Shown piece by piece: positions 1-26,152 of a stretch of DNA of 26,152 nucleotides; within the stretch, counting starts at the first letter, position 1, and each line of letters starts with the position of its first letter. The DNA is from a virus (Duplodnaviria; Caudoviricetes). The notes below the pieces were generated by a model. That model worked only from the letters and a program-made list of their open reading frames with translations, was not told the origin of the DNA and did no database searches. The DNA lies in IMG/VR virus record IMGVR_UViG_3300002092_000171, positions 1-26,152 of that record. One strand, written 5' to 3'. The translations under genes were made by a program, and so were the position numbers.

Positions 1-81
1 GAGGAATAAGGCAAGCCCTATTACGGCAACGGAAGTCAGTATGGTAAACCATACACGGAAGTTTGTGTTGGCAGTTTTCAT
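1..81 (-). CDS. Partial small membrane or secreted protein, 5' end only (runs off the window edge)
   Basis: ATG at 81 preceded by a GGAG RBS. Manual translation gives MKTANTNFRVWFTILTSVAVIGLALFL..., a basic N-terminus then a hydrophobic stretch. Not in the ORF track. Confidence 0.65.
   Translation of the reverse strand, partial: MKTANTNFRVWFTILTSVAVIGLALFL
39..54. promoter_or_regulatory. 16-bp palindrome copy 1 (GTATGGTAAACCATAC), operator-like
   Basis: Perfect 7-bp arms GTATGGT/ACCATAC. Related copies at 585-600, 771-786 and 1612-1627. Confidence 0.55.
60..71. repeat. 12-bp direct repeat AGTTTGTGTTGG, copy 1
   Basis: Exact copies at 60-71, 725-736 and 835-846, all in the same orientation. 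Confidence 0.75.
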
Positions 82-167
82 TCGTTTGCTCCGTTGCTAG
101 TAGTGATAGACCATGCAGATAGGTGATTCTGAATTTGATCAATCATCTGCCTATCTGTGAGTGTGCC

Positions 168-196
168 ATTATGAAGTACCGCATGAATCTCTTCAA
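168..196 (-). promoter_or_regulatory. Sigma70-type promoter for the leftmost gene
   Basis: Minus strand reads TTGAAG, 17 bp, CATAAT. It is intergenic and upstream of the ATG at 81. Confidence 0.6.
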
Positions 197-243
197 GGGC
201 TACATAATCTGGGTCTGTGAATGGGTCAGTATCTATGCTCATT

Positions 244-570
244 TTACTTCCAATCTGCTACAAGTGTTAGGTGTGCCTTGCGACGGATTTCAGCCTGAGC
301 CTCACGCTCAACAGCTTTAGCCTCTAATTCTGCGCGTACTGCATCATATTCAGCAATCCACGCGTCAAGTTCAGCCAAGTCATCTTCGACTTGTTGCTTA
401 GATTCTTGAACCTTTAAGCCTTCAAGCACCGATAGGTCACGCTTCTTGCCAGCAGGATGACGCTTGATAGAAGAAGCACGACCCGTTGCCGTGTCGCTAA
501 GCCTTGCGCCTACTGTGCCGATACCGCTTGGTGATAGTTTCACCTTGTGATTTGTTTCGATGATAGCCAT
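244..570 (-). CDS. Hypothetical early protein (108 aa), basic N-terminal half and acidic coiled-coil-like C-terminal half
   Basis: The ORF track gives 244-663, but the ATG at 570 has a strong AAGGAG RBS (577-582) and lies downstream of the promoter at 647-675, so the start was shortened to MAIIETNHK. Confidence 0.75.
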   Translation of the reverse strand: MAIIETNHKVKLSPSGIGTVGARLSDTATGRASSIKRHPAGKKRDLSVLEGLKVQESKQQVEDDLAELDAWIAEYDAVRAELEAKAVEREAQAEIRRKAHLTLVADWK

Positions 571-584
571 TTTGTACTCCTTCT

Positions 585-600
585 GTATGGTATGCCATAC
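585..600. promoter_or_regulatory. 16-bp palindrome copy 2 (GTATGGTATGCCATAC)
   Basis: GTATGG/CCATAC arms, immediately upstream of the RBS of the 244-570 gene. Identical to 771-786. Confidence 0.65.
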
Positions 601-646
601 ACTAGGTCTGCTGGCTTTGTGGGATAGTTCCCTCGCCATTGACTCA

Positions 647-675
647 ATTCTACCATAGGTCAATCATAAAGTCAA
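647..675 (-). promoter_or_regulatory. Strong sigma70-type promoter with extended -10
   Basis: Minus strand reads TTGACT, 17 bp, TAGAAT, with TGn before the -10 box. Confidence 0.75.
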
Positions 676-724
676 GCACCCATTTAAGGTCAATCATCAT
701 AAGAGGTCGTTCATCATACGCCAT

Positions 725-736
725 AGTTTGTGTTGG
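725..736. repeat. 12-bp direct repeat AGTTTGTGTTGG, copy 2
   Basis: Exact match to 60-71 and 835-846. Confidence 0.75.
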
Positions 737-770
737 ATTTTTTCTTGCCAGCATTAGTCAAGCCTCAGCC

Positions 771-786
771 GTATGGTATGCCATAC
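771..786. promoter_or_regulatory. 16-bp palindrome copy 3 (GTATGGTATGCCATAC)
   Basis: Intergenic and identical to 585-600. Confidence 0.65.
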
Positions 787-834
787 ATGGGAAGGGTACT
801 CTATAAGAATTCCTCGCCTCTAGTTATGCACCAG

Positions 835-846
835 AGTTTGTGTTGG
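835..846. repeat. 12-bp direct repeat AGTTTGTGTTGG, copy 3
   Basis: Exact match to 60-71 and 725-736. Confidence 0.75.
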
Positions 847-866
847 CGAAGCCCCGATACGAGGGC

Positions 867-897
867 AAAAAAATAACCCCCGCTTTCGCGGGGGCTA
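867..897 (-). terminator. Rho-independent terminator of the 914-1483 gene
   Basis: Minus strand reads TAGCCCCCGC-GAAA-GCGGGGGTTA followed by T7, just past the stop codon. Confidence 0.85.
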
Positions 898-913
898 CCT
901 TGTCGGGCTAGTG

Positions 914-1483
914 TTAGCGTGTGACCTTCATAGCCTTAGCGGTCTTGGCGATGAGTGTAAGCACCTTCACGAATTCCGCGCGGTCTGTCTCAACGGCAGG
1001 AATTCTATTCTTGAGATGTTCTAGAATCTGCTCCGTCGAAAACTTAGCAAGGTCCGCCTCTGTTTCTGTAGTTGATTCCGCCTTGCTTGGGCGTACGGTT
1101 TTAGGGAGTGACTTTACCAATTCTTCTAGTGTCGCCATGCTTGCGATTTTATTGCGTGCGCCGGTCGCACCATAGGCGCGGTCTGATTTTTCTGCCACGC
1201 TGTACGCCTTAGAGAATGAGACTTCACTCTCAATGTCGGCGAATTGTGAGCGCATCGCGTTTAGTGTCTCAAAGTGTTGTGCCTTAGTAGGCGTTAAGTC
1301 TGGGAGCGCGATACCAGAATCTTTTTTACCTTGCTTGATTGAGTCTTGAACTACGCGCACAGATTTACCCTTGCAAGCGTTTAAGAATTCCCAAGCCCCG
1401 GCGTTACGACCTTGCGCGGTCTCAACATATAGAGAGACGAGTGCTGAATTTATTGTGAGTGTTACTTCTGCTTTTGTAGCCAT
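914..1483 (-). CDS. Hypothetical early protein (189 aa)
   Basis: Long ORF with natural Ala/Lys/Glu-rich helical composition, flanked by its own promoter and terminator. No motif recognised. Confidence 0.8.
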   Translation of the reverse strand: MATKAEVTLTINSALVSLYVETAQGRNAGAWEFLNACKGKSVRVVQDSIKQGKKDSGIALPDLTPTKAQHFETLNAMRSQFADIESEVSFSKAYSVAEKSDRAYGATGARNKIASMATLEELVKSLPKTVRPSKAESTTETEADLAKFSTEQILEHLKNRIPAVETDRAEFVKVLTLIAKTAKAMKVTR

Positions 1484-1535
1484 TTTTTTATTTCCGTTTC
1501 GTTAGCGGTAAGCGTTGTTACCTACCGATAGGAGA

Positions 1536-1564
1536 ATCGTCCCATAGATAGGCATAAATAGCAA
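1536..1564 (-). promoter_or_regulatory. Putative sigma70-type promoter for the 914-1483 gene
   Basis: Minus strand reads TTGCTA, 17 bp, GACGAT, with TGn. The flanking sequence resembles that of the 647-675 promoter. Confidence 0.5.
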
Positions 1565-1583
1565 ACACCACTCAAGGTCATTC

Positions 1584-1613
1584 TTAGCCCCGTTTAGCCC
1601 CGTTTAGCCCCGT
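1584..1613. repeat. Tandem repeat (TTAGCCCCGT)x3
   Basis: Three exact 10-mers at 1584, 1594 and 1604. Confidence 0.9.
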
Positions 1614-1627
1614 ATGGTATCCCCTAC
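1612..1627. promoter_or_regulatory. Degenerate copy 4 of the 16-bp palindrome (GTATGGTATCCCCTAC)
   Basis: 14/16 match to GTATGGTATGCCATAC, and followed by AC like copies 1 and 2. Confidence 0.45.
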
Positions 1628-1709
1628 ACTCCAAGCCCAAGCGGGTCGGGTGCGGTCTATGGATCGCGAAACCCTGCCCCCGCCCTGTCTCCGCTTTCCC
1701 ACGCCTCTC

Positions 1710-1748
1710 CCCTCTCCCTTGCCCTATGCCTAGCCCTCTCCCTTGCCC
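1710..1748. repeat. 15-bp direct repeat CCCTCTCCCTTGCCC, two copies
   Basis: Copies at 1710-1724 and 1734-1748 within a pyrimidine-rich tract. Confidence 0.8.
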
Positions 1749-1784
1749 CCGTTAGGTGGGCTATTGGCCCCGATTCTGCCCACC

Positions 1785-1819
1785 TTTTGCCCATATCTTT
1801 TGCCTATCTTTTGCCTATC
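1785..1819. repeat. Tandem 11-mer TTTTGCCTATC, two copies plus a variant
   Basis: Exact copies at 1798-1808 and 1809-1819. Variant TTTTGCCCATATC at 1785-1797. Confidence 0.8.
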
Positions 1820-1963
1820 TCTTGCCCCCTATGTATCTGCATTTTGATAGTTACTCAACAATTAAAGATGCACCCCTCAAGGGTGCTTATTCCCCCAATT
1901 ATGGCGAGAGATACGAGAGCCTATAACCAAATGATAATAAATAACCCAGGAAAAACGATAGTT

Positions 1964-1992
1964 TTGACCTGGGGGTTTTAATTATGTATGTT
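1964..1992 (+). promoter_or_regulatory. Possible rightward sigma70-type promoter upstream of the virion operon
   Basis: TTGACC, 17 bp, TATGTT. The AT-rich context makes chance matches plausible. Confidence 0.35.
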
Positions 1993-2234
1993 AGTATATA
2001 TGTAGTATCACTCCAAATAATTTTTATAAATATAATCCCCCTAATATATATACAAAATAGGACATACTATACCAAATATTATAACATTTTCGTTATATTT
2101 AAAAATATTTCAAAATAAAAGTCGGTTTTATATCAAATATACAGGTTATCTTATATGTATATATAATTCATTGAAGCGTTCCGCTTAAAGCTTCACGCTT
2201 CTGCAATATATGATATAAAGTATATACATATAAA
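1976..2234. other. Very AT-rich non-coding tract with long inverted repeat (candidate terminus, pac site or origin unwinding element)
   Basis: Visibly far more AT-rich than the rest of the window, with no ORF, directly upstream of terL. Perfect 13-bp inverted repeat at 2151-2163 and 2221-2233. Confidence 0.5.
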
Positions 2235-2290
2235 CCCCCCTATGCCCAAATTCAACTACCCTAAACTAGCCCCCAAAGTGAGGTACCCAA

Positions 2291-4192
2291 GTGGCATCTA
2301 AATCCAGCCACAAGTACACCACTGCAGAAGGTGCCAAACGTACCCCCCAAGAAGCCAAACAGCTCATCATTGACCTGATCCAGGCCGGGGAAACTGTAGA
2401 AAATGCCTGTAAGGCAGCCGGCAAATCAGTCAAGTCTTACGAGTACTACCGGGCAACCGATCCCCAGTTCAAAGAAGCAATCGACCTAGTCCGGGATATC
2501 CAAAAGCGTGACGGGGTCCCCCTTGGGGATGATGCCAACATCAGCTTTGAAGATTTCCGTACCAAGTACCTCATGTCCCAGACCTTTGCTCACCAGCTCA
2601 ACATCACCGATCTACTAGACGGTAAGGAGCCACGGTGGATTCACCCTAACATGGTATATGAACCCGGTGAACCCCAGTATGTTCTGGTAAATGTTCCACC
2701 AGACCACGCCAAGTCCATGACCGTCTCTATTGACTATGTGACCTACCGCGTCTGTACTGACCCGAACATCCGTATTAAGATTGTTTCAAAGACTCAGACC
2801 ATGGCGTCAGAGTTCCTCTACGCCGTCAAGCAGCGTTTGACCAACCCTACCTGGTCCGAACTGCAGCGTCGCTTTGCCCCTGTTGAGGGGTGGAAGGCTA
2901 CGGCTGACAAGTGGACCTCCACAGAGATCTACCTAGCCCGTAACTCTTCTGAAAAGGACCCTACCATCCAGGCTCTTGGTATTGGTGGCCATATTTACGG
3001 TGCTCGTTCTGATCTTATTATCCTTGACGACTGCGTCGTCCTATCTAACGCTAACGAGTACGAGAAGCACCTTCGCTGGATTCAGCAAGATTGTGTGACC
3101 CGTCTAGGTCCATTCTCTAAGTTGTTGGTTGTTGGAACCCGTGTTGATCCAATTGATCTTTATAAGGTACTCAGAGACCCAACCCGCTATCCTGAGGGTG
3201 AATCTCCTTGGACCTACCTGGCTATGCCAGCTATCTTGGAATCCGCAGAAGATCCAAATGACTGGGTGACTCTTTGGCCTAAGTCTGACCGACCATGGCT
3301 TAAAGACCCTACTCCTGCTGATGAGAACGGACTATTCCCTCGTTGGGATGGCCCACACCTCAAGAAGCGTCGTGCGATCCTAGATCCACGTACATGGGCA
3401 ATGGTTTACCAGCAACAGGACGTATCGTCTGACGCTGTGTTCCACCGCGAGGCTGTTCAAGGTTCTATCTCTGGCATGAGAGCGGCTGGCCCGCTAATTG
3501 CTGGTGCACCTGGGCATCCAGACCTTACACGCCCACCTTACATTATTTGTGCGATGGACCCAGCCATGTCTGGCGACACGTTCAGCATTGCATACGCTGG
3601 AGATACTGAGACCAAGAAACGCTTTATCTTAGAAGCATCCAAGATGACAGCGCCTACGCCAGCCAAGATCCGCGAACTTATCCGTGAGTGGACATTTAAG
3701 TACAACCCTAAAGTCTGGGTAATTGAAAAAAACGCTTTTCAGCTCTTCCTAACCCAAGATGAAGAGATCAACGCCTTCCTCGCCAGTCGAGGCATTAGAT
3801 TGGTTCACCATTACACAGGTGCCAACAAAATGGATGGCGAGTACGGTGTTGCTTCAATGGCTGGCCTTTTTGGCCACGTTGACGATCAGGGCAGACATAT
3901 GGGAGATAATCTCATTGACCTACCAAGAACCCAAGACGAGTCCATGAAGGCTTTAGTTGAACAGTTGGTTACTTGGTCACCAGGAACTAAAAACAAACAA
4001 GACGGCCCCATGGCCCTTTGGTTTGCTGAGACGCAGATGCGCCAGTTTATTAACCAGATGGGCGCCTACCAGGACACATGGATTAAAAACCCATTTGCAA
4101 CTAGAGGTGAAATGTTAAAACGCCAAGTTATCCAACTAGATGACTGGGAACAGATGAAGCAACGAGTTGCTGCTAACGGAGGATATCTATAA
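2291..4192 (+). CDS. terL: Terminase large subunit with N-terminal HTH-like extension
   Basis: Walker A-like VNVPPDHAKS, motif IKIVSKT, Walker B DLIILDD, coupling motif VVGTR, YQQ linker, and RNase H-like nuclease motifs AMDPA, VIEKN and QDGPMALWF. GTG start with GAGG RBS. Lies directly before the portal. Confidence 0.92.
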   Translation: MASKSSHKYTTAEGAKRTPQEAKQLIIDLIQAGETVENACKAAGKSVKSYEYYRATDPQFKEAIDLVRDIQKRDGVPLGDDANISFEDFRTKYLMSQTFAHQLNITDLLDGKEPRWIHPNMVYEPGEPQYVLVNVPPDHAKSMTVSIDYVTYRVCTDPNIRIKIVSKTQTMASEFLYAVKQRLTNPTWSELQRRFAPVEGWKATADKWTSTEIYLARNSSEKDPTIQALGIGGHIYGARSDLIILDDCVVLSNANEYEKHLRWIQQDCVTRLGPFSKLLVVGTRVDPIDLYKVLRDPTRYPEGESPWTYLAMPAILESAEDPNDWVTLWPKSDRPWLKDPTPADENGLFPRWDGPHLKKRRAILDPRTWAMVYQQQDVSSDAVFHREAVQGSISGMRAAGPLIAGAPGHPDLTRPPYIICAMDPAMSGDTFSIAYAGDTETKKRFILEASKMTAPTPAKIRELIREWTFKYNPKVWVIEKNAFQLFLTQDEEINAFLASRGIRLVHHYTGANKMDGEYGVASMAGLFGHVDDQGRHMGDNLIDLPRTQDESMKALVEQLVTWSPGTKNKQDGPMALWFAETQMRQFINQMGAYQDTWIKNPFATRGEMLKRQVIQLDDWEQMKQRVAANGGYL

Positions 4193-5964
4193 TGGCTTTA
4201 ACCATCGATGAGGTGAGTGAAAAGGTTCGCAAGATCAGGACCCACCATCACCGTCGTGATGCCCGTTGGCAAGATCTCATGTCTATTCGTCAGGGTGACA
4301 TTCAAAACGTCTTTCCTCAATTGTTTTCTGATGATTACCCGAAGCCTATGGTTTCAAACTTCATCGATGTGGCAGCCCGGGACATTGCAGAAGTCATAGC
4401 CCCACTGCCAACTTTTTCGTGTATGACAAACAATGTCAACAACGACTCAGCCCGCCGCAAGGCAGACAAGCGTACCATGATTGCCGCAGGCTATCGGGAC
4501 GCAGCTAATTTGCAAACCAAAATGTACTCAGGTGCAGATTACTACATCACGTTTGGTATGCTTCCTTTTATTATTGAACCAGACGAAGATGGCAAGCGCC
4601 CACTTATCCGCATCGAATCACCTTTGGGAGCATACCCAGAGTTTGATCGTTTTGGAAAATTGCTATCGTACACTAAGCGTTATTTTAAAACAGTACGCGA
4701 TTTGATTAACCAGTTCCCAGAACATGAAGCGTTAATCCGTAACAAGTACGAAAAGCGCACATCAGAACGCCAGCTTGAGATGTATCGCTATCAAGATAAG
4801 GATCAAACATTCTTATTCTTGCCAGAGCGCAATAACCTTGTTCTTGTTCATGCTAAAAACATGATGGATGAAATTCCTGTTGTGGTAGCTGTACGCCCAG
4901 GTGTAGACGACGAAACACAGCGCGGCCAATTCGATGACATCATGTGGGTACAAGTTGCCCGTGGTCGTTTTGCCAACCTTACTCTTGAGGCTGCACAGAA
5001 GTCTGTGCAAGCTCCATTTGCTTTACCTAACGATGTTAATACTGTGGAAATTGGACCGGATGCAACTATCCGCTCTGCTAACCCAGAAAAGATTCGTCGT
5101 GTTCCATTGGATATGCCTCCTGGCATTTTCCAAGAAGGTCAAGAACTAGACCATGAACTTCTAGTAGGTTCTCGCTACCCACAAGGTCGCCTTGGTCAAC
5201 AATCAGGCTCTATCGTAACCGGTAAGGGCGTTCAATCTCTAATGGGTGGATTTGATACCCAGATTAAGACAGCTCAAGCTGTTCTTGCAGATTCATTCCG
5301 CAAGGTAATGTACATTTGCTTTAAGATGGACGAAACTTATTGGCCAAACACATCTAAGGAAGTTCGCGGTATTAACGCTGGCGCTCCTTATGAAATTAAC
5401 TACACTGCTAAAAAAGACATCAATGGAGATTATCATTGTGATGTTACTTATGGTCTTATGGCCGGTCTTGATCCCAACCGTGCTCTTGTATTTGGTTTAC
5501 AAGCACGCGGGGATAAACTCATCTCAAGAGACTTCTTGCAAAGAAACCTTCCTTGGGAATTAAATATTACCGAAGAAACTCAACAAATTCAAGTTGAAGA
5601 ACTGCGTGATTCTGCTGTCGCCATGATTGGTGCTATGGCAGGCGCACTTCCTCAATTAATCTTACAGGGTCAGGACCCTTCAAAGCTTCTTACTTCTATT
5701 GCTCAAGTTATTAAAGGCCGTCAAGAAGGTAAAGAAATTGAAATATTGGTACAGGAGGCATTTATGCCAGAACCTGCACCGCAAGGTCCCCCTGGTGTTG
5801 AGCCTTCGCCTGGACAGTTGCCTCAGGGCGCGTCTACAGGACCCACATCTGCTCCACCAGGGGCCTCTGGTCAACCACCAGCGATGGAACAATTATTAGC
5901 CGGGATGAACCAATCCGGTAATCCACGGTTAAGCGCTGGCATAAGCCGGCAAACTCGAGTATAA
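4192..5964 (+). CDS. Portal (head-tail connector) protein
   Basis: 590 aa, TAATG-coupled to terL. N-terminal VSNFIDVAARD segment, late SGSIVTGKGVQ helix cap and Pro/Gly/Gln-rich C-terminal tail fit portal architecture. Confidence 0.85.
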   Translation: MALTIDEVSEKVRKIRTHHHRRDARWQDLMSIRQGDIQNVFPQLFSDDYPKPMVSNFIDVAARDIAEVIAPLPTFSCMTNNVNNDSARRKADKRTMIAAGYRDAANLQTKMYSGADYYITFGMLPFIIEPDEDGKRPLIRIESPLGAYPEFDRFGKLLSYTKRYFKTVRDLINQFPEHEALIRNKYEKRTSERQLEMYRYQDKDQTFLFLPERNNLVLVHAKNMMDEIPVVVAVRPGVDDETQRGQFDDIMWVQVARGRFANLTLEAAQKSVQAPFALPNDVNTVEIGPDATIRSANPEKIRRVPLDMPPGIFQEGQELDHELLVGSRYPQGRLGQQSGSIVTGKGVQSLMGGFDTQIKTAQAVLADSFRKVMYICFKMDETYWPNTSKEVRGINAGAPYEINYTAKKDINGDYHCDVTYGLMAGLDPNRALVFGLQARGDKLISRDFLQRNLPWELNITEETQQIQVEELRDSAVAMIGAMAGALPQLILQGQDPSKLLTSIAQVIKGRQEGKEIEILVQEAFMPEPAPQGPPGVEPSPGQLPQGASTGPTSAPPGASGQPPAMEQLLAGMNQSGNPRLSAGISRQTRV

Positions 5965-5982
5965 AACCTATAGGAGATACAA

Positions 5983-6153
5983 ATGGCATACGGAACTAAC
6001 GTACCAAAGCCAGCAGGACAAGGTGGACATGCGTCCGCTCCAACCCAAGGCACATCAACACAGGCTAAAAAAGGCGCAGCTGATCCAAGCCCTTCAACAG
6101 TCCTTTATAGCAAGCAACCTGGCGGCTTCGGCGGCTCAAAGAAAACTTCGTAA
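5983..6153 (+). CDS. Small Gly/Pro/Lys-rich hypothetical protein (56 aa)
   Basis: TAGGAG RBS. Manual translation gives MAYGTNVPKPAGQGGHASAPTQGTSTQAKKGAADPSPSTVLYSKQPGGFGGSKKTS. Fills the gap between genes and is below the ORF track cutoff. Confidence 0.75.
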   Translation: MAYGTNVPKPAGQGGHASAPTQGTSTQAKKGAADPSPSTVLYSKQPGGFGGSKKTS

Positions 6154-6172
6154 TTAAAGAAAAGGGAAACTG

Positions 6173-6616
6173 ATGACATCTGGCGGATATCAAAAACCAA
6201 ATGAACCAGCAATGGCCTCAGGTCCCGGACCTTTGTCACAACGCACTGATGGCGGTGCTGGGTCAACCCAGGCCGCTCAGTGGGTAGCTGGCGGTGATTA
6301 CGGGGACGGTGGCTTAATGGGTATTCAACAAGGAGCACCAATGAGCGCAACACCATCACCAACACCAGCATCTAGTGGGGCACAGCCTATGAATACTGGC
6401 CCACAAGTTGTCCCTTTAACCGAACCATCGCAGCGTCCAGACGAACCTGTGACCTCTGGTGCGGCATCAGGACCTGGCCCAGGGCCAGAAGCGCTTCGTA
6501 TTCCAATGATGGGAATGCAAGGCGGCGCTACGGCAGCAACAACAATTCAGAATTTAGCATCACGACCAGATGCTTCACCGCAATTAAAACAACTTGCAGC
6601 TCAAGTAAAGGGGTAG
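6173..6616 (+). CDS. Gly/Pro-rich hypothetical protein, probably virion-internal
   Basis: AAAGGG RBS and in-operon position. Low-complexity sequence with repeated SGPGP motifs. Confidence 0.8.
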   Translation: MTSGGYQKPNEPAMASGPGPLSQRTDGGAGSTQAAQWVAGGDYGDGGLMGIQQGAPMSATPSPTPASSGAQPMNTGPQVVPLTEPSQRPDEPVTSGAASGPGPGPEALRIPMMGMQGGATAATTIQNLASRPDASPQLKQLAAQVKG

Positions 6617-6619
6617 TAT

Positions 6620-9600
6620 ATGGCTGACGCCAATCCAATGCCAACTACCGGACCCATACAGGCGTCTACCTCTGCCGCAAACAACATTGTTCAACAACAT
6701 CCATGGATGGCCACACAAAGCCCTGAGATTACTGCTGATTTAATCCATAGCGGAGCAAGTCCAGATCAAGTTGATTTAGTAGACCACACAAGTCGTGGGG
6801 TTGCTATAGGCAATGCAATTACACAGCATCAAACAGATCACAATTCACATTCAATTTGGTCTGACGCCCTAGGTGGCGTTACTAATTTAGCTTCTGGTGT
6901 TGTTCATGCACTTGGACATGTAGTTCCAGGATTTAGCACAGTTGCTGGCTGGGCAAACAAAGGTTTGCAAGAAGTACAAAAAGATTTTAAGTTTATTGGT
7001 GGCGTTTACAAAGATCGCGGTATTGGCGAAGGTTTGCTCGCAACAGCAGGCGTAGTAGCTGGCGGGGTACTTGGTTCACTTGCAGGTCCAGAAGGAACTG
7101 TATTTGGAGCAACCCTAGGTGCAGATCTAGCAGGCATGGGAGAGCGTCAGATTCTTGGCCGCGTTATTCCTGCATGGCAGCAGCCATACAAGCAATCTAA
7201 CGACCCTAAATTTATTATGAACCCAGGGCACGTGGTAGCAGATGTGCTATCAAAAGTCCCAGGTCTTAAATCATTAGCTGATACAAACCATGGTTGGGGC
7301 CAGACAGTTTCAGGCCTTACAGACATGGGTTTTGATTTTTCACTAGACCCACTTGTTGGACTAGGTAAACTTTCTGGAGCCATGAAGTCTGGTGGCTTTG
7401 TTAAAGGTGTAGCGCAAGAAGGCAAGCAAGTAGGAGTAGTATTTACTTCAAAACTAGCGAATGCAGCACCAGCTGTTGGTGAGTTTTTACAAAAGAACAC
7501 AGGAGTTGCTTTCAATTCTGAAGGTGTTCAGATGGTATTTGAGAATGGCAAGAACATTGCCAATGCTGGATTACTTGGCAAGGTAGGAAATACCTTTAAC
7601 CCATTTACATCTTCAGCTCGTAATTTTTATCGTGCCGTTAATACAATAGCTGAAGAGAGCAATCCAGTTGCCATTCAAGCAATGTTTCCAGCATCAAGAA
7701 TATCCAATAAAGTAGCACAAGATTTGGCTAAAGCCACAGAATCCAAAGATGTCGTTAATATCCTTGGTGATTCTTTGTATACGCGTGAAGTTGGAGCTAA
7801 TGGAGATCTGCAGGGTCTTTCTAATCGCTTAGTACTTCCCACTCAAACAGTAGCCCGAGCATGGTATGGCAAGGGTATCGACCATATGCTTCAAAAGGCA
7901 GGGGATCCAACCCTTGACGAGACACGTAATCTTATCCTTCCAAAAAAGGTAGCTGTCAAAGATGCCGATGGAAACTTCTTAGATGCTGAAGGTAATAATG
8001 TAGCTGAAAGCGGTAAGCCAAAAACTTATCAAAATCTTTACGGTGGACTTTTTACTAAGTCAGCAGATGGTCAATATCAAATTTGGAATGCTGCTGCTGG
8101 TAAAGTACGTACGTTTACAGGATACCGCGCACTTAGTCTTAATAAAACTCTCATGGAGCAATCATCCAAAACATTAAGTTTTGACGATCCTCAACTAGGT
8201 GTGACAATTTATAATATGGCCCGCTATGCAATGGGTCGACAAGCTGCGCTTGAAGTGTCTTCTAACATTATGAAACATGTCGGAGTAGACGATGCCCAGT
8301 TTAATATTGCATATTCTAATCTTACAAAAGAAATTGCAAAAGCTGCTGGCGTAAGCAATGATGAAAACCTTGTTCGCAACGTCATGTCTCAAATTCAACG
8401 TGCACATATTTCTGGACCAAATGAACTTAAATCGTATGGCCAAACAGTTGGTGGCAACAATATGCCAGGCACCGAAATGCGAGACACACTGGATGAGACT
8501 GGCAAGTCTATCCCGCAAGATCCACAACAAGTAGCGCTTTGGGAAAGTCAGCTCGGAAGTGCTGCTATTATGGATTTCAAACAACTTCGCAAATCAATTC
8601 AAGAAGCAAATGCGTACAACCGTATTTATCAAAAAGCTGATGATTTCTTTACTTGGTATACAGAAAAAGCTTTTGCTCCTTTAACTCTTTTTACAACAGG
8701 TTTTGGTATTCGCGTTGCGATGGGTGAGGCTCTTCACCAGGTTTTGCGCAATGGTCCAAAAGACTATTTACAGAATGTAATTGCTTCCAGTGCTTTACGT
8801 TACGATAAAGATATTGCAACAAATTCGCAAATCAAAAAAGCTCTTGATGACTTTAAAAAGAACCGTCTTGCTGAAAGCATTACTAAAGAAGACCATGCAG
8901 CCATGGCCGGTAAAAACAATGGAATTGTCAAAGAAAATGAAGTAACAAAACATATCAATGAAAAAACAGAGCTTTGGGATAAACTTCATTTACCGCGCCC
9001 AGTAGGTTTTATATCTAGCAAAATTGCACCATACGTTGCCGCTGATAAAGTAGCAATAGTCCATGATTTTCAACAGACATATGGGATTATCCTACCTGAA
9101 GCTGCAGCAGCTAACCATTTGGCAAAAGCATCTTCCGCTGCTGAAAGCGAAGTAGGCACGCTCGCGCAATTGCTACGTAAGCCAGTAAAGGGTGGCAAAG
9201 ACCCATTAGCCCTTTTTGATTATACGCATCCAAGTTATCATGGTGGATGGGCTACGCAATTAAACGATATTTCAAAAAGCACGTTTGGCAAAGACATTGC
9301 TAATGATTATTTGGCTCTCAGCAAAAACAAAAGCTTTACAAACCTCAATACTGATAAGCAATGGCAAAAAATCAAGGAGCTTCATACAGAGCGCCTAAAG
9401 ACTATGCCAGCTGAGTATAAGGCCCTTCAAGGCCGAATGATTGGTCTTCGCTGGGGAAAGCCAGAGTCTTTTGCTTCTAACCAAGTTGAAGCAATGCGCA
9501 GCCTTGTAGAAGGCCAGGATAAGACTATCCATGCAGATCTCATTAACAACATTGCTAATGGCAAAAGCGTAACTGCCGATACATTGCGTGACAAGCTACC

Positions 9601-11458
9601 GGAAAGCGGACCATTAAAAGTTATTGGTCGTGTGCGCCCAGATTCATCAAGCATGTTTAATAAAGTTATTGAAGCTGGTCACCGCACAATGATTAGCCCT
9701 ATTATTGACCACGTATCGCGTGAGCCAATCTTTAACCATTATCTTTATGAAAATTATCGTGCTTACAAGCCAGCAATAGATGCTGGAGTCCTGGATCACG
9801 AAACAGCCTTGCGCCTATCTGGCCAAACTGCTGTTCAGGACATGTTGCCTTTAATTCACAATCCAGCTTTGCGTTCTCAAATGGCTATGATGCACCGTAA
9901 TTTATTGCCATTTTACTTTGCTCAAGAGCAGGCAATAAAGCGCGTCGGTCGCCTCATTCTAACCAATCCAGCTGCAGCTCGTGATTTTCAAATGATTAAC
10001 CAAGGCATGAATAACCCAGGATTTGTACATACCGATCCTAGCGGACAACAATACATTGTTTACCCAGTAATTGGTCATTTTGGTGAAGCAGTTGCTCGCG
10101 GCATGGATGCTCTTGGATTTAAGCAGTATGTCGGCCTACCAATGTCTATTACCGGTAGCACGCAATCTCTTCTTTCTGTTTTACCTGAAGCAAAAATGCC
10201 ATCTGTGAACCCATTTGCTAACGTTGCTGTAACAGATTTAGCGCAACGATTCCCTAATTTTATGGGATTATCAAAAGTGGCAGATCGTGTTGCAAACTTG
10301 TCTACAGGTGCTAACCCATTTGATCCAAACTCATCTGGTCATTTGTCAACAAGTATGCTTGACACTATGATTCCTAATTCATCTATTCGCGACTTGTTCA
10401 ACGCATTACACCCAGATCAACGCGAGTCAATGATTCAAAGTTCAATGCAATCTGCCATCGCTTCAGCATTTATGAGCGGTCAGCTTGACAAGCAAGAGTT
10501 TGCGCAGATGACTCCATCTGAACAGCAGGCAGTACTTGATAAGATTCAGCACAATGCTCAAACTAACCTATTAGTTAAAGGCTTGTTGGCATTTTTCCTT
10601 CCTTTGTCACCTAACGTGACTAACGATCATTATACTAAAAATCTTCAGACATTCCGATCTGAATTTTTACAAATGGTACAGGAAGAAACAGCTAAAAAGA
10701 CTCCAAATGCTTTTGGTGCAGCACAACAACGTTTTATGGAAGAACATGGTGATAATGCTTTATCCTACACCGTATCACGTACTGTATCTGGTAGCGGTGG
10801 ATCATCTATGCCATTATCTGATGCTGTATTAAAATACATTGATAACAACAAGGGATTGTTTGATTCGCATCCATACGCTGCTGCATATCTTGTGCCTCAA
10901 ACAGATTCTTCCCCCGATGCGCTTAAGGTTGAAAAGCAACTGCTTGCTATGAACCTTCGCCAGAAGAGAACTCCTAAAGAATTTCTAGATGCTATCTACG
11001 TTTCCAAAGGATGGTCAGATCTCCAACCCTCGCTTGATAAATATCATTCACTTATGGACGCAGCCCAGAAGGCTGGCAACCGCCCACTGATTGGTCAACT
11101 AGCAGGAGCCTGGAAACAGTTTACTCAGACATATGGATTGCAAAATCCAATCTGGTATGCTGACTACCAAAACCCAACTAAAACAACAAGCGCAAATCAA
11201 GCTCTTGCTCAGCTCCAAGACCTTAACAAAAATGGTAAACTTGGGAACTCAAATGTTGCTCCTGGAATCAAGTCGCTCCTTGCTTCGTATGACAATTTAC
11301 ATGCAGCACTTCAATCAACTATGTATATGAATGGTCAGCGCCACACGCCACAGTATTCAGCATATATCAACGCATGGACTGACTACTTAAACAATTTAAA
11401 AATATCTAACCCAGAGCTAACTAATGTGATTAGTGGCGTATTTAAGAGAGTGGTATAA
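6620..11458 (+). CDS. Large putative internal virion / DNA ejection protein (1612 aa)
   Basis: Very long, helical-looking ORF with an N-terminal glycine-zipper hydrophobic segment (GLLATAGVVAGGVLGSLAGPEGTVFGATLG). The C-terminal part with LLPFYFAQEQAIKR is reminiscent of podoviral ejection proteins. Function is inferred. Confidence 0.65.
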   Translation: MADANPMPTTGPIQASTSAANNIVQQHPWMATQSPEITADLIHSGASPDQVDLVDHTSRGVAIGNAITQHQTDHNSHSIWSDALGGVTNLASGVVHALGHVVPGFSTVAGWANKGLQEVQKDFKFIGGVYKDRGIGEGLLATAGVVAGGVLGSLAGPEGTVFGATLGADLAGMGERQILGRVIPAWQQPYKQSNDPKFIMNPGHVVADVLSKVPGLKSLADTNHGWGQTVSGLTDMGFDFSLDPLVGLGKLSGAMKSGGFVKGVAQEGKQVGVVFTSKLANAAPAVGEFLQKNTGVAFNSEGVQMVFENGKNIANAGLLGKVGNTFNPFTSSARNFYRAVNTIAEESNPVAIQAMFPASRISNKVAQDLAKATESKDVVNILGDSLYTREVGANGDLQGLSNRLVLPTQTVARAWYGKGIDHMLQKAGDPTLDETRNLILPKKVAVKDADGNFLDAEGNNVAESGKPKTYQNLYGGLFTKSADGQYQIWNAAAGKVRTFTGYRALSLNKTLMEQSSKTLSFDDPQLGVTIYNMARYAMGRQAALEVSSNIMKHVGVDDAQFNIAYSNLTKEIAKAAGVSNDENLVRNVMSQIQRAHISGPNELKSYGQTVGGNNMPGTEMRDTLDETGKSIPQDPQQVALWESQLGSAAIMDFKQLRKSIQEANAYNRIYQKADDFFTWYTEKAFAPLTLFTTGFGIRVAMGEALHQVLRNGPKDYLQNVIASSALRYDKDIATNSQIKKALDDFKKNRLAESITKEDHAAMAGKNNGIVKENEVTKHINEKTELWDKLHLPRPVGFISSKIAPYVAADKVAIVHDFQQTYGIILPEAAAANHLAKASSAAESEVGTLAQLLRKPVKGGKDPLALFDYTHPSYHGGWATQLNDISKSTFGKDIANDYLALSKNKSFTNLNTDKQWQKIKELHTERLKTMPAEYKALQGRMIGLRWGKPESFASNQVEAMRSLVEGQDKTIHADLINNIANGKSVTADTLRDKLPESGPLKVIGRVRPDSSSMFNKVIEAGHRTMISPIIDHVSREPIFNHYLYENYRAYKPAIDAGVLDHETALRLSGQTAVQDMLPLIHNPALRSQMAMMHRNLLPFYFAQEQAIKRVGRLILTNPAAARDFQMINQGMNNPGFVHTDPSGQQYIVYPVIGHFGEAVARGMDALGFKQYVGLPMSITGSTQSLLSVLPEAKMPSVNPFANVAVTDLAQRFPNFMGLSKVADRVANLSTGANPFDPNSSGHLSTSMLDTMIPNSSIRDLFNALHPDQRESMIQSSMQSAIASAFMSGQLDKQEFAQMTPSEQQAVLDKIQHNAQTNLLVKGLLAFFLPLSPNVTNDHYTKNLQTFRSEFLQMVQEETAKKTPNAFGAAQQRFMEEHGDNALSYTVSRTVSGSGGSSMPLSDAVLKYIDNNKGLFDSHPYAAAYLVPQTDSSPDALKVEKQLLAMNLRQKRTPKEFLDAIYVSKGWSDLQPSLDKYHSLMDAAQKAGNRPLIGQLAGAWKQFTQTYGLQNPIWYADYQNPTKTTSANQALAQLQDLNKNGKLGNSNVAPGIKSLLASYDNLHAALQSTMYMNGQRHTPQYSAYINAWTDYLNNLKISNPELTNVISGVFKRVV

Positions 11459-11943
11459 TGTCAGTAATTACTAAGACAGCTGCAAAGAGTAACCTTACTC
11501 TACCAGGTGGCCCAAGCTCTAAAGTTGCTACATTTGACCCAAATGCAGGCACTGCTACTCAGGCTATCTTTCAACCTAAAACAACTACAATTACTGATAC
11601 CACCCAATCTTCGCAACCTGATATTATTGCTTCGCTTAATGGTGTTATGCAGTCATTATTTGGCCGTTTAGCTACGCCTGAAGAGGTACAGAAATATGGC
11701 AGTGAACTTTTGGCATATCAAAAGTCAAACCCAACCACAGGAACGCAAAATCTTAAGTATGATGTAACTGGAAAACCTTTAACTGGAACAAACCAGATGA
11801 CAAGTACAAGTACTGATCCACAATCATTTTTTGCCAGCCTTCTTCAGGGCACCGCCGAAGCTTCTCAATACAGAATTATGGGAACATATTTGGATGCTCT
11901 AAAAAACATGGCAGATTCATCGAAGGGAAGCTTCAATGGCTGA
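11458..11943 (+). CDS. Hypothetical protein, putative internal virion protein (161 aa)
   Basis: TAATG-coupled to the previous gene. Thr/Gln-rich with an LFGRLATPEEV motif. Confidence 0.75.
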   Translation: MSVITKTAAKSNLTLPGGPSSKVATFDPNAGTATQAIFQPKTTTITDTTQSSQPDIIASLNGVMQSLFGRLATPEEVQKYGSELLAYQKSNPTTGTQNLKYDVTGKPLTGTNQMTSTSTDPQSFFASLLQGTAEASQYRIMGTYLDALKNMADSSKGSFNG

Positions 11944-13516
11944 AGATGCAACAGGTTTAGACCAATGGCTTTCTGGGCAAGGATTGGACCAAGCTTCTGA
12001 TCAAAAGAGAGCAGCAGATGCTGCTGCTGCCAGAAAGAAGCAATCTGATACAAAAAAAGCTAATGCAACTTTAGCACAATTTCGCAATGCTGCAGAAGAA
12101 GCTGCTAAAGCTTTACAGACGGCAACATTTGATTACAAGCAAGGTGGCATGACAAAAGACCGTCTTAACGGCATTTATAAAGCTTATGTAACTGCGCAAG
12201 ATCAGCTTTACACAATGGATGCTCCTGGCGCGGCTCAAATCCAAACAAAATATTTTCCACAAGCAAAAGCACCAGCTACAACTACAGAGCAAGCAGCACC
12301 GTCTGATGTTTCTAAAAATGTTAATGGTGTAGCTCCAACAATTGTTTTTGACAAAAATGGTAATCCCGTAAAGAACTCTGATGGCTCATATAAAACAGCT
12401 GTGGGCGCTACTGCACCAGACGCAACACCAGCTAAAGCCGCAGCACCAGCTGCTTCAGTAGTTAGCTCTAATCCATTTCAAACAATCACTTCTTCCGATA
12501 AGCAAGTTCAAGGACCACTGCTGCCAGCAGATGAAGCTGCTCGCTGGGCCAAAAATTATGGAGCAATTGGAGCTATGGCTCTTACAATTCCATGGATGGC
12601 AAACATTCTTAAAGATGCAGCCAGCCAAGGTTGGAACGCTCAGAAATTTACACAAGAAGTTAAAAGCTACAAAGACCCAACAAGTGGCCAATCTCCGTGG
12701 GACGCTTTGGGTGCGGCTTACAGAGACTCAACGCTTGCTTACTATGATAATAAAGCAGCGTGGGGTCAGCAATACAACGACAAACTAACCATCCTTCAGC
12801 AATCAGCAATCCGTCAAGGATTAGACCCAGCAGCATTTGGAACTCAAATTGATTTAACCGACCCAAAGGCTATTGATGCTGCATACAAGGATCAGCATAG
12901 CGGAGTAAACAGTTTCTTTAATGCTTTTTATAACAACATGCCAGATATGGGTGTTATTGACAAATATGTATCTAACCATACAACCCTTGCCAAAACTGAC
13001 CAAAATGTTTACGCTGGTATAATCTCTCAAAATGTTGATGCACTTAAGTCTTATGCAAATGATATGGGAGTAGCATCACAGTATCTTCCAAAAGTACAAG
13101 GATCTACTGGAGACTATTTTGGCAATGCAGCCAAGCTGATTCAAGATGGCAATACTACCTTGCAAGAGCAACAAAATTATATTAAAGATCAAGCAATTTC
13201 AATGTATGCTCCATTTGCCAACCGAATCAAAGAAGGTATGTCCGTTAAAGCGCTTGCTAGCCCTTACGTGAATGCCGCATCTAATCTTCTTGAAAACCAA
13301 GATCAGACAGCATTTGATTTAAGTTCTACTACTGGTTATGGTTCAATGATTACCAAAGCAATGCAAGGTGATGGACAAACCCCTATGGCTCTTGACAAGT
13401 TTGTAACATCAATTAAACAGCGTCCAGAATGGCTGCAAACAAGCAATGCCCGTAATAGTCTTATGGATACTGCTACACAGCTTCTTCGCAACTTCGGAAT
13501 GGTAACAGGTGGATAA
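11936..13516 (+). CDS. Hypothetical protein, putative internal virion / ejection protein (526 aa)
   Basis: Overlaps the previous stop, GAGGGA RBS. Ala/Gln-rich and helical-looking with a Pro/Ala linker. Confidence 0.7.
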   Translation: MAEDATGLDQWLSGQGLDQASDQKRAADAAAARKKQSDTKKANATLAQFRNAAEEAAKALQTATFDYKQGGMTKDRLNGIYKAYVTAQDQLYTMDAPGAAQIQTKYFPQAKAPATTTEQAAPSDVSKNVNGVAPTIVFDKNGNPVKNSDGSYKTAVGATAPDATPAKAAAPAASVVSSNPFQTITSSDKQVQGPLLPADEAARWAKNYGAIGAMALTIPWMANILKDAASQGWNAQKFTQEVKSYKDPTSGQSPWDALGAAYRDSTLAYYDNKAAWGQQYNDKLTILQQSAIRQGLDPAAFGTQIDLTDPKAIDAAYKDQHSGVNSFFNAFYNNMPDMGVIDKYVSNHTTLAKTDQNVYAGIISQNVDALKSYANDMGVASQYLPKVQGSTGDYFGNAAKLIQDGNTTLQEQQNYIKDQAISMYAPFANRIKEGMSVKALASPYVNAASNLLENQDQTAFDLSSTTGYGSMITKAMQGDGQTPMALDKFVTSIKQRPEWLQTSNARNSLMDTATQLLRNFGMVTGG

Positions 13517-14736
13517 TGGCCGGTGAACATAGCGGATCAATGATTAGCCAATTAAATGGCTCATCAACAGATAAGGCAACACCTACAATTCCAGCAATTA
13601 GCGAACCAGCAGCGCCAGCAGCACCAGTAGCGCCATCGGCTCCAGCAGCGCCAGCGCCAGTTGATGCCCCTCTTGGGACCAGTTCTGGAACTGGTAACAC
13701 TGTTCCCGCAACGGCTCTAACCCCAGCAGATATAACTTCTGCAGTTAATGCGGCTATAGGCCCATTGCAAAAACAAAATGCTGATTTGCAAACACAGCTA
13801 ACAGCTGCAAATTCTCAAAAAACGCTTGATAAAACTTTGACTGATATGAATGCTTTACAGCTTCTTCAATCTACTCTTAGCGGCTACAATATTGATCCTA
13901 GTGGATCTATTAGCAATGCTATTCTTGGAATGCAGCAAAACAATTATGATGCTGCTACAATTCAAGCATTAATTGAAGACCCAGCATCTGTTAAATCTAC
14001 AGACCCAAATGTTAAAGCTTTGGCCACGGCTTGGAATACTCGTTTTGCTGGCAACGTCCAGCGTATTGCCAATGGGCAAAATCCTCTTGCGCCAAGAGAT
14101 TATATTAATAATGAAAATGCATACCGTGACATTATTCACGCAGCTGGACTGCCTTCTGGTTTTTATGATAACGCAGAACATATGGCTAATCTTATTGGCA
14201 ATGATATTGCCCCTACTGAACTTCAGGATCGCATTATAACAGCATCAAAGTCAATTGTCAACCAAGACCCATTTTACACTAGCGCTCTTCAGCAATATTA
14301 TGGTTTATCCCCAGCAGATATGATTGCTCACGCACTTGACCCTAATGTTGCCCTTCCATTGTTACAACGACAGGCAGCATCTGCAACCTTTGGTGCAGCC
14401 GGTACTCGTCAAAATGTTAACATTGACAAGCAAACAGCACAACAATATGCAGCACTTGGAGTAACACAAGCTCAAGCAGAATCTGGCTTCCAGTCAGTTG
14501 CTCAAGCTTTGCCTACTGAACAAAAGTTGGCTTCAATCTATGGTGGAGACAACACTCAATTTGGTTCAGCTGGACAACAGCAAAGCAACTTGATAGCTGC
14601 TACATTTGGTGGTGCAAGTGGTGCTTCTGCAGAACTTCAACTTAAGAAACTTCAACAACAAGAAGTAAACGCGTTCTCTGGTTCATCAGGAGTAGATAAG
14701 AACTCACTCTTTGGAACTACAGCAGGACAATTCTAA
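13516..14736 (+). CDS. Hypothetical protein, putative internal virion / ejection protein (406 aa)
   Basis: TAATG-coupled. N-terminal PAAP repeats, a coiled-coil segment and an Ala/Gln/Gly-rich C-terminus. Confidence 0.7.
   Translation: MAGEHSGSMISQLNGSSTDKATPTIPAISEPAAPAAPVAPSAPAAPAPVDAPLGTSSGTGNTVPATALTPADITSAVNAAIGPLQKQNADLQTQLTAANSQKTLDKTLTDMNALQLLQSTLSGYNIDPSGSISNAILGMQQNNYDAATIQALIEDPASVKSTDPNVKALATAWNTRFAGNVQRIANGQNPLAPRDYINNENAYRDIIHAAGLPSGFYDNAEHMANLIGNDIAPTELQDRIITASKSIVNQDPFYTSALQQYYGLSPADMIAHALDPNVALPLLQRQAASATFGAAGTRQNVNIDKQTAQQYAALGVTQAQAESGFQSVAQALPTEQKLASIYGGDNTQFGSAGQQQSNLIAATFGGASGASAELQLKKLQQQEVNAFSGSSGVDKNSLFGTTAGQF
13606..13659 (+). repeat. Imperfect 9-bp coding tandem repeat (CCAGCAGCG-like) encoding PAAPAAPVAPSAPAAPAP
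   Basis: Directly visible in the DNA and the translation. Confidence 0.75.
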
Positions 14737-14738
14737 CA

Positions 14739-14852
14739 AGCTTGCCCGATCGACCAGCATCGGAGCTACGTAACCTAAAGACTGGTAGTAGGAGCCATTA
14801 TTTATCTCCCCTGATATCTAATGTGGCCTGCGTTAACTTACAGAAAAGGGAG
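14739..14852 (+). ncRNA. Candidate structured cis-regulatory leader RNA upstream of the scaffold gene
   Basis: Two hairpins whose loops each have a downstream complement (ACCAG/CTGGT and CTCCC/GGGAG, the latter being the RBS). This is the longest non-coding gap in the virion operon. Confidence 0.55.
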
Positions 14853-14859
14853 TGCCAAA

Positions 14860-15372
14860 ATGGCAAAACATACACTATACGATGAAGACGGTAATCCAGT
14901 CGAAGTCGAAATTGCAGAGCAAGATAACGATAATGGGCCTGCCCAGCTTCGCCGTGCTCTCAAAAAAGAACAAGCTGAACGCGCCGCAGAGCGTGCGGAA
15001 CTTGAAGCACTTAAGGCAAGAGTCCGTGCGACAGAAGTCGAAGGTGTATTAACGGCTAAGGGTGTGCCGGGCAAGATTGCTAAGTTCATACCTAGCGACA
15101 TTGCAACACCTGACCAGATTAACCAGTGGCTAGTTGATAATGCTGATGTATTTGGCTTTCAACACACTACCCAATCTGATCCGCTCAACGAAGAGAGAAA
15201 AGAAGCTGCTTCTCAGTTCCAACGCATTAATGCAGCGACTGAAACAGCGATCCCAGCAAGTAACATTGCTGACCTTACAGCCCGAATCAATAATCCAAAT
15301 TTGTCAAAGGCTGACCTAGATGCCATTACAGGCGTTCAAGGTAATATGGGTTCTGGACGTAGAGCTTATTAA
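14860..15372 (+). CDS. Capsid scaffolding protein (170 aa)
   Basis: Start moved to the ATG at 14860 behind the AAAGGGAG RBS. Acidic N-terminus and coiled coil (LRRALKKEQAERAAERAELEALKAR), immediately upstream of the major capsid gene. Confidence 0.78.
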   Translation: MAKHTLYDEDGNPVEVEIAEQDNDNGPAQLRRALKKEQAERAAERAELEALKARVRATEVEGVLTAKGVPGKIAKFIPSDIATPDQINQWLVDNADVFGFQHTTQSDPLNEERKEAASQFQRINAATETAIPASNIADLTARINNPNLSKADLDAITGVQGNMGSGRRAY

Positions 15373-15408
15373 TTCCATTTTAACTAACCCTAGAAAGGGG
15401 TAACGCAC

Positions 15409-16464
15409 ATGGCGACTTCCTACACAGGAACGAACAATACCGGTTCAGCCGTTGGTACATCAGTTGTACAAACAGCTTACGACCGTTATATCGAACTCGC
15501 ACTTCGTGCTGTGCCTATGGTCCGCGACCTTGCGGATAAGAAGCCAGTACAACAGGCTATGCCTGGTTCATCTATTCTATTCAATATCTACTCAGACATG
15601 GCTCCAGTTACATCTGCGCTATCTGAGACAACAGATCCTGATGCGATTGCACTTGGTTCAACAACACCAATCACAGTAACACTCAATGAATACGGTAACG
15701 CTTCACTCGTTACTCGTAAGCTCGAGTTGTTCTCATTCTCAGATATCGATCCAGCTCTTGTCGACATCATCTCATACAACATGCTCGATTCTCTCGATGC
15801 TGTTGCTCTCCAGGAACTTGTCGGCGGCCCACAGGCTGTTGCTGAAGTTAATGGCAACCTTGTTTCAACCTTCGATGGTTCGTACACACCTGGTGTAACA
15901 CAGGGTACAGTTCGTTCAACGGACACAATCAAGGCACGCGATATTCGTTTCGCAGTGGCTAAGCTCCGTGCTAATAAAGTAGTTCCTCGCCAAGGCGACT
16001 ACTACTATGTCGGCATGCACCCAGAAGTTTCACACGATCTTCGTGCTGAAACTGGTGTTGGTGGATGGCGCGATGACCACAAGTACTCAGAGACAGGTTC
16101 TTCTGAGTTCTGGCCAGGCACAATTGGAACATACGAAGGCGCAATGTTTGTTGAGTCTCCACGTATGTTTAACACCGCTGACGGTGCAATCGGAACAGCA
16201 GCTAACACATCATACACAGGCACATTTGGTACAACCTCATATGTCAACGGTACAGGTGGAACACGCGTATTCCGTACACTCGTAGCTGGTAAGCAAGCAC
16301 TTGCTGAAGCGGTTGCTGAAGAGCCACATGTGGTCTTTGGTCCAATCGTTGACAAGTTGCTCCGTTTCCGTCCAATTGGATGGTATGGCGTACTTGGTTT
16401 CAAGCGCTACCGTGATCCTGCATTGATTCGTATTGAATCAACGTCTTCAATTCACAACTCCTAA
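15409..16464 (+). CDS. Major capsid protein (HK97 fold, N4-gp56-like)
   Basis: 351 aa after the scaffold with GAAAGGGG RBS. Motifs TVTLNEYGN, YYVGMHPEVSHDLR, GTIGTYEGAMFVES and DKLLRFRPIGWYG. Biased codon usage suggests high expression, and a hairpin follows. Confidence 0.9.
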   Translation: MATSYTGTNNTGSAVGTSVVQTAYDRYIELALRAVPMVRDLADKKPVQQAMPGSSILFNIYSDMAPVTSALSETTDPDAIALGSTTPITVTLNEYGNASLVTRKLELFSFSDIDPALVDIISYNMLDSLDAVALQELVGGPQAVAEVNGNLVSTFDGSYTPGVTQGTVRSTDTIKARDIRFAVAKLRANKVVPRQGDYYYVGMHPEVSHDLRAETGVGGWRDDHKYSETGSSEFWPGTIGTYEGAMFVESPRMFNTADGAIGTAANTSYTGTFGTTSYVNGTGGTRVFRTLVAGKQALAEAVAEEPHVVFGPIVDKLLRFRPIGWYGVLGFKRYRDPALIRIESTSSIHNS

Positions 16465-16477
16465 TCTGAATTAGGTT

Positions 16478-16508
16478 GAGTGGTCCCCTCTTTGGAGGGG
16501 GCCTACTC
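16478..16508 (+). terminator. Stem-loop after the capsid gene (partial terminator or mRNA stabiliser)
   Basis: GAGT-GGTCCCCTC-TTTG-GAGGGGGCC-T-ACTC. It lacks a long U tract. Confidence 0.65.
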
Positions 16509-16524
16509 TTAACGAAAGGAAAGC

Positions 16525-16785
16525 ATGTCATATACATTCACACCGCCAGTTACAAAAGAAGCACCAGCTGGTTTTGGTGCACTGTTTTGGCGCTATCCTA
16601 TCAATCGCGCTGATTCACTTCTTATGACAAATGGAGTGGTCACTCGCAATAGAACATTTGAAGTATCAGAAGTTACTGCAGCAGAATATGCTTACATTGG
16701 TGGGCATGTTTATACTATATCCCAAAAAGAACGCGATCAATTGATTGCAGCAGGATATGGTGCCACAATCACAACAGTTGCCTAG
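16525..16785 (+). CDS. Hypothetical protein (86 aa), possibly virion-associated
   Basis: GAAAGGA RBS, first gene after the capsid gene. Confidence 0.8.
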   Translation: MSYTFTPPVTKEAPAGFGALFWRYPINRADSLLMTNGVVTRNRTFEVSEVTAAEYAYIGGHVYTISQKERDQLIAAGYGATITTVA

Positions 16786-16793
16786 GAGCCAAC

Positions 16794-16883
16794 ATGAGTG
16801 AAGAAACGCCAGATGAATTAATACGCAAGCGAGTCATTTTGATGGAAATGGACTTACTAAATGAAAAAGAAGCCCCAGAGTAG
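16794..16883 (+). CDS. Small acidic peptide (29 aa)
   Basis: TAGGAG RBS. Manual translation gives MSEETPDELIRKRVILMEMDLLNEKEAPE. Overlaps the glycosyltransferase start by 23 nt. Confidence 0.55.
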   Translation: MSEETPDELIRKRVILMEMDLLNEKEAPE

Positions 16884-17946
16884 AATAAAGATAGCAACTT
16901 ATGCAATTGCAAAAAACGAATCAAAACATATCAAGCGATGGCTTGAAGGAACAAAAGAATCAGATTACCGAATCGTACTTGATACGGGCTCCACGGATAA
17001 TACCTTGGAACTCTTACGTGAGGCGGACAATATCATTGTCGGGACAACCATTGTATCACCATGGAGATTCGACACGGCTCGTAACCAAGCACTAGCCTTA
17101 ATACCAGAAGACGTAGATGTGTGTCTTATTTTGGATATGGATGAAGTGCCAGAAAAGAATTTTTATCGCAAAGTGCAAAACCAGTGGGTGCGCGGAGCAG
17201 ATAGAGGATGGGTGTTGCTAGATACAGGTTTTGCATGGAAAGTAGATCGGCTTCATAGCCGTCATGGATGGACATGGAAGTGGCCTTGCCACGAAGCTTT
17301 AGTCCGTAAAGATGGTAATGAAGATTATACTTACTGCGACACCACAACAATTATTAAACACCAACCAGATACAACAAAGTCGCGTGGACAATACGAGACA
17401 ATGCTTGAGGATGCTGTCAAGGAAATGCCAGATGATTCACGTATGTGGACCTATCTATGTAGAGAGTACTACTTCCATGAAAAATGGGATAAGGTTTTAG
17501 AAAGTGCTAAAAAGATTCTTAAGCTAGATGGGATGGATTCAGAACTAGCAGCTGTCTGCCGTTGGGCAGGGGATGCGGCAAGAGCCCTTAAACAGCCCTC
17601 TGCTGAGTGGTTTGCTAAAGGTGTGAGTCTTTGCCCAGACCAAGGGGAATCATGGCTAGGAATGGCCTCTGATGCCCTTAGAAGGGGTGATTACGGCCTA
17701 GCCCTAAGCGCAGCTATAGAATGCTTTGAAAAACCTAAGGTTGTTCACTATTTACATGAACCATCTGCTTGGTCATGGAAGTCCTACGACATTGCAGCGC
17801 AAGCTGCTTTTAAGCTAGAAGAGCTGGATGCAGCTATTGCATTTGCTCAAGAAGCCTACCGAGGCAAAGGTCCAGAAACGGACAGAATTAAACGCAACAT
17901 TGAGATGATGATGGGAATCAAAAATGGCATGCGATCACGTACATAA
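16861..17946 (+). CDS. Glycosyltransferase family 2 (GT-A fold) with C-terminal TPR-like helices
   Basis: Motifs IAKNESKHIKRWL, VLDTGSTDNT, FDTARNQAL, DxD-type ILDMDE and CHE. TPR-like segments include PDDSRMWTYLCREYYFHEKW and PDQGESWLGMA. Confidence 0.9.
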   Translation: MKKKPQSRIKIATYAIAKNESKHIKRWLEGTKESDYRIVLDTGSTDNTLELLREADNIIVGTTIVSPWRFDTARNQALALIPEDVDVCLILDMDEVPEKNFYRKVQNQWVRGADRGWVLLDTGFAWKVDRLHSRHGWTWKWPCHEALVRKDGNEDYTYCDTTTIIKHQPDTTKSRGQYETMLEDAVKEMPDDSRMWTYLCREYYFHEKWDKVLESAKKILKLDGMDSELAAVCRWAGDAARALKQPSAEWFAKGVSLCPDQGESWLGMASDALRRGDYGLALSAAIECFEKPKVVHYLHEPSAWSWKSYDIAAQAAFKLEELDAAIAFAQEAYRGKGPETDRIKRNIEMMMGIKNGMRSRT

Positions 17947-18364
17947 GGTTAAAGAGTGGGGACTGGATAGAGACAATGGGTTCGCTACTATCGTTTTGGA
18001 ATATGGTTGCACCAAGTGCGAAACAGTCTGGGATAAACTTCCCCAACGAGAAGAAGACGAGTCAAGTCACAATCACGAAGAATTTGTCTGGGGTTGTTTT
18101 GCCTGTAAAATAGCAACACTCCAAATGAATACTGGCGATGCTGGCAGGCCTGACACTATCACAAACAAGCAATTGAATAGCGAGTTGTATGCCTACAAAG
18201 AAGCAAGACGACAAGGCATTCAACCAGAAGGCACCACCAAGAAACAGATCGAAGCTGCGCTTAAGGCAAGCGAGACTCTTGGTACCGCATATAATGCGGA
18301 GACTATGGGAGCCTCAAACAAGATTACCAAAAAAGCAGTTAAAAAAGTAAAGGAGCAAAAATGA
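17924..18364 (+). CDS. Hypothetical protein with two putative Zn-binding motifs
   Basis: CDHVH...CTKC and HNH...CFAC, with a basic C-terminus. Confidence 0.75.
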   Translation: MACDHVHKVKEWGLDRDNGFATIVLEYGCTKCETVWDKLPQREEDESSHNHEEFVWGCFACKIATLQMNTGDAGRPDTITNKQLNSELYAYKEARRQGIQPEGTTKKQIEAALKASETLGTAYNAETMGASNKITKKAVKKVKEQK

Positions 18365-18516
18365 AGAAACATCCAGGATTTGCAAAGGTGCAAGCATCTA
18401 TTGCAAAAAAAGAAGGAGTGTCTACAAAAGCAGCGGGAGCTATTCTAGCATCTGCTACACGTAAAGCATCTCCAGCAGCCAAGAAAGCCAACCCTAAACT
18501 AAAGAAGGTGAAATAA
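18361..18516 (+). CDS. Small highly basic protein (51 aa)
   Basis: AAGGAG RBS and ATGA overlap. Manual translation gives MKKHPGFAKVQASIAKKEGVSTKAAGAILASATRKASPAAKKANPKLKKVK. Confidence 0.8.
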   Translation: MKKHPGFAKVQASIAKKEGVSTKAAGAILASATRKASPAAKKANPKLKKVK

Positions 18517-18641
18517 TGTGTAAAGAATGCGGATGCGATAAGACACTTATCGGCAATGTAGAAGGACATCTTTCAGGTCGCCCAAGCGATCCATACGGTT
18601 CATACGAAGGTGTCGGCGGCACTAACAAGGGCTCAAAGTAA
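18516..18641 (+). CDS. Micro-protein (41 aa) with N-terminal CxxCGC motif
   Basis: TAATG-coupled with AAGGTG RBS. Manual translation gives MCKECGCDKTLIGNVEGHLSGRPSDPYGSYEGVGGTNKGSK. Confidence 0.7.
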   Translation: MCKECGCDKTLIGNVEGHLSGRPSDPYGSYEGVGGTNKGSK

Positions 18642-18661
18642 CTTTTAGAAAAGGATAGGCG

Positions 18662-19033
18662 ATGACAGTTTACGGTACATACACGCGCATGGGTGAGACA
18701 TATAACCAATATGGTCGCAATGGCTCAACTATCGCTGACGAATTTAATCGCCTAGCTAACGGTGGTGAGTATCCAAATGTTAAAGATTACATCGGCGTAG
18801 CTGCTGCAATCAACAAATGGAAGTCATACCCAAACAGCACTGGTATTATGGCTGCGCTTAACAATGCTGCTGGCTATACTACAGACCCAAAAAAATATTT
18901 AGATTTTATTCAAATAATTAATTATTACTTGGAAGCTGTCTATCTTGGGGAAACAATAACATTAAATGACCCAAAGCTTAGCCCAGTTAATCTACTTTCA
19001 GCAGTGCAAGCCCTACGATTGATAGCGAGCTAA
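18662..19033 (+). CDS. Hypothetical protein (123 aa), probably virion-associated
   Basis: AAAGGA RBS, abuts the adaptor gene. Confidence 0.78.
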   Translation: MTVYGTYTRMGETYNQYGRNGSTIADEFNRLANGGEYPNVKDYIGVAAAINKWKSYPNSTGIMAALNNAAGYTTDPKKYLDFIQIINYYLEAVYLGETITLNDPKLSPVNLLSAVQALRLIAS

Positions 19034-19034
19034 A

Positions 19035-19928
19035 ATGACAACATTAATTGATCTGGTCAACGAGACCCATCTTTTACTCTCTGGCTATACGCAACGCCAA
19101 GACCAAGCTACTTCTTTAGTGAATTCTATGTCAGCGACAGATTATTCATTTGTAATCCAAAGCGGAAACGTTATTTCGCGTGGTATTGTCGAAATTGATG
19201 ATGAGCTTATATGGATAGACAGTTTTGATAAAACATCAAATATTGCAACCGTTGCTCCTTACGGGCGTGGCTTCAGAGGCACAACTGCTGCAGCGCATAC
19301 TGCAGGCAGTCGAGTTACCATCGCTCCCGTGTTTCCTCGGTCAGCCATTGAGCGTAATATTAATGCTTCTATTGACGCTGTCTATCCAGATCTATATGGA
19401 ACAACATCAACAACGTTTCAATATTCAGCTGCACGCACAACATATCCGCTCCCCGCAGAATGTATTGACATTATGGGTCTTTCGTGGCAGTCTATTGGAC
19501 CTTCTCGTGAATGGTTACCAATCCGTCATTACCGCGTAGACCGTACAGCAGATCCAGCCACATGGGGTGGTTCTCGCACAATTAGTATTGGTGATGGAAT
19601 TATTCCAGGCAGAACTATAACAGTTCGTTATACAGTTAAACCACCAACGCTTAACAACCTTACAGATGTATTTGAAAACGTTACAGGGCTGCCTTCTTCT
19701 GCGCGAGAAGTTATTATTCTTGGAGCAGCCTATCGTATGGCTGTATATTTGGACCTTGGTCGTGTACCAGCAACGACAGCAGAAGCTTCAGCAATGGGAA
19801 CAACCAATCCTGTTGGTGGCGCTGCTAACCTTTCACGCATGCTTAAGCAAATGTATAATGACAGACTACTTATTGAAATACGTCGTCAGCAAGAACTATT
19901 TCCACCACGCGTCCACATCTCACGATAA
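19035..19928 (+). CDS. Putative head-to-tail adaptor (tail tubular protein A-like) with inserted beta domain
   Basis: N-terminal helix MTTLIDLVNETHLLL, second helix AIERNINASID, YPLP motif, VRYT strand and EVIILGAAYR helix match the podoviral adaptor layout. Position before fibre and nozzle agrees. Confidence 0.65.
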   Translation: MTTLIDLVNETHLLLSGYTQRQDQATSLVNSMSATDYSFVIQSGNVISRGIVEIDDELIWIDSFDKTSNIATVAPYGRGFRGTTAAAHTAGSRVTIAPVFPRSAIERNINASIDAVYPDLYGTTSTTFQYSAARTTYPLPAECIDIMGLSWQSIGPSREWLPIRHYRVDRTADPATWGGSRTISIGDGIIPGRTITVRYTVKPPTLNNLTDVFENVTGLPSSAREVIILGAAYRMAVYLDLGRVPATTAEASAMGTTNPVGGAANLSRMLKQMYNDRLLIEIRRQQELFPPRVHISR

Positions 19929-19936
19929 GGTAAAAC

Positions 19937-21166
19937 ATGACACGCTATTATTCAGCCATTGCGCAAGACACAACATTGTCCGTACCTATCACTTCAGGAA
20001 CAACAAGTTTTGCTGTAGCGGCAACTACCGGTTGGCCAACCCAGTATCCATTTACCATTGCTATTGATTATAACAATGGATTAGAAGAGCTTGTTGACGT
20101 AACTGCCATTTCTGGTTTAACTTTAACAGTGACAAGAGGTTCCGACGGTAGTACTGCTGTTGCTCACAACGTAGGTGCCGTAGTTAGACACGTAATTACA
20201 GCAAGAGATCTAAGAGAGACGCAAACTCATATAGCTGCATCTACTGGAGTGCACGGAGCCACTTCTGCTGTTGTTGGTAAAGACGACACTCAAACTCTTA
20301 CCAATAAAACAATTTCAGGTGCATCTAATACAATTACAAATATTGCCTCATCTAGCTTGTCCGGCTTGGGAACCAATGTTGCAACTTGGCTTGCTACGCC
20401 AACATCTGCAAATCTTATTGCATCAGTAACAGATGAGACAGGTAGCGGTTCATTAGTTTTTGGAACCAGCCCAACCATTGCTTCACCAGTGATTACGGGA
20501 ACAATTACCGCGGGTGGGGGAGTTGGAACATCCGGTCAAATCCTTTCTTCAACTGGATCTGGGATCCAATGGGCAAATGCTGCCGCTGGATATTCAGCCC
20601 CAACAATTGGTTCTACATCTATCACTTCTGGTGGAACTTTTACCACTCTTCCCGGTGTCACGTCTGTCAATGGAACAACAATTCCATCAAGCGTAACTCT
20701 CGTAAAAACAACAGACAAACTTAATGTGCACGCGGCGACATCATCTTCTGAACTTGCTGGAATTATTTCCGATGAAACCGGCTCAGGTTCATTAGTCTTT
20801 GGGACAAGCCCAACTATCGTAACCCCCATTATTACCCAAAGCCTTGTAACTCCAACTTTTACCTCAAATGCGTATACCCTTCAAGCAACAGACGCTAGTG
20901 CTTTGTTGCTTGCATCAAATAGTACAACAGCTGGAACAATTTATGTTCCTACAGATGCTACTACAAACTTTGCTATTGGTACAACAATTAATATCCAGCA
21001 GACAAACACTGGACAAATTACAATTACAGCAACAACTTCTGGGACAACGACGCTTACTTCTACAGGTGCTACTGCTGCATCACCCAAACTTCGCACGCGT
21101 TATTCTTCCGCAACGCTTGTTAAGACAGCAGCAAATACATGGACTATCCTAGGAGATATAGCTTAA
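19937..21166 (+). CDS. Tail fibre protein
   Basis: Thr/Ser/Gly-rich with QTLTNKTI and GTSGQILSSTGSGIQW fibre motifs. Two DETGSGSLVFGTSPTI repeats and a C-terminal SATLVKTAANTWTILGDIA module. Confidence 0.8.
   Translation: MTRYYSAIAQDTTLSVPITSGTTSFAVAATTGWPTQYPFTIAIDYNNGLEELVDVTAISGLTLTVTRGSDGSTAVAHNVGAVVRHVITARDLRETQTHIAASTGVHGATSAVVGKDDTQTLTNKTISGASNTITNIASSSLSGLGTNVATWLATPTSANLIASVTDETGSGSLVFGTSPTIASPVITGTITAGGGVGTSGQILSSTGSGIQWANAAAGYSAPTIGSTSITSGGTFTTLPGVTSVNGTTIPSSVTLVKTTDKLNVHAATSSSELAGIISDETGSGSLVFGTSPTIVTPIITQSLVTPTFTSNAYTLQATDASALLLASNSTTAGTIYVPTDATTNFAIGTTINIQQTNTGQITITATTSGTTTLTSTGATAASPKLRTRYSSATLVKTAANTWTILGDIA
20432..20818 (+). repeat. Internal protein-level duplication in the tail fibre (DETGSGSLVFGTSPTI, two copies)
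   Basis: Copies start at 20432 and 20771. They share 16 identical residues while synonymous positions have diverged. Confidence 0.85.
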
Positions 21167-22114
21167 ATGTGGCTAATAGGTACAATAGCATCTAGCATAG
21201 CCAAAGCTATTTCAGATTTGTTCAATAGAACGACTTCTGGTTCTTTGGGAAGTGCTGATACCGGGCAAACATGGCAAGCAACTCGCGGCGTATGGTCTGC
21301 AAATGGAACACAAGCGGTTAGCACAGATACTGCATCAACATATCCCCTTGCATCTCTTCCGCTAGCAGCAAACGCTACTGTTTCAGCAACCGTATCCGAA
21401 GGCACTGGTGTTGCTTATTGGGTATCTGATAATAACAATTGGTATGCCACCGTAGCATATCATACTCAATCAACTTATTCTTGCGGTTGTGGTACTTGTT
21501 GCAATAGCTGTGCAAATTCAAGTTGCGGCTGTGCAACATATGCTTCATGCGTTAATTCAAATTGTACTTGCGCCAGTTATGCTACTTGTACATATCAAAG
21601 TGGTGGAACATGCAGTTCTGGCTATTATTGCGGAGGAACATGTTGGTCAAGTCCTGGCTGTACTGGATCTGTTGTAGGAAGTGCTACTCCCGTATATACA
21701 ACTGGCCAAAACTCTGCCTGTGGTTGCGGGACATACAACTCTTGCGTAGACTCAAGTTGCGGTTGCGCGACATATAATTCTTGTGCAAGTTGTGCAAACT
21801 GCGGAAGTTACTCTTGTGGCTGCTCTACATGCACTTCTGATGCATATGCAATGCGTACACTTAAAAGCGTCGCCGGCACCGTAAGCACTGTTATTAGCGA
21901 TTTTGCATTAACAGCATTACCGGTAGCAATTAAAGTAGTAACATCTGGCACAACAATTAATGAATATGCTTATTCTGATTCAAACATGGCAACCCTATTA
22001 AATTCTACAACAGCTTCGCCAACTTCACCAACATTGGGAACAAACGTTGGTATAATTAAAACGCCAGCTGCTGTAACACAGGGAACAACAGTAGATAATT
22101 TTTCTGCTAACTAA
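21167..22114 (+). CDS. Putative fibre-tip / receptor-binding protein: beta-sandwich-like domain with a 26-Cys insertion
   Basis: Starts immediately after the fibre stop. Hydrophobic LIGTIASS N-terminus, DLFNR...LG...TGQTW...GVW start and VDNFSA end are typical of lectin-like beta sandwiches. Residues 106-222 contain 26 Cys. Confidence 0.65.
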   Translation: MWLIGTIASSIAKAISDLFNRTTSGSLGSADTGQTWQATRGVWSANGTQAVSTDTASTYPLASLPLAANATVSATVSEGTGVAYWVSDNNNWYATVAYHTQSTYSCGCGTCCNSCANSSCGCATYASCVNSNCTCASYATCTYQSGGTCSSGYYCGGTCWSSPGCTGSVVGSATPVYTTGQNSACGCGTYNSCVDSSCGCATYNSCASCANCGSYSCGCSTCTSDAYAMRTLKSVAGTVSTVISDFALTALPVAIKVVTSGTTINEYAYSDSNMATLLNSTTASPTSPTLGTNVGIIKTPAAVTQGTTVDNFSAN

Positions 22115-22122
22115 GGAGTGGG

Positions 22123-22371
22123 ATGATGGATCCATTTGAAAGACCAGCAAGACCCTGGGATTTGTTCAACAAAAACCTAGGCAGAGTTGAAACAGTCGTT
22201 GCAGAAGAGCGCTATGCTATTTGCAAAGAATGCCCATTTTTATTGCCTACTGGCAACTGCAGCAAATGTGGGTGCTTTATGTCTCAAAAAGTAAAACTAC
22301 CTAACGCGGAGTGCCCTGAGCATAAATGGGGTAAAGTTCGCGTTTCATTTAAGGAGGAAAACAATGAATAA
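22123..22371 (+). CDS. Small Cys-rich protein (CxxC-x7-CxxCGC-x12-CPxxKW), DUF6171-like by recollection
   Basis: AAGGAG RBS. ERYAICKECPFLLPTGNCSKCGCFMSQKVKLPNAECPEHKW. The family name needs Pfam confirmation. Confidence 0.75.
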   Translation: MMDPFERPARPWDLFNKNLGRVETVVAEERYAICKECPFLLPTGNCSKCGCFMSQKVKLPNAECPEHKWGKVRVSFKEENNE

Positions 22372-22627
22372 CCAACAACTACCACCAATGAAAATTGCAT
22401 TTATTCTTGACGGGAAAGTCCAAGATATTATTCATACCGAGGACAGAATGGCCGCGATGCTTTTAAGCCAGCCAGTAATCGTTGATGTAACAAGTTATTA
22501 CCAAGACAAGCCAGAACTTTTTAATGTTATTGGTTGGGACTGGGACGGAGAAAAACTTAACGATAGCGGAATTCAAGTCATGGAAACACAGGCTGTACAG
22601 CCAGACACAACAACACCACAAAATTAA
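22364..22627 (+). CDS. Hypothetical protein (87 aa), possible fibre assembly factor
   Basis: AAGGAGG RBS. KIAFILDGKVQDII...IGWDWDGEKL resembles small fibre-associated proteins. Function is inferred. Confidence 0.7.
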   Translation: MNNQQLPPMKIAFILDGKVQDIIHTEDRMAAMLLSQPVIVDVTSYYQDKPELFNVIGWDWDGEKLNDSGIQVMETQAVQPDTTTPQN

Positions 22628-22643
22628 TTTTTAAGGAGATAAA

Positions 22644-24845
22644 ATGGCGCTAGACGGATTTGCTCATATTGCAGAACGCCCAGTAGACCCTGTTGGCCAA
22701 CCCAACTCATCTGGTCTTACATGGGTCAATAGCGACATTTCTTATGACGTTGCCATTGGCGGTGTTCCTTTCATGCTTGGAGTTAATGATAAGTTTCCAT
22801 ATAAGCGTGCTACTGCAGAATACCGTAAGCAACAACTTGATGTCCAGAAAGAACCAGGCGAACAGACTATTACAGGTTGGTGGCTTCGCTCGCAGTCTTC
22901 TTTTCATTATGGTGCTGGTGCTCGCTATCAAGAACCTATCTCCGGCGAACACGCTCAATACATGTTTCACAAATCAGCTGGCGTTGAAGTGTTTAATACC
23001 GGACGCGTCACGTTACTTCCTGATGTAACAAAAATTCAAACTGTGGCTAATTCACCAGTTATTGTTTCAGCCCAATACAATGGAACAGATTTAGTATTTT
23101 TCAAGGATGGTTCCACCTTATACCGCTCAGACGGAACAACAACAACAACTGTCACATGGGGTGGTTCTGGAACCATTCTTGATATTACTTGTGACGGTAA
23201 TTATTATTATGTAGTTAATGCTACGGGCATCTATCGTGGTTTACTTGATGGAACATCTGGCTCATTAATATTTACCAACCCCGCAACAGCAACCTCAGCA
23301 AAGCTAGGCTACGCTAAGCAGCGTGTTATTGCTGGCATCAACAACTCAATCTATGAAGTTGTGCCTATTTCAACTCTTAATATTGTTGCTGGAAACCTAG
23401 TCAGCAATGTTGCTACATTAAAAACCTCTGTAGCCCACAACTACAATATTGGCTACCAGATTACTATTGCTGGCACTGGCACACCATTCAACGGAACATT
23501 TGTTGTTACATCTATTCCTTCTGCTACTGAATTTACCTATGCTCACAACTATACAGATCAACAGTACTCCAACTCCCTAAGCGGAACAGCAACTCTTGTT
23601 GCAAATAACAACCTGCCGATCTACACCCACCCTTCTAGCACATGGAAGTGGACAGGCGTAGCAGATGGCCCTAACGCTATCTATGTCGCTGGCTACGCTG
23701 GCGTATCAGGTTCTATCTTCCGCCTAGCCCTGGACGTAGCGGGCGCAGTACCTTTGCTTAACAAAGCGCTCACAGCGGCTGAAATGCCTGCTGGAGAATA
23801 CGTGACGGCTCTTGGATCCTACCTTGGCAAGTACCTTGTCATAGGAACCAACAAGGGCGTGCGCGTGGGGCAGATTGATACCTCTGGCTGGCTGTCATCT
23901 GGTTATATTACCTATGGTCCATTGTCTTTTGTCACAAGCGGCTTTGACCCCGTATCAGCAACAACCCTTTCTGGTTCTGCCGTAACAAGCGTAACATTCC
24001 AAGACCGTTTTGCTTATTGCACCGTAACCAATTATATTGACAATGGTGACGGAACAAAGTGTTCCGGCCTCGTAAAAATTGATCTTTCAAAAGAAGTAAA
24101 CCCAAATCAATTTGGATACGCAACCAACCTTAGGTTAGCGACTTCTGTTTCAGCATGCACTTCTGTTGCAAATCTTGGAACAAGCAATACGCTTGTGTTT
24201 GCAATTGCAGGCGATGGAGTTTACAAGCAGGCTTCAACTCTTGTAACCAGCGGATATATTCAAACTGGTCAAATTCGTTATTTTACTTTAGAAGATAAAC
24301 ACTTTGAGCTTTTGAAAATTAGAATGCTTCCTGGGCAGCAAGGAACAATGTCGACTTATACAGTAAAGTCTGACCAAAGCGAAATATCTATTATTACTAC
24401 TGGTGGAGATTTTGACTATACGCAAGACCTTACAGCAATCGATACCCTTGATACATCGCCACAACAATCAATTGCTTTAAAATTTACTTTTGCTCCAAAG
24501 TCTGGTCAAGCTGTAGGCGCAGAAGATATTTTTATTGGTTACCAGCTTAAGGCGGTTCCCTCCGTTAAGCGTCAACGCCTTATTACATTTCCATTGATGA
24601 ATTTTGATTTCATGGAAGACCGCTACAATATGGCTACCGGTTACTTGGGGAGAGCTGCAGAAAGATTAGCGACCCTAGAAGCTATAGAGTCAGATGGCGA
24701 CGTTATTATTATTCAAGATTTTACAAACAATGAAACTATCCGTGGAATCATTGAAGAACAACAATTTGTCCGTATGACAGCGCCTGATAGAGCCTTTAAT
24801 GGTGATGGCGGAATGATTTACTGCACTATCCGTACCGTCTCGTAA
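22644..24845 (+). CDS. Putative tail nozzle (tail tubular protein B-like, beta-propeller-like)
   Basis: 733 aa with AAGGAG RBS. Beta-rich repeats such as ILDITCDGNYYYVVNATGIY and YVTALGSYLGKYLVIGTNKGVRV. Size and position match podoviral nozzles. Confidence 0.65.
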   Translation: MALDGFAHIAERPVDPVGQPNSSGLTWVNSDISYDVAIGGVPFMLGVNDKFPYKRATAEYRKQQLDVQKEPGEQTITGWWLRSQSSFHYGAGARYQEPISGEHAQYMFHKSAGVEVFNTGRVTLLPDVTKIQTVANSPVIVSAQYNGTDLVFFKDGSTLYRSDGTTTTTVTWGGSGTILDITCDGNYYYVVNATGIYRGLLDGTSGSLIFTNPATATSAKLGYAKQRVIAGINNSIYEVVPISTLNIVAGNLVSNVATLKTSVAHNYNIGYQITIAGTGTPFNGTFVVTSIPSATEFTYAHNYTDQQYSNSLSGTATLVANNNLPIYTHPSSTWKWTGVADGPNAIYVAGYAGVSGSIFRLALDVAGAVPLLNKALTAAEMPAGEYVTALGSYLGKYLVIGTNKGVRVGQIDTSGWLSSGYITYGPLSFVTSGFDPVSATTLSGSAVTSVTFQDRFAYCTVTNYIDNGDGTKCSGLVKIDLSKEVNPNQFGYATNLRLATSVSACTSVANLGTSNTLVFAIAGDGVYKQASTLVTSGYIQTGQIRYFTLEDKHFELLKIRMLPGQQGTMSTYTVKSDQSEISIITTGGDFDYTQDLTAIDTLDTSPQQSIALKFTFAPKSGQAVGAEDIFIGYQLKAVPSVKRQRLITFPLMNFDFMEDRYNMATGYLGRAAERLATLEAIESDGDVIIIQDFTNNETIRGIIEEQQFVRMTAPDRAFNGDGGMIYCTIRTVS

Positions 24846-24856
24846 AGGAGCCAGAC

Positions 24857-25111
24857 ATGGCAAATGTGGATTTAGCCACAATCGTATATTCCTACTTTTT
24901 TGTATCGGCAGCGGTACTTGCTGGCGTTGGTTACTTTGCAAAGCATACCATCAAGCAGCATACGGAAGAACTACGCGATCAACTTAATAAAATCATGTAT
25001 GCCCTTTACAATGATGGCCAAACTGGCCTTATTAATAAAGTTGACGAATTGATCCAGAATCAACAAGAAATTAAAATTGACGTTGCAGTCATGAAGGCAA
25101 AAGCAGAATGA
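24857..25111 (+). CDS. Single-pass membrane protein with coiled coil, lysis-cassette associated
   Basis: AAAGGAG RBS. Hydrophobic segment IVYSYFFVSAAVLAGVGYFA followed by heptad-like sequence. Confidence 0.75.
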   Translation: MANVDLATIVYSYFFVSAAVLAGVGYFAKHTIKQHTEELRDQLNKIMYALYNDGQTGLINKVDELIQNQQEIKIDVAVMKAKAE

Positions 25112-25311
25112 ACAAAATTTTTTTTTGGAAAATTATTTCCATACTTCGCGTATGGTTTCAATCATTTCTTTCTATTGAAGTAGCACTTCATATTCACGAT
25201 ATTCTTAGTAGCAAATTTTTTTGGAAGGTATGCTTGTCAGCTACCATACCAGTGCTTATCCGTTGGATGACTCCAAGTGATAGATTCCCAAACGAAAAGG
25301 TGGCAGAATGA
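25108..25311 (+). CDS. Putative holin-like membrane protein (67 aa)
   Basis: ATGA overlaps on both sides, two hydrophobic segments, C-terminal IPVLIRWMTPSD, directly before the endolysin. Confidence 0.6.
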   Translation: MNKIFFWKIISILRVWFQSFLSIEVALHIHDILSSKFFWKVCLSATIPVLIRWMTPSDRFPNEKVAE

Positions 25312-25847
25312 CATACCCATTCATACAGGCCGTACATTACACCAAGGGACGCGGTGGCCATAAGCCACGCCTTATTGTTGTTCACACAATGGAAACACCA
25401 GAAACTGAAAGCCGAGCCAAGCAAGTTGCGTCATGGTTCGCTGGTAAGACAGCACCTAATGCCAGTGCCCATTATATGGTAGATAACAAGCAGGTTCTTC
25501 AATCTGTTCAAGAAGCAGATACAGCATGGGCTGTTGATGATTTTACCCTTAATGAAGAATCTATTTCTATTGAGCACGCTGGTAGTGCGTCGCAAACACC
25601 GGCCCAATGGGCTGATGCCTATAGCATGGCTGAACTTAAACTATCGGCAGCGCTGGCTGCAGACATTGCTAAGCGTAACGGTATTCCAATTGTAAAGCTA
25701 ACACCTAATGAAGTCCTAGATGGTAAGTCAGGTTTTGTTGGGCATAATGACATAACAATCGCTAAGAAAATATCTGGCGGACATACCGATCCCGGAGTCA
25801 ACTTCCCTTGGGATCAGTATATCAATCTAATCAAGGAGACAAAATGA
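25308..25847 (+). CDS. Endolysin, N-acetylmuramoyl-L-alanine amidase (Amidase_2 type)
   Basis: LIVVHTME, ASAHY, TAW, SISIEH, VGH and HTDPG..FPW are the Zn-amidase signature motifs. Confidence 0.9.
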   Translation: MTYPFIQAVHYTKGRGGHKPRLIVVHTMETPETESRAKQVASWFAGKTAPNASAHYMVDNKQVLQSVQEADTAWAVDDFTLNEESISIEHAGSASQTPAQWADAYSMAELKLSAALAADIAKRNGIPIVKLTPNEVLDGKSGFVGHNDITIAKKISGGHTDPGVNFPWDQYINLIKETK

Positions 25848-26152
25848 ATAAGCAAATTGCATTATCATACTTGCGCCACCTGTTAACAACAGCGGTTGGT
25901 TCGGTTATCGCAGTAGCGAGCGCACAACATATTGGCATTGCACATGTTACAAAAGCAGATCTGCTCCTTGTAGCCAATGCTGTCTGGATTGCTGTCCTAC
26001 CACAGGTTCGCTTTTTAGCACCTAAATTTGTTGATCTATACCTAAAGAAGCAGTTCCCTGCCCTAGGTATTGTTTTAGCAGATCTTGAAAGCTTCAATGC
26101 CCAAGCCACAACAGAACCAACACAAACAACTACGGCTACCGCTAATGTAACG
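25844..26152 (+). CDS. Putative holin-like membrane protein, 3' truncated by the window edge
   Basis: AAGGAG RBS and ATGA overlap. Manual translation gives MNKQIALSYLRHLLTTAVGSVIAVASAQH...LLLVANAVWIAVLPQVRFLAPKF..., open to the window end with two hydrophobic segments. Confidence 0.65.
   Translation, partial: MNKQIALSYLRHLLTTAVGSVIAVASAQHIGIAHVTKADLLLVANAVWIAVLPQVRFLAPKFVDLYLKKQFPALGIVLADLESFNAQATTEPTQTTTATANVT

What the first reader, a model, noticed from the sequence alone, without database searches (positions are those of the whole stretch)
14739..14862. Candidate double-pseudoknot leader RNA that can sequester the scaffold/capsid ribosome binding site
Seen: the longest non-coding gap (about 120 nt) in an operon of mostly overlapping genes. 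Hairpin 1 is AGCT(14739-42)-CCGAT(14746-50) / ATCGG(14759-63)-AGCT(14764-67); its loop ACCAG (14753-57) is complementary to CTGGT (14782-86), an H-type pseudoknot. Hairpin 2 follows at once: GTAG-[GA]-GCCA (14788-97) / TGGC-CTGC (14824-31), with inner TTA/TAA and TATC/GATA stems. Its apical CTCCC (14806-10) is complementary to GGGAG (14848-52), the Shine-Dalgarno of the ATG at 14860. Established: P22 scaffolding protein represses its own synthesis post-transcriptionally. Inference: a translational switch, controlled by scaffold or capsid protein or by a ligand, that sets the scaffold:capsid ratio, possibly an undescribed structured RNA family. The individual helices are short, so conservation is the deciding test.
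Basis: partly seen in the sequence, partly recalled or inferred. Interest (0 to 1): 0.75.

Follow-up and report, generated by a model that had tools for sequence, protein, structure and literature searches.

The report
Knotted leader of phage scaffold gene
The gap in front of this phage's likely head-scaffold gene is a conserved RNA leader, uncatalogued in Rfam, predicted to fold into two knots and a small hairpin that cover the ribosome-binding site and start codon, and it likely lets free scaffold protein switch off its own synthesis.

Summary
All 263 non-redundant leaders upstream of homologous genes fit one architecture, including cultured Streptomyces Beephvirinae: P1 with pseudoknot PK1, P2 with an invariant AGC/NGG internal loop, and a loop-to-Shine-Dalgarno pseudoknot PK2. 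PK1, P1 and P2 covary beyond a phylogeny-aware null. Three registers need correcting. PK2 is 14808-12 with 14847-52: one pair is C-G in 247 and U-A in 16 of 263, from only two or three independent events. New here: a hairpin over the start codon that tracks codon 2 (244 of 248 outside the Beephvirinae group), and, in 54 of 59 Beephvirinae-side leaders, a 5' end overlapping a tRNA's CC(A). No Rfam match; essentially phage-only; followed by the scaffold-like gene in 116 of 116 readable pattern hits. Best reading: a translational off-switch closed by free scaffold protein, P22-like (0.45). Ligand, binding and expression are untested. This scan found the same family before on other DNA (e1-6097735).

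The parts
13516..14736 (+). upstream gene (phrog_8424, unknown function); its stop codon lies 16 nt before PK1 here, 13-27 nt in homologs
14741..14770 (+). P1: variable-sequence stem; core CCGAT 14746-50 with ATCGG 14759-63; near-invariant C14741 and invariant G14770 probably close it
   Evidence: pair 14747-14762 beyond the null; cognate arms -10.7 against -5.3 kcal/mol for swapped arms; alignments
14753..14786 (+). PK1: ACCAG 14753-57 with CTGGT 14782-86, plus C14758-G14780 across bulged A14781 (H-type pseudoknot)
   Evidence: two pairs beyond the null; four-pair core in 218 of 219 in seven versions, extra pair in 189 of 218
14788..14831 (+). P2: P2a 14788-92/14827-31; invariant internal loop AGC 14793-95 / NGG 14824-26; upper stems 14796-800/14819-23 and 14803-06/14813-16; apical loop 14807-12
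   Evidence: five P2a pairs canonical in 219 of 219; four pairs beyond the null; fold
14808..14852 (+). PK2: loop CCCCT 14808-12 with the SD region AGGGAG 14847-52 (C14809-G14850, C14810-G14849, C14811-G14848, U14812-A14847; C14808-G14852 across bulged A14851 is inferred)
   Evidence: 14811-14848 C-G in 247 and U-A in 16 of 263; 14812-14847 canonical in 166 of 263
14853..14865 (+). P3: hairpin TGCCA/TGGCA over the start codon and codon 2
   Evidence: 244 of 248 outside the Beephvirinae group, 1 of 15 within it; spacer follows codon 2
14860..15372 (+). likely head-scaffold gene, 170 aa (phrog_7813, unknown function)
   Evidence: directly before the capsid gene; long helix 26-67; nearest named Atlas clusters are scaffolds PF06810 and PF14265; top Foldseek hit a scaffolding protein but E 0.18
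15409..16464 (+). major capsid protein gene
   Evidence: phrog_1357, PF13252; about 50% identical to Beephvirinae capsids

Best explanation
This is a conserved mRNA leader of a phage's likely head-scaffold gene, predicted to lock the Shine-Dalgarno in a pseudoknot and the start codon in a hairpin, and it likely works as a feedback switch in which free scaffold protein would hold the closed fold. Shown by comparison: the pairings, their strand, and the fixed link to this gene. Inferred: PK2 is only 4-6 pairs, so it would need a stabiliser; the invariant AGC/NGG loop in P2 is the likely binding site; when capsid protein draws scaffold into proheads, free scaffold would fall and the site would open. 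PK1 is likely a separate module at the 5' end of a processed scaffold-capsid message, because in the Beephvirinae-side phages it starts at the CC(A) of an upstream tRNA and is spaced 6-9 nt from P2.
For: Architecture in 263 of 263 leaders; the same descriptor fires once in 1553 start codons of the window (the true site) and in 0 of 1646 in six control loci. Seven pairs exceed all 583,800 null scores and all seven are stem pairs. SD starting with G goes with loop CCCC in 247 of 247; SD starting with A goes with loop CCCUA in 16 of 16. P3 forms in 244 of 248 cognate pairs, 622 of 2791 swapped pairs and 4 of 22 other window genes. Pattern hits found without the protein are followed by the scaffold homolog in 116 of 116 readable cases. 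Two hits in 185,579 prokaryote genomes: one phage fragment, one apparent chance match. The protein keeps L30, R31, G68, W90 and F98 in 151 of 151. P22 scaffold autoregulation is recalled; I saw only its citation.
Against: No binding, probing or expression data. PK2 has few independent changes and the sign test was not significant; pair 14812-14847 is non-canonical in 97 of 263, mostly G-A or A-A. The invariant loop bases could be RNA-RNA contacts. P3 is absent from all 14 Beephvirinae-type leaders. The scaffold assignment has no significant database hit. A model built from clades 1-2 scores Beephvirinae leaders at only 9-14 bits, and four of the 15 not at all.
Confidence: 0.45

Rival explanations
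1. Fixed damper with no ligand: PK2 and P3 set a constant low scaffold output relative to capsid, and PK1 would serve as an S1/30S standby site as in tisB mRNA.
For: 5' pseudoknot, A-rich linker (909 of 1707 bases A) and covered RBS match the tisB layout (PMC7708055, abstract); P3 is kept through many sequence versions.
Against: A damper does not need an invariant internal loop across all clades; a weaker SD would do the same more simply (inference).
Confidence: 0.2
2. The ligand is another phage protein, most plausibly unassembled capsid protein, which would open or close PK2 to match scaffold to capsid supply.
For: Phage-only distribution; the capsid is more conserved than the scaffold across the clades that share the invariant loop.
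Against: The leader sits on the scaffold gene's own RBS; the recalled P22 precedent has scaffold, not coat, as the repressor.
Confidence: 0.15
3. Its main job is mRNA processing and stability: a cut at the CC that opens P1 would release a scaffold-capsid message protected by PK1 from 5'-to-3' decay, with SD pairing secondary.
For: In 54 of 54 leaders with a detected upstream T-arm, P1 begins 1-3 nt from the first C of the tRNA's CC(A), with at least six tRNA types. S. coelicolor cuts most CCA-encoding tRNAs between the two Cs and has RNase J (PMC4681348, passages). Mycobacterial RNase E cuts before cytidines (PMC10641625, abstract).
Against: Does not explain PK2, P3 or the internal loop. Only 2 of 204 leaders in the other clades have a tRNA-like element upstream. 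The same paper suggests 5'-to-3' decay does not dominate in S. coelicolor. tRNAs may simply insert in the only free gap.
Confidence: 0.1
4. A small-molecule riboswitch carried by phages: the P2 loop and PK2 would form a pocket for a host metabolite or signalling nucleotide and time head assembly.
For: A hairpin with a conserved internal loop whose tip pairs with the SD is the layout of several compact riboswitches (recalled); PK2 is marginal on its own.
Against: Not found on bacterial chromosomes (pattern fits clades 1, 2 and 4 only); one fixed structural gene downstream; no Rfam match.
Confidence: 0.07
5. A self-cleaving or virion-assembly RNA unrelated to translation.
For: Two pseudoknots and a sharp 5' boundary.
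Against: The knots are in tandem, not nested, and a variable 6-9 nt spacer separates them in the Beephvirinae group; the 3' parts track the SD and codon 2; the phage has an ordinary terminase.
Confidence: 0.03

Closest known systems
P22 scaffolding protein (gene 8) autoregulation (Wyckoff and Casjens 1985; recalled, citation seen in the reference list of PMC2115188, paper not held)
   Same: Scaffold gene directly before the coat gene; feedback by free scaffold is the proposed logic.
   Different: Unrelated phage and host; no sequence or structure link tested; here a defined covarying RNA fold exists but no function is shown.
GP20-a (RF02991), GP20-b (RF03003) and six further GP20-upstream candidates (PMC10690425, section 2.5 read)
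   Same: Candidate cis-regulatory RNAs directly upstream of phage GP20 genes; GP20 is Pfam PF06810 (recalled), the nearest named Atlas cluster of this protein.
   Different: No match to either model; the protein has no PF06810 hit; the hosts named for the six are other bacteria; their alignments could not be read.
Phage T4 gene 32 translational operator (passage in PMC10690425)
   Same: Leader pseudoknot upstream of the gene whose product binds it and controls its translation.
   Different: gp32 is a single-stranded nucleic-acid binding protein; here there are two tandem knots, one using the SD itself, plus a start-codon hairpin.
E. coli tisB leader (PMC7708055, abstract)
   Same: 5' pseudoknot on a processed mRNA with a sequestered RBS downstream.
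   Different: Toxin-antitoxin system with an antisense RNA; no loop-SD knot; no sequence relation tested.
Mu-gpT-DE (RF03012) and the capsid-cement leaders noted elsewhere in this scan
   Same: Pseudoknotted leaders in phage head operons ending at an SD.
   Different: Those are about 80 nt and mostly precede a capsid-accessory gene; RF03012 does not match this leader.

Membership tests
GP20-a RNA (RF02991) | score at or above the gathering cut-off | tested here: not met
   no match at E<=10 in the window; none
GP20-b RNA (RF03003) | score at or above the gathering cut-off | tested here: not met
   no match at E<=10
GP20-a / GP20-b | downstream gene of the GP20 (PF06810) family | tested here: inconclusive
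   no Pfam hit; nearest named Atlas cluster PF06810, score 0.92, 143 shared features
Mu-gpT-DE (RF03012) | score at or above the gathering cut-off | tested here: not met
   only a 14-bit match at 5966-5985, none at the leader
Autogenous translational operator (T4 gene 32 / P22 gene 8 kind) | conserved structure in the leader of one fixed gene, covering its RBS | tested here: met
Autogenous translational operator (T4 gene 32 / P22 gene 8 kind) | bound by the encoded protein, which represses translation | not testable with these tools
   needs binding and reporter assays
SD-pseudoknot riboswitch | hairpin loop pairs with the SD | tested here: met
   few independent events
SD-pseudoknot riboswitch | occurs on host chromosomes before genes tied to a metabolite | tested here: not met
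   2 hits in 185,579 genomes, one a phage fragment and one apparent chance; pattern covers clades 1, 2 and 4 only
SD-pseudoknot riboswitch | binds a small molecule | not testable with these tools
   needs probing
tisB-type standby leader | pseudoknot at the 5' end of a processed mRNA | tested here: inconclusive
   tRNA CC(A) overlap in 54 of 59 Beephvirinae-side leaders; no RNA ends mapped
tisB-type standby leader | S1/30S binding needed for translation | not testable with these tools
   needs toeprinting
HDV-like double-pseudoknot ribozyme | nested double pseudoknot (recalled topology) and Rfam match | tested here: not met
   knots are in tandem; no Rfam hit

The most novel reading that the evidence does not exclude
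A two-module phage RNA device: host tRNA-processing enzymes cut at the CC(A) that opens P1 and release a knot-capped head message, whose second knot and start-codon hairpin read the level of free scaffold protein (or a small molecule) through the invariant AGC/NGG loop. It would be a structurally defined scaffold-sensing switch shared by a very large phage group with cultured members.
Probability: 0.3. Interest if true: 0.8.

Novelty: new variant of a known kind. Interest (0 to 1): 0.62.

Why it matters
How tailed phages balance scaffold against capsid protein is poorly explained; the P22 feedback is the recalled precedent. This leader offers a defined RNA with natural compensatory variants, about 1900 matching stretches in IMG/VR (estimate from 5 of 64 parts), and cultured members on laboratory Streptomyces, so the feedback idea can be tested directly. 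It also suggests a testable function for the orphan GP20-upstream motifs, and a second use for phage tRNA genes as processing signals.

Tried and rejected
Single-sequence folding gave no signal. The single-protein scan of viral contigs and tblastn of the scaffold-like protein against phage records found nothing; alignments and the capsid worked. Alternative start at 14821 rejected: homologs begin at the 14860 equivalent. Minus-strand structure rejected: G-U pairs such as U14789-G14830 (98 of 219) work only on the + strand. A promoter just upstream: promoter-like sites no more frequent than in shuffles, and in Beephvirinae the upstream sequence is tRNA. Model R1 found nothing convincing in five distant capsid relatives (best 7.8 bits). 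Foldseek gave no significant hit. No RNA holder was listed for the region; this is no evidence either way. The profile search of protein representatives never ran. Literature searches found no description. Supplements that could bear on novelty were unreadable: the DNA-virus alignments of PMC10690425 and the supplement of PMC5737381.

Full report
Setting. The window is a 26 kb virus record with a head-tail operon: terminase, portal, several unknown genes, a 406-aa gene ending at 14736, a 123-nt gap, a 170-aa ORF at 14860, the major capsid gene at 15409, tail genes and an endolysin. The nearest cultured capsids, about 50% identical, are Streptomyces Beephvirinae such as Manuel, Immanuel3 and FlowerPower; search listings place cluster BF among podoviruses with many tRNA genes. 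The window's host is unknown; an actinobacterium is inferred. The 170-aa protein is probably the scaffold: it lies directly before the capsid gene, is modelled as a long helix plus short helices, and its nearest named Atlas clusters are scaffold families. No profile or fold hit is significant.

Observation. Alone, the sequence folds no better than shuffles, and Rfam gives nothing at the leader.

Homologs. I collected leaders upstream of homologous genes and kept those under 93% identical. Clade 1: 58 from 153 usable of 161 loci, the window included. Clade 2: 53 from 80. Clade 4: 25 from 78 usable of 80; Beephvirinae group: 15 from 24, three truncated loci left out. Pattern-derived: 68 from 120. 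A clade related to the Beephvirinae: 44 from 82 usable of 88. One descriptor (PK1, P2a of at least four pairs, AGC, C-run, GG, SD) parses 263 of 263. It fires once among 1553 start codons in the window, at 14860, and never among 1646 in six control loci. The invariant bases are part of the descriptor, so the count shows that no leader lacks them.

Covariation. On the unedited MAFFT alignment of 111 clade 1-2 leaders I ran my own R-scape-like test, not R-scape. Seven column pairs exceed all 583,800 null scores, and all are stem pairs: 14792-14827, 14791-14828, 14798-14821 and 14796-14823 in P2, 14755-14784 and 14756-14783 in PK1, 14747-14762 in P1. For PK1 and P2, 94.2% of cells pair, against 79.7% in shuffles and 23-42% when slid. 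The five P2a pairs are canonical in 219 of 219. The PK1 core occurs in seven versions in 218 of 219, with an extra pair across a bulged base in 189 of 218. These data move P2 to GTAGG/CCTGC and leave AGC opposite NGG.

PK2. The core is invariant, so evidence is thinner. Leaders whose SD starts with G have at least four loop Cs (247 of 247); those whose SD starts with A have CCCUA (16 of 16: 14 Beephvirinae-type, L471, L569). In two of the 16 the register was chosen using the SD. L471 belongs to clade 4 by its N-terminus and model score, so there are two, perhaps three, independent events. The next pair is canonical in 166 of 263; loop U faces A in 67 of 68, and most failures are G-A or A-A. 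A sign test on independent pairs was not significant.

The SD-to-start spacer pairs with the start codon and codon 2 in 244 of 248 leaders outside the Beephvirinae group, in versions such as UGCC/GGCA, UGGC/GCCA, GGAC/GUCC, GUUGCU/AGCAAC, GGUC/GACC and GAGUC/GACUC. Spacers swapped between different second codons pair in 622 of 2791; other window genes in 4 of 22. It is present in 1 of 15 in the Beephvirinae group, so it is dispensable there.

Context. A pattern scan of viral contigs that did not use the protein gave 120 loci; 116 had a readable downstream ORF and all 116 hit the scaffold profile; two more show the same N-terminus and two end at the contig edge. In 185,579 prokaryote genomes a similar pattern hit twice: a phage fragment in an Actinomycetota bin with the same gene order, and a site that fails the descriptor. 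Model R1, built from clades 1-2, finds clade 4 at E below 2e-11 and the bridging locus L273 at about 1e-7; ten Beephvirinae leaders score only 9-14 bits, at the right place, and four are not reported. Their membership rests on position before a homologous gene, shared topology and L273. Five distant capsid relatives show nothing. Rfam also misses 18 loci from across the clades, and GP20-a, GP20-b and Mu-gpT-DE fail directly.

The 5' end. In 54 of 59 Beephvirinae-side leaders a T-arm was detected upstream (three more show one by eye, two have none). P1 starts 1-3 nt from the first C of the tRNA's CC(A) in all 54. The tRNA varies: Val, Met, Asn, Ile, Trp, Pro. Two clade 1 loci have a tRNA-like element in the same place. 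S. coelicolor cuts most CCA-encoding tRNAs between the two Cs (PMC4681348, passages), which would leave the leader starting on its paired C. The window has no tRNA here. PK1 abuts P2 with one base in 203 of 203 parsed leaders of the other clades but is 6-9 nt away in the Beephvirinae group, which suggests two modules.

Mechanism. Shown: a + strand RNA fold under selection, tied to one gene, with complementarity that follows the SD and codon 2. Inferred: the closed form blocks initiation; PK2 is too short to hold alone; the invariant loop is a binding site. A phage-only element on the scaffold gene's RBS fits feedback by free scaffold best (0.45), ahead of a fixed damper with a standby knot (0.2), another phage protein (0.15), processing as the main job (0.1, and compatible with the others), a riboswitch (0.07) and a ribozyme or assembly RNA (0.03). 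I put the reality of the structure at about 0.97 and a role in translation initiation at about 0.85.

Literature. Seen: PMC10690425 (first fifth, section 2.5, passages, first part of one table; alignments unreadable), PMC5737381 (passages; supplement unreadable), PMC4681348 (passages), PMC7708055 and PMC10641625 (abstracts), PMC2115188 (one reference). The P22 result is recalled. Searches found no description of this RNA. It may be among the 8495 IMG/VR candidates of PMC10690425.

Verdict. A real, widespread, uncatalogued phage leader RNA of a known kind with its own architecture; function untested but testable in cultured Streptomyces phages. Interest 0.62.

Noticed in passing
L129 1253-1334; L131 457-538: An 82-nt tRNA-like element directly before the leader; it matches the tRNA-like domain of tmRNA (38.2 bits, below the 47-bit cut-off) and ARAGORN does not call it.
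   Followed up: partly
window 14261-14233, - strand: A perfect sigma-70 consensus promoter (12 of 12, with TG) inside the 406-aa gene, pointing against the operon and away from the leader.
   Followed up: no
window 15387-15401: The capsid gene's SD lies in a weak hairpin; different weak hairpins hold it in the other clades, which hints at translational coupling to the scaffold gene.
   Followed up: partly
window about 16479-16509: A strong GC-rich hairpin after the capsid stop codon with no clear U tract; Abafar has an annotated terminator at the same place.
   Followed up: no
window 16861-17946: A family 2 glycosyltransferase gene inside the structural operon.
   Followed up: no
window 6620-11458: A 1612-aa ORF with no PHROG or Pfam match, between the portal and head genes.
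   Followed up: no
window about 18516-18641: A short ORF of about 41 codons overlapping the previous stop codon and filling a gap that would otherwise be longer than the leader gap.
   Followed up: no
window 5966-5985: Sub-threshold match to Mu-gpT-DE (14 bits) just after the portal gene; probably chance.
   Followed up: no
L354: A 5.8-kb contig of an Actinomycetota genome bin is a fragment of a clade 4 phage with leader, scaffold and capsid genes.
   Followed up: partly
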